Of a DNA stretch of 64,000 nucleotides, positions 1-64,000 are shown one piece after another. The stretch comes from Escherichia phage PECP14. The stretch lies in the sequence record OQ870555.1; one strand, written 5' to 3'. The notes beneath the pieces are model-generated. The model did not search any database. It saw only the letters and a list, made by a program, of their open reading frames with translations, and had not been told where the DNA came from. The translations under genes and the position numbers were made by a program. Every line of letters begins with the position of its first letter. Position 1 is the first letter of the stretch.

Positions 1-1565
1 TTAAATTTGGTGGAGTTCCTATCGGAGATTATAAGATCAGAATATCTGGTCAAGTAACTATGCCTGATGGTGTTACAGTTGATTCTTCTGGTTACTATGA
101 GTTCCCTAGTATTCTAACTGTAGCTTATAATTTTGTTCCTCCTACTGCACCTATCGATATTGTTTTTAAAGCTGCACGAATTGCTGATGGTAAAGAACGA
201 TATGATGTTAGAATTGAGTGGGATTGGGAACGCGGTGCTGGTGCTAATGTTCGTGAGTTCTTGGTTACTTATATAAACTCCGAAGAATACGCTAAGACTG
301 GCTGGGCTAAAGCTCAAAAGATAAACGTGGGGGCTGCTAGAGCTGCAACGATTATATCATTCCCATGGAAAGTTGAACATACCTTTAAGGTTTCATCAAT
401 TGCCTGGGGACCAAATAAGCAAGATATAACAGAATCAGCTCCTGTAACATTTATTCTGAATGAGGATACTCCTCTAGATAACAGTTTTGTCAATGAGACG
501 GGTATTGATGTTAACTATGCCTTTATTAAGGGTAGTATGAAAGATGGGGAAATCTGGAGACAGACATTCTTAATTGATGCAGCTACTGGTGCTATTAACA
601 TTGGTCTGCTCGATGAAGAAGGAAAAGCACCTATTTCTTTCGACCCTATAAATCGTGTTGTTAACGTTGATGGTAAAGTAATTACTAGAGATATTAATGC
701 TGCGAACTTTATCATGACTAACTTGTCTGGTAAAGATAATCCAGCAATTTACACTCAAGGTAAATCTTGGGGAGATAATAACTCTGGTATTTGGATGGGT
801 ATGGATAATACCTCTGCCAAAGCGAAACTAGACATTGGTAATGCTACACAATGGATACGTTATGATGGTACTACTCTGCGCATCTCTAGTGGTGTAGTAA
901 TTGGAACGCCAAATGGTGACGTAGATATTGGAACTGGTTTACAAGGTAAGCAAACAGTATTTGTTTATAAGTTAGCAACATCTTTACCGGCCAAACCGCT
1001 AGAACAAGATTATCCGCCTCCTGGTTGGTCAAAAACTCCACCTAACCGTACAGATATGACACAAAATATCTATGCGACTACAGGTACACTTGATCCAGTT
1101 ACTAACAAACTTCTTGAAGGTACTAGCTGGTCTGATGTAGTTCAGTGGAGTGGTACTGAAGGTACTATAGGACATGATGGACAGCGTGGTCCTGGGATGT
1201 ACTCCATGGGTATTCCTGGACTAGGTGGTTGGGATGATGGACAAGCTAACGCATTCTTCCAAAATAACTTTGGAAAACCTCCGGTTAAGTATGATGTTCT
1301 AACACAATTTAACAGTAATGCTCCGCAAACAGCATTTACCCGTCAATGGAACGGAGCTGGATGGATTAACCCTGCAATGGTTCTTCATGGCAATATGATT
1401 GTTAATGGGACTGTTACTGCGGATAAGATTGTGGCAGGAAATGCCTTCTTATCGCAAATCGGTGTTAATATAATCTACGATAGAAATGCTGCATTATCAG
1501 GGAACCCTGAAGCATACTACAAGATGAAGATAGACCTAAATAGTGGGTATATCCATATAAGGTAA
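1..1565 (+). CDS. tail/baseplate structural protein, 5'-partial (pb4-like by position)
   Basis: Frame of ORF 60..1565 is open to the window edge (no in-frame stop in 3..59), so the gene probably starts upstream; beta-rich FN3-like segments; sits just upstream of the fibre genes. Confidence 0.55.
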
Positions 1566-1570
1566 TTATA

Positions 1571-1993
1571 ATGAGTACAGAAAACCGAGTTATTGATATT
1601 GTTGTTGATGAAAAAGTACCTTATGGTCTTATCATGCAATTTATGGATGTTGATGATAGTGTATATCCACCAACAGAAGTTCCTGTTAACTTGACGGGGT
1701 ATTCTCTCCGAGGGACTATTAAGTCTAGTTTAGATGAGAACGCCGAGGTTCTAGCTAATTTTAAAGCTCGTGTTATTGATGCTGCTCAAGGTGCTGCTGC
1801 AATTAGTCTTTCTGTTGCAGACGTTACAAATATTGGTGAAAAAGCATCTAAAGAACGTGATAAGTACAACCCAAGACAACGTTTTGCAGGTTATTATGAT
1901 ATCCTAATGACTCGTGATGTGATTGGCTCTGAAGTCAGTTCTTTCCGTATTATGGAAGGTAAAGTATACATCAGCGATGGAGTAACTCAATAA
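1571..1993 (+). CDS. small tail protein (140 aa), p132/collar-like by size and position
   Basis: ATG at 1571 five nt after the upstream stop; ORF abuts the fibre gene (TAATG overlap at 1993). Confidence 0.45.
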
Positions 1994-4900
1994 TGGCACT
2001 TAAAACTAAAATTATTGTACAGCAGATTCTGAACATAGATGACACTACAACTACTGCTAGTAAGTATCCTAAATATACAGTAGTTTTAGGTAATTCTATT
2101 AGTTCTATTACTGCTGGTGAATTAACTGCTGCTGTAGAAGCCTCTGCTGCTTCTGCTGCGGCAGCAAAAGATTCTGAAATAGCAGCTAAGGAATCTGAAA
2201 CAAATGCTAAGGACTCGGAGAACCTAGCTGCAATTTATGCTACTTCTTCTGAAACATCTGCAACTCAATCTGCGGCATCTGCCGCGGAAGCTGAGAGACA
2301 AGCTGGTCTGTCACAAAAGAGTGCTGAAGCATCCGCTACATCGGCGGAAGAATCTAAAGGATTCAGGAATTCTGCTGAATTAGCTGCTCAAAATGCGGAG
2401 ACCAGTCGTAGACTTGCCGAACAAGCTAAAACTGCGGCTCAACAAGCTCAGACAGCTGCAGAAACTGCTAAGACTGGTGCTGAAACAGCAAAAGCAGGTG
2501 CAGAAGCTGCTGCTACAACTGCTGGAGAACATGCTGCTTCCGCTAAACAATCAGAATTAAATGCTAAAGAATCAGAAACTAATGCGGCTGGTTCTGCTGT
2601 AGAAGCAGGAGATAAGGCTGTAGATGCTACTACTGAGGCAAATCGTGCTAAGGCTGAAGCCGATCGCGCAGCTCAGATTGTAGATAGCAAGCTGGATAAA
2701 GAAGATATATCTGGTTTCATCAAAGTTTATAAGACAAAAGCAGAAGCTGATGCAGATGTTGCAAATCGTGTTCTGGGTGAAAAGATTCTAGTCTGGAACC
2801 AAACTGATTCAAAATATGGTTGGTATAAGGTTGCTGGTACTGCTGAGGCTCCTGTCCTAGAATTAGTAGAAATTGAACAGAAACTCGTATCAATCAATAA
2901 CGTTCATGCAGATGATGCTGGTAACGTACAGATCACTCTTCCAGGAGGTAACCCTTCTTTATGGTTAGGTGAAGTTACTTGGTTCCCTTACGATAAAGAT
3001 TCGGGTGTTGGATACCCTGGTGTTCTGCCAGCTGATGGTCGTGAAGTACTTCGTGTTGACTATCCTGATACTTGGGAAGCCATCGAAGCTGGTCTAATTC
3101 CTTCTGTTTCAGAAGCTGAATGGCAGGCCGGTGCAACTCTCTACTTCTCCACTGGTGATGGTTCCACAACCTTCCGTTTACCAGATATGATGCAAGGGCA
3201 GGCTTTTCGTGCACCTACTAAGGGAGAAGAAGACGGCGGTGCTATTAAGGAACAGATTCCTTATATCACTACTGTGAATGGAATTGGTCCTGCTGATGAT
3301 ACTGGAGCTATTAAGCTTCCTTACGTGGCAATGGTCAATGGAACTATTCGTCCAGATGAGAACGGAAATCTAGCACTAGGTAACGTAGTAACCAAAAACG
3401 TTTGGAACGGTACTGATGGAGAAGTCTTACTAAGGGGTGCATTTGGTTTAGGTGGTGCTGGTATAATTCTTAATGAACCAGATCTAGTATCCTTCTTTAA
3501 AGCAATGCGTGCTTTCGGTTCAGGGTATTATAGAAATGATAACGAGAGTAACTTAGTAATCCCTAAGTATTCTGCTGGATTCTACTCTAAAGTTGGAGAT
3601 ACCCATACCTTTATTTGTTCTGCCTATAGCAATGGTGTTGCTTTTGTAGCTTCTGCTTCTGATAGAGATTTAGATGAAGAATCTACAGTACATACTAATA
3701 TTCTTTATGGTACTGCAAATAAGCCTGATTTAAATAATGATACTCAAGGTGTCTTAGGTCTCGATAAAGGAGGAACAGGAGCTTCTACAGTTAGTTCTGC
3801 CAAAACTAACCTAGAAGTGGATAGAATAAAGCAGCTAGTAGGAGGAACACATATAACCTCTCAGGATCAAAATATAGTGTTTATGGTTCAGGACACTAAA
3901 ACCTGGGGGGTATACGACCATTCTGAAAACAAGTGGATATCTTTACCTGTTGAACATGGGGGTACTGGAGCTACTGAGCCAGTTCAAGCTAGAAAAAATT
4001 TAGGGGCTGCAAGTGCCGGTATTAACTCCGATATTACTCAGCTACGTAATATGGAGGGTTGGCCTCTTAGCATTAAGAACGGTGGTATTATTACTCGTAA
4101 ATACCACGCAGTTCCTTCGGATGGGTTTTACTTAGGATCGGAAGTTTTTTCTGCTCAGGTCCAACTGGATAATTCAGAGGATCCAGATACCCCTCGTTTA
4201 GAGGCATTATTTTACGCTGAAGGTAACTATGCCCAATCTCGTACTGAAAGGGCTACAGTAGCTGCTTATAGGCGTACTGCAGATGGTTCGTTAACTGCTA
4301 CTAAATATGCTAACCTGTACATGGATTCAGGGGCTTGGAATGCAGAACGTATGCAAGCTCTAGGGTATTCTAAAGGTTGGGACGATGATTCCTTTGGTTT
4401 CCTCGCTCCTTTTCAAGCTTCTGATGTAACGGGCAATGATCATGGATTCGTACCTATTATTAGTGCTATGACTCAATCCACAGGTGGCTACCCAATGAGG
4501 GCTACTACTGGATTAATATCTCGAGGTACTAGTACTTGGCCTGCCTATGCATTTAGACTTCGTGGAGATTCTAATTGGGGATGTACCTATCAGTTCCACA
4601 TGACAGGGGATATTGACGGATGGGGGTCAGACTATAATAACGTTGTCTTTAACTTTACTTACACAAAAAATGCGGTGTCGGATATCAATCTAAAAGATAA
4701 TATTCAAGACGTATCGGGTGAAGAATCTCTTGAAAACATTGAAAAAATGGAGTTCAAGAAATTCACCTATAAGTTTGATAAGAAAAAGAGTATTAGACGT
4801 GGTGTTATTGCACAACAAATAGAGTTGATTGATCCTCAATATGTTAAAGCTATTGGCAATCCTGAAACCGACGATATTACTTTAACCCTAGATACCAATC

Positions 4901-5076
4901 CATTGTTAATGGATGCTTTAGCTGCTATTAAGGTATTATCTGAAAGAAATAAGTCTCTTGAGACTAAACTACAAGAGATGTCTACTGTTATTGAAAACAT
5001 TAACGAAAAGCTTAATTTGATGACTAGATTATCAAATATAGAAGCAGAGTTAGATAAAATGAAAGGTACTAGTTAA
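1993..5076 (+). CDS. L-shaped tail fibre protein A with C-terminal intramolecular chaperone (S74-type) domain
   Basis: 1027 aa; N-terminal Ala/Ser/Glu-rich helical repeats; C-terminus ...SDINLKDNIQDVSGEESLENIEKMEFKKFTYKF...GVIAQQIELIDPQYV... matches the self-cleaving chaperone module of T5 pb1-type fibres. Confidence 0.8.
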   Translation: MALKTKIIVQQILNIDDTTTTASKYPKYTVVLGNSISSITAGELTAAVEASAASAAAAKDSEIAAKESETNAKDSENLAAIYATSSETSATQSAASAAEAERQAGLSQKSAEASATSAEESKGFRNSAELAAQNAETSRRLAEQAKTAAQQAQTAAETAKTGAETAKAGAEAAATTAGEHAASAKQSELNAKESETNAAGSAVEAGDKAVDATTEANRAKAEADRAAQIVDSKLDKEDISGFIKVYKTKAEADADVANRVLGEKILVWNQTDSKYGWYKVAGTAEAPVLELVEIEQKLVSINNVHADDAGNVQITLPGGNPSLWLGEVTWFPYDKDSGVGYPGVLPADGREVLRVDYPDTWEAIEAGLIPSVSEAEWQAGATLYFSTGDGSTTFRLPDMMQGQAFRAPTKGEEDGGAIKEQIPYITTVNGIGPADDTGAIKLPYVAMVNGTIRPDENGNLALGNVVTKNVWNGTDGEVLLRGAFGLGGAGIILNEPDLVSFFKAMRAFGSGYYRNDNESNLVIPKYSAGFYSKVGDTHTFICSAYSNGVAFVASASDRDLDEESTVHTNILYGTANKPDLNNDTQGVLGLDKGGTGASTVSSAKTNLEVDRIKQLVGGTHITSQDQNIVFMVQDTKTWGVYDHSENKWISLPVEHGGTGATEPVQARKNLGAASAGINSDITQLRNMEGWPLSIKNGGIITRKYHAVPSDGFYLGSEVFSAQVQLDNSEDPDTPRLEALFYAEGNYAQSRTERATVAAYRRTADGSLTATKYANLYMDSGAWNAERMQALGYSKGWDDDSFGFLAPFQASDVTGNDHGFVPIISAMTQSTGGYPMRATTGLISRGTSTWPAYAFRLRGDSNWGCTYQFHMTGDIDGWGSDYNNVVFNFTYTKNAVSDINLKDNIQDVSGEESLENIEKMEFKKFTYKFDKKKSIRRGVIAQQIELIDPQYVKAIGNPETDDITLTLDTNPLLMDALAAIKVLSERNKSLETKLQEMSTVIENINEKLNLMTRLSNIEAELDKMKGTS

Positions 5077-7061
5077 TGTCACGTAATTTAATGCCAAAAA
5101 GTGGGGCTATGGCCCCATATGTTGTAGTTAATAGAGACGCCGCAGTTGCCGGCGTTTTCTCTGTTGATGGAGAAGCTGGTGCTGTTGTGCTAACTTCCAA
5201 ATACCTGCAAATCTCTAAGTATACTACTGATAAAGCTGCTACTGATGCAGCTATCAATAATATTAACGAGTCGATTGGTAATATTAATACTGCATTAGGA
5301 GGTGTTAATACTACTTTAGATACTAAAGCTGCTAAAGGTGCCAATAACGATATTACAGAATTAAATGCACTTACTAAAGCTATTAAAATTTCTCAAGGTG
5401 GTACTGGGGCAGTAACGCTAGAAAATGCTAGAGCAAATCTACAAGTAGAACGCCTACGTCAGCAAGATAACGGAACTTTTATTACCTCTCCTGACGGTAA
5501 ATATTCTTTATTTATCTATAATAGTGGAGATTTTGGTTTAATTAATAGTGCTAGTACAGCAGTTAGTGCTATGAAAGTTGCTTTCGGTGGTACGGGTGGA
5601 ACTACTCCTAAAACTGCAAGAAAAGGCCTTAATGTCCCTGTTGGTGCCTTGGCTGAGATAGTACCTGATGGAGATAACGTATTGAACTATGTAGCTGTTG
5701 CTGGCCAGAGTGGGTATTATTCCTCTGGTGACGCAATAGTTAACGGGCCTCCCAAGCAAGAGGGTTGGTGGACGTATAACTTCCACTGTCATGGAGTAGA
5801 CATAAATGGTGTGGCACAATACGGTATACTTCGTGCAGTTGGATTGTCTGGTAGTTCCTGGGTTAACGTTCTTGATGGTACTGATAACTGGAGAGGATGG
5901 CAGGAACAATTTAATGTTCAAACTACTGTTCAAATCTCTAATGGGGGTACTGGTGCTCAGAGTGTAGGACAAGCAAGAAGTAATCTTGGAATTGGTGAAA
6001 CTGATATTCCTGTTTTTAGGGGTGTGAATCTTATTGAAAAGAATGGTGCTAATTCCGGCATTCTTTACCTAATAAACAAGAACGCAGAAGGTGTGCAACT
6101 TTCATATTCCAGGATCTACAATGAAATTCAAGGAGCGACCGCTAAAGCAACAATACAAGTAACAAGAGAAGGTGGTGATAATAACTATTATCAATTTGAC
6201 GAGCATGGTAATGCACTAAACTATAACTCTATAACAGTAGGTCGTGGTATTGGTAACGCTCTTGGTGATAATTCATTGGTTATTGGTGATACTGACACTG
6301 GCTTTAAATGGGGTGGTGATGGTATTATTCAAATTCATTGCAATGGTAGTAATATTGCATCTTATGAAGCGCACAATATGCATATTAATGGATTACTTAC
6401 AATATGGCCTACTGAGAATAACGCAAATGGGGTTAGAGTTTCAGGCGCTAGAACTGGTGGCGGTAATGCGTTAATTGGGGGTCAAATTGCTGGCGGCGGC
6501 TGGGATGGTTGGCGAGATCGCGCATCTGGTCTACTTGTTGAACTACCAGGTGATGATGCCGCATCAAACATATTCAAGGCTGTTAGGTGGGGCGGTGATT
6601 GGGCTGCTGGTCTTGATGTTGTAAGATATGGTGCTGGAGGTTGTGAGGCGCACCTTAATATAAGAGGTGCAACTTACACATTTAATGATGCTGGGTATGC
6701 GTCTGCTGTTCAGTGGGTTAACACATCCGATATTCGCCTGAAAGCAAATCTAAAAGAGATTGAAAGCGCTAAAGAAAAAGTGAAATCGATTAAGGGTTAT
6801 ACTTATTTTAAGCGTAATAATCTTGATGAAGATGAACACTCTATTTATTCTGAGGAAGCGGGTGTAATAGCTCAGGATGTGCAGGCTGTTTTGCCGGAGG
6901 CTGTTTATAAAATCTCTAACAGTGAGTATTTAGGTGTAAGTTATAGTGGTATTACCGCTCTCCTAGTTAACGCTTTTAATGAACTTAATGAAGTTGTTGA
7001 AAAGCAGCAGCAAGAAATTGATGAACTTAAGAAATTGGTAAAACAATTACTTGATAAGTAA
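5076..7061 (+). CDS. second L-shaped tail fibre protein (LtfB-like) with C-terminal intramolecular chaperone domain
   Basis: 661 aa; Gly-rich beta-helix-like body; C-terminus ...SDIRLKANLKEIESAKEKVKSIKGYTYFKRNN...AGVIAQDVQAVLPEAVYK... is a second copy of the chaperone module. Confidence 0.75.
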   Translation: MSRNLMPKSGAMAPYVVVNRDAAVAGVFSVDGEAGAVVLTSKYLQISKYTTDKAATDAAINNINESIGNINTALGGVNTTLDTKAAKGANNDITELNALTKAIKISQGGTGAVTLENARANLQVERLRQQDNGTFITSPDGKYSLFIYNSGDFGLINSASTAVSAMKVAFGGTGGTTPKTARKGLNVPVGALAEIVPDGDNVLNYVAVAGQSGYYSSGDAIVNGPPKQEGWWTYNFHCHGVDINGVAQYGILRAVGLSGSSWVNVLDGTDNWRGWQEQFNVQTTVQISNGGTGAQSVGQARSNLGIGETDIPVFRGVNLIEKNGANSGILYLINKNAEGVQLSYSRIYNEIQGATAKATIQVTREGGDNNYYQFDEHGNALNYNSITVGRGIGNALGDNSLVIGDTDTGFKWGGDGIIQIHCNGSNIASYEAHNMHINGLLTIWPTENNANGVRVSGARTGGGNALIGGQIAGGGWDGWRDRASGLLVELPGDDAASNIFKAVRWGGDWAAGLDVVRYGAGGCEAHLNIRGATYTFNDAGYASAVQWVNTSDIRLKANLKEIESAKEKVKSIKGYTYFKRNNLDEDEHSIYSEEAGVIAQDVQAVLPEAVYKISNSEYLGVSYSGITALLVNAFNELNEVVEKQQQEIDELKKLVKQLLDK

Positions 7062-7064
7062 AAG

Positions 7065-7096
7065 AAAACCCCAGTGGATTTCCACTGGGGTTTATT
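7065..7096. terminator. bidirectional rho-independent terminator between convergent tail and replication modules
   Basis: AAAA-CCCCAGTGG-ATTT-CCACTGGGG-TTTATT: perfect 9-bp stem, A-run before and T-run after, between the stop at 7061 and the minus-strand stop at 7098. Confidence 0.8.
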
Positions 7097-7097
7097 A

Positions 7098-7364
7098 TTA
7101 TCTGCTGCCAGCAATAACACCTAAGTTAAACACTGCTAACATAGCTCTAAGAGTAGGATCTTCTGAATTGCTACATAGTTCGACAAAAGCCTCTTCATCC
7201 CACTGGATTACATTGCCTTCACGATCTACCTTAAGAACTACGTTATTCACATCCGGTTCTGCTACCATAACATGATGATACGTAGCGGGATGTTCAAATG
7301 ATCCTATCATATTAGGATCAGCAAAATTATTTACTTCCTGAGCTTCCAAAGCCGCCTTCTCCAC
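7098..7364 (-). CDS. hypothetical protein (88 aa, GTG start)
   Basis: ORF track; overlaps the dUTPase 3' end; no recognisable domain. Confidence 0.4.
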   Translation of the reverse strand: MEKAALEAQEVNNFADPNMIGSFEHPATYHHVMVAEPDVNNVVLKVDREGNVIQWDEEAFVELCSNSEDPTLRAMLAVFNLGVIAGSR

Positions 7365-7773
7365 GATCAGTCTCCTCTAGTTCGTCAACGATTTCAAAAT
7401 GATGAGTTGAGTAGTGTGGTAGTACTACTAGCTGACAAAGTCTCTCGAAATTCTCCAGAGTTTGCATTTCAGAACCGTAGTTAAACAGGTTCATCTTAAT
7501 AGTACCACGGTAGTCTGAGTCGATCACTCCTGCGGTATTTGCGATCATTAGTTTACGCTTACCTAAAGAGCTGCGAGGAACTACCAAACCAAACCAACCT
7601 CGCGGAATTTCCACCGCGACACCGGTGTCAATCATAAGGGATTTGCCTGGTGCAATAGCACGTAAATCTGCCGCAAGGTTAGTACCAAAGAATGCACGCA
7701 GATCCATACCTGCGGCATCATCAGAACCAATCCTCGGCATGCAATCTGGATGAGTTAGTTTAATTTTAATCAT
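7327..7773 (-). CDS. dut: dUTP diphosphatase
   Basis: 148 aa; dUTPase motifs (..AGMDLRA.., ..IANTAGVIDSDYRG..); ATG at 7773 overlaps the upstream stop. Confidence 0.85.
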   Translation of the reverse strand: MIKIKLTHPDCMPRIGSDDAAGMDLRAFFGTNLAADLRAIAPGKSLMIDTGVAVEIPRGWFGLVVPRSSLGKRKLMIANTAGVIDSDYRGTIKMNLFNYGSEMQTLENFERLCQLVVLPHYSTHHFEIVDELEETDRGEGGFGSSGSK

Positions 7774-8645
7774 TGTCCTGCGATCTCCAAAATATCTTTC
7801 GTAAACTTATCTAATACGTCTTGACCCACAGCAGCAATAGCATCTACACAATAGGTCGGTAAATCAACCAGAATCAGATTTCGGAAAAGCAACTCCTCCG
7901 ATGCGTTCAGATTCTGTATATATTTCTGTTTCCCAGGCAGAGGGAGTTGATCAATAATATCCAGAACATTACCAAATTCACGGATAATATTATAACCACG
8001 TTTTGCACCGATGCCTTCAACACCACGGATGTTATCACCAAGATCTCCCATAATTGCTTTCAGAGAGATAAACTGATCTACATCGTCAACGTTATGATGT
8101 TCATACATATCACGAAGATGGTACTCACGACGTGTGGTGAAGGAGAAGCGAGAAACTCGATCAGTTAATAGAGTATCCCAGTCACCATCAGTAGAGATCA
8201 GCCAAACGTGATCATATAAATGACCAATGAGCTTAACAATATAAGCTGCCATATCGTCTGCTTCTACACCACGAATAGTGAAAGTTGGGAATGTGGTTTC
8301 ACACAACTCGAAAGCATCACGAAGATACTCGAAGAACTGTTCATCTAGTGCTTTCTCTTCTTCTGTACGTTGAGCATACTTTTCATCACGGTTGCCCTTA
8401 TAATCAGGAAGGTGCTCTAAACGGAATACAGACTTTCCTTTATCACCGAGAACGATTGTAGTTCTAGCTGAGTAGGATTTTGCGAGAGATTGAATTGTAG
8501 AAACATAACTTGAAGCGAAGGGTTTCTTACTATTATTATGTTTGAAGCGGAAGCCTAAGTTAGTTCCATCAACAATCATTAGGTTGCGACGAGAAGCCAG
8601 CTCAGCTTCTTCCTCTTCAATAAATTTTCCCCAGGATTTACTCAT
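7770..8645 (-). CDS. flap endonuclease / 5'-3' exonuclease (T5 D15-like)
   Basis: 291 aa; PIN-like N-terminus (MIVDGTNLGFR...), helix-3-turn-helix (...GDLGDNIRGVEGIGAKRG...). Confidence 0.8.
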   Translation of the reverse strand: MSKSWGKFIEEEEAELASRRNLMIVDGTNLGFRFKHNNSKKPFASSYVSTIQSLAKSYSARTTIVLGDKGKSVFRLEHLPDYKGNRDEKYAQRTEEEKALDEQFFEYLRDAFELCETTFPTFTIRGVEADDMAAYIVKLIGHLYDHVWLISTDGDWDTLLTDRVSRFSFTTRREYHLRDMYEHHNVDDVDQFISLKAIMGDLGDNIRGVEGIGAKRGYNIIREFGNVLDIIDQLPLPGKQKYIQNLNASEELLFRNLILVDLPTYCVDAIAAVGQDVLDKFTKDILEIAGQ

Positions 8646-9127
8646 TATTTAATTAAGTCCTCAACAGATGCGTGATGTAACCACGGTTCGAATAACCCGA
8701 TTACGATTTCCATGTCTTTCTTATTTAACACCATATGGGTACGACTCATTAAGTTGTCGACCATAGGGTCTGAGCTATCCAAAGCAATTAACCACTGTCC
8801 TCTGTCTTTCTTGAATATTAAGGCTGGTTTGGAGTTCATCTGTTCACCTTCACGGGAACACTGCTGCCACCACTTCTCTAGAGTGGATTCACCAACGTTA
8901 AATAAATTACTTGATATGTTATCATCTTTATACCACTTAACTTCGAAGCAGTATTTACTAATGTGTCCGCTTTGTGGTGGAAGGTAGATGTCACCCTTCA
9001 GTCCATGGCTCTGGCCAAAAGCACCAGAACCTGGAACACGTTCCCACTCAAGACCTGTACGTTCACGTAGTATATCTCTTACCTGATATTCACCACGTTT
9101 ACCTTTCTCTCTACTATCTACGGCCAT
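8645..9127 (-). CDS. hypothetical protein (D14-like position)
   Basis: 160 aa ORF coupled between the flap endonuclease and SbcC-like genes. Confidence 0.5.
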   Translation of the reverse strand: MAVDSREKGKRGEYQVRDILRERTGLEWERVPGSGAFGQSHGLKGDIYLPPQSGHISKYCFEVKWYKDDNISSNLFNVGESTLEKWWQQCSREGEQMNSKPALIFKKDRGQWLIALDSSDPMVDNLMSRTHMVLNKKDMEIVIGLFEPWLHHASVEDLIK

Positions 9128-9130
9128 GTT

Positions 9131-10969
9131 TTATTCTAAGTAGGAAAATCCTTCTGCATCTTTTTTGACAGTAATCTTATGGGCTACTGGATGCGTATGC
9201 CCATGAGAAACAATGATAGAATTCAGACTATCTTCCTCATTTAATAATTCAACGAGAGTATCAAGTCCTTTCGTATCAATAAAGCTAATAACTTCGTCAA
9301 GGAACAGAAGATTAATATTAACTTTACTAATAGATGTTAACAGCATTCGAATAGCTAACAGAGTTGCTAGGTTAATTCTACTCTGCTGACCAGTAGAGCA
9401 GTTCTCCATACTGGTGCGGTTTCCATCATTGAAGATTACTACTTGTAATTTAGTTTCATCAAGTTCAAATCCAAGTGCGAACTTACCACCAGTCATAATA
9501 GAAAGATATTTATTAATCAATTCCTCAAATACTTTCACACTATGCTCTAATTTATATCCTACCAGATTTTTCAATGCAGTGATCAGAATATCAAGATCAG
9601 CAACAGCTTCTGATACTCCATCCAGTTTGGACGTTATCTCAGACATTTCTGCCTCAGCTTTCTCAATCTGTTCTAGTTTCGCTTTATATTTTGCATTGGC
9701 TAACTCGACATTTGCATTATGCTCTTTGGCAATTGCAACTTTAGAACGTCCATCTGCGATTTCCTGTTCTAATTGTCGGATTTGCACCTGTAGGATTTGC
9801 ACATTGAGTTCTTCAAAAGAAGCATCACTCATTGAATTTTTGAACTCGTCCCTAGCTGCTATTGCCTTATCCAAAGCATCCTTAGCTCTAGTATATGCAG
9901 TGTACTCGACTTGTTCTTTCTTCAACTGCTCCAATGTAGCTTCAAGAGATTGTTTCTCTTTAAACAGAGGATCATATTCTGTTCTAGCCATATCCATTGC
10001 TTTTTGAGCAGCAGTTGTATCAAGATGCGTACCACAAGTAGGACATTCAGTATTTGAAGCCTCTTGCTTAAACTTCTGATAACGTTTCTTGACTTCTCCC
10101 GCACGTGAGGTAACAATCGTTAAGTCACGCGTAACACTTGAGATCTCTTCAGATTGGTCAGTGGGCGCAGGGAAATTTTTGAAAGGCTCGAAAGATTGTT
10201 CGGCAACTTGTACAGCTTTGTCCAAATTACGGAGTTTAGTAATATTAGCCTCTTGTGACTTGGCTAATGCCGCCTTAATTTTCGATTCAGTAAGTTCTTG
10301 TGCTAATGGTTCTTCATCAAACTCTGGAACTTCAACTGGCTCTTGTAAACTTCCGAGATTGCCTTTTCCGTTGAGGATCTTCGTAATTACGGCCATCTGG
10401 CCTTGCAAGTTACTTAACGTACTTGCCACTTCTTTACGATCAGCCTTAATAGTTTCTGACATCTCTTTATACTGTTCCTGATTGAACAGATTAACAAGAA
10501 AAGCTTTACGTGTCGCATCAGTTGCTTTGAGGAAGTCTAGATTGGAACCTACAGATTGATAGATCAGTTTAGTGAATGTTTGGAAGTCACCACCCATAAT
10601 CTCTTCAATCATCTTATACGTTTGAGTTGCTGTGTGTCCACTGATATCTTCTCCATTCTTAATCAGTGTAACCTTAGCAGTTGATTTAACTACTTTATGC
10701 AATTCATACTCATCTTCATCTTTCGAGAAGTAAGCATGCATATCATACTCTTTCTTCGGAGAACCCCAAGAGAATAGGGCGTCCTTCTTGATACCACGTG
10801 AGTTCTTGTTATAAAACAATTCCTCAATAACAGTAGCAATAGTGGACTTCCCTAGACCGTTTCCTCCGATTAACTGAGTAACTGGATTCTTATCGAAATG
10901 AATTACGATATCCTTACCGTAAGACATAACGTTGCTGAATTTTAGTGTCTTAATTATAATCTTTGACAT
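9131..10969 (-). CDS. SbcC/Rad50-like ATPase (D13-like)
   Basis: Walker A GGNGLGKST, long coiled coil, ABC signature CSTGQQSRINLA, Walker B LFLDEV; track ORF starts at a TTG at 11044, ATG at 10969 (MSKIIIKTL) preferred. Confidence 0.8.
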   Translation of the reverse strand: MSKIIIKTLKFSNVMSYGKDIVIHFDKNPVTQLIGGNGLGKSTIATVIEELFYNKNSRGIKKDALFSWGSPKKEYDMHAYFSKDEDEYELHKVVKSTAKVTLIKNGEDISGHTATQTYKMIEEIMGGDFQTFTKLIYQSVGSNLDFLKATDATRKAFLVNLFNQEQYKEMSETIKADRKEVASTLSNLQGQMAVITKILNGKGNLGSLQEPVEVPEFDEEPLAQELTESKIKAALAKSQEANITKLRNLDKAVQVAEQSFEPFKNFPAPTDQSEEISSVTRDLTIVTSRAGEVKKRYQKFKQEASNTECPTCGTHLDTTAAQKAMDMARTEYDPLFKEKQSLEATLEQLKKEQVEYTAYTRAKDALDKAIAARDEFKNSMSDASFEELNVQILQVQIRQLEQEIADGRSKVAIAKEHNANVELANAKYKAKLEQIEKAEAEMSEITSKLDGVSEAVADLDILITALKNLVGYKLEHSVKVFEELINKYLSIMTGGKFALGFELDETKLQVVIFNDGNRTSMENCSTGQQSRINLATLLAIRMLLTSISKVNINLLFLDEVISFIDTKGLDTLVELLNEEDSLNSIIVSHGHTHPVAHKITVKKDAEGFSYLE

Positions 10970-11927
10970 ATTTAGCAGCTCTAGCCAAGATTCTATCAAT
11001 GTCGTCTTGAGACAGCTTTTCAACTTCACGGAAGTAAAGCTCAAGCTCGCCTAACATATCAAGATCAACAAGATTTAACTTAGCATCTTTAGTAACTCGA
11101 TGGTTAATCTTTTTATCTAAGAGATCGGAATCTTTAATAGACTTTAACTGAACGACGTCACCAGTGACTTCATAAATTACACGGTCATAGTCACTAGGCT
11201 CCATTTCCTCACCAACTCCGATTGTTTTACGAATCAGTTGTGGTAAGTCACCAAGTTCAATCCATTCTACTTTTAATGTGTCGGTATCAATGATAAAACA
11301 ACCATTTGTACCTTTTGTTCGTTCTCTATGGAACGATGTAGTTAATGGAGATCCTGGATAAAGAAGTCTAGTAGAACCAACAGTTTGACTATTAGTATAA
11401 GAATGTAAATCGCCAGCAATTACAGTGTCATAACAGTTATACCTCGTTAGATCAATCTCTGGTTTTACATGTGGAGGGATTTCACCACGAACATGCGTGA
11501 AACATAGTTTTGATTCAGATGGTTTCCACTTTGGTTTGTGGATTTCATCATAAGGGATAATATCAAATTCAGGAGAACGATATGGTTTAGTAATGACTTC
11601 CCAATTTCCGTTTGTTACTTTATTAATAACTCCTGCATAATGATACAGACATGAAATAGTTTTAGTTAACATTTCATGGTTCCCAGTGAAGATCTTGCCT
11701 GAATGGTCAAGTCTTGACATGAACTGTTCAAGAAGTTCTATTTCTTCCGACGATGGGTCGGCAACATCAAGAATATCACCACCAGCAATATGCAGATCAC
11801 AGTTATGATTATGGAATATGTCATTTAACCGTTCTCCTAGCATCAGGAAGCGACGCTTCTGCCATTCCTTTGGAACTTTATCTTGTCCTAATTTGATATG
11901 ATGATCAGCACTAAATAGTATTCTCAT
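10950..11927 (-). CDS. SbcD/Mre11-like nuclease (D12-like)
   Basis: 325 aa; calcineurin-like phosphoesterase motifs (FSADHHI, GDILD, GNHE); directly upstream of the SbcC-like gene. Confidence 0.8.
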   Translation of the reverse strand: MRILFSADHHIKLGQDKVPKEWQKRRFLMLGERLNDIFHNHNCDLHIAGGDILDVADPSSEEIELLEQFMSRLDHSGKIFTGNHEMLTKTISCLYHYAGVINKVTNGNWEVITKPYRSPEFDIIPYDEIHKPKWKPSESKLCFTHVRGEIPPHVKPEIDLTRYNCYDTVIAGDLHSYTNSQTVGSTRLLYPGSPLTTSFHRERTKGTNGCFIIDTDTLKVEWIELGDLPQLIRKTIGVGEEMEPSDYDRVIYEVTGDVVQLKSIKDSDLLDKKINHRVTKDAKLNLVDLDMLGELELYFREVEKLSQDDIDRILARAAKYVKDYN

Positions 11928-11966
11928 AAGTTAAAAAGAAAGGGAGCCGTAGCTCCCCTTGGTTTA

Positions 11967-12740
11967 TTAGTCGTCCAGATCGCTAGCAGCTTCAGCGTCG
12001 ATGCCTTTCTGAGAACCAGCATCACCACCAGACTTAGTGTCACCGCCGTCTTGCTTCTCACGACCTTCCATGAAGGCGAGAATAGCTTCTTTCTGCTCTT
12101 CGTAGGACGGAACCGGGTAGGTTTCTTCCAGAGAAGGAACTTTTTCAAACTTGATGAACTCACCAGTATCATCACACATAGCTTCACCGAGAATATCGGC
12201 ATCTGCGGCGTGCAGTTTAGCTTCTGCGCTAGTAGGATCTTTCAGAGCCATCTGGAACTGCATTGCTGCGATCTGCTGTACATCGTACTCAGTATCGAAG
12301 CCTTTACCTTTCTTCTCGATAGAAATATCGATATCGAACGGGTCGGACAGTTTCAGCTGCTTCATGATAGACTGGATGCCTTTCAGGATAGTAGCTTTAA
12401 CTTCCATAACTTTCAGTTTGTTATCAGAACGGTCGATAACGAAAGCGATGTAGTTTTTCTTCGGTTTCAGCGGAACACGATTACCATCTTTGTCCAGCTC
12501 TTTCTCGAAGAAGCCCATTTCGTGAATCGGGTCAGCTTTACCGCGAACGAAGCTCTCTTTAGTACGGTTGAAACGCAGGCACTCAAACGGAGCTGCATTA
12601 CCATCTTTGTTAGTCAGCCAGTAGACATAACGTGGAAGAACACCAGAAACGATACGAACACGAGTTACACCGTTGTTGAATTTCAGGAAGTCGATTTTAT
12701 CGTTAGAACCGCCAGTAGTTTCGCCCCAAGACTTAGCCAT
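11967..12740 (-). CDS. putative ssDNA-binding protein (acidic C-terminal tail)
   Basis: 257 aa; strong RBS AGAGGAAA; acidic tail ending ...DAEAASDLDD; G+C-richer codon usage suggests high expression. Function is inference. Confidence 0.5.
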   Translation of the reverse strand: MAKSWGETTGGSNDKIDFLKFNNGVTRVRIVSGVLPRYVYWLTNKDGNAAPFECLRFNRTKESFVRGKADPIHEMGFFEKELDKDGNRVPLKPKKNYIAFVIDRSDNKLKVMEVKATILKGIQSIMKQLKLSDPFDIDISIEKKGKGFDTEYDVQQIAAMQFQMALKDPTSAEAKLHAADADILGEAMCDDTGEFIKFEKVPSLEETYPVPSYEEQKEAILAFMEGREKQDGGDTKSGGDAGSQKGIDAEAASDLDD

Positions 12741-13095
12741 ATTTTATTTCCTCTTTAAAGATTATCTTCGATTTATTGATTGCAATTAGTGGGTTAGTGT
12801 CGATTACAGAACGTGGTATCCATATGGGAACATATTGCATGTCCAAACTCGGATCGTTTGTAAACTTATATTCGGCATAATTTCGTAGACTTAGAATTCC
12901 TAGATATTCTGCCAGTTGTCTATTAGACAATTTGTAAGGGTTATCAACAATAGTTGATTCATTCAAGATGAATGAAGAACCGACCAGTAACTGGTGAGCA
13001 TCAGGCTCTGCAAGCATTCTATTAAATAGCTTGACAATCAGGTCGGAGTTTCCTCTAGCTAAGAGGTAAATTCTCTCGTAATCAAAGAATTTCAT
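12733..13095 (-). CDS. hypothetical protein
   Basis: 120 aa; preceded on the minus strand by a promoter module and RBS (..TTGATGAGAGACAAAAATG). Confidence 0.5.
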   Translation of the reverse strand: MKFFDYERIYLLARGNSDLIVKLFNRMLAEPDAHQLLVGSSFILNESTIVDNPYKLSNRQLAEYLGILSLRNYAEYKFTNDPSLDMQYVPIWIPRSVIDTNPLIAINKSKIIFKEEIKYG

Positions 13096-13235
13096 TTTTG
13101 TCTCTCATCAATTTATGTATATATTATACATTAAATCGGGAGGATTTGACAAGTACAATTTTTATTTTTCTGCTTCGGACTTTCTTATCAATCCGAAACT
13201 TTCTCTCTCAAATTTATGAGTATATTATACAATAA

Positions 13236-14588
13236 TTATGAGCAGTTGCCAAATGCAATTTTAGCTAATTGTACTGCTTTCTCCGGAGTCATAGTAATAG
13301 TTTTCCATGCATTATTGCGATACACGGCCATACGTCCAGAAGCCTGTCTTAAACCAGTACCTCCTTTCATAATTAAATCTACAACAATCGGATCTAGCTT
13401 TCCGTCAACAATACGTTGAACGCGGCCTGCTAACTGTTCTATGAGAGATTCATTATTAATGAGACTTCCCATTATTAAACAAGACAGCTCGTTAAGAGAA
13501 ATACCTTCTGAGAAGATACTCTGAGCTGCTGCAAGCACACAGGGTCCGCCCTCCGCTACATCTTTCTGGATTCTCAATCGGTCATCCAAAGGAGTTGCAC
13601 CTATAATCTCATAGGTTGTAACACCACGTTGTGCGAGAGCTTCTAATATTGTTTGGATTAGTTCCGTCCTATCACTTACAAAGAGAACCTTATGCCCCAT
13701 AGACACATATAAATGTGCTAGGTTTATAATAGTTTCCCGATATTCAGGATGATTATATACATCATTAGCACGTAGTGCCCACGGTACGTTCTGGTTTCCT
13801 GATAACTCGACAGGTACGGAGTACCTATGGATTGTGGGTGGAACAGTGTTATTAACAGGGGGACTAAAGATCTTATATCCAAAGAAATCTTTGAACATAA
13901 CTTGTAGCCCATCTTTACGTTTTAATGTACCTGATAGACCGATCTTGTAGCGAGCACATGAGATCTCTAGGAAATTAGTGAAAGTTGTAGCTACACAGTG
14001 GTGAACTTCATCAACTATAACAGTACCGAATACCTTAGAAAGATTATTCGCATGTTTGTTCACTGTTTGTATATTACTGACCACGATTGGTGGATCAATG
14101 TTATACTTTCCAGAACCTATAATACCCGGCTCGAATCCAAACCATTTACGAACTTCTGCAGCCCACATTTCACGAATGGATGTGTTAGTGCAGATTACCA
14201 GAGTTTTCTGGCCAAACTTATATGCAAGAGCTAGAGCTAGGATAGTTTTACCAAATCCAGGCTTACCATTAATAATACAGGTATCATCGCACTCTTCATA
14301 TATAGGAAGCTGATCTTCTTCACGTAGCTTGAACTGAGGTTCTGGTATTTCTACCGGAGCTAATGTGCGTTTATCAACTAATTCGTATTTTACTCCCTTA
14401 GCATCTAGTAAATCCAGACGCGTAATGGGAATCCACTTAATCTCTTTAGCAACAACACCACTATTCTTATACATAATAGGGTATTTACTAGTCATTGTCT
14501 CGATGTGATAAGTGGTTTGCTTACTACAATAATCCCAGAGTTCATCATCGGGCTTGAAATAGGCTTTATTAGATATAACAACCTTCAT
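13236..14588 (-). CDS. SF2 DNA helicase (D10-like)
   Basis: 450 aa; Walker A GKPGFGKT, DEVHH box, C-terminal helicase domain. Confidence 0.75.
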   Translation of the reverse strand: MKVVISNKAYFKPDDELWDYCSKQTTYHIETMTSKYPIMYKNSGVVAKEIKWIPITRLDLLDAKGVKYELVDKRTLAPVEIPEPQFKLREEDQLPIYEECDDTCIINGKPGFGKTILALALAYKFGQKTLVICTNTSIREMWAAEVRKWFGFEPGIIGSGKYNIDPPIVVSNIQTVNKHANNLSKVFGTVIVDEVHHCVATTFTNFLEISCARYKIGLSGTLKRKDGLQVMFKDFFGYKIFSPPVNNTVPPTIHRYSVPVELSGNQNVPWALRANDVYNHPEYRETIINLAHLYVSMGHKVLFVSDRTELIQTILEALAQRGVTTYEIIGATPLDDRLRIQKDVAEGGPCVLAAAQSIFSEGISLNELSCLIMGSLINNESLIEQLAGRVQRIVDGKLDPIVVDLIMKGGTGLRQASGRMAVYRNNAWKTITMTPEKAVQLAKIAFGNCS

Positions 14589-15082
14589 AATTTTATTCTA
14601 AGTCTAGGAATTTCAGGCTCCTCTTGATGGACTTGATAAATAACAGGGCTATTATTTACCAGAATATAGCTTATATAAGCTGGAACATAGGATAGCACGA
14701 ATGGATACGGGACTTTAGCCACATAGCATTGATACTTTCCATTATAAATTCTTGCAGAATGCAGAACTTTAGATGTGATAACATCATAGAACGTAGTTTT
14801 CTTCCAGTTAATGAGATTTCCATCAGAATCTATGAACTGGCTACGCTTTGACCCAACTAATTGGGACAACATTGATATTCTACCACGAATAGGATAGAGC
14901 TTATAAGGTAATTCTTTCCGCTTCTCAAATAAGGCTAACCTACGTTGAGAGAATGTGCCAGGCAACTCCCTGTTATCCAGCACATATTTATTATATCTTG
15001 TTGTAATTACGGAATAATCACCTTCCTGCTCAATTGATACAAACGCCCGTAAAGCATATACGGGCAATTTGAAATCAAGCAC
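14585..15082 (-). CDS. hypothetical protein (GTG start)
   Basis: 165 aa ORF starting 5 nt after the polymerase stop. Confidence 0.45.
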   Translation of the reverse strand: MLDFKLPVYALRAFVSIEQEGDYSVITTRYNKYVLDNRELPGTFSQRRLALFEKRKELPYKLYPIRGRISMLSQLVGSKRSQFIDSDGNLINWKKTTFYDVITSKVLHSARIYNGKYQCYVAKVPYPFVLSYVPAYISYILVNNSPVIYQVHQEEPEIPRLRIKL

Positions 15083-17642
15083 CTAAAATCCTTTTCACAT
15101 TATCCAGATCTTTACATACAGCAATAAACTTATCATCCTTGTACTTGCTGTGGTCTGGATGCTCTTTATCCATTGCAGCTAACTTCTTATACTCGAAATC
15201 TGCATCGAGTAATACACCCTTAACATAACGAGTATACTCATCATCATCAATACAAGCGATTGATGGGTGCTGTTTCTTCATCTTACCACAAGAGTAGTCA
15301 CGAGAACCACCTTTCTCAGAATCAGAATCAATACCGATTGGGCAGCCAGGGATACTAATACCACGATCCTTCTGGATGTTACGAATCAGAATCTCGTTAT
15401 ATTGATCAATCAGATCTTCACGTACAATAGCAACCACGGAGTCGTGAACCAACATGACGATCTTCATCTCTTTTCCTAGACCCAGGGACAGGATTTCCTC
15501 ATCCGCATCAATAGCACCTAACAACAGGCTATCAGAAGATGCAGACTGAATGATTGCGTTAAATCCAGAACGGATTTCTTCACCCTGAACACCGCGATCT
15601 TCGGAGTGGATATTGTGCAGACGACGCTTACGACCAAAGTGACTATAGATGAATCCAAAGTTCTTGATCTGATCGTGGCACTTATCAATCCAACGCTTAA
15701 GCTGAGGGAACTGACCGAAGTAAGTTTCGATATAGTCCTTCGCATCTGCAACGGTACATTCAACAAACGGTTCGCCTGTCTTAGCAGCCTGTTCCAGAAG
15801 AGCTTCGTTAACAGAATGAGCTACTTTAGCTGGGCCAGAACCATACAGAATACCGAAGGTAATTGCCTTAGCAGCCTGACGCAGAGCTGGGAACAGCTTC
15901 TTAACATCACGTGGTTCACAGGTCAGTTTAAATACCATGTGTGCGATGTTTGAGTGGAAGTCAGGGTATTTATCAGGCTCATTCTTCATGTTGATAAATA
16001 CTTGTTGCATGTTTCTGTCACCAGACAGTACAGCAGCGTAATAAACTTCCGCAGTTGTTAAGTCCCATGCGATTACACGATATCCAGGGGGAGCTACTAC
16101 ACAACCCTTAATAATAGATTCATCACGTGGTAACTGTTGCAGGTTTAGCTTACCAGAAGAACTCAGACGACCAGAAGTAGTCATGTGTTCGTGGAAACCG
16201 GTACGAATGCAACCATCTGCATCGATGCTCAGAAGAATCTTCTCAACATAAGTAGAGATCAGCTTAGTCAGCTTACGAATCTCTAGCAGAGTTTTCGCAA
16301 TCGGGTGCTGAGTAGCCAATTCATTCAGAGCTTCTGCGTTTGTAGAATCTGCACCTGTATCTGTCAGTTTACCAGTTGGAGTCAGACCAACATAATCAAA
16401 CAGAAGAACACGAAGTTGCTTAACAGAGTTCGGGTTAAATGCTTCGTTCTGATCTTTCTCTAGCTGAACGACTTCTGGATAAGTATACAGCTTTTCACGA
16501 GCCTTGTTCAGGTTGTGAGTTAACTGATACTGAGCTTCTTTCAAGCGATCAACAGAAATTGGTACACCACGATCTTCAACACGTTGCAGGAATACGCAAC
16601 CAGGCATCAGAACATCATAGTATAGACTGCGAAGTTTTTCATTCTTCTCAATTTTCGGTAAGAAGAAGTTATGCAGACGCAGAGTAGCATCGGTATCTTT
16701 TGCAGCATATGGCCACATAATATCAAATGGAATCAGATCATAGCTGAAATCCTCTTTTTTGATCTTATGTGCCTTGCAATAATCATCCTTGAACTTATCC
16801 AGTTCAAAGTCGTAATCGCCCATGTCAGTATACTTCATAGCCAGAGATTTCAGGCCGTGGGTACCACGACGTTCATCGAGAACATAGTGTTGTAACATGG
16901 TATCATGAAGTCTACGCTCTTTATGTGCTTTCTCAAAGGAAAGTCCTAAATGATAGGAATAAAAGTGCATATCGAACTTCAAGTTATGAAAAACGATCTG
17001 ATGATTCTTGCTATCCAGAATTTTCTGGAGATAATGTACAGCTACTTCGGTGATGCTGTCAGAGTCAATATAAACACCCTGATACTCTTGGTGAGACATA
17101 GAAACACCAAGCAGATAACCATCACGAGCGTACAAAGCTGAGGTTTCGGAGTCGAATGCGACAGGTCCGATAACCATGTTATACACCATCTTAATGTATT
17201 CTTCAGCTTCGTCTGGATCAGTAATAGGACGATAATCACCAGCTTTTGCAATCTTCTCACGACCATTAATAATGTCATGAATACTTTCTACAGTTGCATC
17301 GAAAACTGGTTTCATTTCAGGTTTAAAGTGTAGCTGAGCTGGACTAATACTTGCAATCCAGTTGGCATAGCCGCCATGCTCTACACGTTTACCAGTATAA
17401 TCACCGATACCTTTCTTACCTGCGAAATACAGGAAAGGTTCAGCACCAACTAGTACAACAAAATCGTAATCGTTCGGATCGAACGGGTTAACTGGAGTTC
17501 CGATTGTAATATGCTTTTTCAGCAAACGGCCAGATAACTTCTCGTTACACATATGGAATACATCAACTTCCTCACCGTAAAGCTGGAAGTGTTTATCATA
17601 ACGAGTGTTATTTAGAGCTTTATCAACTACTGCAATTTTCAA
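15075..17642 (-). CDS. DNA polymerase, family A (T5-type, with 3'-5' exonuclease domain)
   Basis: 855 aa; exo motif FDSETS, Pol A motifs (...RQAAKAITFGILYG..., ...LVHDS...); TTG start with strong RBS AAGGAG 7 nt upstream. Confidence 0.9.
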   Translation of the reverse strand: MKIAVVDKALNNTRYDKHFQLYGEEVDVFHMCNEKLSGRLLKKHITIGTPVNPFDPNDYDFVVLVGAEPFLYFAGKKGIGDYTGKRVEHGGYANWIASISPAQLHFKPEMKPVFDATVESIHDIINGREKIAKAGDYRPITDPDEAEEYIKMVYNMVIGPVAFDSETSALYARDGYLLGVSMSHQEYQGVYIDSDSITEVAVHYLQKILDSKNHQIVFHNLKFDMHFYSYHLGLSFEKAHKERRLHDTMLQHYVLDERRGTHGLKSLAMKYTDMGDYDFELDKFKDDYCKAHKIKKEDFSYDLIPFDIMWPYAAKDTDATLRLHNFFLPKIEKNEKLRSLYYDVLMPGCVFLQRVEDRGVPISVDRLKEAQYQLTHNLNKAREKLYTYPEVVQLEKDQNEAFNPNSVKQLRVLLFDYVGLTPTGKLTDTGADSTNAEALNELATQHPIAKTLLEIRKLTKLISTYVEKILLSIDADGCIRTGFHEHMTTSGRLSSSGKLNLQQLPRDESIIKGCVVAPPGYRVIAWDLTTAEVYYAAVLSGDRNMQQVFINMKNEPDKYPDFHSNIAHMVFKLTCEPRDVKKLFPALRQAAKAITFGILYGSGPAKVAHSVNEALLEQAAKTGEPFVECTVADAKDYIETYFGQFPQLKRWIDKCHDQIKNFGFIYSHFGRKRRLHNIHSEDRGVQGEEIRSGFNAIIQSASSDSLLLGAIDADEEILSLGLGKEMKIVMLVHDSVVAIVREDLIDQYNEILIRNIQKDRGISIPGCPIGIDSDSEKGGSRDYSCGKMKKQHPSIACIDDDEYTRYVKGVLLDADFEYKKLAAMDKEHPDHSKYKDDKFIAVCKDLDNVKRILGA

Positions 17643-17704
17643 ATTTAGTCTCCTTTTGGTAAGTAAGTATAACTTCAGTGTTTCTTCTCTAACTTACCAA
17701 TATA

Positions 17705-18595
17705 TTATACCAAATCTTTGAGCGATTCGGCAACTAAAATTTCAATACGTTGAGCCAACATATCGATCTCTTCTTTATTTAAATCACCTGGGTCTTTGCC
17801 TTCTGGAAGAAGGAAGTTACCAACTACAGGTGTTAAACGTGTTTTTGTACGAATTAGCTTCGCTAGTGCTTGAGCAGCTTTATTACCAGAGGCATCATTA
17901 TCTAATAGGATAACTACTACTCTTACTCCAGCAATAATGTAAGGACTGAACTTATCAGCAATGTTATCAGATGTAAACTGATGTGTACCAAAGCAGCAAG
18001 AAGCATAATCCACACCGTTATCTTCTAGATTTAACATATCAAAGATACCTTCAACTAGAACAAGAACTGGTGTATTATATCGTACAGGGAAAATCGGTGG
18101 TGAAACTTGTTTTGGTTTTACTAAGTATTTAGGAGGGGCAGAACCGTTTATAGAACGTCCCAGAAATAGGATATTGCGTCCAACAGCATCTGTTATTGGG
18201 AATACAATTCTGCCTTCCCAGTCTGCTTGATGTTGGAAAGCAAAATATTTCTTCAAGGTCTTAGAACTGATACCTCGGAAATCACCTTCGAAAAGGTAAG
18301 CAGATTCAGGAATTGCAAGATTCGTAGATCCATTCCTAATCTCTGAAATCTTTTTACGTACTTGTGACAATCTTGGTGACTGTCTGTACTGAGTCTCATT
18401 AAAATAATGGTAAATGCTCGGTATTCCTCTACCGAAGCCACAACTCAAGCAGTGCATAATACCTGATTCAGGATCAATACGCAAACTTGGGTGTTTATCA
18501 TCATGATCTGGATTGAGACAACAGATGAGGATGTCCCCACCTGTGTCTTTGTATTCAATGCCTTTCAGATCAAGTAGTTCTGTTATTCTACTCAT
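17705..18595 (-). CDS. DNA primase (DnaG-like, zinc finger + TOPRIM)
   Basis: 296 aa; Cys cluster CLNPDH...CLSCGFG, TOPRIM-like VLVEGIFD and LLDNDASG. Confidence 0.8.
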   Translation of the reverse strand: MSRITELLDLKGIEYKDTGGDILICCLNPDHDDKHPSLRIDPESGIMHCLSCGFGRGIPSIYHYFNETQYRQSPRLSQVRKKISEIRNGSTNLAIPESAYLFEGDFRGISSKTLKKYFAFQHQADWEGRIVFPITDAVGRNILFLGRSINGSAPPKYLVKPKQVSPPIFPVRYNTPVLVLVEGIFDMLNLEDNGVDYASCCFGTHQFTSDNIADKFSPYIIAGVRVVVILLDNDASGNKAAQALAKLIRTKTRLTPVVGNFLLPEGKDPGDLNKEEIDMLAQRIEILVAESLKDLV

Positions 18596-20064
18596 ATATC
18601 GCTGGCCTGTTCACCTGTTGAATTTTCAGCTTTGTCTTTCTTAGCACGTTTAGGTTGAGCTGGTTTATCCTTTTCAATAGGAATAACGAACTCAGCTTCC
18701 ATTTGCGCAATATCTTCCATTGCTAGGTTGGTAGTATTATCCATTCGCAGAGTTTCCCAGTTCATCTTAGGCATAAACTTCACACTATCAGAGGAACGAG
18801 TCTTAACGAAGTCAAACATAATAGCACCTTGACCGTTATCAGCTTTTGCAGCATTAAGATTAGCAGCCATATCTGCGGAATCAAGAATCCCTTTAGACAT
18901 ACGCGTTCTACCATCTTGGTCAATCTGGTAAGGGGCAACACCAGCCACGTTATGTTTCTGGCAGATAGATTTGAAAGATGAACTAACAACCATCTGTTCT
19001 TTCCAGTCATACATATCAATGGTCTTTGAATCTGGAAGTCTTGTTTGGTTAATATAGTCTAGAAGAGCTACAGTAACCTTATCACCATACTTAGCAACTA
19101 GTTTATTTAATTCTACGTCAACCGTCGTAATAGACAGTTCAGGATCGTAAACGATGATCATAGGAGTGTGAAGCTCATAGCCTTCAAGGAGTTTACTTTC
19201 CATATCATAGAAGTCACTCATTTTAGCCATAGTGTATTGCTTAACGAAGTTATCGAAAAGCTCTTCACCACCATTAAACATCCTAGCCCTAGTTCTGGCT
19301 AATCTCAACAGAGCAGCACCTTCAAGAGTGTTATTACGCATTGCTAATGCAGATACTCCAGCTAACATAGCCAGATTACGTCTAAACACTTCGTGCTCTT
19401 TCATCTCAATTGAGAAGTATGGAGCAATGTCTCCATTCAAATATTGCTGAACCTGTATGTTTGAACAGATAATGGATTTACCAGTACCACGCCAACCACC
19501 AAGCAGTAACGTTTCTGTGCGAGCTAAACCAATTTGAGCGTCGAACTCATTACAAATACCAAGAGCGATCAAGTTCAGTTTGGTATCTTCTTCTCTCTGG
19601 AAAATACGCATTGTGTCTGCGTTGAATACCTTTCCAGTATTCGTTACTTTCTCTTCTAATTTTAAGTGAAGGGAGGCAACTCGGTTGAGAATTTCTCCCT
19701 GATCCAGCATTGTTAAATCTTGAAGCACGTCTGTTTCTAGAAGTTTCAGGAATAGATCCTGTGTATATTCGGCTTCTAGGACTTCAAGCGCCTGTTCCAT
19801 GCTCACTTCTGGAATTTGAGTGTTAGCTAAGACGACAAGAGCTTGAGAAAGGCGGGCGTTCCTATTGGCCTCAAGCATCAGTGCGTCAATGGACGGCATT
19901 GCGTTATATTTCTTATAATAATTCTGGACGGCTTGGTAAATTGAGGAGAAAGCGTCATTAAAATGATCTTTATGCAGTTTTGAGAATGTTTCCAATGCTA
20001 TTTGCTTCTGTTCAGAAGCGAGAAGCATCTTCAACACTACAGCTTGCACGTTAAACAAGGTCAT
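18592..20064 (-). CDS. replicative DNA helicase (DnaB-like)
   Basis: Walker A GGWRGTGKS; track ORF starts at 20115 inside a terminator-like hairpin, so ATG at 20064 is preferred (start uncertain). Confidence 0.75.
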   Translation of the reverse strand: MTLFNVQAVVLKMLLASEQKQIALETFSKLHKDHFNDAFSSIYQAVQNYYKKYNAMPSIDALMLEANRNARLSQALVVLANTQIPEVSMEQALEVLEAEYTQDLFLKLLETDVLQDLTMLDQGEILNRVASLHLKLEEKVTNTGKVFNADTMRIFQREEDTKLNLIALGICNEFDAQIGLARTETLLLGGWRGTGKSIICSNIQVQQYLNGDIAPYFSIEMKEHEVFRRNLAMLAGVSALAMRNNTLEGAALLRLARTRARMFNGGEELFDNFVKQYTMAKMSDFYDMESKLLEGYELHTPMIIVYDPELSITTVDVELNKLVAKYGDKVTVALLDYINQTRLPDSKTIDMYDWKEQMVVSSSFKSICQKHNVAGVAPYQIDQDGRTRMSKGILDSADMAANLNAAKADNGQGAIMFDFVKTRSSDSVKFMPKMNWETLRMDNTTNLAMEDIAQMEAEFVIPIEKDKPAQPKRAKKDKAENSTGEQASDI

Positions 20065-20146
20065 TCTCCTTTGCACGCTTTCGTGCCTTCTAAATGCAAA
20101 AAGGGGAAGGAGCATAGCCCCCTCCCCTTAGGTTTAATTTACCAGA

Positions 20147-20914
20147 TTATTCAGCAGCCGCAGCTTTTGCATCCAGTTTAGCACGCTTAGCGGCACCATC
20201 ATAGTCCTTAGCAACCAGACCACGACGAGACAGCATAGATTTAACACCGCGCTCAGACTTACCAGTTTTCTCAGCGATCTCAGCAACAGTCATGTTAGCC
20301 AGATCCAGACCTTCTAACAGATCTTCACGAGTTTTAGCACTTGAAGTTTCCTGTACCGGCATAGCAGCGATACGACCTTCACGAAGCAGACTCAGAGCTT
20401 TACCACGGATCTGCTTAATATTGCGACCGAAGTGAGCAGCGATAGCTTCAATAGTAGCACCAGCAACAACCTGATTAACGAAATCAGTTTCTTCGTCAGG
20501 AGTGAAGGAACGAACAGCAGCAGCTTTTTCGGTTGGCTTAACAGAAGCAGTCATTTCCAGACTCAGGATCTTACCCTGTACCTGCTTAGCACCGAACTGA
20601 CCACCAGCTACAGCAGCAGCGATTTCAGCGTAAGTATACTGACCAGCATGAGCGTTCAGGAAATCAACCAGTTCAGCTTCCTGCTCAGGAGTCCACGGGG
20701 ATTTCTGTACTTCGTTTGCTTTCTGTACTTCGAAACCTTCTTTACGCAGCTTAGAGCCAACAGAGCGAGCGGTAACGTCTTTGCCAGTCTCGGTAGCCAA
20801 TTCAGCAGCGATAGCAGCTACTTGTTCTTGAGAGATTACAGCAACACCCAGAGCAGTGGCTTTTGCTTTCAGAGACTCGGTTACACCTTCTACGTTCCAG
20901 TTCAGTTTAGACAT
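20147..20914 (-). CDS. DNA-binding protein with four tandem helix-turn-helix-like repeats
   Basis: 255 aa; about 60-aa units each containing ..(T/Y)..AEIA..G.......G...S..G... ; strong RBS GGAGAAAAATAATAATG. Confidence 0.55.
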   Translation of the reverse strand: MSKLNWNVEGVTESLKAKATALGVAVISQEQVAAIAAELATETGKDVTARSVGSKLRKEGFEVQKANEVQKSPWTPEQEAELVDFLNAHAGQYTYAEIAAAVAGGQFGAKQVQGKILSLEMTASVKPTEKAAAVRSFTPDEETDFVNQVVAGATIEAIAAHFGRNIKQIRGKALSLLREGRIAAMPVQETSSAKTREDLLEGLDLANMTVAEIAEKTGKSERGVKSMLSRRGLVAKDYDGAAKRAKLDAKAAAAE

Positions 20915-21686
20915 TATTATTTTTCTCCAATAGTTCTTTAATCGACAGGATTTCTATCCCATTCGTTTCGGCTTTCTTATAAGATGAGGAAGAACGTTTT
21001 GATTCATCCTCACAGATTAGGTATTTGACGTCTTTGGTAACGGACTTCTTAACCGTATATCCTAGACTTTCTAAATAGTTTGTTGCATCCGTTCGATTTG
21101 CAAAATCTTGCAAAGATCCGGTAATACAGACCGTGATTCCATTTGGCTGGGTAACTAAATCATCTGTAATGATGATATCCGCTTTAGCACCTCGAATACC
21201 TGTTGAGAATTTCCACGGTAATTCAATAACATCCTTGCCTTGTGGGGAATTTAGCCAGGTTTTGTAATTTTCTCCAGCCTTGCCGTCAGCCTTCACATCG
21301 TGGAAGCTAGTGCAATTTTGGGACAGTTTCTTTGCTGCAACCTCTCCAATAAGAGGAATTCCTAAAGAACCGAGAACTGAACCAAAGTCAGTGTCTCCGC
21401 GAACCTTAGTATTTAACTCGCTAATCAATTTAGCGGCAACCTTGCTACCCACAGCTCCGACCAAATCTTCTTCGGTCAGGTAAAACAGTTCTGAGATCTT
21501 AGTCAGCTCCAGCTTCTCAATAGTTTTCGGGCCAAAGCCCTTTAACTTCATTTTTGTGCAGAAGTTCTCGATTAACTTACTTGATTGCGCTGGACAGTTG
21601 GACTTATTCCTACAGAATAATTGCCCGTTGACAAGATCTAGCTTAGAACCACAAGAGGGACATTGTGTTGGAATTTCGATTTTCAT
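20907..21686 (-). CDS. NAD-dependent DNA ligase, C-terminal subunit (Zn finger, HhH, BRCT-like)
   Basis: 259 aa from ATG at 21686; C4 zinc motif CPSCGSKL...C..C; complements the adenylation subunit upstream. Confidence 0.8.
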   Translation of the reverse strand: MKIEIPTQCPSCGSKLDLVNGQLFCRNKSNCPAQSSKLIENFCTKMKLKGFGPKTIEKLELTKISELFYLTEEDLVGAVGSKVAAKLISELNTKVRGDTDFGSVLGSLGIPLIGEVAAKKLSQNCTSFHDVKADGKAGENYKTWLNSPQGKDVIELPWKFSTGIRGAKADIIITDDLVTQPNGITVCITGSLQDFANRTDATNYLESLGYTVKKSVTKDVKYLICEDESKRSSSSYKKAETNGIEILSIKELLEKNNNV

Positions 21687-21716
21687 CAAATTTCTTCCTT
21701 ATCAATTTATATAAAT

Positions 21717-21745
21717 ATTATAACAAGTATTTAAGCATTTAGCAA
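21717..21745 (-). promoter_or_regulatory. early promoter module (minus strand) upstream of ligase C-terminal subunit
   Basis: Minus strand reads TTGCTA-17 nt-TATAAT followed by ATAAATTGATAAGGAAG RBS leader. Confidence 0.6.
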
Positions 21746-21809
21746 CTACAATTTTAACTAACTTTGCTTACCCTCGCCATAACTTTCTATCCCTCAACTG
21801 AATGATAAT

Positions 21810-21838
21810 AGTATATACCTAAGCGGCGAAAATGTCAA
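21810..21838 (-). promoter_or_regulatory. near-consensus sigma70 promoter (TTGACA-17-TATACT), minus strand, in the ligase inter-subunit spacer
   Basis: Minus strand reads TATTGACATTTTCGCCGCTTAGGTATATACT. Confidence 0.55.
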
Positions 21839-21888
21839 TAACCACTTTATAATTCCGACATGGTAAACGGGTAGCAAAGGGTTACGAA

Positions 21889-22860
21889 TTAGTCGTATAC
21901 TCGCTCTACTATACAAGGGATTACACCACCAGCACGAATCACTCGAATCTGGCAACCGATCTCTAAATCGAGAGCGTTAATATAATCAACGTTATTAAGA
22001 GTTGCTTTAACGATTGTGGCATCATCAATAATCACCGGCTCGAAATAACCAACTGGAGTTACTTTACCAGAAGCCCCTACTTGCCATTCAACTTTAACAA
22101 GTGTGGTAATTTCGCCTTCTTCATCCTCTTTAATAGCAAATGCGCCACGAGGAAATTTATTAGTCCAACCTTCACGGAAGAATTTGTTGTTATCATTAAT
22201 ACGAACAACTTTACCATCTGTCGGAATCCATTTAAAGAAGGAACGAACATTAACAACTGTCAAGAAGTTCTCATTCTCTAGCCAAAGCATATCTTTTAAA
22301 TAGGCTTCTGTAATACCGACTGTTTCCGCTGAACACTGGATACCATATGCAACGAAGATTAAACCACCTTCACCAATACGTTGGATGAAATCATCGCTGT
22401 CTTTCAGGTTAATAGCACCTGAAGCGTAGTTACGTTTGTTCTCTACTTCTTTAGTAATGAGAACTTCACCAGTGATTTGAGTTGGAACTTTTTGGGAAAT
22501 AGTTTTAGGGATGTTCAGCATTTTAACATTATGCGTTACATCATTCCCTAGAATACCGTTACCACGAGTTAACGCTTGAACAAATTCACCATTAATATAT
22601 AATAGAGAAATCGCACAACCATCTAACTTATCAGTTTCAACCTGACCTAATGGATTGAATGGAGCTTTATCACCGCGACCGTAATAGACTTTCTGCAAAG
22701 AATACATACGATACAAATGAGGAATATCACCTTTCGGTCCGATTTCTTCCTCCAGTGGGAATCTTTTAATCAGACGATCATATTCTTCATCGGAAATAAG
22801 ACTCATTCCCTGGTAGTACGCTTCTTGACAACGTTTGATAAAGTCTTTTACATTATTCAT
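21889..22860 (-). CDS. NAD-dependent DNA ligase, N-terminal adenylation subunit
   Basis: 323 aa; adenylation lysine motif KLDG (VETDKLDGCAISLLY); OB-fold region. Confidence 0.8.
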   Translation of the reverse strand: MNNVKDFIKRCQEAYYQGMSLISDEEYDRLIKRFPLEEEIGPKGDIPHLYRMYSLQKVYYGRGDKAPFNPLGQVETDKLDGCAISLLYINGEFVQALTRGNGILGNDVTHNVKMLNIPKTISQKVPTQITGEVLITKEVENKRNYASGAINLKDSDDFIQRIGEGGLIFVAYGIQCSAETVGITEAYLKDMLWLENENFLTVVNVRSFFKWIPTDGKVVRINDNNKFFREGWTNKFPRGAFAIKEDEEGEITTLVKVEWQVGASGKVTPVGYFEPVIIDDATIVKATLNNVDYINALDLEIGCQIRVIRAGGVIPCIVERVYD

Positions 22861-23053
22861 CGTCTGCGATTTCCATTTTGAGTTCTTTGTTATACTGAGC
22901 AGCCATACCAGCTAAATCAGCAGCTTCTTTCAACCACGCATCTTTGTACGCTTTCTGGTTTGGAGTGCCGATACTATCCTGGTAATTGATTCTTGCTATG
23001 GAGAGCAAATTAAGTTTTGCTTGAATCTTTGGAAGTGTTATTGTCATTGCCAT
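22853..23053 (-). CDS. hypothetical small protein
   Basis: Start moved to ATG at 23053 (MAMTITLPK) behind a promoter module and GAGAGGAT RBS. Confidence 0.45.
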   Translation of the reverse strand: MAMTITLPKIQAKLNLLSIARINYQDSIGTPNQKAYKDAWLKEAADLAGMAAQYNKELKMEIADDE

Positions 23054-23138
23054 AATTGATCCTCTCATCAATTTATATAAATATTATATATGAAAACTGA
23101 GTCGAAAGCAAGTACATTTATAAAGAAAAAGCCAAGAA

Positions 23139-23447
23139 CTAGGCATTCTTGGCTTTGAGTTCTTCAGCTCGTTTCTGTACTTCATGCAAGACCTCGGATT
23201 CACTGAGGATTTGCGTAAAAGCGTAGAATAGCTGTGATGTAGTTTCTAGGGTATAAGGAAAAGAGAAGCCGGATTTCGTTGGAAACCACTCTCCAGTAAT
23301 ATCTTGGAGCCAGTAACGAATTCCCATGTATAGATTCCCACGAAATTCAGATACGGTTAGTCTTACTTGTTCCCCCTCCTTCTCCCAAAGCATGATGGAC
23401 TGGTCGTCAACGTGTCCTTCATAGTTTTGATTTACCTGATCGCTCAT
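23139..23447 (-). CDS. hypothetical protein
   Basis: 102 aa ORF with ATG start. Confidence 0.5.
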   Translation of the reverse strand: MSDQVNQNYEGHVDDQSIMLWEKEGEQVRLTVSEFRGNLYMGIRYWLQDITGEWFPTKSGFSFPYTLETTSQLFYAFTQILSESEVLHEVQKRAEELKAKNA

Positions 23448-23497
23448 TTACATATCCCAAATACACAAAAAGCCCCATATAGGGGCTAATTGGTTTC

Positions 23498-23794
23498 TTA
23501 TCGGCCTACTGGAGAAGCACGATCTAACTCTGACTGGAGGCTCGTCACACGGCGAACTTTCGCAACAGGAATGAAACGGAAGCTATCGTTAGTACGAGAG
23601 AAAACGAGGATTTCATCTTCTTTCGGCTTACGGATGCGCTCACGTTTAATACGCTCAGCCAGGTATTTATCCTGAGCTGGATCAAATTCCATTGTACCCT
23701 GAAGGTACGTGGTTCCTTTCTGACGAAGTTTTTCGTAATGAAGATAAAACTCACCAAATTTTTCGCATTGAGCAATAATTTCAGCTTTATTCAT
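23498..23794 (-). CDS. hypothetical protein
   Basis: 98 aa ORF with RBS AAGGAAT. Confidence 0.5.
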   Translation of the reverse strand: MNKAEIIAQCEKFGEFYLHYEKLRQKGTTYLQGTMEFDPAQDKYLAERIKRERIRKPKEDEILVFSRTNDSFRFIPVAKVRRVTSLQSELDRASPVGR

Positions 23795-23830
23795 AACTGT
23801 ATTCCTTGTGTTGGTGGATTTATCTAAGAA

Positions 23831-24241
23831 TTACTTAGTGATAGCTCGGATAGCTTCTGCCAGATGAGCAGCTGCTTTACCGGTCAGCTTGTCGATGATT
23901 GCGTCGTCCAGGAAGTCCGGTGCTAAGCCAGCATCAGAGAATGCAGAGCGAAGATCGGAGTGAGCCTGAGCTTTGGAAGTACGAGAACCACCAGAAGCTT
24001 TTTCTCCAGTAGATGCGCTTGATTTAGAAGTAGAGCCAGCAGCTTTCTTGATATACAGACCTGCTTTGGTCAGCTTCATACGGAAACCGTTCGGAGTTAC
24101 ACCATTTTCCTGAGCAATTTCGCTAACAATTTCCATGCTAACGCCCGGACGCTCATCTTCTGGGAATTGCTCCATACGAGCAACGTAGTCGGAAGACATT
24201 TTTTCGAACAGTTCATCAGTCCACTGAGTTGGAGTAGTCAT
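23831..24241 (-). CDS. hypothetical protein
   Basis: 136 aa ORF with ATG start. Confidence 0.5.
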   Translation of the reverse strand: MTTPTQWTDELFEKMSSDYVARMEQFPEDERPGVSMEIVSEIAQENGVTPNGFRMKLTKAGLYIKKAAGSTSKSSASTGEKASGGSRTSKAQAHSDLRSAFSDAGLAPDFLDDAIIDKLTGKAAAHLAEAIRAITK

Positions 24242-24348
24242 ATTTTTCGATTTCCTTAATTAAGAATTAAACAGAATAGTTCTTTCAAACTATGAGAATA
24301 TTATATCAAGAATTACAGGATTAAGCAACTGAAATTTTTCAGTAACTG

Positions 24349-24603
24349 CTACACATCTAGTTCAACGATCTCCCAATCGTTGGCCAGAGCTTCGTCTAGA
24401 GTTAGCTCAGTGGTTTTCCACGATGCATCGTCTAGCGTGAGTTTAGTGCGTCCATCTTTAGACCACCACCATGTAAATTCTACGATGTCATTATTATCAA
24501 CATCTACTTTGATAATAGTAGTAGAATAAGTATTGTTTTCCCAGCTATCTCGCTGGAGATATTTTACATCTCCAGCTTTTAACAGATCAGTTAGTTTACT
24601 CAC
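24349..24603 (-). CDS. hypothetical protein (GTG start)
   Basis: 84 aa ORF coupled to the upstream gene. Confidence 0.45.
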   Translation of the reverse strand: MSKLTDLLKAGDVKYLQRDSWENNTYSTTIIKVDVDNNDIVEFTWWWSKDGRTKLTLDDASWKTTELTLDEALANDWEIVELDV

Positions 24604-25300
24604 GGCGTTTTCCTTTCTCTTTATCGAGTTTCAGGGCAGCTTTAACAGCTTCATTAACCAACGTGATAACTTCTTCACGACTCCACTTAAAGCCTAGAGC
24701 TTTAACGTCAACACCCAGCTTTTCCAGATGTTTAACAGAAGCTAATTCGTAGTGCATATAGTGCACGTTCTGTTGTTTACCTTCTGATAACAACCAAACA
24801 CGATAACAACCAACTGGATTAGTCATTGCTTTCTTGATCTCACCAATACACTGATAGCCAGGAACCCAAACAAGTTCACCAACTTCAAACTCTTCTGCCA
24901 TTGCATCATCAGGAATCAGCGGAGGATTCAATGGATCAACAATATCGTTTAAACGAAGCAGAGCACCATAACGTTCCAGAACAGATTTAATCATCGCTAC
25001 AGAACGATAGTTACGATCAGCAATTTCTTCAAAAGAATCACCAGAAAGATACTGTTCAATTACGTTTGCAAGCTCAACACCCTCAATCAGTGTTCCGCGC
25101 TTCTTCTTTTTCATTTCCGCAACTTGAACCTGACGATCTCTCCATTCTTCGATCATTCGTTCCATAGTTGGGTTAGAAGAAACACCGAGCATTTCACATG
25201 CTGCTTTCTTAGTACCACCATTCTCCAGATGTTCAATAACCTTTTTAAAGGTTTCATCAGGGATTTCATGGATAAGTTTCTTTCTACGAGAACCAGCCAT
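24596..25300 (-). CDS. hypothetical protein (234 aa)
   Basis: ATG start; N-terminal HTH-like segment (..GGTKKAACEMLGVSSNPTM..). Confidence 0.55.
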   Translation of the reverse strand: MAGSRRKKLIHEIPDETFKKVIEHLENGGTKKAACEMLGVSSNPTMERMIEEWRDRQVQVAEMKKKKRGTLIEGVELANVIEQYLSGDSFEEIADRNYRSVAMIKSVLERYGALLRLNDIVDPLNPPLIPDDAMAEEFEVGELVWVPGYQCIGEIKKAMTNPVGCYRVWLLSEGKQQNVHYMHYELASVKHLEKLGVDVKALGFKWSREEVITLVNEAVKAALKLDKEKGKRRE

Positions 25301-25369
25301 ATTTAAACTCCTCTCTCAAATTTATGAATCTATTATACAGAAAATTTTTCCTGAAAGCAAATAAAATTT

Positions 25370-25603
25370 TTATGATTCTTTGAGCAAAGAAGCAAGTTCA
25401 GCATAGACTTTATCTAACTCAAAGCCAATGCGAAGAGACACACGAGTCTTCCGTTGTTTAAGTAACCATATGGAGACATTAGGGATGCCAGCGAGACGAG
25501 GTGGTACAACCCTACATAGTTTCTCCGCAGTATCGTAAACAGAAGTTTTACGTTCTTTTATGGGAAACTTCCTTGTTTCCCACTTTTTATTCTTCACTGT
25601 CAT
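25370..25603 (-). CDS. hypothetical small basic protein
   Basis: Start moved to ATG at 25603 with RBS GGGAG; overlaps upstream gene end by 17 nt. Confidence 0.4.
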   Translation of the reverse strand: MTVKNKKWETRKFPIKERKTSVYDTAEKLCRVVPPRLAGIPNVSIWLLKQRKTRVSLRIGFELDKVYAELASLLKES

Positions 25604-28376
25604 TTCTAGCTCCCAATTCAGCAAGAGCTTCCTCATGCATCTGACGTTCTTCATCTGTCATAAACTTAACTGGAATCGGCATACATTCGATCTTACAGTA
25701 AGTTCTGTACCAGTCCACAATCTTTTCCGTATCCAGATCTTTACCGATACCCATCATGCCAAGATACATACGAGCATATTTTGGGTTAGCGCTCTGACCT
25801 GTCTTAAGGAAGAAATCCTTCTTCTTATTCTTAAGAGCTTCGATAAACGGTTTGATTGTTACGTTTGAACACTTTTTAATATCTTCCCAGAACATCTCGT
25901 GCATCTTATGGAAAAATGCAGCTCGATCATTCGGTTTATCCTTGATATACTGTTCAACGTGTTCCACTGTTACATCTTTAATAGAATCCAGATGATAATA
26001 GCGAACCAGAAGTAACTTGGCTTCATAGGCATCTGCATGACGTGGTGCGCAATATTCAGGAGTTGAGTGCAGAATAGCTTTGATTCGCTCTTCTGTATAC
26101 TCTTTGCCTGCACCTTCGATAGTCCCCCAGCTTTCACTGAAGATATCAATAGTTGCACCTTGATCGAGAAGATAATAACGCAAAGTACTGGTATAGTTTC
26201 TAGATTCCAGCTCACGACGGCGTGCGTACAGTTGCTGAGCTAACTCAATCCAACCCTCGTCAATATTATATTGCTCGGAACCCGCAGAGAATCCACTCGT
26301 AGATTTATCAATAAAATAATAAATGTTCTGAGCACCACGGTCGCGCCTGATTGCTTGAAAACGCATGTTTGGCGCTTGGTTTGAGGTTCTAGTGATTACG
26401 AATACGTTATCAAAATAGTTAAAGTCAACACCACTCGTTACAGATGGACTACATAATAAACAATCAATCTGTTGATCAATTAGCTCATTAGTTGTATAAT
26501 CCAGAATACGTCGGATATCTACATCAGACGTAGAGTTTGAGTGAATTTCTTTAACTAACGCACCAGTATTACGACGTAATGCCATTCCCTTCTCATTCAG
26601 TTCATCCGGGCCACAGTCAGATACTAGGATTGATTTCTCCCCCATCTCTAAAGATGTTTGAAGTGCAACCCAAATACTGGATTCATCAGGGAATTCATAA
26701 GCATGAGCTTTCGCCAGCATTTTACGGTGGTGATTATAAAATGCGACTGGTTTATCAAAATCAATCAAAGAACCATAGGCTTCAATCGTTTCTGCACTGA
26801 TATCACCATCGGATAAGATAACAGTTTTAGCAGTAATAAGGATATCACGAAGAACCTGAATACATTCACGACGGTTTTTAACAACCGGAGCGAATAACAG
26901 ATCATTCATTACTGCGTCACATTCATCAATAAAGATCGTATCAATCTGACCCACAAAGCTCTTGAACTTATGGATAGAGTGAATAGTTGAAGACATACGA
27001 TCAATGGCACCACGTTTGAAGTTCAGCATATCAACTGACTTATCATACTGACCAGCACCGAATTTCTTCGCGTTAGAAGATACAAGTGCCCTAGTATTTG
27101 TGATTGCAATAAAGTTTCCTGGAAGAACACCTGCATCTAGCCACTTAGTTACTGCTGTAGTTTTACCCGTACCAAGACTTGCCTTAACAAATGTTAAATG
27201 TCCTTTTGGGGGTACAATGTTAATTTTCAGGTACGGAACTTCTGGTGGAGAATCTGTGTCTAGACGTTTTAATGGTACACCTTTTAAGTTTGGTGGAATC
27301 TCACGTTTGGAGTTATTTACAAAGGCTTTGAGAGCCTGCTTACGACCGTTATTAAAGTAATCTTGAATATTACGACTATTATCTTTAGTCGCAATATACT
27401 CAGATAAAGCTGGTTTAATCTCACGTTCTAACCACGTAAAGTCAACACCATCTTCTAACGCTCTGTGATAAAGTTTTGGGATAATACGCAGGTACACTCC
27501 ATCCTCAGCTTCTTCTAGTTCGCTGATGGTTTCTTCCACTTTATCAGATGCAGCCTTCTTGCCTTTAATTTGATCAAGTAAGGAGTAGAACTCTTCTTTA
27601 AACTCACCTCTAGTTGTTTCAAAGTCAACTAGGTTATTAGGTAGATTCACCTTCGAACCCTTAACATATACAAGACGTGGTTTATTCTCCGCTTTAAACG
27701 GATCGACTATACCATCATCAAATAAGGGATCTGCAAAATAGTGAAGCTGAACAGAAGAATAATAAGCTAAGTCAGCAATATCAAAGCCATACTTTTGCTT
27801 ACTACTGTCATTGATAGATGTAAATAAGAACTTTAACTGTCCCTGCGTTACCTTGACATTAGATTCTAGCATTAAGTGCATTCGGATACCTGGTTTTAAT
27901 CCAGCCGAAGACGATGCATGGGCAATAAACCCTGCATCAAGAGGAAACATATCCTCACTAATACTATTCAACATCTTAATAATATGACGTGCCATGCCAA
28001 CAAGATTAAACTTGTCATAGCCACCAGTATCTACAATACCATCCACGTCCATAGCAATAATATGACTAGGATTGGATACGTTAAAGTTTCCCCTGGTACG
28101 ACGCACATTATCTTTTGGAGCTAAACATTTACCACGAATAGCTACAATATGCGGGTCTTTGGTAAGACGACGCATGATAGGTAACATTTCAGCAAGGTTT
28201 TGCGGGTCAAGTTCTTCAAGTACATCAAATTTGAAGGGCATGGAAGCTGGTTTACCTTCTGGATGCTCTTTAGAGAATCGCTTTGCAAAGGTGTAATCTT
28301 CCACTTTGATCTCTTTCCAGATGCCAGTGGCTTTATCTCTGGAAAATCCTGCGTGACCTTGTAGGATTGAGAACAC
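25587..28376 (-). CDS. large Walker-A/B ATPase, putative replication-initiation or helicase-like protein
   Basis: Walker A SLGTGKTT, Walker B IFIDECD; first 41 codons of the track ORF are low-complexity, GTG at 28376 with RBS AGGAG is the likelier start. Confidence 0.65.
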   Translation of the reverse strand: MFSILQGHAGFSRDKATGIWKEIKVEDYTFAKRFSKEHPEGKPASMPFKFDVLEELDPQNLAEMLPIMRRLTKDPHIVAIRGKCLAPKDNVRRTRGNFNVSNPSHIIAMDVDGIVDTGGYDKFNLVGMARHIIKMLNSISEDMFPLDAGFIAHASSSAGLKPGIRMHLMLESNVKVTQGQLKFLFTSINDSSKQKYGFDIADLAYYSSVQLHYFADPLFDDGIVDPFKAENKPRLVYVKGSKVNLPNNLVDFETTRGEFKEEFYSLLDQIKGKKAASDKVEETISELEEAEDGVYLRIIPKLYHRALEDGVDFTWLEREIKPALSEYIATKDNSRNIQDYFNNGRKQALKAFVNNSKREIPPNLKGVPLKRLDTDSPPEVPYLKINIVPPKGHLTFVKASLGTGKTTAVTKWLDAGVLPGNFIAITNTRALVSSNAKKFGAGQYDKSVDMLNFKRGAIDRMSSTIHSIHKFKSFVGQIDTIFIDECDAVMNDLLFAPVVKNRRECIQVLRDILITAKTVILSDGDISAETIEAYGSLIDFDKPVAFYNHHRKMLAKAHAYEFPDESSIWVALQTSLEMGEKSILVSDCGPDELNEKGMALRRNTGALVKEIHSNSTSDVDIRRILDYTTNELIDQQIDCLLCSPSVTSGVDFNYFDNVFVITRTSNQAPNMRFQAIRRDRGAQNIYYFIDKSTSGFSAGSEQYNIDEGWIELAQQLYARRRELESRNYTSTLRYYLLDQGATIDIFSESWGTIEGAGKEYTEERIKAILHSTPEYCAPRHADAYEAKLLLVRYYHLDSIKDVTVEHVEQYIKDKPNDRAAFFHKMHEMFWEDIKKCSNVTIKPFIEALKNKKKDFFLKTGQSANPKYARMYLGMMGIGKDLDTEKIVDWYRTYCKIECMPIPVKFMTDEERQMHEEALAELGARNDSEE

Positions 28377-28992
28377 AACAATACTCCTATGTTGGTTATT
28401 CGGATATCTTTCTTTAGGACTATTCAAAAGAATAGAACAACTATTACTACCATTTACACAAACATTAATCATCATCAAGCAGTATGAATAAGTTATCATA
28501 CCTCAGTGCTGCGCTCTCTTAACTCTTATCCAGATCAGAACCTAGGTCATTGGCCGCTAAGCCGATTCTGATTGCCCTCACTATCCTATTGGTAGGTGGC
28601 TACTGGACGTGTCACCATTCGCTGCTCTTTTCGTTCGCACCCCCATATAAAGCTCTGCCTATATAACGAGCTAAATATGCACGGTTTGGATTTACCTTTC
28701 CGAATTCAGGGTACGCAGATCACTTAATTGATAATTAACTAATGCAGTATAAACACTAGTAATAGTTAAAACAACCCTTAATGGGGCAGCCTAACTGTTC
28801 CGTATTGCGGATTGTAAACAAGAAAAATTAGCAAAATCAATTTTTACTAATGTCTCTCAATTCAATATAAATATTATATCAAGATTTTGAGCATCCTGCA
28901 AGTAAAATTTTTCCGAAGGTGCTATCAGTGTCTTTGAGCACAGAGAAAACCGAGTCAAAACGACTCGGTAATCAGGATTGAGCTAATGAAAA

Positions 28993-29388
28993 TCAATCAT
29001 CATTTAGGCCTGGGACATAGATTCCAATGCGATTTAATCGACCTTTAGCTTCTTCGAGAATATCTTCGGTGTACTCCCAAATATCATCTTCTACTTGCAA
29101 AAGATAAGGGGATTCACCAGTTTCGGGGTCACGTGTAATGGCTAAACCACGTGGATGGAATATAGAGAAGTTGAGGGCAACAATCAAGCCCATGCTGGAC
29201 AATTCATTCCAGTCAGCTTCCCAACCATCATCTTCATCTTCGTCCACAAAGACACCTACACTAGGGTCTGTTACAGAAGTAAACGGAAATGTTACACTAA
29301 CCTTGTCAACCCCCAACCAACGTGCAAGGAGCCCCTCAGCACGCTCTACCAAACTAGGATCTATCTGACGCCAAAATACTTGTTCCAT
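28993..29388 (-). CDS. hypothetical protein, tandem paralogue A
   Basis: 131 aa; RBS AGGAGG; shares ...G(L/M)(I/V)(V/F)ALN...R.G..(V/I)PGL... with the next gene. Confidence 0.55.
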   Translation of the reverse strand: MEQVFWRQIDPSLVERAEGLLARWLGVDKVSVTFPFTSVTDPSVGVFVDEDEDDGWEADWNELSSMGLIVALNFSIFHPRGLAITRDPETGESPYLLQVEDDIWEYTEDILEEAKGRLNRIGIYVPGLNDD

Positions 29389-29397
29389 TCTGCCTCC

Positions 29398-29826
29398 TTA
29401 AGCAGTTAAACCTGGGATCATATACCCGAAACGACGAAGTTTCTGAATCCCCTCATTTACTTCTTCGGGCGAGTATGACCAGCCCTCACGTTCATTTACC
29501 TGGAAAGCAGGAGCTTCACCAGTGCGATAATTTACAATAAGACGGTGATTTGCAGGCATAAACAGCTTATGGTTCAAGGCAAAAACCAGACCCATTTCAT
29601 CAAGTTCTTTCCAGTCTACAATCTCTTCTACTCCCTCGCCTAAATCCACACTAACTCCAATACACGGAGCTTCCTCTAGCGGGCCTTTAAAGGATAAGAA
29701 GATATCGTTATTCTCACACCAAATCTTGAGCAGATTGATGGTTTCATTATACATACCATTAGGGAGAGAGCGCCAGAAGTTGAGAAGCATAGGATTTACC
29801 TCTTTCATGAAAATATTATTGAACAT
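29398..29826 (-). CDS. hypothetical protein, tandem paralogue B
   Basis: 142 aa; same conserved blocks as the 131-aa neighbour. Confidence 0.55.
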   Translation of the reverse strand: MFNNIFMKEVNPMLLNFWRSLPNGMYNETINLLKIWCENNDIFLSFKGPLEEAPCIGVSVDLGEGVEEIVDWKELDEMGLVFALNHKLFMPANHRLIVNYRTGEAPAFQVNEREGWSYSPEEVNEGIQKLRRFGYMIPGLTA

Positions 29827-29828
29827 GC

Positions 29829-30344
29829 TTATACCTTAAGTTTCTGAAGAGCCTTACACATTTCAAGATCTGGACTAAATTCCAGCATATAGCTGATAGC
29901 ATTTAAATCTTGAAGGTTTATTCCAGTCCTGCCATTTACAATAACAGTAGGAAATTGGTACATCATAGCACCAGCATCATCTAGGACGCACCAATGCTTG
30001 AGCTTATGTTTTTCTACGAAACGTAAGACAGAATTACCCCGAGATAAACCACCTCCAGTAAAATCTGTTGTACCAAGAAAACGATCGATCAAACCGAGTC
30101 CGGTCATAATCTGAACGTTCTCCATTTCATTTCGTACAGAAAACCATGAAGATACCCCAACAATCATTATTGGGGATGGCTTAAGAAAGTTCTGAAAAGC
30201 CTGGAGTAATGGCTTGTAAACCCAATCACCACCAAAGAATAGCTTCTCACTATCTGGAGCATGATGGTGAGAGATGCTCGAATTGAGCACCCCATCAATA
30301 TCCAGGAAAATCACAGGAGTATTACTTATTTCCACCAGTAGCAT
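29829..30344 (-). CDS. HAD-superfamily phosphatase-like protein
   Basis: Motif VIFLDIDGVLN near the N-terminus; start uncertain (30368 or 30344). Confidence 0.55.
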   Translation of the reverse strand: MLLVEISNTPVIFLDIDGVLNSSISHHHAPDSEKLFFGGDWVYKPLLQAFQNFLKPSPIMIVGVSSWFSVRNEMENVQIMTGLGLIDRFLGTTDFTGGGLSRGNSVLRFVEKHKLKHWCVLDDAGAMMYQFPTVIVNGRTGINLQDLNAISYMLEFSPDLEMCKALQKLKV

Positions 30345-30507
30345 CCCACGTCCAGACTTTAACTTCATCAGTAAAAGGAACTGGAACCTTCAATTCACCT
30401 TTACCCCACATAACAGATAGGAACAGAGAATAAATGGTAATCATACCGATTAGGTTGACAAACCATACTAGACCTTTCCAGATACCCTTAAAAATCTTCT
30501 TCACCAT
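30322..30507 (-). CDS. small membrane protein
   Basis: Start moved to ATG at 30507 with RBS AAGGAGGGAG; one hydrophobic helix. Confidence 0.4.
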   Translation of the reverse strand: MVKKIFKGIWKGLVWFVNLIGMITIYSLFLSVMWGKGELKVPVPFTDEVKVWTWDATGGNK

Positions 30508-30670
30508 ATTCTCCCTCCTTAATAAGGAACTCTTTCCATTCTGCTGTATCCTCATAGATAACGCAGAAATCATCACTCTTCCATGAGAAGTCATCAGTAG
30601 CAAATTCGAAACGGTAGCACCAACTACCGTCTGGCCATACTAAAAGATCACACATGCTTTTCTGGGACAT
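30488..30670 (-). CDS. hypothetical small acidic protein
   Basis: Start moved to ATG at 30670 with RBS GGAGGG inside the end of the Sir2-like gene. Confidence 0.4.
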   Translation of the reverse strand: MSQKSMCDLLVWPDGSWCYRFEFATDDFSWKSDDFCVIYEDTAEWKEFLIKEGEYGEEDF

Positions 30671-31499
30671 AAATATTTCCCTCCATAAAAGCTTCAACTT
30701 GATCAATAAAGTGTTTATTACCAAAAACTTCGGCAGCTCCAGCACGCCATACAGTAACACCACGTTTCTCATACTCAAGCTGTTCGTCATAACGAACTTG
30801 TGGGTTAACAACCATCATCTTAGTTCCACGACATACAGCAGGAAATAGCTCCCAGTTGAAGTCGATTACTTGGTTGCTACAACCTACTACAATAACCATA
30901 TCATTGCTAGTAAGTGTATCAAACAGGTTAATCTGACCCATATACCACGGAGCCGTCTCACCAAAGAATGTTACGTTTGGTTTTACCCATTCGTAATCCT
31001 CAGGGGCAATCGCAGTATACCCAACATCTTCGATGATTTGGTTGCGACCCTGACGATAGATCACCTCTTTCAAGTACCCGTGAGCGTGAATGATTTCATC
31101 ACGAGGGATACCAGCACGTTCCAGAAGGTCATCAACGTTAGTAGTGAAGTTCTTCACGCTATCCTCACCATAACGCTGGAACCATTCTGCAATTCGCAGA
31201 TGGGCAATGTTAGGCTCAACAGTCTGTAATTCCTGACGACGCATGTTGTAGAACTCATGAGTCTTGAGATACAGATCGTTACCATCTTTATCAATGCCAG
31301 GGAAACGAGCACTGAAGTAGTTAGGATCATCTTCACCACAGAAGCGACGGAAGCCAGCTTCAAAGTTAGGCAAGCTACATACTTCCTCTAGATCGTACTC
31401 ATCCCACAAGGATTTCCCACTAGCAGTATCAGTACGGAAAGCACGAACACCACTATCTACACTCAAACCTGCACCACTAACAACGATTAGTCTACGCAT
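30648..31499 (-). CDS. Sir2-family (sirtuin-like) NAD-binding protein
   Basis: 283 aa; N-terminus VVSGAGLSVDSGVRAFR matches the sirtuin GAG(I/L)S..SGI..FR motif; later TTNVDDL...HG resembles the NID/HG block; no Zn-Cys cluster seen. Confidence 0.7.
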   Translation of the reverse strand: MRRLIVVSGAGLSVDSGVRAFRTDTASGKSLWDEYDLEEVCSLPNFEAGFRRFCGEDDPNYFSARFPGIDKDGNDLYLKTHEFYNMRRQELQTVEPNIAHLRIAEWFQRYGEDSVKNFTTNVDDLLERAGIPRDEIIHAHGYLKEVIYRQGRNQIIEDVGYTAIAPEDYEWVKPNVTFFGETAPWYMGQINLFDTLTSNDMVIVVGCSNQVIDFNWELFPAVCRGTKMMVVNPQVRYDEQLEYEKRGVTVWRAGAAEVFGNKHFIDQVEAFMEGNIYVPEKHV

Positions 31500-31693
31500 T
31501 ATACGATTCCTTGCTTGAATCCTTCGATGATATTTTGGAGCAGAATTGCTTCTTCTGGGCGAACCTTCTCTTGCTTAATAAGCATATCCAAACCAGCAAT
31601 ACAGGTAGCTACTCCAGCATTATACCCAGCATTCCACTGCTCCATGAGCATATTTTCTAAATTACTTTTTAGATTCTGATTCAAGAAGTCCAT
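31499..31693 (-). CDS. hypothetical small protein
   Basis: Start moved to ATG at 31693 with RBS GGAGG; stop overlaps the Sir2-like start (TAATG). Confidence 0.4.
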   Translation of the reverse strand: MDFLNQNLKSNLENMLMEQWNAGYNAGVATCIAGLDMLIKQEKVRPEEAILLQNIIEGFKQGIV

Positions 31694-31865
31694 AAAGTTT
31701 TTCCTCCAATTCCATAATACGATTTTCGTAAGAAGCACGCAGCTTCTCGATGGACAAAGCACGAACTGTAACTTCATCTGAATTGATCGCTAGCTGAGCT
31801 AGATCTTCTGTTTCCATACGTCCGTTGTAAATTAAGCGATATTTAAGATGTTTTACGTTTTTCAT
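31662..31865 (-). CDS. hypothetical small protein
   Basis: 67 aa ORF with ATG start. Confidence 0.4.
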   Translation of the reverse strand: MKNVKHLKYRLIYNGRMETEDLAQLAINSDEVTVRALSIEKLRASYENRIMELEEKLYGLLESESKK

Positions 31866-31874
31866 TCTTGTTCC

Positions 31875-32156
31875 TTAGTTCTGTACTGTAAATTCATTCT
31901 TATCACAGTGAGCATAATAATACCCATACATACGATAAATTTTCACAGCCTTAGTAGACCCCTTCGATTCTTCATAATCAATCCAGAGCCACTTGTCTTT
32001 ACCTACATAATGTACCCGAAACTTCTTAACTTTCTTATCATTCCATGTTGCAACAACACGACGATAATCAAATCCGCCCAACCAATCTAGAGCCTTACGT
32101 TCTTCACTAGGCTCTCCAAGATGGGAAACATCTACTTTTGGAAGCAATTCGCTCAT
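31875..32156 (-). CDS. hypothetical protein
   Basis: 93 aa ORF just downstream of nrdD on the minus strand; no radical-SAM CxxxCxxC motif, so not an NrdG activase. Confidence 0.5.
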   Translation of the reverse strand: MSELLPKVDVSHLGEPSEERKALDWLGGFDYRRVVATWNDKKVKKFRVHYVGKDKWLWIDYEESKGSTKAVKIYRMYGYYYAHCDKNEFTVQN

Positions 32157-32254
32157 AGCTTTCTCCTCTCAAATTTATAAATCAATTATACATAAGTTTT
32201 AGCTCGAAAGCAAATAAAATAAAAGCCAGGTCGACTAGCAACCTGGCTGATTCA

Positions 32255-34129
32255 TTATTTAGCGCGAATGTCTTGATGTTTCACTCGACCCATAACCTCA
32301 TGTTGTTTACCTGGGTTAAACGGACGAGCACCTGGATTTCCAAGATATCCACAAACTCGACGAGTTACCTCAAGAGTCTCAGGATCATGATTGCCACAAA
32401 TTGGGCATTTGAAACCATCCTCAGAAGCTATAGTTTCACCCAAGAACCCACATTCCCCACAAGAGTCTACTGGAGTATTAATACCGAAGTAATGAACTTT
32501 ACTTGCAGCATAGTTAATAACCCATTCCAGTGCATCAGGGAATCGTTTCATATCCGGTAATTCCACATAGGAAATGCACCCACCAGAAGCAATAGGAGTA
32601 AAGTTAGACTCATAATCAAACTTCACATTTGGAGCAACCTTACGTTCTACATCAAGGTGATGGGAATTAGTGTAATATCCTTTAGCCAGAATATCTTCAT
32701 GCTCTGGGAAATACTCACGGTCTAGGCGACAGAAGCGATCACATAGAGATTCAGATGGTGTAGCATACAGACTATACCCTAATTGAGTCTCTTCCTTCTT
32801 CTGATCAGCACGATCACGCATGTATTGTAGCACACGTTGAACGAACTTGATACAAGACTCAGACATTGTATCTACATCTTTACCAAACATGAGCTGCAAC
32901 ATTTCGTGGCAACCAATATATCCTAGAGATACAGAAGCACGCTTGTAGAAATGATCAAATACATATTCATCTGGCCCCAGACGTAATCCAAAGGCTCCTG
33001 ACATATAGAGGATGGGCGCAGCTTTAGCTTGAATGTATTTTAAGCGATCAACCCTCCACTCCAATGCTTTTAACGCGGTATCCACACGCAGCTCAAGCAG
33101 ATCGAAGAATAGATCAATATTTCCTTCCGCTTCGATAGCGATTCGAGGAAGGTTTACGGAAACAACGCCTAAGTTGTTACGACCAGAAGTTTCACCATCT
33201 TCCGCAGCAGCCAGGAACGAACGACAGCCCATAGAGACTTTGTAGTCCCCCGTAACTTCTACAACCTTATCATAACTGATGTAGTCAGGATACATACGTT
33301 CAGCAGTACATTTCATAGCTAACTTCTTGATATCATAGTTAACATCACCAGGTTTCATGTTTACGCCCTCACGCAAAACAAATACCAGTTTAGGGAAGAT
33401 AGCTGTACGTTTATTGATACCCAAACCATCCATACGTACTTCTAGTATTGCTTTCTGTACAAGACGTGCTTCCCAAGAAGTTCCTAGACCAAAACCAAAG
33501 GTAATAAACGGACTTTGACCATTAGAGTTGAACATCGTATTGATTTCATACTCCAGGCCCTGACAGGCATCGTAAACTTCTTTCTCAGTCATTTCCGTAG
33601 CCATTACAGATGCTTTGGCTTCATCCTTAGTCCAACGCTTTGCAAACGCATGATTCTTATCATAAGACTTACGAACATAAGGAGCCAATACTTCATCTAA
33701 TCGGTCTACAGAAGTACCCCCATATTGATGTGAACTAACCTGAGTGATAATCTGAGCTGTGATAGCAGCCGCAGTAGTAATAGAGTTTGGTGTACTGATT
33801 TCAGCATTACCAACCTTCATACCATTCTTCAACATATCTTCCAAAGCAACCAGGCAACAGTTAGTCATACCTAATGCAGCGTAATCAGCATCATGGAAGT
33901 GAATATCACCAATCATGTGAGCATTTCGAATCTGGATTGGCATTTCTTCCAGAATCAGATATTTACTCAATTCCCCTGCAAGCATATCCCTTTGTGTAGG
34001 GAAACGTTCTGAGGGCTTATTGGCATTATTAAACAGCAGCTCTTCATCTGCTGAACCTTCGATAATTTCTTTGCAGTTTCGAATCAAGGACTGCATTCCT
34101 TTATACTTTAGTTCTTCATTGCGATTCAT
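32255..34129 (-). CDS. nrdD: anaerobic ribonucleoside-triphosphate reductase
   Basis: 624 aa; C-terminal glycyl-radical motif RVCGYLG and Zn-ribbon cysteines (CGECG...CPICG); RBS GAAGGAGGG. Confidence 0.9.
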   Translation of the reverse strand: MNRNEELKYKGMQSLIRNCKEIIEGSADEELLFNNANKPSERFPTQRDMLAGELSKYLILEEMPIQIRNAHMIGDIHFHDADYAALGMTNCCLVALEDMLKNGMKVGNAEISTPNSITTAAAITAQIITQVSSHQYGGTSVDRLDEVLAPYVRKSYDKNHAFAKRWTKDEAKASVMATEMTEKEVYDACQGLEYEINTMFNSNGQSPFITFGFGLGTSWEARLVQKAILEVRMDGLGINKRTAIFPKLVFVLREGVNMKPGDVNYDIKKLAMKCTAERMYPDYISYDKVVEVTGDYKVSMGCRSFLAAAEDGETSGRNNLGVVSVNLPRIAIEAEGNIDLFFDLLELRVDTALKALEWRVDRLKYIQAKAAPILYMSGAFGLRLGPDEYVFDHFYKRASVSLGYIGCHEMLQLMFGKDVDTMSESCIKFVQRVLQYMRDRADQKKEETQLGYSLYATPSESLCDRFCRLDREYFPEHEDILAKGYYTNSHHLDVERKVAPNVKFDYESNFTPIASGGCISYVELPDMKRFPDALEWVINYAASKVHYFGINTPVDSCGECGFLGETIASEDGFKCPICGNHDPETLEVTRRVCGYLGNPGARPFNPGKQHEVMGRVKHQDIRAK

Positions 34130-34481
34130 TATACCCTCCTTCTCTAACTAAGACTACTATTATAACTCATTCGAAGGCGGATGTCAACAATATTTTACTA
34201 TAAAGTTCTGTAACATGATCTGAGTCAAAAAATTTTATTTGCCAACCTCTACTAAAAATAGTATAATCACGCACCCGTGTACGCGATATAAAATGATTAT
34301 CTAGTACCATACATCTCCCAGTAAAAGCAAGTAAATTTTTTATTTAAATGCAATATCATAGGCTTATTTAAAATTGTAGTTGCCTTTTACTGTATATAAT
34401 GGTATAATATATTTGTAAGTTGATAAACAAGATCTTTTTGTTGATCCTCTGTTAGCGAAGTACACTATAGGAGTGTTATTT

Positions 34482-35234
34482 ATGGGAAAACCGCGTCAGA
34501 AAAGAGAGAACCGTAATGGTTCAAGAAAGCGTAGCAACAAGTACGAGAGTAACGTAATTCAGGCTGACTTTTCGAATGATTACGCCAATCCAGTTGCTAA
34601 ATCCCTAGTTGGTAAAAACCGTGAGCAAAAATCATATATCAATATGATCAAGAATAACACAGTGACTGTGGGTATTGGTGAACCAGGTACTGGTAAAACC
34701 TTCATCCCGTCAGTTCTTGCAGCTCAGGAACTCGTAGACATTCACTCAGATATTGAGCAAGTGATCCTCGTGCGTCCGAACGAACCTCTAGGTAAATCTC
34801 TTGGTATGCTCCCAGGTGATCTGGCAGAAAAGCTAGAGCCTTGGTTGGAACCAATAGCCGATGGCATGAAATGGGCAATCGGTGATCACGCCTACAAAGG
34901 ATATGTCGAACGCCAGAAAATTAAATTCCTGGCTATCGAACATGCCCGTGGCCGAACTTTCAACAACTCCTATGTAATTGTCGATGAAGCTCAGAATATC
35001 TCCGTTGAAGCAATGATCTGTCTCCTGACTCGTGTCGGACAGGATTGCCGTTTAATCATCTGTGGAGATATCGCTCAGAAAGACATTAAGGGTGACTCCG
35101 GTCTAGCACTTCTTATGGAAGTCTATGAGAAGTACGAGAACGCCCCTTTCTCAATGATCGAACTAATTGATAACGTTCGTTCTGTTGAGTCTAAAGCATT
35201 CTACGATATCTTTAAGGATATGGGGAAGGTATAA
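34482..35234 (+). CDS. phoH: PhoH-like ATPase
   Basis: Walker A GEPGTGKTF, Walker B VIVDEAQN; ATG at 34482 with RBS AGGAG. Confidence 0.85.
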   Translation: MGKPRQKRENRNGSRKRSNKYESNVIQADFSNDYANPVAKSLVGKNREQKSYINMIKNNTVTVGIGEPGTGKTFIPSVLAAQELVDIHSDIEQVILVRPNEPLGKSLGMLPGDLAEKLEPWLEPIADGMKWAIGDHAYKGYVERQKIKFLAIEHARGRTFNNSYVIVDEAQNISVEAMICLLTRVGQDCRLIICGDIAQKDIKGDSGLALLMEVYEKYENAPFSMIELIDNVRSVESKAFYDIFKDMGKV

Positions 35235-35235
35235 T

Positions 35236-35478
35236 ATGGGAAACGTCGTACATCTGCACCGCAAAACTAAGATCCACCGTACTTCACTGAGTGCTGCTAA
35301 TATGATTACACGCAAAGAAGGGGAAGAAAGTCCAAAGACTTCCCTAGCGTGGAAAATTGTAGCCTCTAACCCAAACCGGCCATTCAATTATAACGAACTT
35401 TCAACATCAGTAGATATTCTTCTGAGGGCGAATGCGAAAGCAAAAGTAATTAATCAAGCCGAAAAACTAGACTGGTAA
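35236..35478 (+). CDS. hypothetical small basic protein
   Basis: ATG at 35236 (MGNVVHLHRK) with RBS GGGGAAGG. Confidence 0.5.
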   Translation: MGNVVHLHRKTKIHRTSLSAANMITRKEGEESPKTSLAWKIVASNPNRPFNYNELSTSVDILLRANAKAKVINQAEKLDW

Positions 35479-35599
35479 TATAGAAGGCCTGGGTATGAAA
35501 ATACTCGGGCCTTTTCTATCAGAAAATTTTATTTGCCAAATGACTGAGAATAAAGTAAACTATTTCCTTAATCCTGATAATTACAAAAAGGAAAGCCAA

Positions 35600-37930
35600 A
35601 TGAGCCATCGCATCGAAAAAGTAATTAAACGTGACGGTACTGTTCAGGACTTTGCTCCTGAAAAACTCAATGATTGGGCCGCATGGGCATGTAAAGATAC
35701 TGACGTAAGTTGGTCTGCCGTAGTTATGGCTGCCCTGAAAAATCTACCCAAAGGTGTTGTAGACTCCGATACACTCCAAGATGTGTTAATTAAAGCCGCT
35801 GAAGGTCTTATCAAAGACAATCCAGCATATGATACTGTAGCAAAGGAATTACGTCTTGCGCAGATGCGTAAACGCCTATATGATTCCTTCGAACCACCTT
35901 CTCTGCGTTTCTTCCACGATCATATGGTTCGTGTTGGCGCTTGGGAAGACATGAGTGCATGGATTAGCGATGATCAGTTTGACGCTCTGAATCAAGTTAT
36001 TGACCATGATCGCGATCGTTTATTCACCAGTGGTGGACTGAAACAGTTCTTCGACAAGTATTCCCGTCGTAATATTGCAACTGGTGAAATTTATGAAACC
36101 CCGCAGTTTGCCTACATGGGTATGGCAATGGCGATGTTATCTCAACCTAACTGGACAATTCTAGATGCAATCGACCTCTACAATGCAATGTCGCTCCACA
36201 AAATCAACGTTCCTACGCCGCCACTGGTTGGCCTGCGCTCTAGTGACCGTGGATTTGCTAGTTGCTGCCTCGTGGATTCCACTGACACTCTGGATTCAAT
36301 CGACACAGCCGAGCACATCGTCTTCAAAATGGTCGCAGCCAGAGCGGGAATCGGGTATCATCTTGAAAGCCGATCAATTGCTGATCCGGTGCGAAATGGG
36401 GCATTCCCGCATTCCGGAAAACTGCCATATTATCGACACATTGACCGTTCAGTAAAAGCTAACACTCAGCAAACCCGTGGCGGTTCTGCTACTGTGTCTT
36501 ATCCATACTTCGATCCTGAAATCATTCAGTTGATGCAGGTTAAACAGCAACGTGCTACAGACGAGAATAAAATCGATAAAATGGATTACTCTCTGAGCTT
36601 TAACAACCTTCTGTTAAAACGTTACCTGAAAAACGAAGATATTACGCTAATGTCCTACTTCTACGCACCAGAAGTTCATGAAGCGTTTTATGGCGAAGAT
36701 GAGGCTAAGTTTGAAGAAATCTACATGGCAGCGGAGAAACGTGTGGCATCTCTTACAAAGATCGACCACGAAGGGAAAACAATTCCAGCAGCTCCTAGAA
36801 TCTCTGCAAAAGAAATCCTAGATACTTGGTTACGCATCCGTATGGAAACAGGGCGTATGTACGCTCATCATATTGGTGAATCTAACCGTCATGGTAACTT
36901 CCTTGACCCGATTCGTATGACCAACCTTTGTGTAGAGATTACTCAGCCTACTCGTCCATTCCAGCACATTACGGAACTGTACAAAACTGCGGATCAATTA
37001 GATGATATGCGTCCAGAAGATATTGGTGAAGTATCTCTGTGTAACTTAGGTGGTGTTGTACTTGGACGCATGGAATCTCTGGCTGAGTGGGAAAAAACTT
37101 GCTACATCCTACTGAAATTCGTTGATACAATTATTGAAATTCAGGATTATCCGTTCCCAACTATGGAATATACAGCTAAGAAACGTCGTAATGTTGGTAT
37201 TGGCCTGATGAACGCAGCAGGTGCAATGGCAGCAGAAGGTCTGGCTTATGAAGGTATTGAAGCCCGTAACTGGATTCACCGTGAGGCTGAAAAACTGTCT
37301 TACTTCCTGCATAAAGCCTCTGTACGCCTAGCTAAAGAACAGGGTGCATGTGAGTGGTTTGATCGTACTAAACCATCTAAAGGAATTCTGGTAATCGACA
37401 CGTACAAGAAAACTGTTGATGAACTGGTATCCGTAGGTCTAGAAATGGATTGGGAGTCTCTGCGTGCAGATATTCTGAAATATGGTATGCGTAATTCTGT
37501 TCTGACTGCTCAGATGCCAGGAGAAAGTTCTTCTGTTCTGCTAGGAGTTACTAACTCTATCGAACCGCCTCGTAAGATTGTATCTATCAAGGGTAGTGCA
37601 GTGAATAAAGTAATTGCAATTGCTCCAGGTGCAACCGATTGGGAAACGTTAATGAGCTATAAACTGGCTTATGATGTAGATCGTATCGAGTGGATCAAAT
37701 GGGTAGCAACTATGCAGAAATTCTTCAGTCAGTCTATCAGTACGAATATGTACTATGACTACACCAAGTTTGATAATGAAATCATTCCTGGCCCAGTAGT
37801 AGTTCGTGATTTCATGACTGCTGTTAAGTATGGGTGGAAAACTTTCTACTATGCAAACTTCAATACCGCAAATGGTGGAGGTGCTGGAGAAGAAGCAGCC
37901 GGTTGTGCATCCGGCGGTTGTACTATTTAA
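35600..37930 (+). CDS. nrdA: ribonucleoside-diphosphate reductase alpha subunit
   Basis: ATP-cone N-terminus (MSHRIEKVIKRDGTVQDF), catalytic region with NLCVEI; ATG at 35600 with RBS AAAGGAAAG. Confidence 0.9.
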   Translation: MSHRIEKVIKRDGTVQDFAPEKLNDWAAWACKDTDVSWSAVVMAALKNLPKGVVDSDTLQDVLIKAAEGLIKDNPAYDTVAKELRLAQMRKRLYDSFEPPSLRFFHDHMVRVGAWEDMSAWISDDQFDALNQVIDHDRDRLFTSGGLKQFFDKYSRRNIATGEIYETPQFAYMGMAMAMLSQPNWTILDAIDLYNAMSLHKINVPTPPLVGLRSSDRGFASCCLVDSTDTLDSIDTAEHIVFKMVAARAGIGYHLESRSIADPVRNGAFPHSGKLPYYRHIDRSVKANTQQTRGGSATVSYPYFDPEIIQLMQVKQQRATDENKIDKMDYSLSFNNLLLKRYLKNEDITLMSYFYAPEVHEAFYGEDEAKFEEIYMAAEKRVASLTKIDHEGKTIPAAPRISAKEILDTWLRIRMETGRMYAHHIGESNRHGNFLDPIRMTNLCVEITQPTRPFQHITELYKTADQLDDMRPEDIGEVSLCNLGGVVLGRMESLAEWEKTCYILLKFVDTIIEIQDYPFPTMEYTAKKRRNVGIGLMNAAGAMAAEGLAYEGIEARNWIHREAEKLSYFLHKASVRLAKEQGACEWFDRTKPSKGILVIDTYKKTVDELVSVGLEMDWESLRADILKYGMRNSVLTAQMPGESSSVLLGVTNSIEPPRKIVSIKGSAVNKVIAIAPGATDWETLMSYKLAYDVDRIEWIKWVATMQKFFSQSISTNMYYDYTKFDNEIIPGPVVVRDFMTAVKYGWKTFYYANFNTANGGGAGEEAAGCASGGCTI

Positions 37931-37938
37931 TAAAAACA

Positions 37939-37964
37939 AGGAGATCTTCGGGTCTCCTTTTTCT
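37939..37964 (+). terminator. rho-independent terminator after nrdA (UUCG tetraloop)
   Basis: AGGAGATC-TTCG-GGTCTCCT followed by TTTTTC. Confidence 0.7.
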
Positions 37965-37976
37965 TTGAAATTTTAC

Positions 37977-38005
37977 TTGCTAATCGCTACCAGATTTGCT
38001 ATAAT
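37977..38005 (+). promoter_or_regulatory. early promoter module ending 6 nt before the HNH endonuclease ATG
   Basis: TTGCTA-17 nt-TATAAT, then ATCTAT-ATG; implies a leaderless or very short-leader transcript. Confidence 0.6.
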
Positions 38006-38011
38006 ATCTAT

Positions 38012-38509
38012 ATGAAATTAACACAGAGTAGATTAAAAGAGCTAATCTCCTATGACCCTGAAACTGGCGAATTTACCTGGCTCCCAAGAAAAACTTTAGC
38101 AAAGCATTTATGGAACGCTAAAGCAGGAACCTATGATAAATTAGGGTATCTTCGTATAAAAGTTGAAGGAGTTCAATATTTAGCTCATCGCCTAGCCTTC
38201 TTGTATATGACTGGAGAAATACCAGAAGGAAAAATTGACCATAAAGATACTAATCCGTCTAATTGCGCCTGGGATAATCTCCGTGAAGCCACGAGTTCTC
38301 AAAATTCTATGAACTCGTGTGCAAGATCGGATAACCAGCTTGGAATGAAAAATATTCGTGTAAAAGGCACTTCATTTCAGGTTAGGATAGGCAAAGACGG
38401 CAAATCTTATACAAAAACTTTTAAAACCCTAGAAGAAGCTATAGAATGGAGAGACACCAAACTACTAGAACTTCATGGGGACTTTGCAAACAACGGAGAA
38501 GCTAAATGA
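38012..38509 (+). CDS. free-standing HNH homing endonuclease with AP2-type DNA-binding domain
   Basis: 165 aa; HNH core (...LAHRLAF...KIDHKDTNPSNCAWDNL...), AP2-like C-terminus (NIRVKGTSFQVRIGKDGKSYTKTFKTLEEAIEWRD); between nrdA and nrdB, 4-nt overlap with nrdB. Confidence 0.8.
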   Translation: MKLTQSRLKELISYDPETGEFTWLPRKTLAKHLWNAKAGTYDKLGYLRIKVEGVQYLAHRLAFLYMTGEIPEGKIDHKDTNPSNCAWDNLREATSSQNSMNSCARSDNQLGMKNIRVKGTSFQVRIGKDGKSYTKTFKTLEEAIEWRDTKLLELHGDFANNGEAK

Positions 38510-39651
38510 CTACTTTACTTAACTTAGAATGGGATCATACTAACGCTGATCTTTTCCTCGGTGATTCTTTGGGTATCGCAGATTATGTGCGTGTGGCACA
38601 CCCCGAACTAGAGCGATTAGCTCTGTTGCAGCGTTCCCAGTTCTGGACTGAAACTGAAATTAGTCTTGAAGCTGATAAAAAGCAGTGGGGTAATCTCCCA
38701 CGTGATATTCAGGAAATTACTCTCCTGAACTTAGCATGGCAGACCCAAACAGATTCTTTCATTAGCCGTGCTCCTGAAGCAGCTATTATGCCGCTTGTAA
38801 GCCGTCCTGAATTGGAGGGTATGCTCAAGCAGTGGAGCTACTTCGAAGATCTGCACAGCCGTGCGTATAGTAATATTATTCGTAACGTTCTGACTGATCC
38901 AGCAGAATTTATTGATTCTGTAACTAAAAACCAAGAAGCATTTGCACGTATCGCAGATTCTGTTGAACTGTTTGATGAATTGTATCTGTTAGGTCAGTAT
39001 TTCCTTGCAGTACGTGATCATCGTGGTGATAATACTTATCCAGAAACTGAGTTCCCTGAAGTTAAACGTGAAACTCAGGCTAAGCTGTTAGATGCTTACT
39101 TTGCAATCTACGGTCTGGAAGCAATGCAGTTCTACGCATCCTTTGCATGTACCTTTGCTCTAGCAGAGAACGATATTCTGCAAGGTATTGCTAAGAACCT
39201 GCAATTAATCGCTAAAGATGAAGCTCTACATACTCAAATGTCTAAAGCTATCATCCAGATTATGTTCCAGCAGTTTGATAAAGATCTGGTAGACGAAGCA
39301 TTAGCTAAAGCACCAGCACAACTCCTAAAAACTCTGAAAACTGAGATTGAATGGGGTCACTTTATCTTTAAAGGCCGTAGTCTGATTGGTTTGAACGCAG
39401 AACTGCTTGAAGAATACCTTTACTTTGTAGGACGTAACGCATTTATGCACATTGGTGTAGAATGGCCAAGCCACTTACCTGTAATTACTAAGAATCCGAT
39501 TCCGTGGATCATGAACTGGTTGGATACTACTTCTCTACAACCTGCTCCGCAAGAGATTCAGATTGGTGCAGCCTACCGCGTAGGTCAAGTCACAGAAACC
39601 TCTGCTGATACTCTGAAAGATCTTGGCAACGAATTTGAGGGTATGTTCTAA
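38506..39651 (+). CDS. nrdB: ribonucleoside-diphosphate reductase beta subunit
   Basis: 381 aa; diiron/tyrosyl-radical ferritin-like fold (..EDLHSRAYS.., ..KDEALHT..). Confidence 0.9.
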   Translation: MTTLLNLEWDHTNADLFLGDSLGIADYVRVAHPELERLALLQRSQFWTETEISLEADKKQWGNLPRDIQEITLLNLAWQTQTDSFISRAPEAAIMPLVSRPELEGMLKQWSYFEDLHSRAYSNIIRNVLTDPAEFIDSVTKNQEAFARIADSVELFDELYLLGQYFLAVRDHRGDNTYPETEFPEVKRETQAKLLDAYFAIYGLEAMQFYASFACTFALAENDILQGIAKNLQLIAKDEALHTQMSKAIIQIMFQQFDKDLVDEALAKAPAQLLKTLKTEIEWGHFIFKGRSLIGLNAELLEEYLYFVGRNAFMHIGVEWPSHLPVITKNPIPWIMNWLDTTSLQPAPQEIQIGAAYRVGQVTETSADTLKDLGNEFEGMF

Positions 39652-40181
39652 TGATAGCAGCAATCTATGCAACTGGGCCGAATGGGGAGTTCGGCCTCAA
39701 TGGTAAGCTCCCCTGGGGTTCTTTCAAAGAAGAACTAGATATCTTCTATGCTACATTGGATTCTCTAGCACCTGATAATATTATTGTAGGAGCAGGAACT
39801 TGGTTAGCCTTCCCTGAGACTCTGCAAAAAAGAATACTAGGAGATTCTGACCTATTTATTTATGCAAATAGACCACTACCTAACTCTGTAGGATCAGCTA
39901 CACGCATAAGCAACATTGGATACCGTCTGCCTGATTTTCTCAAGGAAGAGGTAACTGTAGTATTAGGGGGAGCAACTCTGCTTCTTGAAATGTATGTCAA
40001 AAATCATCTAGATATGGCGTATATCTCTACTATTACTTCAGCCACACCATTATCCGCTGATGTACATCTGCATCATCATATTACTTTAACTAATTCAATG
40101 GCAACTAGAATGGACTATGTGGCAGGACAGAATGCAGATAAAACGCTTTCATTCTTACAAGAATTGGTGATATTTAAATGA
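39651..40181 (+). CDS. frd: dihydrofolate reductase
   Basis: 176 aa; N-terminal DHFR pattern ([22 protein letters not shown]); lies beside thyA. Confidence 0.75.
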
Positions 40182-41032
40182 AGCAATATATTGAAACTGG
40201 AAAACGTATTCTTGAAGAGGGTGTATGGGTAACGAATCCTAGAACAGGGGTTCGTTGCCTAACCATTATTGATGCAGACTTTACCTTTAACGTAGGGGCG
40301 GGAGAACTGCCGCTAGTAACTACTCGTAAAGCATTTGCTAAACAAGCAATAATGGAAATGATCGGATATCTCCGTGGGTACGACTCAGCAGCACAATTCC
40401 GCGCTATTGGTGTTAATACATGGAATGCTAATGCAAATGAAAATATTGCCTGGCTAGGTAATCCATTCCGTAAAGGCGAGGATGATATGGGACGAGTCTA
40501 TGGTGTTCAAGGACGTCATTGGACTAATTCTGATGGTATGGTATTTGATCAGTTAGCCAAAGTCTATCATAATTTGAAGAAAGGGATTGACGATCGTGGA
40601 GAAATTTTAACTTTTTGGAACCCTGGGGAATTTCGTAAAGGATGCTTACGTCCATGTATGCATACCCATCAATTCTCTATTTTAGGTGATACACTATACC
40701 TAAACTCTTTCCAGAGGTCTAATGATTTCTTGCTGGGCCAAGTATTTAATATGGTGCAATGTTATGCACTTCTAGCTATTATGGCACAGATTACAGGTCT
40801 TAAGCCAGGTATTGCTCGTCAAAAGATTATCAATCTTCATATCTATGAAGATCAGTATAATGTTCTGATGGAGCACAAGCAATTCGATCGTAAACCTTTT
40901 GCATCTCCTACTTTAGAAATCAATCCAAATATCCAAACTTTGGATGATGTATTAACGTGGGTAAATAAGGATGATTTTACTGTTCGTGGCTATGAACACC
41001 ATCCTGCTATTGCATACCCATTCACAGTCTAA
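40178..41032 (+). CDS. thyA: thymidylate synthase
   Basis: 284 aa; ThyA blocks (...[10 protein letters not shown]..., ...SNDFLLG...). Confidence 0.9.
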
Positions 41033-41037
41033 TTCAA

Positions 41038-41062
41038 ATAGCCCTTCGGGGCTATTATATTT
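41038..41062 (+). terminator. rho-independent terminator after thyA (UUCG tetraloop)
   Basis: TAGCCC-TTCG-GGGCTA followed by TTATATTT. Confidence 0.7.
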
Positions 41063-41071
41063 AAATTTCAT

Positions 41072-41100
41072 TTGCTTACTGAGTGAAATTCAAATATAAT
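41072..41100 (+). promoter_or_regulatory. early promoter module
   Basis: TTGCTT-17 nt-TATAAT, then ..ATAAATTGGAGACACTT-ATG. Confidence 0.65.
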
Positions 41101-41124
41101 ATATTTTATAAATTGGAGACACTT

Positions 41125-41379
41125 ATGGGACTCTTTAAAAAGAAAGTTTATTTAACACAAAGTCAAGAACGCAGGTTCTTAGCTCTGTCTCAGTATTACC
41201 ATTTACCTTTCGATCATTTCATAGAACGGGCGTTAGAACAATTCCTAGAAAAGGAATTAAGGGCAATTAGACCTGAACCGCCAAGAGCACCAAATGATGC
41301 ACAGAGAGGTCATCCACGTATCCCACCTATGCCGCCAGTTCCACCAGCGACTAGGGTCATTATAGAAGGTGATAAATAA
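41125..41379 (+). CDS. hypothetical protein, possible ribbon-helix-helix DNA-binding protein with Pro-rich tail
   Basis: ATG at 41125 (MGLFKKKVYLTQSQERRF...) downstream of the promoter; C-terminal PEPPRAPND...PPMPPVPP. Confidence 0.5.
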   Translation: MGLFKKKVYLTQSQERRFLALSQYYHLPFDHFIERALEQFLEKELRAIRPEPPRAPNDAQRGHPRIPPMPPVPPATRVIIEGDK

Positions 41380-41648
41380 TGTCTATTCTTTTATCTGCTT
41401 TAGAAGCAAAGCAAAATACTATTGCTAGTATTAAAAAGGAAGTAATTGATCTGGAATCACTTATCGCCGTAGAAATCGATAAAGCCATTAAAGATAAAGA
41501 ATTTAACTGCCACATCCAGGGACTGACTGAATACTCAGAAAACGCTAGAAATAGCGTTATGCAAAAACTTAGCAAACTAGGTTATGTTGTAGAAGCTAAG
41601 TATGAACAGCGTGAAGGTTTTTGGCTTGAAATTGATTGGAGCAAATAA
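41379..41648 (+). CDS. hypothetical protein
   Basis: 89 aa ORF coupled by TAATG to the upstream gene. Confidence 0.5.
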   Translation: MSILLSALEAKQNTIASIKKEVIDLESLIAVEIDKAIKDKEFNCHIQGLTEYSENARNSVMQKLSKLGYVVEAKYEQREGFWLEIDWSK

Positions 41649-42124
41649 TGTCGGTTTTCCACATATATACAGATGGTGCATGTAAAGGCAATCCTGGTTT
41701 AGGTGCGTGGGGATTTGTTGTCTATAATGATAATGATGATCGTATTGGCTCTAAATCTGGCTTTAGCCCTAAAACTACTAATAACGAAATGGAACTTACT
41801 GCAATTGTAGAAGTTCTTCGTTGGTCTACTAAGAAAGATAATCGTCCAGTAATTATCTACACTGATTCTGCTTACTGCAAAAATGGTATGGAAAGCTGGA
41901 TGTGGTCTTGGCAGAAGAAAGGCTGGAAGAAGGGAGATGGTGAAACTCCTCTCAATTTAGAACTCTGGCAAGAAGCGTTTAAACTAACTCAACAGTATAT
42001 TAATTTCCATGATACTAACCCAACCTTTGTTAAGGTTAAAGGTCACTCAGGTATTCGTGGTAATGAAGAAGTTGATGCTCTATGCAATACTGTAATTACT
42101 GAGCAAGAACTTGATGAGATGTAA
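41648..42124 (+). CDS. rnhA: ribonuclease H (RnhA-like)
   Basis: N-terminus HIYTDGACKGNPG, then ELTAI..., ...YTDS..., ...GHSG...NEEVD; ATG at 41648 with RBS GGAG. Confidence 0.8.
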   Translation: MSVFHIYTDGACKGNPGLGAWGFVVYNDNDDRIGSKSGFSPKTTNNEMELTAIVEVLRWSTKKDNRPVIIYTDSAYCKNGMESWMWSWQKKGWKKGDGETPLNLELWQEAFKLTQQYINFHDTNPTFVKVKGHSGIRGNEEVDALCNTVITEQELDEM

Positions 42125-42144
42125 TAAATAAATTAAAAATTCAC

Positions 42145-42173
42145 TTGCTTAAAGCCCTCGAATTTAGTATAAT
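42145..42173 (+). promoter_or_regulatory. early promoter module
   Basis: TTGCTT-17 nt-TATAAT upstream of the 92-aa gene. Confidence 0.65.
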
Positions 42174-42200
42174 ATTCGTATTGAAAGTGAGGAGGGCTTT

Positions 42201-42479
42201 ATGCGAATTTACAACTCAAATTCATTAGGATTTAAACCTTTGAGAAAACGCGCACAATCTCCGCGTCAGATCAGAAAGGCAAATATTGGTGAGCCAGAAA
42301 CTAGGCTTCCACCACCTCCGGAGCAACGTCTAGTTTACCTAGACGAAGAATTAGCCGAAAGGGAACGCAAAGCTCAAGAAGAAATTGAGCGTAAGAAACT
42401 ATGTACTGCTCCTGCATATAATAAGGGTGGTTATCAGTACGTTTCCAGTGAGGAACAAGCTAAGATGATCGGCAGATAA
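42201..42479 (+). CDS. hypothetical protein
   Basis: 92 aa ORF with RBS GGAGGG. Confidence 0.5.
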   Translation: MRIYNSNSLGFKPLRKRAQSPRQIRKANIGEPETRLPPPPEQRLVYLDEELAERERKAQEEIERKKLCTAPAYNKGGYQYVSSEEQAKMIGR

Positions 42480-42495
42480 TTTTTAAAAAATTCAT

Positions 42496-42524
42496 TTGCT
42501 AAACGCTTCAAAATTTCGTATAAT
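42496..42524 (+). promoter_or_regulatory. early promoter module
   Basis: AAAAATTCATTTGCTAAACGCTTCAAAATTTCGTATAAT. Confidence 0.65.
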
Positions 42525-42563
42525 ATATCTCATAAATTGATTAACAAAAAAGGAAAACAAATA

Positions 42564-43079
42564 ATGGCTAAGCAGAAAAACGCAAAAACTCAGGCAGCTC
42601 CGGCAGTTAAAACTTTCGCTCAGACCGAAGCCAATCGTAAGGCTCGTCTGGAACGTCATCTGCGTAAGCATCCTACTGATGCTCAGGCTCAGACTGCCCT
42701 GAAGTCTGCGGCTCCGGTTCGCCAGAAGCCGAAGGCCAAGAACTCTACTCGCGCAACTGCTAAGCAGGTTGTGTTCATCAAGGGTGAAGGTCATAAGTCT
42801 GTACCGGTAACTCTGAGCTTTAACGGCGGTGCTGAGATGTTCGCCCGCAACGGTATGGCTCTGAAAGACTACGAAAAAGCAGTCAATCAGAAGCGTAAGC
42901 CAATGGCTGACGTAATACGTGAATCCCGTGGACAGTTTGGCTCCGTTAAACCGAATATTTTCGGTGTAGAGTATAGCCGTGACAACGTTCGCGCTCTGTG
43001 CTACGGTATCGGTATTAAGTTTACTGGTGCTTCTGATCGTAAATCCGCTAAACCTACTCGTAAGCGTAAAGCGAAGTAA
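42564..43079 (+). CDS. hypothetical basic protein (171 aa)
   Basis: ATG at 42564 (MAKQKNAKTQ...) with RBS AAAAGGAAAAC; Lys/Arg-rich ends. Confidence 0.55.
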   Translation: MAKQKNAKTQAAPAVKTFAQTEANRKARLERHLRKHPTDAQAQTALKSAAPVRQKPKAKNSTRATAKQVVFIKGEGHKSVPVTLSFNGGAEMFARNGMALKDYEKAVNQKRKPMADVIRESRGQFGSVKPNIFGVEYSRDNVRALCYGIGIKFTGASDRKSAKPTRKRKAK

Positions 43080-43140
43080 TGATTGATGGGGCGAAAGCCC
43101 CATATACTAACTCTTTCTCTGACTAATTAAGGATATTTTT

Positions 43141-43356
43141 ATGTTCTCTAAGAAACCACGTTCCGTTACTGAAATCGTTGCTTCCTTTACCACTATTACT
43201 GATGAACTTCAAGCTCGTATTGAAGCTGACCAGAAAACTGCTGCTGATATTCAGAAACAGCAGGAAGAACTCGCTCTGAAACTGGCTGAAACCAATAAGA
43301 GTGAAAAATCTGCTCAAACTATTAAGGAAAATATCCTTAAACTGCTGGACAAGTAA
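43141..43356 (+). CDS. hypothetical coiled-coil protein
   Basis: 71 aa ORF, ATG start. Confidence 0.5.
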   Translation: MFSKKPRSVTEIVASFTTITDELQARIEADQKTAADIQKQQEELALKLAETNKSEKSAQTIKENILKLLDK

Positions 43357-43364
43357 TTTAAATC

Positions 43365-43390
43365 AGGGGGCGAAAGCCCCTCTTATTTGG
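43365..43390 (+). terminator. rho-independent terminator (GNRA-type GAAA loop)
   Basis: AGGGGGC-GAAA-GCCCCT followed by CTTATTT; a sister hairpin GGGGCGAAAGCCCC sits near 43087-43103. Confidence 0.6.
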
Positions 43391-43397
43391 AGAAACT

Positions 43398-43610
43398 ATG
43401 CGTAACTTCGTTGCAAAGAATGATTTTAACCGTGCTAGCACTCACAAGTCTGCTAGAGACTACACTCGTCTTTCTAAACATGAGCTTCTAGAAGAAATCA
43501 TGGAAGAAAACTGGGATGTTAGTGAAAATGGAACAGACCTGTTTGAAGAAGAGGAACTTCCTCTGAAAGACCCCAAACAGTGGGAGTCTATTAAAGAGAC
43601 AGCTCTTTAA
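43398..43610 (+). CDS. hypothetical acidic protein
   Basis: 70 aa ORF with RBS GGAGAAA. Confidence 0.5.
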   Translation: MRNFVAKNDFNRASTHKSARDYTRLSKHELLEEIMEENWDVSENGTDLFEEEELPLKDPKQWESIKETAL

Positions 43611-43640
43611 TAGTTTTCTACAACAATAAAGGACATAATT

Positions 43641-44342
43641 ATGAAATTCAAGCCCTTTGGTATGCTGGACATTGAATCTCTAGGTACTCCAGGAAATTGC
43701 GGTACTACTCATATTGCAATGCCTTCTTTCGCTTTTGTAGCGATGCACGGAATTGATAAAGATCCTGATCTGGTATTCGTTACTCTAGACGTTCAAGATC
43801 AGCTTAATGCGGGTGCTAAGGTAACTGCCTCTACTATTGCATTCTGGATGGATCAAGCTAAAAACAGTCCATCTGCGCTCCATATTATGGAGGCTCTAAA
43901 TGGTCGTAATCCTAAACTGATTGCCTTCCGTGATGGTAAGCATCACTGCACTAATGACGTAGGCTCTAATTATGCTGCCTTCTCTATGGCTCAGAACATT
44001 ATGGAATTGTCTCTAGGAGATAATGCTCTGTATTACGGCAATGGCCCAGAGTTTGATATGACAATCTACTCTGCAAATACGTTCCATGCCGGAACCCATG
44101 AAGAAATAGTTCCGTGGAAATTCTGGAACTTAGGTAACGTTCGATCTTTCCGTAATCAGTGGATGCAAGCTGGTTATAGCTATAAAGATCTAGAAGCCGA
44201 AGGTGCTAGCTGGGCAAAAGCTAAAATGGAAAAGATGGACACCATTCGTTATGGAATCTATCCTGTGAAGCATGATCCAGCATTCGATGCTTTAGTTGAA
44301 AGTTATTGTGTAGCCGTCATGATCGAAAAAATCAAAATTTGA
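43641..44342 (+). CDS. DEDDh-family 3'-5' exonuclease-like protein
   Basis: 233 aa; Exo I MLDIESLG, Exo II YYGNGPEFDMTIY, Exo III KHDPAFDALVESY (H-x4-D). Confidence 0.65.
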   Translation: MKFKPFGMLDIESLGTPGNCGTTHIAMPSFAFVAMHGIDKDPDLVFVTLDVQDQLNAGAKVTASTIAFWMDQAKNSPSALHIMEALNGRNPKLIAFRDGKHHCTNDVGSNYAAFSMAQNIMELSLGDNALYYGNGPEFDMTIYSANTFHAGTHEEIVPWKFWNLGNVRSFRNQWMQAGYSYKDLEAEGASWAKAKMEKMDTIRYGIYPVKHDPAFDALVESYCVAVMIEKIKI

Positions 44343-44343
44343 T

Positions 44344-44372
44344 TTGCTTTCAGCTCCAAAATTCTGTATAAT
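44344..44372 (+). promoter_or_regulatory. early promoter module
   Basis: TTGCTT-17 nt-TATAAT, then ..ATAAATTTGAGAGAACAACAAAAGGAAAACAATT-ATG. Confidence 0.65.
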
Positions 44373-44412
44373 ATATTCATAAATTTGAGAGAACAACAAA
44401 AGGAAAACAATT

Positions 44413-44595
44413 ATGCCAGTATCTAAAAACGTCCGTAAAAATGGTAAAGTAGCAAAACGTAACCTGGGTCTGCGTCGTATGGCTGAACGTCAGTCCGGCA
44501 TCCAGAAAATCTTTAACGTACTGAATCGCGCCAATCCGAATATTGATAACAGTTCTGATACTGTTCTGCGCACTCTGCTGGCAATCGGTCTGTAA
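44413..44595 (+). CDS. hypothetical small basic protein
   Basis: 60 aa ORF downstream of a promoter module. Confidence 0.45.
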   Translation: MPVSKNVRKNGKVAKRNLGLRRMAERQSGIQKIFNVLNRANPNIDNSSDTVLRTLLAIGL

Positions 44596-44649
44596 TAGAC
44601 CGTTTTTAAAACAAATTCAAATCTCAAACTTCATATAAGGAAGCAAATA

Positions 44650-45288
44650 ATGACTACTCGTATCTCTAAAACTCGTGCTCTGGCAACTATCAAGTCTCTG
44701 GAAGCTAAAATCCGTAAAGCTACTGAACAACAGCTTTTGATTGCTGTTGGTGAAGGTAAAGACAAGAATCAAGTTGTCGTTGGTGCTGCAATCGAAGTAG
44801 ATGCTCTGTCTACTCGTATTAAAACTGATTTCCAGTCTCTGCTGGATATGATGACCCAGCGTGATCATCTGAAAGCAGCGCTGATCAAGAGCAATGCTGA
44901 AACTGTTGTAGAGATCGGTTCCCGCTCTATGACTGTTGCGGAAGCAATCGAAGCTAAGCGTTCTATGGAACTCAAAGCTCAGTTGCTGGCTAACATGCGT
45001 AAGCAGTTCCATGCTGCTACTGTTAAGTTTAACACTCAGAAGGCTCAGTTTGATGCCAAGTATGAGCGTTTGCAGGATACCATGGCTACCCGCGACAAGA
45101 AGACTTCCGAGGATGAAGTTAAGATGCAGCTTAACCTGCTGGAACTCAAGAACACTCCGTTCCTGATCGATCCGCTGGAGCTGGAAAAGCTGATCAAGCA
45201 ACACGACGAAGAATACCAGGACTTTGCAACCAACGTTGACTTTGTTCTGTCTGAGTCCAACGCCTCTACTTTTATCGAAGTAGAGTAA
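44650..45288 (+). CDS. hypothetical alpha-helical protein
   Basis: 212 aa ORF with RBS AAGGAAG. Confidence 0.55.
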   Translation: MTTRISKTRALATIKSLEAKIRKATEQQLLIAVGEGKDKNQVVVGAAIEVDALSTRIKTDFQSLLDMMTQRDHLKAALIKSNAETVVEIGSRSMTVAEAIEAKRSMELKAQLLANMRKQFHAATVKFNTQKAQFDAKYERLQDTMATRDKKTSEDEVKMQLNLLELKNTPFLIDPLELEKLIKQHDEEYQDFATNVDFVLSESNASTFIEVE

Positions 45289-45672
45289 TAATTTAAAAGA
45301 CTAGTAAATCGGTAGACGAAAGCCCAAGCATCTTACCTCGCAGCAGCGGTTGAAATACGAGGTTAAATAAGACCGCTGACCATACTATAAAGTATAATCT
45401 ATTGGAGATTATGTTTATTACATCAGACATTTAATCTGACACGTAAAAACAAAAGGTCGTTGGTAGTACCAACACAACTTCAAAGATCAACGCTCAAGTA
45501 TGAAAGCTGAAAAGTTAAAAGCACTCAAACTTCTAACCTTCTAAAGCTAAAAGATGCAAAGTATTCGTTGATGATTCAAACCCTAGATCAAAGGTACATG
45601 GCTCATAAGATATGGCCTGTGGCGCCTCTAGGCTGTTTATCGGTTTACTAGTCTCTCAATTTAAAAATGTAT

Positions 45673-45701
45673 TTGCTAATTAGTTTAGTTTTCTGTATAA
45701 T
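45673..45701 (+). promoter_or_regulatory. early promoter module
   Basis: TTGCTA-17 nt-TATAAT, then ..TTTAAATTGATGAGACGAGG..ATG. Confidence 0.65.
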
Positions 45702-45731
45702 ATATTTTTAAATTGATGAGACGAGGCTATT

Positions 45732-46049
45732 ATGATTTTTCATATTCTGATTGATGATGTGCGTAACCTTCATGGAATGGACATTATCATTCGAACCCCC
45801 GAAGCCGCTGTTGAGTTTCTGAATAAAACCGATACCACAGGTCATTTCGTTTATATGGATAACGATCTGGCTGTAGATGGTATGGAAGGTTATCAAATTC
45901 TTCGTTTACTCCTAGAATTTGGTCAGAGACCCAAGAAAGTGGTACTAGTAACCTCGAACCCAGTAGCTAAAGAGACCATGCGTAATGATCTCTTAGACGA
46001 AGGGTATCAAGAAAGCCCTAATCGTATTGAGTACGATTGGCCGGAGTAA
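45732..46049 (+). CDS. hypothetical protein, possible receiver (CheY-like) fold
   Basis: 105 aa; alternating hydrophobic/acidic pattern (IFHILIDDV...YMDNDLAVDGMEGYQILRLL...VVLVTSNP) resembles a stand-alone receiver domain. Inference only. Confidence 0.5.
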   Translation: MIFHILIDDVRNLHGMDIIIRTPEAAVEFLNKTDTTGHFVYMDNDLAVDGMEGYQILRLLLEFGQRPKKVVLVTSNPVAKETMRNDLLDEGYQESPNRIEYDWPE

Positions 46050-46054
46050 ATAAA

Positions 46055-46504
46055 ATGAAGGCAGCTTTGCTTTTAATAGCTGCCCTAACCTATAGCTTCA
46101 ATAGTCATGCGACCTACGACTCAAAGCAGATTGATTGCATTGCAAAAAATATCTACTTCGAAGCACGAGGTGAGGGCACTAAAGGAATGATCGCAGTTGC
46201 ACAGGTTACTAAAAACCGTGTTAACTCTGGTACTTTTCCTGATTCTTACTGTAAAGTAGTATATCAGTCTAACCAGTTCTCTTGGGTGGCCAAGAGACCA
46301 AAAGTTGATAAAACCGATGAGGCTTGGCAAGTTGCTAAGAATTTAGCTAGAGTGATATACTACGTTGATTTACCACAAGATCCAACACATGGAGCGTTAT
46401 ACTTCCATAGTGGTAAAGATAAACCGTACTGGACAAAGAAGTTTAAGAAAACAACGAAGATTCAAGGCCATACGTTTTACAAGCCTGTGGTTAAGAAAAC
46501 TTAA
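46055..46504 (+). CDS. secreted cell-wall hydrolase, SleB/Hydrolase_2-like
   Basis: ATG at 46055; signal peptide MKAALLLIAALTYSFNSHA; domain ...CIAKNIYFEARGEGTKGMIAVAQVTKNR...SYCKVVYQSNQFSW.... Confidence 0.65.
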   Translation: MKAALLLIAALTYSFNSHATYDSKQIDCIAKNIYFEARGEGTKGMIAVAQVTKNRVNSGTFPDSYCKVVYQSNQFSWVAKRPKVDKTDEAWQVAKNLARVIYYVDLPQDPTHGALYFHSGKDKPYWTKKFKKTTKIQGHTFYKPVVKKT

Positions 46505-46513
46505 AAAATTCGA

Positions 46514-46542
46514 TTGCTTAAAGCCTTAAATTTCTGTATAAT
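46514..46542 (+). promoter_or_regulatory. early promoter module
   Basis: TTGCTT-17 nt-TATAAT, then ..ATAAATTAATGAGAGGAAGCG..ATG. Confidence 0.65.
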
Positions 46543-46573
46543 ACTTTCATAAATTAATGAGAGGAAGCGAAAT

Positions 46574-46744
46574 ATGAAATCAGTTGTAATTATTGGTGTT
46601 AATACTCGTGGTATCCGTACTACGAAAACAGTTAAAACTACTAACGTTGCTGAAATTACTACAAACCCTAAGAAGTTTGATTTCGCCAAAGTCTCGGCAG
46701 TTATGACAGAACAATCTTTTAACCAAGCACTGGGAATTAAATAA
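46574..46744 (+). CDS. hypothetical small protein (56 aa)
   Basis: Not in the supplied track (under 60 aa); ATG with RBS GAGAGGAAG; coupled by TAATG to the next gene. Confidence 0.4.
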   Translation: MKSVVIIGVNTRGIRTTKTVKTTNVAEITTNPKKFDFAKVSAVMTEQSFNQALGIK

Positions 46745-47193
46745 TGGAAGAGAATATTCTAGATGTTTTGCGTAGGGCTTTGCAGGAATCTAAGGTTGAT
46801 GGTTCTGATAAAGAAGTAGCTAAAAGCTACCAGACCATAATCGGAGATCTTCAGCGTGTTGATAAAGACTTCATTACTTCTGAACAGTTTGTATCTTATC
46901 TAAAAGCTCAACTGAAAAGCATTAATCAGACGAAAGCTAAACTTCACGGTCAAGACCTTGATAATTATAGCTTGCAGTCTGCTCAGTATGAATATATACT
47001 GAACAAATGGTTACAACAGTATCTGCCGCCTCAGCTTTCTGATTCTGAGATTCGCAAATACTTTGCAGAATTAGTTAAGTTGAACCCTGGGATTACGAAG
47101 GGTATGCTGATGAAAGCGATTAAGGAAGAATTCCCTGGTCGTTATGATGGTGGTATTGCTGCTCAAGTTGCTGGCGAATTCAATAAAAATTGA
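46744..47193 (+). CDS. GatB/YqeY-domain protein
   Basis: 149 aa; ...NKWLQQYLPPQLSDSEIRKYFAELVKLNPGITKGMLMKAIKEEFPGRYDGGIAAQVAGE... matches the YqeY pattern (yLPqqLs.eE...GRaDG). Confidence 0.6.
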   Translation: MEENILDVLRRALQESKVDGSDKEVAKSYQTIIGDLQRVDKDFITSEQFVSYLKAQLKSINQTKAKLHGQDLDNYSLQSAQYEYILNKWLQQYLPPQLSDSEIRKYFAELVKLNPGITKGMLMKAIKEEFPGRYDGGIAAQVAGEFNKN

Positions 47194-47194
47194 T

Positions 47195-47223
47195 TTGCTA
47201 AACGCTTCAAAATTCTGTATAAT
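47195..47223 (+). promoter_or_regulatory. early promoter module directing transcription into the ORF-free segment
   Basis: TTGCTA-17 nt-TATAAT; the -35 overlaps the YqeY-like stop codon. Confidence 0.65.
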
Positions 47224-48057
47224 AGATTCATAAATTAGAGAACAGCGAGCCGATTACGCTGAGTGAGTTTAGTGATTCCTAATAGGATAGCTATTCCACT
47301 GAATAGAGTCGGTGAGTTGGAGACTAGTAAGTACTCTGAGAGAGGCTACGAGCTAACGCTTATTGCTATTGATAGGGAACTGAAAATCTGCGGAAAACTC
47401 GGGAGCTGTCCCGAAATCTCGTAAACTCTTCTCTAGTTTATGTTAGTGGGGTGTCGAACTGACTTATGTGATAACACTGCCAGATGCTCACAGGCTGACA
47501 TTGAGCTTTACTGCTCCTTCTGGAAAGAATCGGATAACTCGGGCTTATACCGGATAAGCATTCGCTGCTGGAGTACATACTATGACGGTTCAGGAGGTAC
47601 GCCACCTGATCAGTATTAGGTTAGAATCGAAACAGCTAAACCACGAGGAAACCTGACGGCCTCAACCAAACTCGGAACTCGGGATCACTGCCTAGTGTGT
47701 ACCCCGTTTAACCTGAGACTAGGCATCCAGCTTCGCATCGAAAATCGGAGGTGCGATTCTAACAGACCGCGTAACTATGAGAGTGGGAAACGCTGACATG
47801 AGAGATGTCACTAATGGTGCCCAATAGTACAGGTAATTCGCGATAATTCCTGTTGAGCGGCAGCAGTAGGCTGGGAGTCATGACCTAAGCCTAACCGAGT
47901 TCTTCACATACGGAGAACATAACCACAAAGTCACCCTGACTTAAACTGGAAGATATTGTCTGACGGAAGGGCTGCAGAGCTTAATCTGAGGGGGCTGACC
48001 CTACCTACCGTCGGGTATCTTTAAGAGCTTTTATAAGAGTTCTTAAAAATACCTAAA
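47224..48057 (+). ncRNA. candidate large structured non-coding RNA (ORF-free, promoter-driven, ends at tRNA-Arg)
   Basis: No ORF of 60 aa or more in any frame between 47194 and 48158; visibly more G+C-rich than flanking DNA; recurring AACTCGG(G) motif and several short hairpins. Identity unknown. Confidence 0.4.
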
Positions 48058-48132
48058 CGGGGTGTAGTCTAAGGGATAGGCAGGAGTCTTCTAAATTCCT
48101 TTATGCAGGTTCGAATCCTGTCACCTCGGCCA
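48058..48132 (+). tRNA. tRNA-Arg (anticodon UCU)
   Basis: Hand-folded: acceptor CGGGGTG/CACCTCG, anticodon arm GGAGT-CTTCTAA-ATTCC, T-arm GCAGG-TTCGAAT-CCTGT, encoded CCA. Confidence 0.75.
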
Positions 48133-48158
48133 ATTTTATTAACTGCTAGGAAAATAAA

Positions 48159-48359
48159 GTGAAAACACGATATATAGTAAAAGTAGTAGGTGAACATTCA
48201 CAAGTAAATACCACCGATGTTACAGCGCTAGCATTTGAAGTAGTCTCCGGTATAGTCATATTTCATAACGGAGATATCAAAGCTCCTGAATTTGCTGTGG
48301 ATGCTAGCCTGTTTATTTCTGCAACTAAAGTAACTGTAGTAGCTAACTCTTCTAAATAA
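48159..48359 (+). CDS. hypothetical small beta-rich protein upstream of the SPFH gene (GTG start)
   Basis: 66 aa ORF ending 11 nt before the SPFH gene. Confidence 0.45.
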   Translation: MKTRYIVKVVGEHSQVNTTDVTALAFEVVSGIVIFHNGDIKAPEFAVDASLFISATKVTVVANSSK

Positions 48360-48370
48360 TAAGGAAATAT

Positions 48371-49315
48371 ATGTTTACTAAAAACACTAAAGAACTGACT
48401 TCCGATCAAAAAGTAATTCGTACTATTAAACGTTGGGGTGTTGGTGCTGTAGTTGGTCTTGGCGCTCTTATTCTGGCTCTCAATTCCTATACAGTTGTTC
48501 AGGACGGTACGGTTAAAACTCAGACTTTCCTGGGTAAAGTTAGTCCTAATCCTGTATTGCCGGGGTTCCATATTGTCAACCCATTCGCCTCTTTTGATAC
48601 TTTTAGTACGAAAGATATTTCTATGAAACTGGATAAACTTCAGGTTCCTAGCCAGGATAAGTTTAAGTCTACAGTTGACATTACCGTTATGTTGCAGTTT
48701 GATGGTGCTAAAGCTCCTATGAACCGTGTTAACGCAGGTACTCAGGATCAAGCTCTGAACAAGTACGTTGAAGAGAAGATGCTGTCTACGATTCGTGAGT
48801 TTGGTAAGTCTGTACCAAAAGCACAAGATCTGTTCGACGCTAAGATTCAGGCTCAACTGCAAACCGCTATTCAGCAAGAAGTAGAAGAGTATGCGCGTCC
48901 TTATGGTTACACCGTTAAGCAAGTATTCCTTCAGGATATTACTCTGCCACCGGTAATCATGGAACAGGTACAGAACACCAAAGTTCGTGAAGAACAAGTT
49001 AACGCTGCAAAAGCTGAACTGGCTCGTGTTGAACAAGAAGCACAGCAGAAAGTTAAGCAAGCTGAGGCAGATCGTTCCGCTCGTGAAAACATGGCAGTAG
49101 CTAACGAACGTGACGCAGATGCTAAACTGTACGCAGCTAAGAAAGAAGCTGAAGCTAACGCCGCTCTGCAACGTACCATTACTCCTGAAATGATTCGTTG
49201 GAAGCAGCTGGAAGTTGAAATGCTTCGTGCTGAAAAATACCAAGGGGGTGTACCACAGACTGTTGTCGGTACTGGCTACGATGGTCAAATGATCATGGAT
49301 ATGCGTAACAAGTAA
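48371..49315 (+). CDS. SPFH/band-7 (stomatin/prohibitin-like) membrane protein
   Basis: 314 aa; N-terminal TM helix (WGVGAVVGLGALILAL), SPFH body, C-terminal Ala/Glu/Gln-rich coiled coil; RBS AAGGAAAT. Confidence 0.75.
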   Translation: MFTKNTKELTSDQKVIRTIKRWGVGAVVGLGALILALNSYTVVQDGTVKTQTFLGKVSPNPVLPGFHIVNPFASFDTFSTKDISMKLDKLQVPSQDKFKSTVDITVMLQFDGAKAPMNRVNAGTQDQALNKYVEEKMLSTIREFGKSVPKAQDLFDAKIQAQLQTAIQQEVEEYARPYGYTVKQVFLQDITLPPVIMEQVQNTKVREEQVNAAKAELARVEQEAQQKVKQAEADRSARENMAVANERDADAKLYAAKKEAEANAALQRTITPEMIRWKQLEVEMLRAEKYQGGVPQTVVGTGYDGQMIMDMRNK

Positions 49316-49338
49316 TAGTTACACGTAATCTTCGAACC

Positions 49339-49375
49339 AAGCCCGCGTTTCCTTCGAGAGCGCGGGCTTTTCTGT
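49339..49375 (+). terminator. rho-independent terminator after the SPFH gene
   Basis: AAGCCCGCG-(13-nt loop)-CGCGGGCTT followed by TTCTGTATTT. Confidence 0.7.
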
Positions 49376-49385
49376 ATTTAAGGCA

Positions 49386-49430
49386 AAAGAAAAAGCCCCT
49401 TACCTTTCGGCAGGGGCTTTTGTTTTTTGG
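49386..49430. terminator. bidirectional terminator between convergent plus- and minus-strand genes
   Basis: AAAAAGCCCCT-(loop)-AGGGGCTTTTGTTTTTT, A-run upstream and T-run downstream. Confidence 0.7.
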
Positions 49431-49635
49431 TTTAGAACCATACTCTCTTGTTACAACAACCACTCATACGGGAGACCAATCTTGACTGAAAATCTACTCT
49501 AGGGGGCAGGATAAGAGTAGGCTTAAAGGCAAACGGATTGAACACCGGTATTTGTGTAAACATTGCTGGAGAGCAACAACGTGCTACAGGTATTGGGCAG
49601 CACGAAACAGATTTTCTGCAACACATAATTCCTCC

Positions 49636-50052
49636 TTAGGAGTTATTACCGCCATTTTGAGCTTTTGCAACTTGGCTTTGGCAGAAGCTATTAAACTTAC
49701 CCATAAGTGCTACAAGCTGTTTCCCATCCTCTGTCTTTGCGAAGTCTTCGAAAAGGGCTAGTACTGCCTGTCCTTCCGCAGAAACCTGCGGTTGTTGGGT
49801 TTGTTGCTGAACTTGCTGCTGAGGCACCTGTTGCTGCATTTGTTGAGGCATTTGCGACTGCCCGCTCATTTGCTGCATCATTTGCATAGGACTCACACTT
49901 CCAGGGTTTTGCTGGAGTTGCTGCTGCATCTGTTGCGCTTCTGCTAAACGCTGTTGCAACTGTTGTAGGTAAGGGTTATCCAGACCCGGAATGGGCTGCT
50001 GAGAGCCCATTGGTTGATTAAATCCGTTGTTCACAAAACCATATTTACTCAT
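49636..50052 (-). CDS. Gln-rich low-complexity protein
   Basis: 138 aa, about 35 percent Gln; RBS GGGGAGGAG before the ATG. Confidence 0.5.
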   Translation of the reverse strand: MSKYGFVNNGFNQPMGSQQPIPGLDNPYLQQLQQRLAEAQQMQQQLQQNPGSVSPMQMMQQMSGQSQMPQQMQQQVPQQQVQQQTQQPQVSAEGQAVLALFEDFAKTEDGKQLVALMGKFNSFCQSQVAKAQNGGNNS

Positions 50053-50074
50053 AATGGGCTCCTCCCCTTAAAGA

Positions 50075-51076
50075 TTAGGCTGGTACTTTAGCCTGTAGAG
50101 CTGCTAGAGTCTGAGTAATTGCACCCAGGCTTACAGCGATTTGATTGATTACCTGACCGTTTGCACCGCTACCTGCAGCGATTGCTTCACGCAGACGGCA
50201 TTCATTCAGTTCGTCTTGGATACGCGCAGTAGTTACACCAGCAATCGCAGTCTGAAGTTCGCAGCAGCACTCAGCAAGCTGACGTTCGATAGCGTTCTGG
50301 TTAGCACACATCTGAGCCTGAACAGCGGCAAACTGGTTGTTAGTCTGAAGAGACTGCTGGAAAGCAATCTGGGCAGAGTCAAACTTGTCTTGTGCACGAG
50401 CGATCTGGTTAGCAGCGAAAGCTTGATCCATCTGGCGAGAAAGATCGAACTGACCCTGAATAACGTTACGAGTTTCCTGACAGATCTGGTTGGACAGGTT
50501 AGCACCAGTACCATACACAGTAGTCAGAATCTGTTGAGTGCTAGAAGCTTGAGCAGCACCTACACCATTAACAGCGCTCAGAACAGCACCAGTACCTTGA
50601 TTCGCTTCGGTACGAGCAGTGTTGATTGCAGCTAGAATACTTGCAGTATCCTGGTTAGATAGGATAGCATCCACAGCAGTTCCCTCAGCGGCAACACCAG
50701 CACCACGTCCGAAACCACCGAAACCACCGAATCCGCCTGTTAATAGAGCACCAATCAGGATAGCTCCGAATAGACCCATACCTTCACCGCCGAAAGCACC
50801 ATTTGCTACTGCTGGGTAACCACCCATCAGACCTGGGAAGCCGCTAGTGAATACGTTTACTGGTTCTTGCATTTTATGTTTCCTATGTTTATGACAGCCC
50901 TCATGGTCGTCATCTTCATCATCTTCATCGTCATCATCGTGATCACGATGTTTCTTTTCGTAGGCCTTGACCTTCTCCCACTTATGTTTGTCTGATTCCT
51001 CATGACGTCTCAGTTCTGCTGCGACTTCACTGACGGTCTCAGGTTTCTTAGTTGCTTCTTCTGTCATTTTTGACAC
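50075..51076 (-). CDS. acidic His/Asp-rich protein with glycine-zipper membrane segment and Gln/Ala-rich C-terminal region
   Basis: 333 aa; HRDHDDDDEDDEDDDHEGCHKHRKHK; LFGAILIGALLTGGFGGFGGFG; C-terminal ECCCELQ and CRLRE; RBS AGGAGGTG. Confidence 0.55.
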   Translation of the reverse strand: MSKMTEEATKKPETVSEVAAELRRHEESDKHKWEKVKAYEKKHRDHDDDDEDDEDDDHEGCHKHRKHKMQEPVNVFTSGFPGLMGGYPAVANGAFGGEGMGLFGAILIGALLTGGFGGFGGFGRGAGVAAEGTAVDAILSNQDTASILAAINTARTEANQGTGAVLSAVNGVGAAQASSTQQILTTVYGTGANLSNQICQETRNVIQGQFDLSRQMDQAFAANQIARAQDKFDSAQIAFQQSLQTNNQFAAVQAQMCANQNAIERQLAECCCELQTAIAGVTTARIQDELNECRLREAIAAGSGANGQVINQIAVSLGAITQTLAALQAKVPA

Positions 51077-51273
51077 CTCCTAGTATATAGAAAATGTGTG
51101 TCTCTTTGATCACTCATCTATAACATATACTTTACACTACCCCAGCGAAAATGTCAAGGGGTCTTTAAAAATTGCCCCCGGATTTTTAGTGGGATAACAA
51201 TTTCTGGACCTCACCACTCACCTGCTACCCTTAAGTGCCCTGCGATTTTCCACTAAAAAGTTTAAAAATTCGA

Positions 51274-51302
51274 TTGCTTGAATGCTAAATTCTCTGTATA
51301 AT
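51274..51302 (+). promoter_or_regulatory. early promoter module upstream of the NadR-like gene
   Basis: TTGCTT-17 nt-TATAAT, then ..ATAAATTTGAGAGAGGAATCAAAT-ATG. Confidence 0.65.
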
Positions 51303-51332
51303 ATATTTATAAATTTGAGAGAGGAATCAAAT

Positions 51333-52388
51333 ATGATTAAGACTGGTCTAGTAATTGGTAAGTTCGCACCATTAACGCGTGGTCATATTAACCTAATAAA
51401 CACAGCAGCAACTATGTGTGAACGAGTTATTGTTGTAGTTAGTCATGATAATCGTTGGCTGGATAAGCAGAACACACGTGATCAGGAAGTATTACAGTTA
51501 AAGAATCGACTTCGTTGGTTAGAACAAACTTACGCGGATATTGAGCACGTTTCGGTAGAGTACATTATTGAAGATGATATTCCTGAATATCCGAATGGTT
51601 GGCCGGAATATGCTAGAATCCTTAATGAAAATTATGGACATTTGCCTGAGATCACCATTTTCTCTAGCGAACTAGACTATGATGCAGAATATAAGAAATA
51701 TCTGCCGAAGTTTGGTCATTATATTGTAGATTCTGATCGGACTCGTGTTCCAATCTCAGCTACAATGATTCGTAATGATCTTATGAAGTATTGGGAGTTT
51801 CTTCCTAGCGTAGTTCGTAAAGATTACGTGCGTAAGGTTGTAATCATTGGGACTGAAAGCTCAGGCAAAACAACTTTAACAAAGTACCTTGCGAAATTAT
51901 ATAATACTTCGTGGGTAGAAGAATATGGTCGTACTTACTGCGAAGTTGATCTAGTTGGTAATGAAGAACTCCTGACTAGCGAGGACTATAATAAAATTGC
52001 ATTCAGGCACAAAGAGCTAGAGTTTGAGGCAGAACGTACTGCAAATAAGATCATGTTTGTAGACACAAATGCTTTCATTACAGAGTTTTATCACAGACTT
52101 TACGAGCATCGTAAAAATCCGGTTGTAACAGCTATTGCTAAAGAAGAGCATTATGATTTAGTTATAGTTTTAGCACCTACTGTTAAGTGGGTAGATGATG
52201 GTTTACGTATTAACTCCGATCGTTCAATTACTTCTGAACTGTTCGAGCAGATGAAGAAAGAATTTCCTAATCAGTTTCCAGAAGGGCGTACTGTATATAT
52301 TGACTCCCCGGACTATAAGGTTCGTATGGACGAAGCAGTAAACGCAGTAGACTGGCTGATTCATCACTTTAACGTTGGAGAGTTTTAA
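51333..52388 (+). CDS. nadR: bifunctional NMN adenylyltransferase / ribosylnicotinamide kinase (NadR-type)
   Basis: N-terminus GLVIGKFAPLTRGHINLI (nucleotidyltransferase H-x-G-H); central P-loop VVIIGTESSGKTTL (kinase); ATG at 51333. Confidence 0.8.
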   Translation: MIKTGLVIGKFAPLTRGHINLINTAATMCERVIVVVSHDNRWLDKQNTRDQEVLQLKNRLRWLEQTYADIEHVSVEYIIEDDIPEYPNGWPEYARILNENYGHLPEITIFSSELDYDAEYKKYLPKFGHYIVDSDRTRVPISATMIRNDLMKYWEFLPSVVRKDYVRKVVIIGTESSGKTTLTKYLAKLYNTSWVEEYGRTYCEVDLVGNEELLTSEDYNKIAFRHKELEFEAERTANKIMFVDTNAFITEFYHRLYEHRKNPVVTAIAKEEHYDLVIVLAPTVKWVDDGLRINSDRSITSELFEQMKKEFPNQFPEGRTVYIDSPDYKVRMDEAVNAVDWLIHHFNVGEF

Positions 52389-52389
52389 T

Positions 52390-53067
52390 ATGACTAACTA
52401 TCTTGTAAATGACTTTAAAAACTGGAAACCTTTGGAATATCTGTGGCTGTTTATAGCAGTCGCCTTTATTAGTTTAGCTAACTATAATGGTACAGCTCTA
52501 GATTGGGCTACTGCAATAACCAACGTGGTTTGTGTTATTCTGGTTGCAAAAGGACGTGTTTCCAACTATATTTGGGGCTTAGTTGGTGTTCTTACCTATG
52601 GTATTACAGCTTTAAACGCAGATCTTTATGGTAACGCTGCACTAAACCTGCTATACTACGTTCCTATGCAGTTTTATGGAATGTACTTATGGCATAAAAA
52701 TAAGCCAAGTAATCTGCCAGATGTTCCAACTAAGGTTCTGACTAAAGCCCAAGCTCTGCTGACTCTAGGGATTCTAGCAGTAGCCACGTTAGGGTATGGT
52801 AGTTTCTTAGCTACTACGGCTGATCCATTCCCAATGTTGGATGCATTTACTGCGGTAGGTAGTGTGATCGCTATGTGGCTTATGGTTAAGCAGTATGCCG
52901 AGCAGTGGCTGATCTGGATTGCTATTAACATTGGTACTGTATATATTTGGCTTGTAACTGCCCAGTCTACGGGTGCTTCTTATGCAATCCTAGCAATGTG
53001 GCTGGTGTTCTTAGGTAACTCTATTATGGGAGCCTATAAAGGCTACTTTGTAAGAGTTAACAAATAA
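52390..53067 (+). CDS. pnuC: nicotinamide riboside transporter (PnuC-like)
   Basis: About 225 aa with multiple TM helices and a WxxxxP-type region; start overlaps the nadR stop (TAATATG). Confidence 0.7.
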   Translation: MTNYLVNDFKNWKPLEYLWLFIAVAFISLANYNGTALDWATAITNVVCVILVAKGRVSNYIWGLVGVLTYGITALNADLYGNAALNLLYYVPMQFYGMYLWHKNKPSNLPDVPTKVLTKAQALLTLGILAVATLGYGSFLATTADPFPMLDAFTAVGSVIAMWLMVKQYAEQWLIWIAINIGTVYIWLVTAQSTGASYAILAMWLVFLGNSIMGAYKGYFVRVNK

Positions 53068-53074
53068 AGTAGTT

Positions 53075-53100
53075 ATAGCCCTCTAAGCGAGGGCTATTAT
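53075..53100 (+). terminator. rho-independent terminator after pnuC
   Basis: ATAGCCCTC-TAAGC-GAGGGCTAT followed by TATAC. Confidence 0.65.
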
Positions 53101-53114
53101 ACAGAAATTTTCAC

Positions 53115-53143
53115 TTGCTTTATATAGAAAATTTCTGTATAAT
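53115..53143 (+). promoter_or_regulatory. early promoter module
   Basis: TTGCTT-17 nt-TATAAT, then ..ATAAATTTGAGAGAGGAATCAAAC-ATG. Confidence 0.65.
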
Positions 53144-53173
53144 ATATTTATAAATTTGAGAGAGGAATCAAAC

Positions 53174-53470
53174 ATGAAACACATTGTACTTGCATTGACT
53201 CTAGTATCTACTTCTGTATTTGCTGCTCCACAACAGGAACTTTGTCAAGTTCAAGTTTGTAATAAGCTAGAACGATTTACTCTAGACATTTGGTCGCACA
53301 TTAAAGATAATATGGGTGAACAGTGTTTTGATATTGTTCTGCCAAAAGAACAAGCTGTTCCTGGGGCTGTTCTCAGCTCAGAATCACGTTGGTGGCAGGG
53401 TTCTTCTATCAACCCAACTAAGAAGTCAGTGACACGTATCAAACAAGTATATCAGTGCAATGTTCAGTAA
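53174..53470 (+). CDS. secreted small protein with signal peptide
   Basis: ATG at 53174; MKHIVLALTLVSTSVFAAPQQ signal peptide, several Cys. Confidence 0.5.
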   Translation: MKHIVLALTLVSTSVFAAPQQELCQVQVCNKLERFTLDIWSHIKDNMGEQCFDIVLPKEQAVPGAVLSSESRWWQGSSINPTKKSVTRIKQVYQCNVQ

Positions 53471-53478
53471 AATTTCAC

Positions 53479-53507
53479 TTGCTTAATGCCGAAATTTTCT
53501 GTATAAT
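53479..53507 (+). promoter_or_regulatory. early promoter module upstream of the tRNA-Ser/tRNA-Met pair
   Basis: TTGCTT (53479-53484), 17-nt spacer, TATAAT (53502-53507). Confidence 0.65.
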
Positions 53508-53521
53508 ATATTCATAAATTC

Positions 53522-53615
53522 GGAAGATTAACCCTAAAGGTAAGGGAGCTGTTTGCTAAACAGCCAGTAGCTGTGGAGACACGGTGTGCCAGTTCGAATC
53601 TGGCATCTTCCTCCA
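53522..53615 (+). tRNA. tRNA-Ser (anticodon GCU), class II
   Basis: Acceptor GGAAGAT/ATCTTCC, anticodon arm GCTGT-TTGCTAA-ACAGC, long variable arm, T-arm GCCAG-TTCGAAT-CTGGC, CCA. Confidence 0.75.
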
Positions 53616-53620
53616 AATTT

Positions 53621-53698
53621 GGTTCTCAAGCTCATTTGGTATGAGCCGTCGCCTCATAAGCGAAAGGTAGGTAGGTTCGAATCCTCCGGGAGCCACCA
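53621..53698 (+). tRNA. tRNA with CAU anticodon (Met, fMet or Ile-lysidine), copy 1
   Basis: Acceptor GGTTCTC/GGGAGCC with G-U pairs, loop CTCATAA, T-arm GTAGG-TTCGAAT-CCTCC (one mismatch). Confidence 0.7.
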
Positions 53699-53715
53699 AT
53701 TAACTAGGAGACTAT

Positions 53716-53901
53716 ATGTCTAGATTCTATGAAATGAAGAAAGCATTAGAAGAATGTCGGTGTAAGGATTGTCATGGTGGTGGTAGGCAGGATGATGCAG
53801 AACCTGGGGATATTTTCTGTAGAGAATGGGAATGTCCTACATGTAAAGGTACTGGTATCAACCCTGAATATGCAATTTGTCTAGACATTGAGCGAGGCTA
53901 A
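53716..53901 (+). CDS. hypothetical small Cys-rich protein (possible zinc ribbon)
   Basis: 61 aa; CRCKDCHGG...CPTCKG. Confidence 0.5.
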   Translation: MSRFYEMKKALEECRCKDCHGGGRQDDAEPGDIFCREWECPTCKGTGINPEYAICLDIERG

Positions 53902-54241
53902 GATGGATATTTTTACTACTCCGGCAATAAACCTTTTAGGTGTTGGCTTGTTCCAAGCTACGGTGTATCGTACTGATGATTCTACTGATGTGGTAACGTT
54001 CATCGTACCTGAGTTCTTCCTAGAAAAGTTCTTTGAAGAGTTTGAGCAGTTCCGTGAAGAACACAATGCTCATTCCGATATGGAAGATCTAGCAGCTATG
54101 TTCCCTGTGGTTTACGGCTATATCTTTGAAGGTAATGGCCTAGATCTTAATAAATCTGAACTCGTTGAACTTAATTGGGGCATCAATTTTGAAGTTGGCT
54201 CTCCATTCCCTCGATATTTCCAGGGTTTAGAGATTCGCTAA
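53888..54241 (+). CDS. hypothetical protein
   Basis: 117 aa ORF overlapping the upstream gene by 14 nt. Confidence 0.5.
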   Translation: MSEAKMDIFTTPAINLLGVGLFQATVYRTDDSTDVVTFIVPEFFLEKFFEEFEQFREEHNAHSDMEDLAAMFPVVYGYIFEGNGLDLNKSELVELNWGINFEVGSPFPRYFQGLEIR

Positions 54242-54249
54242 GATTACAT

Positions 54250-54326
54250 GGGGGTGTAATCGAATTGGCATAGGTACTGGACTTAAAATTCAGGTTTTGT
54301 GGGTTCGAATCCCACCACCCCTACCA
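54250..54326 (+). tRNA. tRNA, anticodon loop CUUAAAA (UAA, Leu-type) with short variable arm; isotype uncertain
   Basis: Acceptor GGGGGTG/CACCCCT, anticodon stem CTGGA/TTCAG, T-arm GTGGG-TTCGAAT-CCCAC, CCA; D-arm folds poorly by hand. Confidence 0.5.
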
Positions 54327-54477
54327 AATTAAGGAAATAAAATGAAAGCTATTAAGAAAGCACTACGTAAATTTATGTACTGTCGTTTTCATAGCATCAA
54401 GACTTCAACTAATGGTACGACTTATGATCGCTATGATCCTAAGTTTGGCTTACATTCTAAATAACTGGAGATAATAA

Positions 54478-54684
54478 ATGGCTAATCCTGAAATTACTGC
54501 ACAGCGCTTTATGCTGAAAGGTATTATTGCTGAAGCAGGCATGACAGAAGAAGTTGCAGATTTTCAAAAGCAGTTCCTAAATATTCTCACTCAAGCCAAA
54601 GAGCTAGGAGAGAAAGAACATGGCGCGGCTATTATGGCAATCACATTGGTTGGGCTTGATCTGGCAGAAGAATCAGGAGTTTAA
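54478..54684 (+). CDS. hypothetical protein
   Basis: 68 aa ORF with RBS GGAGATAATAA. Confidence 0.45.
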   Translation: MANPEITAQRFMLKGIIAEAGMTEEVADFQKQFLNILTQAKELGEKEHGAAIMAITLVGLDLAEESGV

Positions 54685-54714
54685 CTCCTCCAAGCAGAAA
54701 TTTTAAAAATGTAC

Positions 54715-54744
54715 TTGCTTTTTACTTAAGATTTCTGCTATAAT
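54715..54744 (+). promoter_or_regulatory. early promoter module
   Basis: TTGCTT-18 nt-TATAAT, then ..ATAAATTGATGAAGGAGTTAACGA-ATG. Confidence 0.6.
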
Positions 54745-54774
54745 AGTTATATAAATTGATGAAGGAGTTAACGA

Positions 54775-55050
54775 ATGTCAAAACGTGTTACTGCAACTGG
54801 TGTTGAAAGTGCTGTTTGTAAATCCTGGGGTGGCTGGGAAGGTGAGATTGAATGGCTTTATTTCTACGATGTAGAACTTCTGCCGGAAGTCAAAGCTAAA
54901 TGTGTGGAAGCTGGTATGGCTCCTGATGCAAAGGCTGATATCGAAATCACCATGACTAAGCTAGAAGGTCGTGTAATTACGCTCAATGATGATTATGAAG
55001 AAGTGTTCGAGCTTCCATTCAAACTGAGTGTCACCCCTAGCTTCGAGTAA
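54775..55050 (+). CDS. hypothetical protein
   Basis: 91 aa ORF with RBS GAAGGAG. Confidence 0.5.
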   Translation: MSKRVTATGVESAVCKSWGGWEGEIEWLYFYDVELLPEVKAKCVEAGMAPDAKADIEITMTKLEGRVITLNDDYEEVFELPFKLSVTPSFE

Positions 55051-55086
55051 CTGATATAGCACTGAGCAAGTTCTTTAAAATTTGAC

Positions 55087-55115
55087 TTGCTCAGTCCTTC
55101 AAAACTTGATATAAT
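55087..55115 (+). promoter_or_regulatory. early promoter upstream of a four-tRNA cluster
   Basis: TTGACTTGCTC...TGATATAAT; -35 read as TTGCTC, 17-nt spacer. Confidence 0.6.
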
Positions 55116-55179
55116 AGTTATCTAATTTGGAAAACATATTTAAAAGTGTTTAAACTAGTATTTGAATATTTCTAAATAT

Positions 55180-55270
55180 GTTGGATTAGTATCGTAGAGG
55201 TAGCGAAGCAGACTGTAAATCTGCCGACTCGGAAGGGTCTCGGGTGGTTCGACTCCATCATCCAACACCA
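55180..55270 (+). tRNA. tRNA-Tyr (anticodon GUA), class II
   Basis: Acceptor GTTGGAT/ATCCAAC, anticodon arm GCAGA-CTGTAAA-TCTGC, long variable arm, T-loop TTCGACT, CCA. Confidence 0.75.
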
Positions 55271-55277
55271 AATTTAA

Positions 55278-55354
55278 GTCCTGTTAGACAAACTGGTAAA
55301 GTCACTACCCTTTCAAGGTAGGATTTGCGGGTTCGATCCCCGCACAGGACGCCA
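55278..55354 (+). tRNA. tRNA-Glu (anticodon UUC)
   Basis: Acceptor GTCCTGT/ACAGGAC, anticodon arm CTACC-CTTTCAA-GGTAG, T-arm GCGGG-TTCGATC-CCCGC, CCA. Confidence 0.8.
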
Positions 55355-55362
55355 AATTCTGC

Positions 55363-55439
55363 ATTCCTAGAGTGTTACTGGACAGCATGTCGGTCTCCAA
55401 AACCGTACGGTCTAGGTTCGAGTCCTAGTAGGTTTGCCA
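55363..55439 (+). tRNA. tRNA-Trp-like (anticodon CCA) with imperfect acceptor stem; possible pseudo-tRNA
   Basis: Loop CTCCAAA, T-arm CTAGG-TTCGAGT-CCTAG, encoded CCA, but the best acceptor pairing carries two U-U mismatches. Confidence 0.4.
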
Positions 55440-55445
55440 ATATTT

Positions 55446-55520
55446 GCACCTTTAGCTGAGATGGATTAGCGCTTGCCTGAAGAGCTTGAGAGGTTGGATC
55501 GTTACCAACGGGGTGCACCA
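55446..55520 (+). tRNA. tRNA-Phe-like (anticodon GAA) with atypical stems
   Basis: Acceptor GCACCTT/GGGGTGC, D-stem GCTG/TAGC, loop CTGAAGA, unusual T-loop ATCGTTA, CCA; anticodon stem has two mismatches. Confidence 0.45.
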
Positions 55521-55537
55521 ATTTGAAGGAGATGCTG

Positions 55538-55810
55538 ATGCATCCTGAAAACTTCTTTATTTACTGTGCGGATAAGTCACTGAAACGCAGAATTAACAAA
55601 GTCTATCATTATCGTGCTAGTCAACAGCCTTATGTTTATGCTTTTGATGGAGAAACCATTCCACTAGAGCAGTTGGCTTGTGATTACATGGTATTGAAGA
55701 ACTTTGATGAGACAAAGATCTCAAGCGTTCATAATCGACAGAACCCATTAACGTGGAAGTATAAGAAGAAAAAGAAAGGCATCATATTTCTGAAAAATGT
55801 AGTTGCTTAA
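55538..55810 (+). CDS. hypothetical protein
   Basis: Track ORF starts at a TTG at 55523; ATG at 55538 follows RBS GAAGGAG. Confidence 0.5.
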   Translation: MHPENFFIYCADKSLKRRINKVYHYRASQQPYVYAFDGETIPLEQLACDYMVLKNFDETKISSVHNRQNPLTWKYKKKKKGIIFLKNVVA

Positions 55811-55831
55811 CCGCTTAAAGTTCTGTATAAT
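55803..55831 (+). promoter_or_regulatory. early promoter module
   Basis: TTGCTT-17 nt-TATAAT; overlaps the stop of the upstream gene. Confidence 0.65.
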
Positions 55832-55860
55832 TATTACATAAATTGAACTGGAGAAGCAAC

Positions 55861-56085
55861 ATGACAGAACAAGAATTGAAAGAACGTAAGCTGGTAATGC
55901 TTCGCTTACTAAACATTTTCTCTGGTATGGATGGTGGTATTGACTTCGTTAATCTACGTTGCTTTGTAGAAGAAGCAGAAGGTGAGGCTATCACTAGGAT
56001 TCTTAAACATATGGGTTTGTTATTAGATGTTGCTAATGTGGCTACTCAATATAAGCTCGAAGATTTACCGGAGCGTGTTAAATGA
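55861..56085 (+). CDS. hypothetical protein
   Basis: ATG at 55861 (MTEQELKERK) with RBS GGAGAAGC. Confidence 0.5.
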   Translation: MTEQELKERKLVMLRLLNIFSGMDGGIDFVNLRCFVEEAEGEAITRILKHMGLLLDVANVATQYKLEDLPERVK

Positions 56086-56273
56086 AAATGTTAGTTAAAT
56101 TTAAGTGTTGTGGTTCTGAACATATTTTCACTCGTTATAGAGAGTTTAAGATGTGTGAGTGTGGTAAGTCAGGCTATGATGCTGGAGATGGCTATTATGC
56201 TAGATCTATAGGACATTATAAAGATCTAGAGTTTACTAATCTCGAAAAGCAAGATAAATCGACCGTTGGCTGA
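56082..56273 (+). CDS. hypothetical small protein, possible zinc ribbon
   Basis: 63 aa; CCGSEH...CECG; 3' end overlaps the tRNA-Cys 5' end. Confidence 0.45.
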   Translation: MKMLVKFKCCGSEHIFTRYREFKMCECGKSGYDAGDGYYARSIGHYKDLEFTNLEKQDKSTVG

Positions 56274-56335
56274 ATGGCTTAGGCGGAGGCCTGCAAAACC
56301 TCCTTATGTGAGTTCGAATCTCATGCGGTCGTCCA
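56260..56335 (+). tRNA. tRNA-Cys (anticodon GCA)
   Basis: Acceptor CGACCGT/GCGGTCG, loop CTGCAAA, T-arm GTGAG-TTCGAAT-CTCAT, CCA. Confidence 0.65.
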
Positions 56336-56342
56336 AATTTTA

Positions 56343-56425
56343 GGGTCGTTAGCCAAGCGGTTTGGCGGTGGACTGTTAATCCATGTCGAAAGACAACGTA
56401 GGTTCGAATCCTACACGGCCCGCCA
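56343..56425 (+). tRNA. tRNA-Asn (anticodon GUU) with an unusually long (about 13 nt) variable region
   Basis: Acceptor GGGTCGT/ACGGCCC, D-stem GCCA/TGGC, anticodon arm GTGGA-CTGTTAA-TCCAT, variable GTCGAAAGACAAC (mini-hairpin), T-arm GTAGG-TTCGAAT-CCTAC, CCA. Confidence 0.65.
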
Positions 56426-56528
56426 TATTCTGTGTAGAGTTAAGTAAACCGGTAGCCAACCAGCTATCATTACTGATATCGAATTCAGTCACAGATACCA
56501 TTTTTCATTAACAACTGAGGAAATAGAT

Positions 56529-56714
56529 ATGACAACTCGTGCAATTGCTCGACTAGAAGCTGATCGTGATAATCTGATTAATAATATTAAGGTTCGTGGT
56601 AATATTATTAAGGCTCTGAAAGCTGAACTTCTTGAAGAACTTCAAGGTCAAGTAGAGCGTCGTGAAGCTCTAAAAGAGGTTGAGGAAGCTATCGAAAAAC
56701 TCAAAACTGAGTAA
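56529..56714 (+). CDS. hypothetical coiled-coil protein
   Basis: 61 aa ORF with RBS GAGGAAATAG. Confidence 0.45.
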   Translation: MTTRAIARLEADRDNLINNIKVRGNIIKALKAELLEELQGQVERREALKEVEEAIEKLKTE

Positions 56715-56723
56715 ATAAATTAT

Positions 56724-56800
56724 GCGATCGGGGCTGGCTTGGTAATGGTACTCCCCTGTCACGGGAGAGAATGTGGGTTCGAATCCCATCGGTCGCGCCA
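56724..56800 (+). tRNA. tRNA-Asp (anticodon GUC)
   Basis: Acceptor GCGATCG/CGGTCGC, anticodon arm CTCCC-CTGTCAC-GGGAG, T-arm GTGGG-TTCGAAT-CCCAT, CCA. Confidence 0.8.
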
Positions 56801-56814
56801 ATTTAGGCTATAGT

Positions 56815-57006
56815 ATGACACGCAAATATTTAGTTATTAAAGGTGAACATGCAGGACAAACTGTATACTCATTGAAATTTCATGATTATGGTTTAGCCTC
56901 AGATGATACTCGATATACTGGAATAGAGCATACAAGTGTAACATTAGACGAAACAGGTGATTATCCTAGTTTTACTATTCCTAAAGATTTCTTAAAAGAG
57001 ATTTAA
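56815..57006 (+). CDS. hypothetical protein
   Basis: Track ORF (from 56773) begins inside tRNA-Asp; ATG at 56815 (MTRKYLVIKG) preferred. Confidence 0.45.
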   Translation: MTRKYLVIKGEHAGQTVYSLKFHDYGLASDDTRYTGIEHTSVTLDETGDYPSFTIPKDFLKEI

Positions 57007-57007
57007 T

Positions 57008-57084
57008 GCTTCCATAGCTCAACTGGTTAGAGCTACCGCCTCTTAAGCGGAGGGTTGAAGGTTCAAGTCCTTCTGGGAGTACCA
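57008..57084 (+). tRNA. tRNA-Lys (anticodon CUU)
   Basis: Acceptor GCTTCCA/TGGGAGT (two G-U), D-stem GCTC/GAGC, loop CTCTTAA, T-arm GAAGG-TTCAAGT-CCTTC, CCA. Confidence 0.7.
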
Positions 57085-57287
57085 AACAAATAGAGTAAAG
57101 GCTACAGTAGGTGCACCCTTACGGACTGCTACACCGGACTCTATTCATTAACAAACATTCTAGCGTGGTGGAGAGGGGACACCAGCTTGCCGAGGGTAGA
57201 AGCTCGTTCGATTCGAGTGAAAGAATGGTTCTCGTAAATCCGCACAAGTGATAGCAGGTTCAAGTCCTGCCTAGATTGACTTATTAT
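57085..57287 (+). other. tRNA-like remnants / unassigned structured segment
   Basis: Two T-arm-like hairpins (GCTCG-TTCGATT-CGAGT near 57202-57218; GCAGG-TTCAAGT-CCTGC at 57254-57270) and an acceptor-like pairing ATAGAGT/ACTCTAT (57090-57146), but no complete cloverleaf or CCA in my folds. Confidence 0.35.
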
Positions 57288-57361
57288 GCGTTCGTAGTTA
57301 AAAGGTATAATTTTTGGTTGCCAACCAGAAGTTGAGGGTTCGATTCCCTCCGACCGCACCA
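57288..57361 (+). tRNA. tRNA-Gly (anticodon GCC)
   Basis: Acceptor GCGTTCG/CGACCGC, loop TTGCCAA, T-arm GAGGG-TTCGATT-CCCTC, CCA. Confidence 0.7.
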
Positions 57362-57609
57362 AATTTAGGTTTCTGCTTCCTAGAGAACGAACTCCTAGAT
57401 AAACAAGGTGATGAGTTTCCGGCCGGTTCTAGTCGCTGAAAATCCTCCCGACCAGGTAGGTGTAAGTAAACGAAAGTTTACTTATTAAGTAAGTCCGACA
57501 CATCGGCGGGTGTGTTCTAGTACTTAAAGAAGGTCTAGCAAACTTTCTCGCTAGCATGAGTTGATAGCTCGGTGACTTACCTAATAAGTAAATTTATTAA
57601 AAAATGTAG

Positions 57610-57638
57610 TTGCTATTTAGCTTAATTCTCTGTATAAT
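57610..57638 (+). promoter_or_regulatory. early promoter module upstream of tRNA-Pro / tRNA-CAU
   Basis: TTGCTA-17 nt-TATAAT. Confidence 0.65.
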
Positions 57639-57670
57639 ATATTTTATAAAGTGAGTTAACAAAGAATATT

Positions 57671-57748
57671 CTCCGTGTAGCTCAGTTTGGCCAGAGCGTT
57701 TCGTTTGGGGCGATAGGGTCGGGGGTTCAAATCCTCCCACGGAGACCA
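57671..57748 (+). tRNA. tRNA-Pro (anticodon UGG)
   Basis: Acceptor CTCCGTG/CACGGAG, D-stem GCTC/GAGC, loop TTTGGGG, T-arm GGGGG-TTCAAAT-CCTCC, CCA. Confidence 0.75.
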
Positions 57749-57754
57749 AACAAT

Positions 57755-57832
57755 TGCGGGTTAGATCTCTGGTAGAGATCGCTAGTCTCATAAGCTAGAA
57801 AGAGGTAGGTTCGATTCCTGCACCCGCTTCCA
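57755..57832 (+). tRNA. tRNA with CAU anticodon (Met, fMet or Ile-lysidine), copy 2
   Basis: D-stem GATC/GATC, anticodon arm CTAGT-CTCATAA-GCTAG, T-arm GTAGG-TTCGATT-CCTGC, CCA; first acceptor pair is a mismatch. Confidence 0.7.
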
Positions 57833-57853
57833 ATTCAATAGAAGGATTTCGAA

Positions 57854-58018
57854 ATGAAATTATTTCGCTTAAAAGTAAGTGATCTACGTTCTAGTAAAGA
57901 TCGTAAGAAGTATCTATTAGCCCATTACGGTAAAGATAAAAATGAAGTAATGGCGGAATTTGGTATTAATCATCCTTACTTGAAAGTCTACTCTATTAAA
58001 GAAGTATACATGTACTAA
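57854..58018 (+). CDS. hypothetical small protein (54 aa, not in supplied track)
   Basis: ATG at 57854 after GAAGGATTTCGAA; reads MKLFRLKVSDLRSSKDRKKY.... Confidence 0.35.
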   Translation: MKLFRLKVSDLRSSKDRKKYLLAHYGKDKNEVMAEFGINHPYLKVYSIKEVYMY

Positions 58019-58020
58019 AT

Positions 58021-58099
58021 AGATCGCTAGCTCAATTGGTTTAGCAGCACCCGGCTTTTAACCGGAAGGTTCTGGGTTCGAGTCCCAGGCGGTCTACCA
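58021..58099 (+). tRNA. tRNA-Lys (anticodon UUU)
   Basis: Acceptor AGATCGC/GCGGTCT, loop CTTTTAA, T-arm CTGGG-TTCGAGT-CCCAG, CCA. Confidence 0.7.
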
Positions 58100-58116
58100 A
58101 TTTAAAGGAATTTGTT

Positions 58117-58434
58117 ATGAATATTAACAAAGTTCTAGAAACAATATCAGAAATGTCTGGTAGAGCTGGAAAACGCTTTACTGAACTATGTATTAAAAAT
58201 CAAAAAGTACCAGAACATCAATGTCATTATTGTCGAGATTGTGAACAATACCATGAAATGTGTATGGTTGAAGATTGGGTCTGGAATCAGATAAGAAAAG
58301 AACAACCCAAAGATATTGTTCTATGTTTTACTTGTATGGAACGACGTTTAGGACGTAAAATTACTCTTAAAGATCTTAAACATGTTCCCTGTAACGCTCC
58401 TTACTTCATTGGCTTTAGAATGGAGAGATTTTAA
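58117..58434 (+). CDS. hypothetical Cys-rich protein (possible zinc-binding)
   Basis: 105 aa; CHYCRDCEQYHEMC...CFTCMERR; RBS AAAGGAA. Confidence 0.5.
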   Translation: MNINKVLETISEMSGRAGKRFTELCIKNQKVPEHQCHYCRDCEQYHEMCMVEDWVWNQIRKEQPKDIVLCFTCMERRLGRKITLKDLKHVPCNAPYFIGFRMERF

Positions 58435-58567
58435 TGACTATCTGGTTTTACTTAATGAAGCAGAAAATAAAAGATCCCTATGTATTCTCTGCCGATTTTA
58501 CAATAGGTATGTTTATAGCAGGTTTCTGTGAATTTGTAGTTGAAGCCTACATTATAGGAAGTCTTTT

Positions 58568-58641
58568 GCTCGGTTAGTTTAATGGGAGAACCCCGTCTTT
58601 ACACGGCGGTTGCGATAGTTCGATTCTATCACCGAGTACCA
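58568..58641 (+). tRNA. tRNA-Val (anticodon UAC)
   Basis: Acceptor GCTCGGT/ACCGAGT, anticodon arm CCGTC-TTTACAC-GGCGG, T-arm GATAG-TTCGATT-CTATC, CCA. Confidence 0.7.
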
Positions 58642-58660
58642 ATTAACTCAAAATAAGGAA

Positions 58661-59020
58661 TTGCAAATGCAATTATCAAGCAAGGTTCAAGGCTATTTCG
58701 GACATGTAACAATGGAGTTCGCTATCTCTAAAGGTTGGGACTTCGAACAAGATTTAGCTGAGTTCTACAAAGATATTGATCTGAACGTACCGTACATGGG
58801 ACTCTCAACTGGTCAAGAGATCACAGAAGCCGACGTGTTCAAGGCAAGTCAAGGTGAGGTAACACCTAGTTTTGCCGAGTTCTGGTTAGGTATCACACTG
58901 AAAGAAGATGCACCGGATAGTGGAGTACTAATGACTAGTATGCACTCTGGAAGCTCTGATTACCTTTTCGTTAGTGACGTTAAGGAAATACAAGAAATCT
59001 GCAAAAATGTACTTGCTTGA
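58661..59020 (+). CDS. hypothetical protein (TTG start per track; ATG 6 nt downstream)
   Basis: 119 aa ORF with RBS AAGGAATTG. Confidence 0.5.
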   Translation: MQMQLSSKVQGYFGHVTMEFAISKGWDFEQDLAEFYKDIDLNVPYMGLSTGQEITEADVFKASQGEVTPSFAEFWLGITLKEDAPDSGVLMTSMHSGSSDYLFVSDVKEIQEICKNVLA

Positions 59021-59041
59021 TGCTTAATTTCTTGTTATAAT
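59013..59041 (+). promoter_or_regulatory. early promoter module directing transcription into an ORF-free 0.36-kb segment
   Basis: TTGCTT-17 nt-TATAAT; overlaps the stop codon of the upstream gene. Confidence 0.6.
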
Positions 59042-59401
59042 ATTTATATAAATTGATGTGAAAATAGCTGCCTAGATATTAGGTGTATGACGTCTACACT
59101 AGCAGAGCTACCGAAAAAAGAGATCCTCAGGATAAACGCCGTAGCAAAATTAGTCTGATATCCATCAATTTAGTTCACTAAGGTATTAGCTCGACCTAGG
59201 ACTGGCTGCCAAAAAGCACGGTTGCAATTAGACCCATAATGGCGGGGGATACTTTGCAAGAAGTTCTAGATTAGTCCACTAGATTCAGCGGCAACTGAAT
59301 AGTGTATCGGGTTTGTGGAGAGCGGTTATCCTCTACTGGCTAATGTCTGAGGGTAATACGCACACCGAGCTAATAGCCTTAGTAAACTAGAAGGAATATC
59401 T

Positions 59402-59665
59402 ATGTTTGATCTTAAAGATATGGCTAAGAAACTAATGTCGCAACGTTATCAACAAAGAACCCTCCATAAACGAGTTTCCGATATGAAGAAACGTTGCAAT
59501 AATGCTAAGTATTATAATAGTCTTAATAAACTATCTGATATAGATCTTGCTAAAACTGAAGCAATATATAATCACTTAGTAGTAGAATCTGATATAGTGA
59601 ATAAAGATATTGCTAGGCTAGAAGCTCAGATTGTAGCAACTGTTCTCGATATGTATAGAGAATAA
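59402..59665 (+). CDS. hypothetical coiled-coil protein
   Basis: 87 aa ORF with RBS GAAGGAATATCT. Confidence 0.5.
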   Translation: MFDLKDMAKKLMSQRYQQRTLHKRVSDMKKRCNNAKYYNSLNKLSDIDLAKTEAIYNHLVVESDIVNKDIARLEAQIVATVLDMYRE

Positions 59666-59674
59666 ATAAATTTT

Positions 59675-59753
59675 GGGGAATGGGTCTGCATGGAGTGGAC
59701 ACCTCGCTTGCACCGAGGACATCAGAACGGTTCGATTCCGTTATTCTCCACCA
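59675..59753 (+). tRNA. tRNA-Ala (anticodon UGC)
   Basis: Acceptor GGGGAAT/ATTCTCC with G3-U70, anticodon arm CCTCG-CTTGCAC-CGAGG, T-arm AACGG-TTCGATT-CCGTT, A73, CCA. Confidence 0.75.
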
Positions 59754-59759
59754 AAATTC

Positions 59760-59835
59760 GGGGTCATAGGTTATTTGGTTAAACTTACTGCCTTGCAAGC
59801 AGTGGAACTCAGTTCAATTCTGAGTGACTCCACCA
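59760..59835 (+). tRNA. second tRNA-Ala-like (anticodon UGC), divergent sequence
   Basis: Acceptor GGGGTCA/TGACTCC also with G3-U70, anticodon arm ACTGC-CTTGCAA-GCAGT, T-arm CTCAG-TTCAATT-CTGAG, A73, CCA. Confidence 0.65.
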
Positions 59836-59854
59836 AACAAATTAAGGAAATAAT

Positions 59855-60073
59855 ATGGTATTCTTAGCAGCCTCTGTAGTTCTTGCAGCTTTAGCACTAG
59901 CTATCTATTTTAGAACTATTAAAGATTTAGCTAAAGAAAAGAAAACTTTCTTTACTGATTATTCTTGGGGCGCTCCATATACCGTCCGCTTTATCAGCTT
60001 AGAAGCTATGCTGATAATGGTATTCAGTGGTATAGGTTCCGTTGTTACAGGGTTACTATTTATTTCTAACTAA
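59855..60073 (+). CDS. hypothetical small membrane protein
   Basis: 72 aa; two hydrophobic segments; RBS AAGGAAATAAT. Confidence 0.5.
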   Translation: MVFLAASVVLAALALAIYFRTIKDLAKEKKTFFTDYSWGAPYTVRFISLEAMLIMVFSGIGSVVTGLLFISN

Positions 60074-60080
60074 ATAAAAT

Positions 60081-60161
60081 GGGGATGTGGCGAAATTGGC
60101 AGACGCGCTAGATTTAGGTTCTAGTCTTCGGGTGTGGGTTCGAGTCCCTCCATCCCTACCA
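60081..60161 (+). tRNA. tRNA-Leu (anticodon UAG)
   Basis: Acceptor GGGGATG/CATCCCT, anticodon arm CTAGA-TTTAGGT-TCTAG, about 9-nt variable region, T-loop TTCGAGT, CCA. Confidence 0.65.
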
Positions 60162-60335
60162 AACATTGGATTAACTCATGATGAAAACTCCTATAACTGA
60201 TATCTGGTTAGCTGTTAATACATTAACTAAAGAGTATGTGTTTATAGAGTATGGTCAGAGGTATGACCAAAAGATGTATAATCTCATACTTCCAGTATCC
60301 GCTAATGAAGTTTATGATTTAATCCTGAGATCTAC

Positions 60336-60426
60336 GGAAGAGCAAATCGATTAGGTGACGAAAACCACTTGGAAAGTGGCTGACTGGTAAAACGGCTTGA
60401 GAGTTCGAATCTCTCTTCTTCCGCCA
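60336..60426 (+). tRNA. tRNA-Ser (anticodon GGA), class II
   Basis: Acceptor GGAAGAG/TTCTTCC, loop TTGGAAA, long variable arm, T-arm GAGAG-TTCGAAT-CTCTC, CCA; 5' end overlaps a sub-60-aa ORF. Confidence 0.6.
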
Positions 60427-60433
60427 AACAACT

Positions 60434-60523
60434 GGAAGGTAGGACATAGTGGTATGTAACAGGTCTTGAAAACCTGCCCGCTGTAGCGATATGGTGATGG
60501 TTCGACTCCATTACCTTCCTCCA
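60434..60523 (+). tRNA. tRNA-Ser (anticodon UGA), class II
   Basis: Acceptor GGAAGGT/ACCTTCC, anticodon arm CAGGT-CTTGAAA-ACCTG, long variable arm, T-arm GATGG-TTCGACT-CCATT, CCA. Confidence 0.75.
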
Positions 60524-60541
60524 ACTAATAAGGAAAACCTT

Positions 60542-60745
60542 ATGAAACACATTGTTAAGTATACCGAAAGCGAACGTGGCTGGGGTGGTGAAATCTGGTA
60601 TCGTCCATTTGACACCGAGGCCGAAGCCTTGATGGAAGTTAATGATGTAAATAAAGATCTACCTAAAGATCATGTGCCAACATACTACATCCAAGCTGAG
60701 TATATTGGTGTTAAGGATAAGGTTCCCGAAGGTTACAAGTTTTAA
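60542..60745 (+). CDS. hypothetical protein
   Basis: Track ORF (from 60491) begins inside tRNA-Ser; ATG at 60542 (MKHIVKYTES) follows RBS AAGGAAAACC. Confidence 0.5.
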   Translation: MKHIVKYTESERGWGGEIWYRPFDTEAEALMEVNDVNKDLPKDHVPTYYIQAEYIGVKDKVPEGYKF

Positions 60746-60749
60746 ATAA

Positions 60750-61064
60750 TTCTTGAAGTATGCCGGAATCGGTAGACGGGGCTTCCTAAAGGGCGTAAGG
60801 GGAACATCCACTCCTCATAAGATACCCGAAAACGAGGCTGAGATAAATGGTCTATCTCGTGAAGGTTCAAGTCCTTCTGCTTCTTGATACATCAATGGCT
60901 CAAAGAGTAACGGTGCACCTTTCTAGAGAATTTCCTGGGCGAGAATCCAGGTGTAATCAACTAGTTGTTAGTGTGATGAGTTTCGGAGAGCCGCCACAAT
61001 TGAAGTCTTTAGAATGGGTATCGCCCTTTAGCCCCTCCGAAAGGGATAACTAGAGATTTCAATT
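60750..61064 (+). other. ORF-poor structured segment with an orphan T-arm-like hairpin and a 12-bp inverted repeat abutting tRNA-His
   Basis: GAAGG-TTCAAGT-CCTTC at 60861-60877 with no matching acceptor or CCA; arms GCCACAATTGAA (60993-61004) and TTCAATTGTGGC (61058-61069) separated by 53 nt; the 3' arm overlaps tRNA-His. Confidence 0.35.
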
Positions 61065-61141
61065 GTGGCTATATCATAATTGGTTAATGATCCTGATTGT
61101 GAATCAGGCCTATGTGGATTCGAATTCCACTAGCCACCCCA
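61065..61141 (+). tRNA. tRNA-His (anticodon GUG)
   Basis: Acceptor GTGGCTA/TAGCCAC, anticodon arm CCTGA-TTGTGAA-TCAGG, T-arm GTGGA-TTCGAAT-TCCAC, CCA. Confidence 0.8.
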
Positions 61142-61148
61142 AATATTG

Positions 61149-61222
61149 CGTCCTTATTTCAATGGAAAGAATGTAAAGCTACGAACTTTACGATCGGGGT
61201 TCGATTCCCTGAGGATGCACCA
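61149..61222 (+). tRNA. tRNA-Arg (anticodon ACG)
   Basis: Acceptor GCGTCCT/AGGATGC, anticodon arm TAAAG-CTACGAA-CTTTA, T-arm CGGGG-TTCGATT-CCCTG, CCA. Confidence 0.75.
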
Positions 61223-61246
61223 ATTAACTTATATAGGAACTAAAAT

Positions 61247-61447
61247 ATGGCTGATTTCTGCAAAGAATGCTCTATCGATATGTGGGGCAAAGATACTGGT
61301 GATCTTTCTGGTCTGATTACAGAAGCCGAAGTTAAAGAAGGCTATGGTGCTGTTGTAATCTGTGAAGGTTGTGGTATTATTCGTGTTGATCATAATGGTA
61401 AACGTCTAGAAGAACCAGATCCAATTGCCACGGTTCCTGTAGAATAA
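61247..61447 (+). CDS. hypothetical small Cys-containing protein
   Basis: 66 aa; CKEC...CEGCG; RBS ATAGGAAC. Confidence 0.5.
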   Translation: MADFCKECSIDMWGKDTGDLSGLITEAEVKEGYGAVVICEGCGIIRVDHNGKRLEEPDPIATVPVE

Positions 61448-61454
61448 AAATTAT

Positions 61455-61530
61455 TGGGATGTAGATCAATTGGCAGATCGTCGGCCTCTGACTCCGAAGG
61501 TTCCACGTTCGATCCGTGGCATCCCAGCCA
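61455..61530 (+). tRNA. tRNA-Gln (anticodon CUG)
   Basis: Acceptor TGGGATG/CATCCCA with U1-A72, loop CTCTGAC, T-arm CCACG-TTCGATC-CGTGG, CCA. Confidence 0.7.
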
Positions 61531-61536
61531 AATACT

Positions 61537-61612
61537 TGGAGAGTAGTGTAACGGTTAGCACAACGGCCTTTGACTCCGTTAATGGTAGGTTCGATTCCTC
61601 CTTCTCCAGCCA
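61537..61612 (+). tRNA. tRNA-Gln (anticodon UUG)
   Basis: Acceptor TGGAGAG/TTCTCCA with U1-A72, loop CTTTGAC, T-loop TTCGATT, CCA. Confidence 0.7.
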
Positions 61613-61618
61613 ATTTAT

Positions 61619-61693
61619 GCGTGATTAGTTCAGTGGCTAGAATAACTGGCTTCCAACCAGTAGACACGAGTTCGACTCTCGTATCCCGCACCA
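61619..61693 (+). tRNA. tRNA-Gly (anticodon UCC)
   Basis: Acceptor GCGTGAT/ATCCCGC, anticodon arm ACTGG-CTTCCAA-CCAGT, T-arm ACGAG-TTCGACT-CTCGT, CCA. Confidence 0.75.
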
Positions 61694-61709
61694 AATATAA
61701 GGAAACGTT

Positions 61710-61931
61710 ATGCACGTTTTTGAGTTTCGTAATAAAAACCCTAATAGACGAGTTTTAATTATTGGTGAAACATATCGAGCTTATGAGCAAGAAGATGGTT
61801 CGGTTTTATTAAATGATGAAAAGCAAGGCTATAGTTTTCATCCAGAAGAAACATATGAGGAATTTCGTACTAAGTTTCTTTTACCAGACTGGCTAGCAAT
61901 AGCTGAGCAAAGAGAACCCGAAGATGGCTGA
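61710..61931 (+). CDS. hypothetical protein
   Basis: 73 aa ORF with RBS AAGGAAACGTT. Confidence 0.5.
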   Translation: MHVFEFRNKNPNRRVLIIGETYRAYEQEDGSVLLNDEKQGYSFHPEETYEEFRTKFLLPDWLAIAEQREPEDG

Positions 61932-62098
61932 TAATCTAAAGCTAAAGGTAGATAAACAAATGAAGTGCGTTGAGGTTGAGTTGGGTGAAGAACGTTTAAA
62001 ACTCTCCTTCGAATTCTTACAACAGTTGGCTATGACAGTAATGTCTGATAAGTCTCCTGTATTTGAAAAAGAAATTCCGTTGAAATAACGGGTTTATT

Positions 62099-62173
62099 GC
62101 TCCTAAAGCATTGCTGGCAATGCAGTTGCCTTGTAAGCATCTGAACCGGGTTCGATTCCTGGTGGGAGCACCA
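62099..62173 (+). tRNA. tRNA-Thr (anticodon UGU)
   Basis: Acceptor GCTCCTA/TGGGAGC, loop CTTGTAA, T-arm CCGGG-TTCGATT-CCTGG, CCA; one mismatch in the anticodon stem. Confidence 0.65.
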
Positions 62174-62188
62174 AATTTAAAAATTCAT

Positions 62189-62217
62189 TTGCCTTCTCTC
62201 TTATTTCTTGTTATAAT
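62189..62217 (+). promoter_or_regulatory. early promoter module
   Basis: TTGCCT-17 nt-TATAAT, then ..TATAAATTAATGAGAGGGAAGGCAA-ATG. Confidence 0.6.
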
Positions 62218-62247
62218 ATTTATATAAATTAATGAGAGGGAAGGCAA

Positions 62248-62541
62248 ATGAAACGTTATCTTTCTGTCGTATTCCAAACGGGTGGTCAACGCTACACTTA
62301 CGAATTTCCTGAGTCTTGGAAAATCAAAGAGGGTGATCAAGTTGTTGTGCTAACACCTCGTGAAGGCTTCAAAGTAGTAACGGTTAAACAAGTATTTCCA
62401 AAAGATCACGAACCATCTAAGTCTATTAACTATAAGATGATTCATGGTCTGGTACGAAAAGTACCTAGAACAGAAGTCGAAGTAGATAAAACTGGAGAAG
62501 CTAAATACCAGTATACCTCTTACTTAGACGAAATGATGTAA
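62248..62541 (+). CDS. hypothetical protein
   Basis: 97 aa ORF downstream of a promoter module. Confidence 0.5.
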   Translation: MKRYLSVVFQTGGQRYTYEFPESWKIKEGDQVVVLTPREGFKVVTVKQVFPKDHEPSKSINYKMIHGLVRKVPRTEVEVDKTGEAKYQYTSYLDEMM

Positions 62542-62542
62542 T

Positions 62543-62618
62543 GCTCCGATAGTTCAAACGGTTAGAACAGGCGACCGATAATCATCAAATCTTGGTTCGA
62601 TCCCAAGTCGGAGTACCA
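62543..62618 (+). tRNA. tRNA-Ile-like (anticodon GAU), C at position 33 in my fold
   Basis: Acceptor GCTCCGA/TCGGAGT, loop CCGATAA, T-arm CTTGG-TTCGATC-CCAAG, CCA; anticodon stem has one mismatch. Confidence 0.55.
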
Positions 62619-62624
62619 AATTAT

Positions 62625-62700
62625 AGTTAGTTGGCAGAGTGGTTATGCACCTCCTTCATACGGAGTGACTACAGTGGTTCAAATCCACTACTAACTACTA
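62625..62700 (+). tRNA. tRNA with CAU anticodon, copy 3; 3'-CCA not encoded
   Basis: Acceptor AGTTAGT/ACTAACT, loop TTCATAC, T-arm AGTGG-TTCAAAT-CCACT; sequence after the discriminator is CTA. Confidence 0.6.
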
Positions 62701-63069
62701 AACAGAGGATCAGGTCATTGTACCAGATCCTGCTGAGAAGAGAGTCCACATTCTATAAATGCCCGGGCGTGACAGCAGGAAGTAGACTGCAACTCCATGC
62801 TATCCAGGAGTATAAATGTAGAAGCTAGGACTTTAGATAGACATTGTCTTAGCGTGAGCAATCACGTAGTTGCAACAGACCTGGAAGATCGCAACGTTAA
62901 AATCAAAGTTCCAGTGCTTATTTATCTAATCGAGACCATCAATCTCACCGGAATGCTAGCACCCCAACAGTAGCTAGTGATTAGATAATAAGCAAGCCTG
63001 CCTTCCAGTTTTTATCTTGCTTCTGGGTTAACAAAAAGCTGAGCCAAATTCTAACATCAGGGAGATCTA

Positions 63070-63438
63070 ATGAAAGCATATCAAAGTCTTAAGTCTGGCG
63101 TAATTAACATTGTTCATAACAATCAGATCATTCAACTATATTCTAAAGATGGTGAACTTAAACAGAAAGTTCTAGTCGAAGATCTAGAAGGTATCACACC
63201 TCACTTTGACCCTGAGGCCTTTCGCATTGTAGATGTGGAAGTGGTTCCTCAAGTCGAGGGTGGTCAGCACCTAAATGTCAATGTGTTAAGCCGTGATCAG
63301 CTTTTGGATGCACAGAAACATCCTGAAAAATATCCTCAGTTGACCATCCGTGTCTCTGGCTATGCTGTTCGATTTAACGCATTGACGCGTGAACAACAGA
63401 ACGACGTTATTAGTCGTACATTTACTCAGGCGATATAA
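63070..63438 (+). CDS. hypothetical protein
   Basis: 122 aa ORF with RBS AGGGAGATCTA. Confidence 0.5.
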
Positions 63439-63519
63439 TGGGGTTTGGATACGATTTCTCCCAGCTACGCAAGGTAGTCGAGCAAACTCCATTTATCTCC
63501 CAAGTTTTAGGAGAAATGT

Positions 63520-63813
63520 GTGGATCGAGCATTAAGACGCCATCACCGGCAACGTGTGAAAAACAATCGCAAGAAGTATTGGACAGTCTTCCCACATGAA
63601 GAAAGCCCTAAGCGGTTAGGCATTATCACTACCACTCCTTGCATCTGTTCTTGTTGGATGTGTGGGAATCCTCGCAAATACCATAAGAATAGTAAAGCAG
63701 GCATGAAAATCTCGGAGATTAAAAAGATGGATGCAATGATCTTAGGTATCGGATACGGCGAAGGTATTTCAAATGATGAATTTGATGGCTTCGTAGGTTT
63801 CGGTGAAGGTTAA
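63520..63813 (+). CDS. hypothetical basic, Cys-containing protein
   Basis: 97 aa; basic N-terminus RRHHRQRVKNNRKKY; CICSCWMCGNPRKYHK. Confidence 0.5.
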   Translation: MDRALRRHHRQRVKNNRKKYWTVFPHEESPKRLGIITTTPCICSCWMCGNPRKYHKNSKAGMKISEIKKMDAMILGIGYGEGISNDEFDGFVGFGEG

Positions 63814-63822
63814 TTAATAACA

Positions 63823-63858
63823 AACCCCAGCTATTGAATAAGTAGTCTGGGGTTTTCT
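63823..63858 (+). terminator. rho-independent terminator
   Basis: AACCCCAG-(16-nt loop)-CTGGGGTT followed by TTCTTG. Confidence 0.6.
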
Positions 63859-63877
63859 TGTATATAGGATTTTCGAA

Positions 63878-64000
63878 ATGAAAATTTTTAAAGTGAACTA
63901 TAGCGGCCTGTGGTTAGGTGGTACAGCTATTGTTGTTGCGGAAACTGCGGAAGAAGCAATCGAACTGGCTAGAAACCATAGAAGTTCTATAGAATTCGAG
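63878..64000 (+). CDS. hypothetical protein, 3'-partial (runs off the window end)
   Basis: ATG at 63878 after TTTCGAA; open to position 64000. Confidence 0.4.
   Translation, partial: MKIFKVNYSGLWLGGTAIVVAETAEEAIELARNHRSSIEFE

What the first reader, a model, noticed from the sequence alone, without database searches (positions are those of the whole stretch)
47194..48158. ORF-free, G+C-shifted 0.83-kb segment under a strong early promoter, ending at tRNA-Arg: candidate large structured RNA
The supplied six-frame track has no ORF of 60 aa or more anywhere in 47194-48158, in a genome that otherwise carries a gene every 0.2-0.5 kb. A canonical promoter (TTGCTA-17-TATAAT, 47195-47223) fires into it, and it ends at an intact tRNA-Arg(UCU) at 48058-48132. 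By eye it is more G+C-rich than the AT-rich flanks and contains a recurring AACTCGG(G) motif (near 47396, 47536, 47668/47678) and short hairpins such as CGGGAGCTGTCCCG. I saw no group I/II intron hallmarks. Large ornate RNAs (GOLLD/ROOL-type) are known to sit next to tRNA genes in phages; any relation here is inference.
Basis: partly seen in the sequence, partly recalled or inferred. Interest (0 to 1): 0.75.

Follow-up and report, generated by a model that had tools for sequence, protein, structure and literature searches.

The report
Large structured phage RNA (RNAX homologue)
This gene-free 0.83-kb stretch of a T5-like Salmonella phage encodes a large, intricately folded non-coding RNA, the counterpart of phage T5's long-annotated but never-characterised 'RNAX'. 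Its self-complementary loops suggest it may stick to copies of itself, as the giant phage RNAs GOLLD and ROOL do.

Summary
47194-48158 is the longest stretch in the window without an ORF of 60 aa or more. It is G+C-enriched, starts at a conserved TTGCTA-17-TATAAT promoter and ends at tRNA-Arg(UCU).

The interval is homologous to the misc_RNA 'rnaX / RNAX, stable RNA with unknown functions' annotated in the GenBank records of T5, Salmonella phage 5, DT57C and DT571/2. I found no paper describing it, and it matches no Rfam family.

Homologues (0.64-1.3 kb) occur in Tequintavirus, Epseptimavirus, Klebsiella and Pectobacterium T5-like phages. They show conserved islands separated by swappable helices. 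Compensatory base-pair changes are well above controls, folding is strand-specific, and there is no codon periodicity. It is therefore a real, modular, structured ncRNA, probably released from a tRNA-Arg co-transcript by RNase P and capped by a 19-bp 3' hairpin.

Most relatives embed a tRNA-like module; this window replaces it with a plain hairpin.

One apical loop carries a different palindrome in each lineage, and a second loop carries a nearly invariant UCAUGA. This is the signature used to argue for intermolecular kissing in OLE and GOLLD. Self-assembly and function remain inferences. The RNA is dispensable in the laboratory: the T5 st0 deletion removes it.

The parts
47195..47223 (+). Sigma-70 early promoter TTGCTA-17-TATAAT, the homologue of T5 'promoter P 16-17'
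   Evidence: Consensus scan gives 10 of 12 matches. The block is conserved in all lineages including Pectobacterium phages. It is annotated as promoter P16-17 in T5 AY543070 and phage 5 AJ604531.
47230..48057 (+). RNAX-family non-coding RNA, about 0.82 kb. The 5' end at about 47230 is inferred; the end equivalent to the T5 annotation is 47237. The 3' end is the base before tRNA-Arg.
   Evidence: Homology to annotated rnaX. MFE -259.6 kcal/mol, z = -5.33 on + against -0.65 on -. No 3-nt periodicity. Covariation.
47232..47439 (+). 5' domain closed by helix P0 (47232-47242 pairs with 47429-47439, 11 bp). It contains hairpin CAGCG/CGCUG (47243-47261), the conserved motif UGAAUAGAGUCGGUG, and hairpin CGGGA/UCCCG (47400-47413).
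   Evidence: 10 of 11 P0 pairs appear in the unconstrained MFE. TrudiGerster has a matched GA/UC insertion on both strands, Pectobacterium phages have AAAGAA/UUCUUU, and some Tequintaviruses have a G.U wobble. T5 and DT57C lack the whole domain and keep only a P0 hairpin.
47444..47928 (+). Core domain closed by long-range helix P1 (47444-47449 UAGUGG pairs with 47923-47928 CCACAA; A47445.A47927 is a mismatch in this phage)
   Evidence: Predicted by RNAalifold on 16 cores. The variable position is A-U in Tequintavirus, U-A in SB13 and G.U in DT57C. Pectobacterium phages have UUACGG/CCGUGA. Klebsiella phages extend the helix to 9 bp, AAAUAGUGG/CCACUAUUU.
47450..47479 (+). Nearly invariant block GGUGUCGAACUGACUUAUGUGAUAACACUG
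   Evidence: Conserved from E. coli to Pectobacterium phages. Its role is unknown.
47480..47523 (+). Lineage-specific hairpin (CCAGA/UCUGG closing GCUCA/UGAGC) occupying the site where most relatives carry a 72-nt tRNA-like module
   Evidence: Alignment with Stitch, T5 and others. The pairs are checked. The tRNA-like module of relatives passes the Rfam tRNA threshold (29.3-39 bits). Nothing tRNA-like is found here even at E<=10.
47543..47559 (+). Hairpin GCUUAU-ACCGG-AUAAGC after the conserved motif GGAUAACU
   Evidence: Present in the MFE, 6 of 6 pairs. T5 has GCUUUU/AAAAGC, Klebsiella GCUUC/GAAGC or GGUUC/GAACC, all compensatory.
47794..47810 (+). Hairpin P_x (UGACAU/AUGUCA)
   Evidence: 3 of 6 pairs change on both sides, and 98.5% of cells are paired. 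RNAalifold predicts it independently.
47815..47862 (+). Helix P_y (47815-47823 with 47854-47862) enclosing hairpin P_z (47829-47833 with 47849-47853). The 15-nt P_z loop presents the palindrome UCGCGA (47838-47843).
   Evidence: P_y is 100% paired, with G-C to G.U changes. The P_z loop palindrome differs by lineage: UCGCGA, CGCGCG, CUCGAG, UCCGCGGA, GUGCGCAC, ACAUGU.
47868..47892 (+). Hairpin P_w, whose 8-nt loop AGUCAUGA (47876-47883) contains the palindrome UCAUGA
   Evidence: Two stem pairs change on both sides within the E and T types. The Klebsiella stem GUGAC/GUCAC is entirely different. The loop is identical in every lineage except My1.
47899..47918 (+). Variable hairpin P_v (GUUCUUC/GGAGAAC)
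   Evidence: Two pairs change on both sides. It is replaced by CAGC/GCUG in SB13 and by a GAAA-capped mini-hairpin in Klebsiella phages.
47928..47952 (+). Hairpin Ha (AAGUCA-CCC-UGACUU) followed by the conserved single strand UAAACUGGAA
   Evidence: 98.6% paired, with an A-U to U-A flip at the closing pair. The motif is exact enough to retrieve all relatives.
47962..48012 (+). Three-way junction. Stem Hb is 47962-47970 with 48004-48012. Hairpin Hc is 47971-47980. The junction strand UUAAU is conserved. Hairpin Hd is 47989-48002.
   Evidence: Pairs that change on both sides: 3 of 8 in Hb, 2 of 3 in Hc and 2 of 4 in Hd. The MFE of several lineages gives the same shape.
48013..48054 (+). 19-bp terminal hairpin He, 3 nt before tRNA-Arg. 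It is a probable protector of the 3' end and is not an intrinsic terminator (no U tract).
   Evidence: 96.4% paired. One position is U-A in 12 sequences, C-G in 6 and unpaired in 5; the C.A mismatch in this window is among the unpaired. No + strand terminator is found. Mobile ORFs insert just after it in relatives.
48058..48132 (+). tRNA-Arg(UCU). Its 5' end defines the annotated 3' end of RNAX.
   Evidence: ARAGORN and Rfam at 49.3 bits. The same arrangement is annotated in T5, phage 5 and DT57C.

Best explanation
This is the Epseptimavirus homologue of phage T5 'RNAX', a gene for a large (about 0.82 kb), stable, highly structured non-coding RNA.

Shown here:
- It is non-coding.
- It folds on the + strand into a modular architecture: a 5' domain closed by helix P0, a core closed by long-range helix P1, hairpin Ha, a three-way junction and a 19-bp terminal hairpin.
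- The helices are maintained by compensatory changes across Tequintavirus, Epseptimavirus, Klebsiella and Pectobacterium T5-like phages.
- Whole modules, including an embedded tRNA-like element that this phage has lost, are gained and lost at helix tips.

Inferred:
- The conserved early promoter makes an RNAX-tRNA-Arg co-transcript.
- RNase P cleavage at the tRNA 5' end releases RNAX.
- The terminal hairpin then shields the RNAX 3' end from exonucleases, which would explain why it was annotated as a 'stable RNA'.

Most likely mode of action (inference, about 0.3-0.35): it acts in trans as an RNA-only particle that associates with copies of itself through two palindromic apical loops (UCGCGA at 47838-47843 and UCAUGA at 47878-47883), as OLE, GOLLD and ROOL do. 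It would serve an accessory, host-dependent role within the dispensable tRNA-rich 'anti-defence island' of T5-like phages.
For: Identity:
- Same synteny as T5: YqeY-like ORF, promoter, RNA, tRNA-Arg(UCU), SPFH gene.
- 83-84% identity over the 3' 376 nt to DT57C rnaX.
- Covariance models R1 and R2, built from close relatives, hit T5, DT57C and phage 5 at E of 1e-10 to 1e-48.

Structure:
- 3' domain, 23 distinct sequences: 94.3% of cells paired against 35-49% with the partner slid; 10 pairs changed on both sides against 0-4; covariation score 0.230 against at most 0.078 (slid) and 0.113 (shuffled); 0 of 500 shuffles reach it.
- Central domain on a plain MAFFT alignment: 93.1% against 39-46%; 7 pairs against 0-2; score 0.203 against at most 0.049; 0 of 500 shuffles.
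- RNAalifold independently recovers four of the five central helices.
- P0 and P1 show compensatory substitutions and a matched two-strand insertion.
- Many G.U pairs, for example 21 of 23 sequences at two He positions, would be C.A on the other strand.
- MFE z = -5.33 on + against -0.65 on -.

Non-coding:
- Substitutions are evenly spread over the three phases (p = 0.30-0.99 in 9 comparisons) and most indels are not multiples of 3.
- The flanking CDS gives p of 1e-5 to 1e-9 in the same test.

Processing:
- The RNA abuts the tRNA in T5, phage 5 and DT57C.
- No + strand terminator is present.

Self-association:
- The P_z loop carries UCGCGA, CGCGCG, CUCGAG, UCCGCGGA, GUCGCGCAC-type GUGCGCAC or ACAUGU in different lineages, flanked by unpaired A's.
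- The P_w loop UCAUGA is the same in all lineages but one.
- Kretsch et al. used palindrome-to-palindrome switching as evidence for intermolecular kissing in OLE and GOLLD.

Accessory role:
- The T5 st0 deletion mutant lacks the locus.
- The region is a known deletion hotspot and anti-defence island.
Against: - No transcript data were available here. 'Stable RNA' rests on a GenBank annotation with no paper that I could find.
- The sequences come from only about 6-8 independent lineages, so counts of covarying cells overstate the number of independent events.
- The 3' domain alignment was fitted to the model.
- Several core helices and motifs never vary, so they carry no evidence either way.
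- The topology of the two GUGG/CCAC pairings is not fully settled.
- Per-loop shuffle probabilities for the palindromes are modest: 0.29, 0.16, 0.07, 0.025, 0.007 and 0.085.
- TrudiGerster, L020 and DU_PP_V keep only 4-nt palindromes.
- The window itself has mismatches in P1 (A.A) and He (C.A).
- Dispensability in the laboratory, loss of the 5' domain in T5 and DT57C, and loss of the tRNA-like module here show that much of the molecule is not essential.
Confidence: 0.8

Rival explanations
1. It is a cis-acting leader. The structured RNA would exist only as the 5' part of the tRNA-Arg/SPFH operon transcript. It would control maturation or yield of tRNA-Arg or translation of downstream genes, and would have no trans function.
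For: It is transcribed from the same promoter as tRNA-Arg and the downstream ORFs, with no terminator in between. In Klebsiella phages two small CDSs, not the tRNA, follow it directly.
Against: - 0.6-1.3 kb of covarying structure with invariant loops is far more than any known leader.
- Annotators recorded it as a separate stable RNA.
- Its downstream neighbour changes (tRNA, homing-endonuclease ORF, small CDSs) while the RNA stays conserved.
Confidence: 0.1
2. It is a graveyard: decayed tRNA genes and scars of homing-endonuclease traffic in the tRNA region, with no function of its own.
For: Relatives contain a degenerate tRNA-like element with inconsistent anticodons. HNH and T5orf172 genes insert at the borders. 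The region is mosaic and deletable.
Against: - Non-tRNA parts are conserved between subfamilies, with compensatory changes and invariant loops.
- Folding is strand-specific.
- The promoter is conserved.
Confidence: 0.04
3. It encodes one or more small proteins, for example the 53-aa and 59-aa ORFs at 47263-47424 and 47440-47619.
For: Such ORFs exist, and automated pipelines annotate small 'hypothetical proteins' here in several phages.
Against: - There is no codon-position bias in substitutions, and indels shift the frame. A 25-nt indel against Stitch lies inside the 59-aa ORF.
- The positive-control CDS shows strong bias.
- The annotated ORFs differ in position and strand between genomes.
Confidence: 0.02
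4. It is a divergent member of GOLLD or ROOL.
For: It is a phage RNA next to tRNA genes and is at least 0.8 kb. It has a conserved 3' part and a variable 5' part, and a tRNA-like element inside it, features described for GOLLD.
Against: There is no hit to any Rfam family other than tRNA, at the gathering threshold or at E<=10, in the window or in eight relatives.
Confidence: 0.03
5. It is a DNA-level element, such as a replication origin, nick site or protein-binding palindromes, rather than an RNA.
For: It contains several DNA palindromes (UCGCGA, UCAUGA, the long He inverted repeat). The He arms are conserved beyond what pairing requires.
Against: - Helices rely on G.U pairs that would be C.A on the other strand.
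- The folding z-score is strand-specific.
- Covariation preserves pairing rather than sequence.
Confidence: 0.02

Closest known systems
Phage T5 RNAX (misc_RNA 'rnaX, stable RNA with unknown functions' in GenBank AY543070, AJ604531, KM979354, KM979355)
   Same: It has the same locus, promoter (P16-17), strand and 3' boundary at tRNA-Arg(UCU). The 3' half is homologous at about 83% identity, and it shares helices P1, P_x, P_y, P_z, P_w, P_v, Ha, Hb-Hd and He.
   Different: The window's RNA is about 820 nt, against 719 (T5), 636 (DT57C) and 785 (phage 5). It keeps the 5' domain that T5 and DT57C lack. It lacks the embedded tRNA-like module and T5's duplicated Ha. Its middle third is of the Epseptimavirus/Klebsiella type and barely aligns with T5.
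GOLLD RNA (Rfam RF01998) and ROOL RNA (Rfam RF03087), large ornate phage and prophage RNAs that form RNA-only nanocages
   Same: All are encoded by phages beside tRNA genes, are large, and have many helices around conserved junctions. GOLLD has a variable 5' part and a conserved 3' part, and sometimes a tRNA inside it. Symmetric kissing loops with palindromes occur in these RNAs, and the function is unknown.
   Different: There is no covariance-model similarity. The hosts are Enterobacteria rather than Lactobacillales, rumen or lake organisms, and the carrier is a virulent siphovirus. Multimerisation here is only inferred from sequence.
Phage T4 stable RNAs species 1 and 2 (rnaC, rnaD) in the T4 tRNA cluster (from my own knowledge)
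   Same: They are phage-encoded stable RNAs of unknown function, co-transcribed with tRNAs and released by the tRNA-processing machinery. They are dispensable in the laboratory.
   Different: The T4 RNAs are about 120-140 nt and partly tRNA-like. RNAX is 5-10 times larger and has an elaborate non-tRNA core.
HIV-1 dimerisation initiation site, DIS (from my own knowledge)
   Same: It is an apical loop presenting a 6-nt GC-rich palindrome flanked by unpaired purines, whose sequence varies between lineages (GCGCGC or GUGCAC) while remaining self-complementary.
   Different: The molecule and its biology are unrelated. It is cited only as the mechanistic model for a self-kissing loop.

Membership tests
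T5 RNAX (GenBank-annotated stable RNA) | Position between the T5.081-type (YqeY-like) ORF and tRNA-Arg(UCU), on the same strand | tested here: met
   ORF 46744-47193 matches Pfam YqeY at E = 1.7e-5 (25.3 bits, just under the 27-bit cutoff). tRNA-Arg is at 48058. T5, DT57C and phage 5 have the same order.
T5 RNAX (GenBank-annotated stable RNA) | Driven by the promoter annotated as P16-17 | tested here: met
   The block 47184-47241 is 91% identical to the T5 and DT57C promoter block. The hexamers are TTGCTA-17-TATAAT.
T5 RNAX (GenBank-annotated stable RNA) | Sequence and structure homology to the annotated RNA | tested here: met
   blastn gives 82.5% over 389 nt to DT57C. R1 hits DT57C at 62.5 bits and R2 at 184.7 bits. 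R1 hits T5 at 52.3 bits and R2 at 142.7 bits.
T5 RNAX (GenBank-annotated stable RNA) | Accumulates as a stable RNA in infected cells | not testable with these tools
   This rests only on the GenBank notes. No paper was found.
GOLLD (RF01998) | Match to the Rfam covariance model at the gathering score | tested here: not met
   No hit at the gathering threshold or at E<=10 on 47100-48250. None in eight relatives at E<=1.
GOLLD (RF01998) | Phage-encoded, adjacent to tRNA genes, over 800 nt, variable 5' and conserved 3' halves | tested here: met
   These are resemblances of kind and are not diagnostic.
ROOL (RF03087) | Match to the Rfam covariance model at the gathering score | tested here: not met
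GOLLD/ROOL/OLE-type RNA-only homo-oligomers | Forms a defined multimer without protein | not testable with these tools
   Only indirect evidence exists: palindromic apical loops that switch between palindromes across lineages, which is the criterion used.
tRNA / tmRNA | Cloverleaf or tmRNA detected within 47194-48057 | tested here: not met
   ARAGORN and Rfam find only tRNA-Arg at 48058. Relatives do carry an internal tRNA-like module at 29.3-39 bits.
Group I / group II introns, RNase P RNA, 6S, Y RNA and other Rfam families | Any covariance-model match | tested here: not met

The most novel reading that the evidence does not exclude
RNAX is a previously undescribed family of large, modular phage RNAs that self-assemble into an RNA-only dimer or higher-order particle. 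Assembly would use two self-complementary apical loops: one switches between palindromes across lineages and the other is a nearly invariant UCAUGA. RNAX would then be a functional analogue of GOLLD and ROOL in the genetically tractable T5 / E. coli-Salmonella system. It sits in the phage's anti-defence and tRNA island and in most members carries an embedded tRNA-like domain.
Probability: 0.3. Interest if true: 0.85.

Novelty: new member of a known kind. Interest (0 to 1): 0.66.

Why it matters
GOLLD and ROOL show that phages make giant RNA-only assemblies beside their tRNA genes, yet nobody knows what these assemblies do. Their hosts are also hard to manipulate.

RNAX is carried by the classic model phage T5 and by several hundred sequenced relatives (562 phage records match at blastn sensitivity) that infect E. 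coli, Salmonella, Klebsiella and Pectobacterium. Natural variants already exist: deletion of the whole locus, loss of the 5' domain, and loss or presence of the tRNA-like module.

If RNAX is the same kind of molecule, the open question 'what are large ornate phage RNAs for?' becomes testable. The tools would be ordinary phage genetics, defence-system libraries and cryo-EM.

Even on the conservative reading there are practical gains. RNAX is a well-supported structured-RNA family that is missing from Rfam, and annotation pipelines currently fill the interval with spurious small ORFs.

Tried and rejected
- Rfam scans at the gathering threshold and at E<=10 on the window and on eight relatives returned only tRNA. 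GOLLD, ROOL, intron, RNase P and tmRNA membership are rejected.
- Literature searches for RNAX, T5 stable RNAs, and T5 with ncRNA, ornate or nanocage terms found no description of this RNA. The apparent leads (retron Eco2, DRT9, Rad/anti-retron) concern other loci in the same region.
- IMG/VR scans by DNA motif and by the upstream protein returned only the same isolate genomes.
- tblastn with the endolysin was not specific enough to reach more distant Demerecviridae.
- The metagenome scan added only Tequintavirus- and Klebsiella-type copies, plus one odd contig, L085.
- mafft-qinsi was not usable.
- Plain MAFFT put the Tequintavirus 3' domain out of register, so a covariance model was used to realign it.
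- R2 could not reliably align the 5' half of the central domain of the Klebsiella and SB13 types, so A6 was not used for counts.
- The first set of P0 and hairpin coordinates was off by one or more bases (one for P0 and the hairpin's 5' arm, four for its 3' arm) and was corrected.
- RNAalifold's alternative to P_z (CAAUAG/CCUGUUG) was rejected. G-to-U changes in T5 and L041 break it, whereas ACAGG/CCUGU stays intact.
- The MFE pairing CAGA/UCUG was rejected in favour of Hc on comparative grounds.
Full report
**The observation**

The window is a T5-like Salmonella phage of the genus Epseptimavirus, 99.7% identical over the interval to phage vB_SabS_Sds2.

- No ORF of 60 aa or more lies in 47194-48158; the longest is 59 aa. 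This 965-nt gap is the longest in the whole 64-kb window, the next being 493 nt.
- The promoter TTGCTA-17-TATAAT sits at 47195-47223.
- tRNA-Arg(UCU) sits at 48058-48132.
- G+C is 0.467 against a window mean of 0.406, within the top 2.4% of equal-sized windows.
- AACTCGG occurs four times on the + strand within 47396-47682, and once as its complement at 47895. That is 5 of the 9 matches in the window, where 4.9 are expected for the full 64 kb.

**The locus already has a name**

The homologous interval is annotated as misc_RNA 'rnaX / RNAX, stable RNA with unknown functions' in four GenBank records.

| Phage | Record | RNAX length | Note |
|---|---|---|---|
| DT57C | KM979354 | 636 nt | abuts tRNA-Arg |
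| DT571/2 | KM979355 | not recorded | |
| T5 | AY543070 | 719 nt | 'promoter P 16-17' |
| Salmonella phage 5 | AJ604531 | 785 nt | same promoter |

Other T5-group records leave the interval blank, call a pseudo-tRNA or 'tRNA-Sec', or fill it with small hypothetical ORFs that differ in place and strand. I found no paper on RNAX in the searchable library. No Rfam family other than tRNA matches the window or eight relatives, even at permissive thresholds.

**Distribution and anatomy**

blastn finds matches in 562 phage records. I compared 40 distinct full-length copies from:

- Tequintavirus and Epseptimavirus;
- Yersinia phage phiR2-01;
- Klebsiella T5-like phages, where the RNA is about 1.3 kb and directly follows the endolysin;
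- Pectobacterium phages My1 and DU_PP_V, of subfamily Mccorquodalevirinae.

All share the promoter and a set of short, nearly invariant islands: CAGCG..CGCUG, UGAAUAGAGUCGGUG, UAAACUCUUCU, GGGGUGUCGAA..ACACUGCC, GGAUAACU, CUAAACCAC, UCGGAGGUG, AAGUGGGAAA, GGAGUCAUGACC, AUAACCAC, AGUCACCYUGACU-UAAACUGGAA, GCUUAAU and the long terminal inverted repeat. Between the islands lie stems whose sequence and length change, and lineage-specific hairpin insertions. This pattern is typical of a real structured RNA.

**The window's RNA domain by domain** (coordinates checked)

- Helix P0 (47232-47242 with 47429-47439) closes a 5' domain.
- Long-range helix P1 (47444-47449 with 47923-47928) closes the core.
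- The core contains an invariant block, a lineage-specific hairpin (47480-47523), hairpin 47543-47559, a poorly resolved middle third, and then P_x, P_y/P_z, P_w and P_v.
- After the core come hairpin Ha with the single strand UAAACUGGAA, a three-way junction (Hb, Hc, Hd), and the 19-bp hairpin He, which ends 3 nt before the tRNA.

**Evidence for structure**

The + strand folds far better than shuffled versions (-259.6 kcal/mol, z = -5.33, 0 of 20 shuffles). The - strand does not (z = -0.65).

| Measure | 3' domain | Central domain |
|---|---|---|
| Alignment | 23 distinct sequences realigned with covariance model R1 | plain MAFFT alignment of 11 sequences |
| Cells forming a standard pair | 94.3% | 93.1% |
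| Same, with the 3' partner slid | 35-49% | 39-46% |
| Pairs changed on both sides | 10 | 7 |
| Same, slid | 0-4 | 0-2 |
| Covariation score | 0.230 | 0.203 |
| Score, slid | at most 0.078 | at most 0.049 |
| Score, shuffled | 0.113 | 0.117 |
| Shuffles reaching the observed score | 0 of 500 | 0 of 500 |

- RNAalifold independently predicts P_x, P_y, P_w and P_v.
- P1 has A-U in Tequintavirus, U-A in SB13 and G.U in DT57C. It is UUACGG/CCGUGA in Pectobacterium phages and extends to 9 bp in Klebsiella phages.
- P0 shows a matched GA/UC insertion in TrudiGerster and AAAGAA/UUCUUU in Pectobacterium phages.
- Many pairs are G.U, so they would be C.A mismatches on the opposite strand. This points to RNA rather than DNA.

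There are caveats. The sequences represent about 6-8 independent lineages. One alignment is model-fitted. Several helices never vary. The two GUGG and two CCAC motifs allow either a nested or a tandem topology; the Klebsiella and SB13 data favour nested.

**Not protein-coding**

In nine pairwise comparisons, substitutions are spread evenly over the three phases (p = 0.30-0.99) and most indels are not multiples of three. The adjacent YqeY-like CDS gives p of 1e-5 to 1e-9 in the same test. A 25-nt indel relative to Stitch lies inside the 59-aa ORF.

**Modularity**

- T5 and DT57C lack the entire 5' domain, so P0 collapses to a simple hairpin.
- Many lineages carry an extra 200-260-nt module between P0 and P1.
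- T5 duplicates Ha.
- Most relatives carry a 72-nt tRNA-like module at the tip of a core helix. It passes the Rfam tRNA threshold (Hildy 39 bits, Pectobacterium 38.3, Stitch 29.3) but has inconsistent anticodons: ACU, CGA, UAG.
- In this window that module is replaced by a 44-nt hairpin that keeps only the two closing C-G pairs.
- Homing-endonuclease genes (HNH_3, T5orf172) are inserted at the borders in some relatives.

**How it probably works**

The steps shown here are that it is a non-coding, conserved, structured + strand RNA gene with its own conserved promoter, abutting tRNA-Arg.

The inferred steps are as follows. The promoter fires at about 47230, which is needed for P0 to form. The primary transcript continues into tRNA-Arg, since there is no terminator. 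RNase P cutting at the tRNA 5' end then creates the RNAX 3' end, which the 19-bp hairpin He protects. This would account for the 'stable RNA' annotation.

**Function**

Function is unknown. The locus lies at the edge of the tRNA-rich region that is deleted in the T5 st0 mutant. That region is a deletion hotspot and has been called an anti-defence island. An accessory, host-dependent role is therefore likely.

The most specific lead concerns two apical loops.

- The P_z hairpin presents, in a large A-rich loop, a palindrome that differs between lineages:
  - UCGCGA in this window and in most Tequintaviruses and Epseptimaviruses;
  - CGCGCG in T5;
  - CUCGAG in SB13 and YZU-L1;
  - UCCGCGGA in Klebsiella phages;
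  - GUGCGCAC in phiR2-01;
  - ACAUGU in My1.
- Only CGCG or AUAU remains in three lineages.
- The P_w loop AGUCAUGA carries the same palindrome, UCAUGA, in every lineage except My1.

Adjacent self-complementary bases cannot pair within one loop. Kretsch et al. used exactly this palindrome-to-palindrome switching as evidence for intermolecular kissing loops in OLE and GOLLD. They also note that GOLLD has a variable 5' half, a conserved 3' half, tRNAs in its linker, and a position beside tRNA genes.

Per-loop shuffle probabilities are modest (0.29 to 0.007). I therefore rate self-association at about 0.3.

**Comparison with known families and verdict**

The element is a member of the (GenBank-only) RNAX family. 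All testable criteria are met.

It is not a member of GOLLD, ROOL or any other Rfam family, because the covariance-model criterion was tested and not met. It does belong to the same kind: a large, ornate, phage-encoded RNA beside tRNA genes, of unknown function. I file it as a new member of a known kind. The locus itself was flagged two decades ago but never characterised.

Interest is moderately high because the family sits in a classic, tractable model phage and offers natural deletion and module-swap variants.

Noticed in passing
L085 (metagenome contig Ga0315885_101303), 1-1565; motifs at 867-889, 1266-1277 and 1467-1479: This is an ORF-poor 1.5-kb contig (longest ORF 73 aa, G+C 0.51, no tRNA, no Rfam hit). 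It shares three motifs with RNAX: the exact 23-mer AGTCACCTTGACTATAACTGGAA, GGGAAGTCATGA, and GCGCGATAAACTC (compare the T5 P_z loop). The motifs are in a different order, and models R1 and R2 do not hit. It may be a distant relative or a chance match; about 0.1 chance hits are expected for the 23-mer.
   Followed up: partly
window 55446-55517: Rfam tRNA matches at 33.4 bits, above the gathering score, but ARAGORN does not call a tRNA here. This may be one of the T5-type 'tRNA-like stable RNAs' of the tRNA region.
   Followed up: no
L003 1537-2016 and 2603-3112; L005 2117-2626; L043 2538-3083: Mobile-endonuclease-type ORFs sit at the borders of RNAX in relatives. An HNH_3 gene replaces the 5' domain in CRW-SP5. 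A T5orf172/MUG113 gene lies between the terminal hairpin and tRNA-Arg in My1. A 169-aa ORF with no Pfam hit lies at the same junction in TrudiRoth (L005); CRW-SP5 has an ORF of the same length at that junction that was not itself scanned. The hairpin-tRNA junction looks like an insertion hotspot.
   Followed up: partly
L002 (T5) about 2320-2430; L076 7364-7473: T5 and one metagenome contig carry a tandem duplication of hairpin Ha plus UAAACUGGAA, separated by a spacer of about 64 nt.
   Followed up: no
L006 about 1450-1700; L009, L010, L011, L020, L027 and L047 at the equivalent place: An extra 200-260-nt structured-looking module lies between helices P0 and P1 in TrudiGerster, phiR2-01, Klebsiella phages, SB13 and others. 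It is absent from this window and from Tequintavirus. It has no Rfam hit.
   Followed up: no
window 47184-47241 compared with L001 925-978 and 3486-3544, and L002 259-311 and 1099-1152: The promoter block of about 55 nt (A/T-rich upstream part, both hexamers and the initial transcribed CAUAAAUU) recurs at 75-85% identity in front of other early genes of T5-like phages. This fits a shared family of strong early promoters.
   Followed up: no
window 28500-28992: This is the second-longest stretch (493 nt) without an ORF of 60 aa or more on either strand. It was not examined.
   Followed up: no
window 47640-47643 and 47784-47787: A second CCAC/GUGG pair inside the core could form a 4-bp helix nested within P1. 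In Pectobacterium phages all four motifs change together, to CCGU/ACGG. Covariation alone therefore cannot separate the nested from the tandem topology.
   Followed up: partly

What the first reader, a model, noticed from the sequence alone, without database searches (positions are those of the whole stretch)
48159..49315. SPFH/band-7 membrane protein with a small upstream partner ORF
A 314-aa SPFH protein (TM helix, SPFH body, coiled coil) is preceded by a 66-aa beta-rich ORF ending 11 nt upstream. This resembles the bacterial small-partner plus SPFH operon arrangement (NfeD-type), and SPFH proteins organise membrane microdomains. Any role in superinfection exclusion or membrane remodelling is inference.
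Basis: partly seen in the sequence, partly recalled or inferred. Interest (0 to 1): 0.5.

Follow-up and report, generated by a model that had tools for sequence, protein, structure and literature searches.

The report
T5-type phage SPFH membrane gene

Summary
The window is a T5-like phage, 99.8% identical to Salmonella phage Sepoy. Both ORFs exist exactly as described. The 314-aa protein is a clear SPFH/Band_7 protein and the ortholog of T5.080. It has an N-terminal TM helix, an SPFH domain, a long coiled-coil helix and a conserved C-terminal tail. Full-length fold matches are to cage-forming erlin, prohibitin, HflK/C, stomatin and QmcA.

The 66-aa ORF is very probably a real gene. A 49%-identical ortholog sits in the same place in another T5-like lineage, and its conserved core shows third-codon-position bias. 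It is not an NfeD-type partner:
- It has no NfeD profile signal and no TM helices.
- It is absent from T5, from all non-T5-like phages carrying this SPFH, and from phages whose SPFH is 312/314 identical.
- Cellular relatives of this SPFH clade have no NfeD neighbour.

The N-tail is positively charged, which predicts a periplasm-facing, HflK/C-like orientation. T5.080 knock-down has no fitness cost in the laboratory. Function is unknown; I favour a periplasm-facing homo-oligomeric cage that modulates inner-membrane proteins.

The more interesting item lies upstream. The ~830-nt T5 "RNAX" stable RNA is co-transcribed with tRNA-Arg and these genes, shows covariation, and has no Rfam family.

The parts
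47195..47223 (+). Sigma-70-like promoter (TTGCTA-17-TATAAT), at the position of T5 promoter 'P 16-17'
   Evidence: Consensus scan, 10 of 12 matches. T5 annotates a promoter at the equivalent place upstream of rnaX.
47224..48057 (+). Homolog of T5 'RNAX' (T5s08), a long stable non-coding RNA of unknown function. It forms the 5' part of the same transcription unit.
   Evidence: T5 annotation. Homology across T5-like phages. MFE z-score -2.77. The 3' domain has 13 of 47 pairs with compensatory changes, against 6.9+-1.4 in shuffles, 0 of 500. No Rfam match.
48058..48132 (+). tRNA-Arg (anticodon UCU)
   Evidence: ARAGORN; Rfam tRNA 49.3 bits; T5t25 ortholog.
48148..48151 (+). Shine-Dalgarno-like AGGA, 7 nt before the GTG start of orf66
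   Evidence: Read from the sequence. The Sepoy annotation marks an RBS here. The L065 ortholog keeps AGGAAAAGAAAAATG.
48159..48359 (+). orf66: a small, soluble, probably beta-rich protein gene (PHROG 11609). It is an optional cassette found only in T5-like phages.
48361..48365 (+). Shine-Dalgarno-like AAGGA, 5 nt before the ATG of the SPFH gene
   Evidence: Read from the sequence; RBS annotated in Sepoy.
48371..49315 (+). SPFH/Band-7 membrane protein, 314 aa, ortholog of T5.080 (PHROG 200, mislabelled 'lipoprotein')
48434..48496 (+). Codons 22-42: the single N-terminal transmembrane segment. It follows a basic tail (6 K/R in residues 1-23).
   Evidence: Hydropathy and charge count; AF2 helix 11-37.
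48488..48943 (+). Codons 40-191: SPFH alpha/beta domain
   Evidence: Pfam Band_7 covers residues 50-224; AF2 secondary structure; Foldseek.
48950..49237 (+). Codons 194-289: long coiled-coil helices (CC1 and CC2 of cage-forming SPFH proteins)
   Evidence: AF2 helices 194-269 and 272-289. Full-length alignment to erlin, prohibitin and HflK/C chains.
49238..49312 (+). Codons 290-314: C-terminal tail (YQGGVPQTVVGxGYDGQMIMDMRxK), conserved across phage families. It is a candidate cap or oligomerisation element.
   Evidence: Conservation. Low monomer pLDDT. The assigned role is inference.
49339..49378 (+). Intrinsic terminator ending the unit: a 12-bp stem followed by a T-run
   Evidence: Scan. Annotated in Sepoy, with a second convergent terminator that maps to about 49396-49416. 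T5 annotates an 'efficient bidirectional' terminator here.

Best explanation
The locus is the conserved early, accessory transcription unit of T5-like phages. Its order is promoter, RNAX stable RNA, tRNA-Arg(UCU), optional orf66, SPFH gene (T5.080 ortholog), terminator.

Shown: the 314-aa protein is a bona fide SPFH protein with the full architecture of cage-forming family members. It has a TM anchor, an SPFH domain, long coiled-coil helices and a conserved C-terminal tail. It belongs to a clade under strong purifying selection that has moved horizontally among unrelated virulent phages. The clade also has chromosomal relatives in Morganellaceae and methylotrophs, and none of these loci has an NfeD gene.

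Inferred: the protein inserts N-in, so the SPFH and coiled-coil parts face the periplasm as in HflK/HflC. It then assembles into a homo-oligomeric dome that fences a patch of inner membrane. Its most likely job, held at low confidence, is to modulate turnover or organisation of inner-membrane and envelope proteins during infection, with an FtsH-type client as the leading single candidate. This would be a dispensable fitness function.

orf66 is a real, fast-evolving, cytoplasmic small-protein gene. It sits as an independent cassette between the tRNA and the SPFH gene. It is co-transcribed with the SPFH gene but is not its NfeD-type partner, and its own function is unknown.
For: Identity and context:
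- The region is 99.8% identical to phage Sepoy, and 503 T5-like records match it.
- T5 annotates rnaX, tRNA-Arg, T5.080 and a bidirectional terminator in the same order.
- A promoter-like site lies at 47195 and a terminator at 49339. No terminator-like site lies between them on the + strand; one weaker promoter-like match (9 of 12, at 48573) lies inside the SPFH gene.

SPFH protein:
- Pfam Band_7 E=2.9e-19.
- AF2 mean pLDDT 79 with TM, SPFH and long helices.
- Foldseek gives full-length hits (~260-310 aligned columns) to erlin1/2, prohibitin, HflK/C, stomatin and QmcA, at E=1e-14 to 1e-9.
- 736 phage records in Demerecviridae, Straboviridae, Grimontviridae and Vibrio phages carry a homolog, at 60-100% identity for most. 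All top hits among 5.8 billion proteins lie on phage-sized contigs.
- dN/dS is 0.09.

No NfeD anywhere in the clade.

Topology:
- The N-tail carries 6 K/R in 23 residues, and a net-positive tail recurs across 23 family members.
- QmcA and YqiK, which face the cytoplasm, have 0 K/R in their tails; HflK and HflC have 2.
- In E. coli only the cytoplasm-facing QmcA and YqiK are linked to nfeD genes. Periplasm-facing HflKC is not (PMC10434171).

Dispensability: T5.080 was scored 'Not Fit' in CRISPRi-ART (PMC11879866, supplementary file 16).

orf66 is a real gene:
- A 63-aa ortholog at 49% identity lies in the same position in another T5-like lineage.
- Only 0.7% of shuffles keep the frame open.
- Differences in the core fall 6/4/15 by codon position.
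- The start codon switches between GTG and ATG with the RBS retained.
- One phage carries an in-frame 9-nt duplication.

orf66 is optional:
- The indel is clean and always at the same junction.
- 194 records carry orf66, against about 420 records whose SPFH is >=90% identical.
Against: No experiment addresses topology, oligomeric state or client. The positive-inside argument is weak, because HflK and HflC themselves also have K/R on the C-terminal side of their TM segments. By sequence the closest solved relative is cytoplasm-facing QmcA (E=4e-5), not HflK/C (blastp E=0.019). The 'Not Fit' score shows no required role under laboratory conditions, so a function cannot be read from the phenotype. 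orf66 shows relaxed constraint (dN/dS 0.50). It carries a nonsense codon at position 4 in phage MSP1, and its AF2 model is unreliable (pLDDT 41). An OB-like fold therefore cannot be formally excluded. orf66 stays immediately upstream of the SPFH gene (8-11 nt gap) in two diverged lineages, which is compatible with some functional link.
Confidence: 0.6

Rival explanations
1. orf66 is a minimal NfeD-like (OB-fold) partner that binds the SPFH protein and is needed for its assembly or function, as in qmcA-ybbJ, yqiJ-yqiK or archaeal stomatin-NfeD operons.
For: The two genes are on the same strand, 11 nt apart, and co-transcribed. The adjacency is preserved in a second T5-like lineage, where orf63 ends 8 nt before the SPFH gene. 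The low-confidence model has only beta strands. Its size (~66 aa) is similar to an NfeD C-terminal domain (own knowledge).
Against: Pfam gives no hit at E<=10. hhalign against YbbJ and YqiJ gives probability 0.1%, and a profile search of the PDB finds nothing related. The protein has no TM helices: the highest 19-residue hydropathy is 1.39. It is absent in T5 and Tequintavirus, and in phages with a 312/314-identical SPFH. It is also absent next to the SPFH gene in T4-like, Grimontviridae and Vibrio phages and in cellular relatives. The SPFH N-tail is the same whether or not orf66 is present. The predicted periplasmic SPFH domain would be out of reach for a protein without a signal peptide.
Confidence: 0.06
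2. orf66 is not a gene. The 66-codon frame is a chance ORF in the tRNA-SPFH spacer or part of an RNA element.
For: It has a GTG start. There are no homologs outside T5-like phages among 5.8 and 1.84 billion proteins. Among close relatives, 11 variable sites are non-synonymous and 8 synonymous. Phage MSP1 has a stop at codon 4, and several annotators skip the ORF. AF2 pLDDT is 41.
Against: The frame is open in two lineages at 64% nucleotide identity, and only 0.7% of shuffles stay open. The core at residues 26-57 has 25 differences, of which 15 are at third codon positions. The RBS is retained and the start codon is exchanged between GTG and ATG. One phage has an in-frame 9-nt duplication. All other frames are full of stops. 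The ORF fills the inserted cassette almost exactly.
Confidence: 0.12
3. The SPFH protein faces the cytoplasm, like QmcA, YqiK and flotillin. It acts as a membrane-microdomain or membrane-stress scaffold, for example countering membrane-depolarising abortive-infection systems, superinfection or premature lysis, rather than as an HflK/C-like periplasmic cage.
For: The best sequence match among solved structures is QmcA (E=4e-5; blastp 1.5e-6). In T4-like phages the gene lies beside the lysis-inhibition gene rI. In T5-like and Grimontviridae phages it lies within 2 kb of a SleB-like wall hydrolase. Both contexts suggest an envelope or lysis-related role.
Against: The basic N-tail is conserved across the family, unlike the uncharged tails of QmcA and YqiK. 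There is no NfeD partner, whereas cytoplasm-facing bacterial SPFH proteins usually have one (PMC10434171). PADLOC finds no match to known defence-system proteins. The neighbours mentioned (RI, secreted hydrolase) act in the periplasm, which fits a periplasmic domain at least as well.
Confidence: 0.2

Closest known systems
Phage T5 gene T5.080 and its orthologs (RB43 ORF139c, 44RR ORF098c, Aeh1 ORF064c; PHROG 200)
   Same: It is an ortholog: about 91% aa identity to the T5 type and 62-80% to the T4-like and Grimontviridae versions. In T5 it has the same position after tRNA-Arg and RNAX and before the bidirectional terminator. The Pfam SPFH hits for the T4-like genes were already listed in 2006 (PMC1524935).
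   Different: The window (Epseptimavirus type) carries the extra orf66 cassette that T5 lacks. The database label 'lipoprotein' is wrong for all of them, because they have no Cys and so no lipobox.
E. coli HflK/HflC (periplasm-facing SPFH cage around FtsH)
   Same: Single N-terminal TM segment, predicted N-in orientation, SPFH domain plus long coiled coil plus C-terminal segment, and no nfeD gene.
   Different: The phage has one gene instead of a K/C pair. Sequence similarity is marginal (blastp E=0.019 to HflK). There is no evidence for FtsH binding, and the phage protein lacks HflK's ~80-residue cytoplasmic N-terminus.
E. coli QmcA-YbbJ (SPFH-NfeD complex, PDB 8z5g)
   Same: QmcA is the closest solved sequence relative (E=4e-5). 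It is similar in length (305 aa) and architecture. A small gene is adjacent to the SPFH gene.
   Different: YbbJ has an N-terminal hydrophobic region ahead of its C-terminal NfeD-type domain (sequence) and lies downstream of qmcA; orf66 has neither that region nor any NfeD signal. QmcA has an uncharged N-tail and faces the cytoplasm.
Chromosomal SPFH genes of Providencia and Morganella (55-59% identity) and of methylotrophic Gammaproteobacteria (35-40%)
   Same: They belong to the same clade, with a TM segment and the conserved NSYT(I/V)VxDG motif immediately after it in the Providencia and Morganella homologs (the methylotroph homologs diverge here). They are standalone genes without NfeD.
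   Different: They sit in a cellular context, with neighbours such as an Asp/Glu racemase, a Mur-ligase-family protein, a PASTA-domain protein and oxidoreductases. They have no tRNA, RNAX or orf66.

Membership tests
SPFH / Band 7 superfamily (PF01145) | Significant match to the Band_7 profile above the curated cut-off | tested here: met
   70.2 bits against a cut-off of 23.6, E=2.9e-19, residues 50-224.
SPFH / Band 7 superfamily (PF01145) | Membrane anchor, alpha/beta SPFH fold, then long coiled-coil helix, as in cage-forming members | tested here: met
   AF2 model at pLDDT 79. Foldseek full-length matches to erlin, prohibitin, HflK/C, stomatin and QmcA at E=1e-14 to 1e-9.
SPFH / Band 7 superfamily (PF01145) | Assembly into a large ring or dome oligomer on a membrane | not testable with these tools
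   Only a monomer was modelled. The conserved C-terminal tail is compatible with oligomerisation but does not prove it.
NfeD (PF01957) SPFH-operon partner, tested on orf66 | NfeD C-terminal domain detectable by profile | tested here: not met
   Pfam gives no hit at E<=10. NCBIfam gives none. hhalign against YbbJ and YqiJ gives probability 0.1%. A profile search of the PDB gives no NfeD.
NfeD (PF01957) SPFH-operon partner, tested on orf66 | Transmembrane helices N-terminal to the soluble domain | tested here: not met
   The highest 19-residue Kyte-Doolittle mean is 1.39, with no hydrophobic stretch. Compare the YbbJ and YqiJ sequences.
NfeD (PF01957) SPFH-operon partner, tested on orf66 | OB-fold beta-barrel three-dimensional structure | tested here: inconclusive
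   The AF2 model has pLDDT 41 and pTM 0.24. That is too poor for a fold search, so none was run.
NfeD (PF01957) SPFH-operon partner, tested on orf66 | Conserved co-occurrence with the SPFH gene across the clade | tested here: not met
   orf66 is present in 194 of about 420 close T5-like records. It is absent with a 312/314-identical SPFH. It is absent in T5, T4-like phages, Grimontviridae and cellular relatives.
HflK/HflC | N-in / C-out topology with a periplasmic SPFH domain | tested here: inconclusive
   A basic N-tail is conserved in 23 family members, and control counts were made on the E. coli proteins. This is a prediction only.
HflK/HflC | Two paralogous subunits encoded in tandem, with specific sequence relationship to HflK or HflC | tested here: not met
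   The phage has a single gene. blastp to HflK gives E=0.019 and to HflC E=1.0. No NCBIfam HflK/HflC model hit.
HflK/HflC | Binds and regulates FtsH | not testable with these tools
   Needs a pull-down or a structure.
Bacterial lipoprotein (the RefSeq and PHROG 200 label) | Signal peptide ending in a lipobox with an invariant Cys | tested here: not met
   The window protein has no cysteine, and 21 of the 23 family members have none.

The most novel reading that the evidence does not exclude
The phage SPFH protein builds a periplasm-facing HflK/C-like cage that captures a host inner-membrane client such as FtsH. This would rewire membrane-protein proteolysis or protect the envelope during infection. 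orf66 would be an accessory cytoplasmic factor that acts on the cage's basic N-terminal tails in the lineages that carry it. The co-transcribed, covariation-supported RNAX would be a new class of large structured phage RNA, functionally tied to the same early module.
Probability: 0.1. Interest if true: 0.6.

Novelty: already known. Interest (0 to 1): 0.25.

Why it matters
SPFH cages are a current topic in membrane biology, and nobody knows why many unrelated virulent phages keep a highly conserved copy (dN/dS 0.09, at least 736 phage records). The analysis narrows the question. This is an NfeD-less clade, probably periplasm-facing, that E. coli and Salmonella do not themselves encode. It is dispensable in the laboratory and recurs near periplasm-acting envelope genes. 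That gives a cheap set of experiments: topology fusions, an FtsH pull-down, and deletions tested on wild hosts. As a scan finding it is nevertheless an already-annotated gene, and the proposed partner relationship does not hold. The co-transcribed RNAX is the more unusual object in this stretch.

Tried and rejected
1. Structure comparison of orf66 with NfeD OB folds. The AF2 model from 3 sequences reached pLDDT 41, so no fold search was run.
2. Distant homologs of orf66.
- The word-indexed search found only 2 near-identical clusters.
- The exhaustive phmmer search added one true ortholog, P0124, plus repeat proteins.
- The striking E=7e-26 hit, P0123 (5219 aa), is a ~30-residue motif (HGGDIKSPELKIDAK...) repeated many times. 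The score is inflated by the repeats and is not homology.
- P0126 and P0127 are repeat proteins with no informative Pfam domain.
- There are no paralogs in the window.
3. IMG/VR gave only 2 extra orf66 copies.
4. NCBIfam and PADLOC gave no hits for either protein.
5. Rfam gave nothing for the 47.2-48.05 kb non-coding stretch.
6. Literature searches for phage SPFH function, T5.080 and RNAX found only annotation-level mentions. The 'prohibitin' hit in PMC11879866 was the word 'prohibiting'.
7. I looked for any conserved small neighbour of the SPFH gene across phage lineages. None is shared, and none is an NfeD.
8. The ~430-aa neighbours in methylotroph loci looked like long NfeD proteases by size. 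They are oxidoreductases and Mur-ligase-family proteins.
9. A motif scan for RNAX in IMG/VR returned only T5-like contigs.
Full report
**What the window is.** The region 47100-49500 is 99.8% identical to Salmonella phage Sepoy (Demerecviridae, Epseptimavirus). It matches 503 T5-like phage records. The window also holds 28 tRNA genes, as expected for the T5 tRNA region.

**Observation check.** ORF 48159-48359 (+, GTG start, 66 aa) and ORF 48371-49315 (+, ATG, 314 aa) exist and are 11 nt apart. Each has a Shine-Dalgarno-like sequence at a proper distance (read; annotated in Sepoy).
- The 314-aa protein passes Pfam Band_7 at 70.2 bits, cut-off 23.6.
- An AlphaFold2 model built on 23 homologs has mean pLDDT 79. 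It shows a TM helix (11-37), an alpha/beta body (40-191), helices at 194-269 and 272-289, and a low-confidence C-terminal tail.
- Foldseek aligns the whole chain (~260-310 columns) to the cage-forming erlin1/2, prohibitin, HflK/C, stomatin and QmcA structures at E=1e-14 to 1e-9.
- By sequence the nearest solved relatives are QmcA (E=4e-5) and the prohibitins.

**The transcription unit.** Phage T5 annotates the same arrangement. The order is promoter 'P 16-17', rnaX (a 719-nt 'stable RNA with unknown functions'), tRNA-Arg, T5.080 (labelled 'lipoprotein... contains single transmembrane domain'), and an efficient bidirectional terminator.
- In the window, a TTGCTA-17-TATAAT site lies at 47195-47223.
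- A 12-bp-stem terminator lies at 49339-49378.
- Nothing terminator-like lies between them on the + strand.
The SPFH gene is thus the last cistron of an RNAX, tRNA-Arg, (orf66), SPFH transcript.

**Is the 66-aa ORF a gene?** Probably yes.
- Evidence against coding comes first. Among close relatives variation is low: 19 variable sites, 8 synonymous and 11 non-synonymous. One phage, MSP1, has a stop at codon 4.
- An exhaustive phmmer search then found a 63-aa protein, P0124, at 49% identity. It lies in a different T5-like lineage, again directly between tRNA-Arg and the SPFH gene. It has an ATG start and an AGGA box.
- The two orthologs are 64% identical in DNA, yet both frames are open. Only 0.7% of shuffles stay open.
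- The conserved core (residues 26-57) has differences distributed 6/4/15 over the three codon positions.
- Overall dN/dS is 0.50, against 0.09 for the SPFH gene.
- A GTG-to-ATG start exchange and an in-frame 9-nt duplication fit a coding sequence.
- The protein has no TM segment, no signal peptide and no family assignment beyond PHROG 11609.

**Is it an NfeD-type partner?** No test supports this.
- Pfam shows nothing even at E<=10.
- hhalign of the orf66 family against E. coli YbbJ and YqiJ gives probability 0.1%.
- A profile search of the PDB finds no NfeD.
- orf66 lacks the N-terminal hydrophobic region seen in YbbJ and YqiJ, the two E. coli NfeD proteins.

The genetics argue more strongly against a partner role. 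orf66 is a discrete cassette.
- After ...TTATTAACTG, genomes carry either a ~20-nt spacer or the ~212-nt orf66 cassette.
- All four combinations occur. Epseptimavirus-type SPFH occurs with orf66 (window, L060) and without it (L016 and L017, SPFH 312/314 identical). Tequintavirus-type SPFH occurs with it (L032) and without it (T5, SE11).
- The SPFH N-terminal tail is the same in both states.
- About 194 phage records carry orf66, against about 420 whose SPFH is >=90% identical.
- No shared small neighbour and no NfeD occurs next to the SPFH gene in T4-like, Grimontviridae or Vibrio phages.

**The SPFH clade.**
- tblastn finds the protein in 736 phage records. These are T5-like phages, T4-like phages of enterobacteria and Aeromonas (RB43, 44RR type), Grimontviridae (Proteus 3H10_20, Salmonella SE131) and Vibrio phages.
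- Identity between T5-like, T4-like and Grimontviridae versions is 62-92%, including the C-terminal tail YQGGVPQTVVGxGYDGQMIMDMRxK.
- The top 120 of the 189 clusters found among 5.8 billion proteins lie mostly on phage-sized contigs.
- A scan of 185,579 species genomes found chromosomal relatives in Providencia and Morganella (55-59%). It also found many in methylotrophic and other Gammaproteobacteria (35-40%).
- The neighbours of these cellular genes are housekeeping genes, and none is an NfeD. They include an Asp/Glu racemase, a Mur-ligase-family protein, a PASTA-domain protein and oxidoreductases.
- The SPFH hits in RB43, 44RR and Aeh1 were already tabulated in 2006 (PMC1524935).
- The 'lipoprotein' label (T5, RefSeq, PHROG 200) is wrong. 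The protein has no cysteine.

**Topology and mechanism (inference).**
- The tail before the TM segment carries 6 K/R in 23 residues. A net-positive tail is found in essentially all of the 23 diverse members examined, although the tail sequence itself varies.
- In E. coli, the cytoplasm-facing QmcA and YqiK have no K/R before their TM segments. Periplasm-facing HflK and HflC do.
- Only QmcA and YqiK are linked to nfeD genes; hflKC is not (PMC10434171).
- I therefore favour N-in insertion, with the SPFH and coiled-coil parts in the periplasm and assembly into a homo-oligomeric dome.
- This fits the lack of NfeD. It also fits the recurring neighbourhood of periplasm-acting genes:
  - a signal-peptide-bearing SleB-like hydrolase in T5-like phages, with a homologous hydrolase near the gene in Grimontviridae;
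  - the lysis-inhibition gene rI in T4-like phages.
- The client is unknown. FtsH is the leading single candidate by analogy with HflK/C and prohibitin (own knowledge of those systems). I give that only about 0.3.
- In T5, a dCas13d knock-down of T5.080 was scored 'Not Fit' (PMC11879866, supplementary file 16). The function is therefore accessory under laboratory conditions.
- PADLOC finds no relation to known defence proteins.

**Aside: RNAX.** The ORF-poor stretch 47224-48057 is the homolog of T5 RNAX.
- It folds more stably than shuffles (z=-2.77, 0 of 20 shuffles as stable).
- It is conserved in a mosaic fashion among T5-like phages. In some, an HNH endonuclease gene is inserted between it and tRNA-Arg.
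- An alignment of 24 distinct copies of its 3' domain (window 47779-48057) gives a consensus of 47 pairs at 98.2% pairing.
- Of these, 13 pairs carry compensatory changes, against 6.9+-1.4 in column shuffles (0 of 500) and 0-4 in slid controls.
- It has no Rfam family, and a conserved-motif scan of IMG/VR returned only T5-like contigs.

**Verdict.** The gene is already annotated in many phages. The NfeD-partner interpretation fails every test that could be run. Novelty is 'already known' and interest is low to moderate.

Noticed in passing
window 47224-48057 (+): This is the homolog of T5 'RNAX' (T5s08), a ~0.7-0.8 kb stable RNA of unknown function, directly 5' of tRNA-Arg and co-transcribed with orf66 and the SPFH gene. 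MFE z-score is -2.77. The 3' domain (47779-48057) has 13 of 47 consensus pairs with compensatory changes, against 6.9+-1.4 in shuffles (0 of 500). It has no Rfam family, and a motif scan found it only in T5-like contigs. This large structured phage RNA next to a tRNA is arguably more unusual than the given finding.
   Followed up: partly
L010-L012, L016, L017, L066 (relatives); equivalent to window ~48057: Several T5-like relatives carry a 169-aa (510-nt) ORF inserted between RNAX and tRNA-Arg; it was not profile-scanned here, and phage MSP1 annotates homing endonucleases in the same region. T5, L013, L039 and L065 carry a tRNA-like T-arm (GGTTCGAATCC) in the middle of RNAX that the window lacks. 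The locus is an insertion hot spot.
   Followed up: partly
window 48371-49315: RefSeq, PHROG 200 and the T5 annotation all call this protein 'lipoprotein'. It has no cysteine and so cannot have a lipobox. The label is a propagated error.
   Followed up: yes
window 46037-46504 (+): This is a SleB-like cell-wall hydrolase (Pfam Hydrolase_2, E=4e-26) with an apparent signal peptide. RefSeq labels it 'endolysin'. A homologous hydrolase also lies within ~1 kb of the SPFH gene in Grimontviridae-type loci (L040-L042), so the two genes recur together in unrelated phages.
   Followed up: partly
window 45732-46049 (+) and 46744-47193 (+): A cREC_REC (cyclic-phosphate processing receiver) domain protein (E=1e-14) and a YqeY-like protein (25.3 bits, just under the 27-bit cut-off; RefSeq calls it 'tRNA amidotransferase') lie upstream of the RNAX and tRNA region. 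This may be an RNA-metabolism cluster.
   Followed up: no
window 51282-52388 (+); L003, L012, L060: A NadR-like NMN adenylyltransferase/kinase gene is followed in Sepoy by a PnuC-like transporter gene. In phage polluks and in L060 it sits directly after the SPFH gene. In RB43-like phages an NMN adenylyltransferase/Nudix gene is also the next gene downstream, so the SPFH-NMNAT adjacency recurs.
   Followed up: no
window 49636-50052 (-) and 50075-51076 (-): Two compositionally odd proteins lie on the opposite strand; these two plus the adjacent small T5.079-like ORF (49432-49626) are the T5.077-079 homologs. One is a Gln-rich 138-aa protein, which Sepoy labels 'cAMP-dependent protein kinase catalytic subunit' without any Pfam support. 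The other is a 333-aa protein with an Asp/His-rich stretch and Gly-rich GGFGG repeats. Both have PHROGs of unknown function. The block is missing in polluks and L060.
   Followed up: no
L075, L073, L105, L114 (bacterial loci): Cellular relatives of this SPFH clade sit next to peptidoglycan-related genes in three unrelated groups. These are an Asp/Glu racemase in Providencia, a Mur-ligase-family protein in Methylophaga and a PASTA-domain protein in Desulfocapsaceae. This may hint at an envelope link, or it may be coincidence.
   Followed up: no
L003 (RB43) 2417-3310: The RB43 copy of the SPFH gene diverges from all others after residue ~290 and lacks the conserved C-terminal tail. This looks like a frameshift or a sequencing error in that record.
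   Followed up: no
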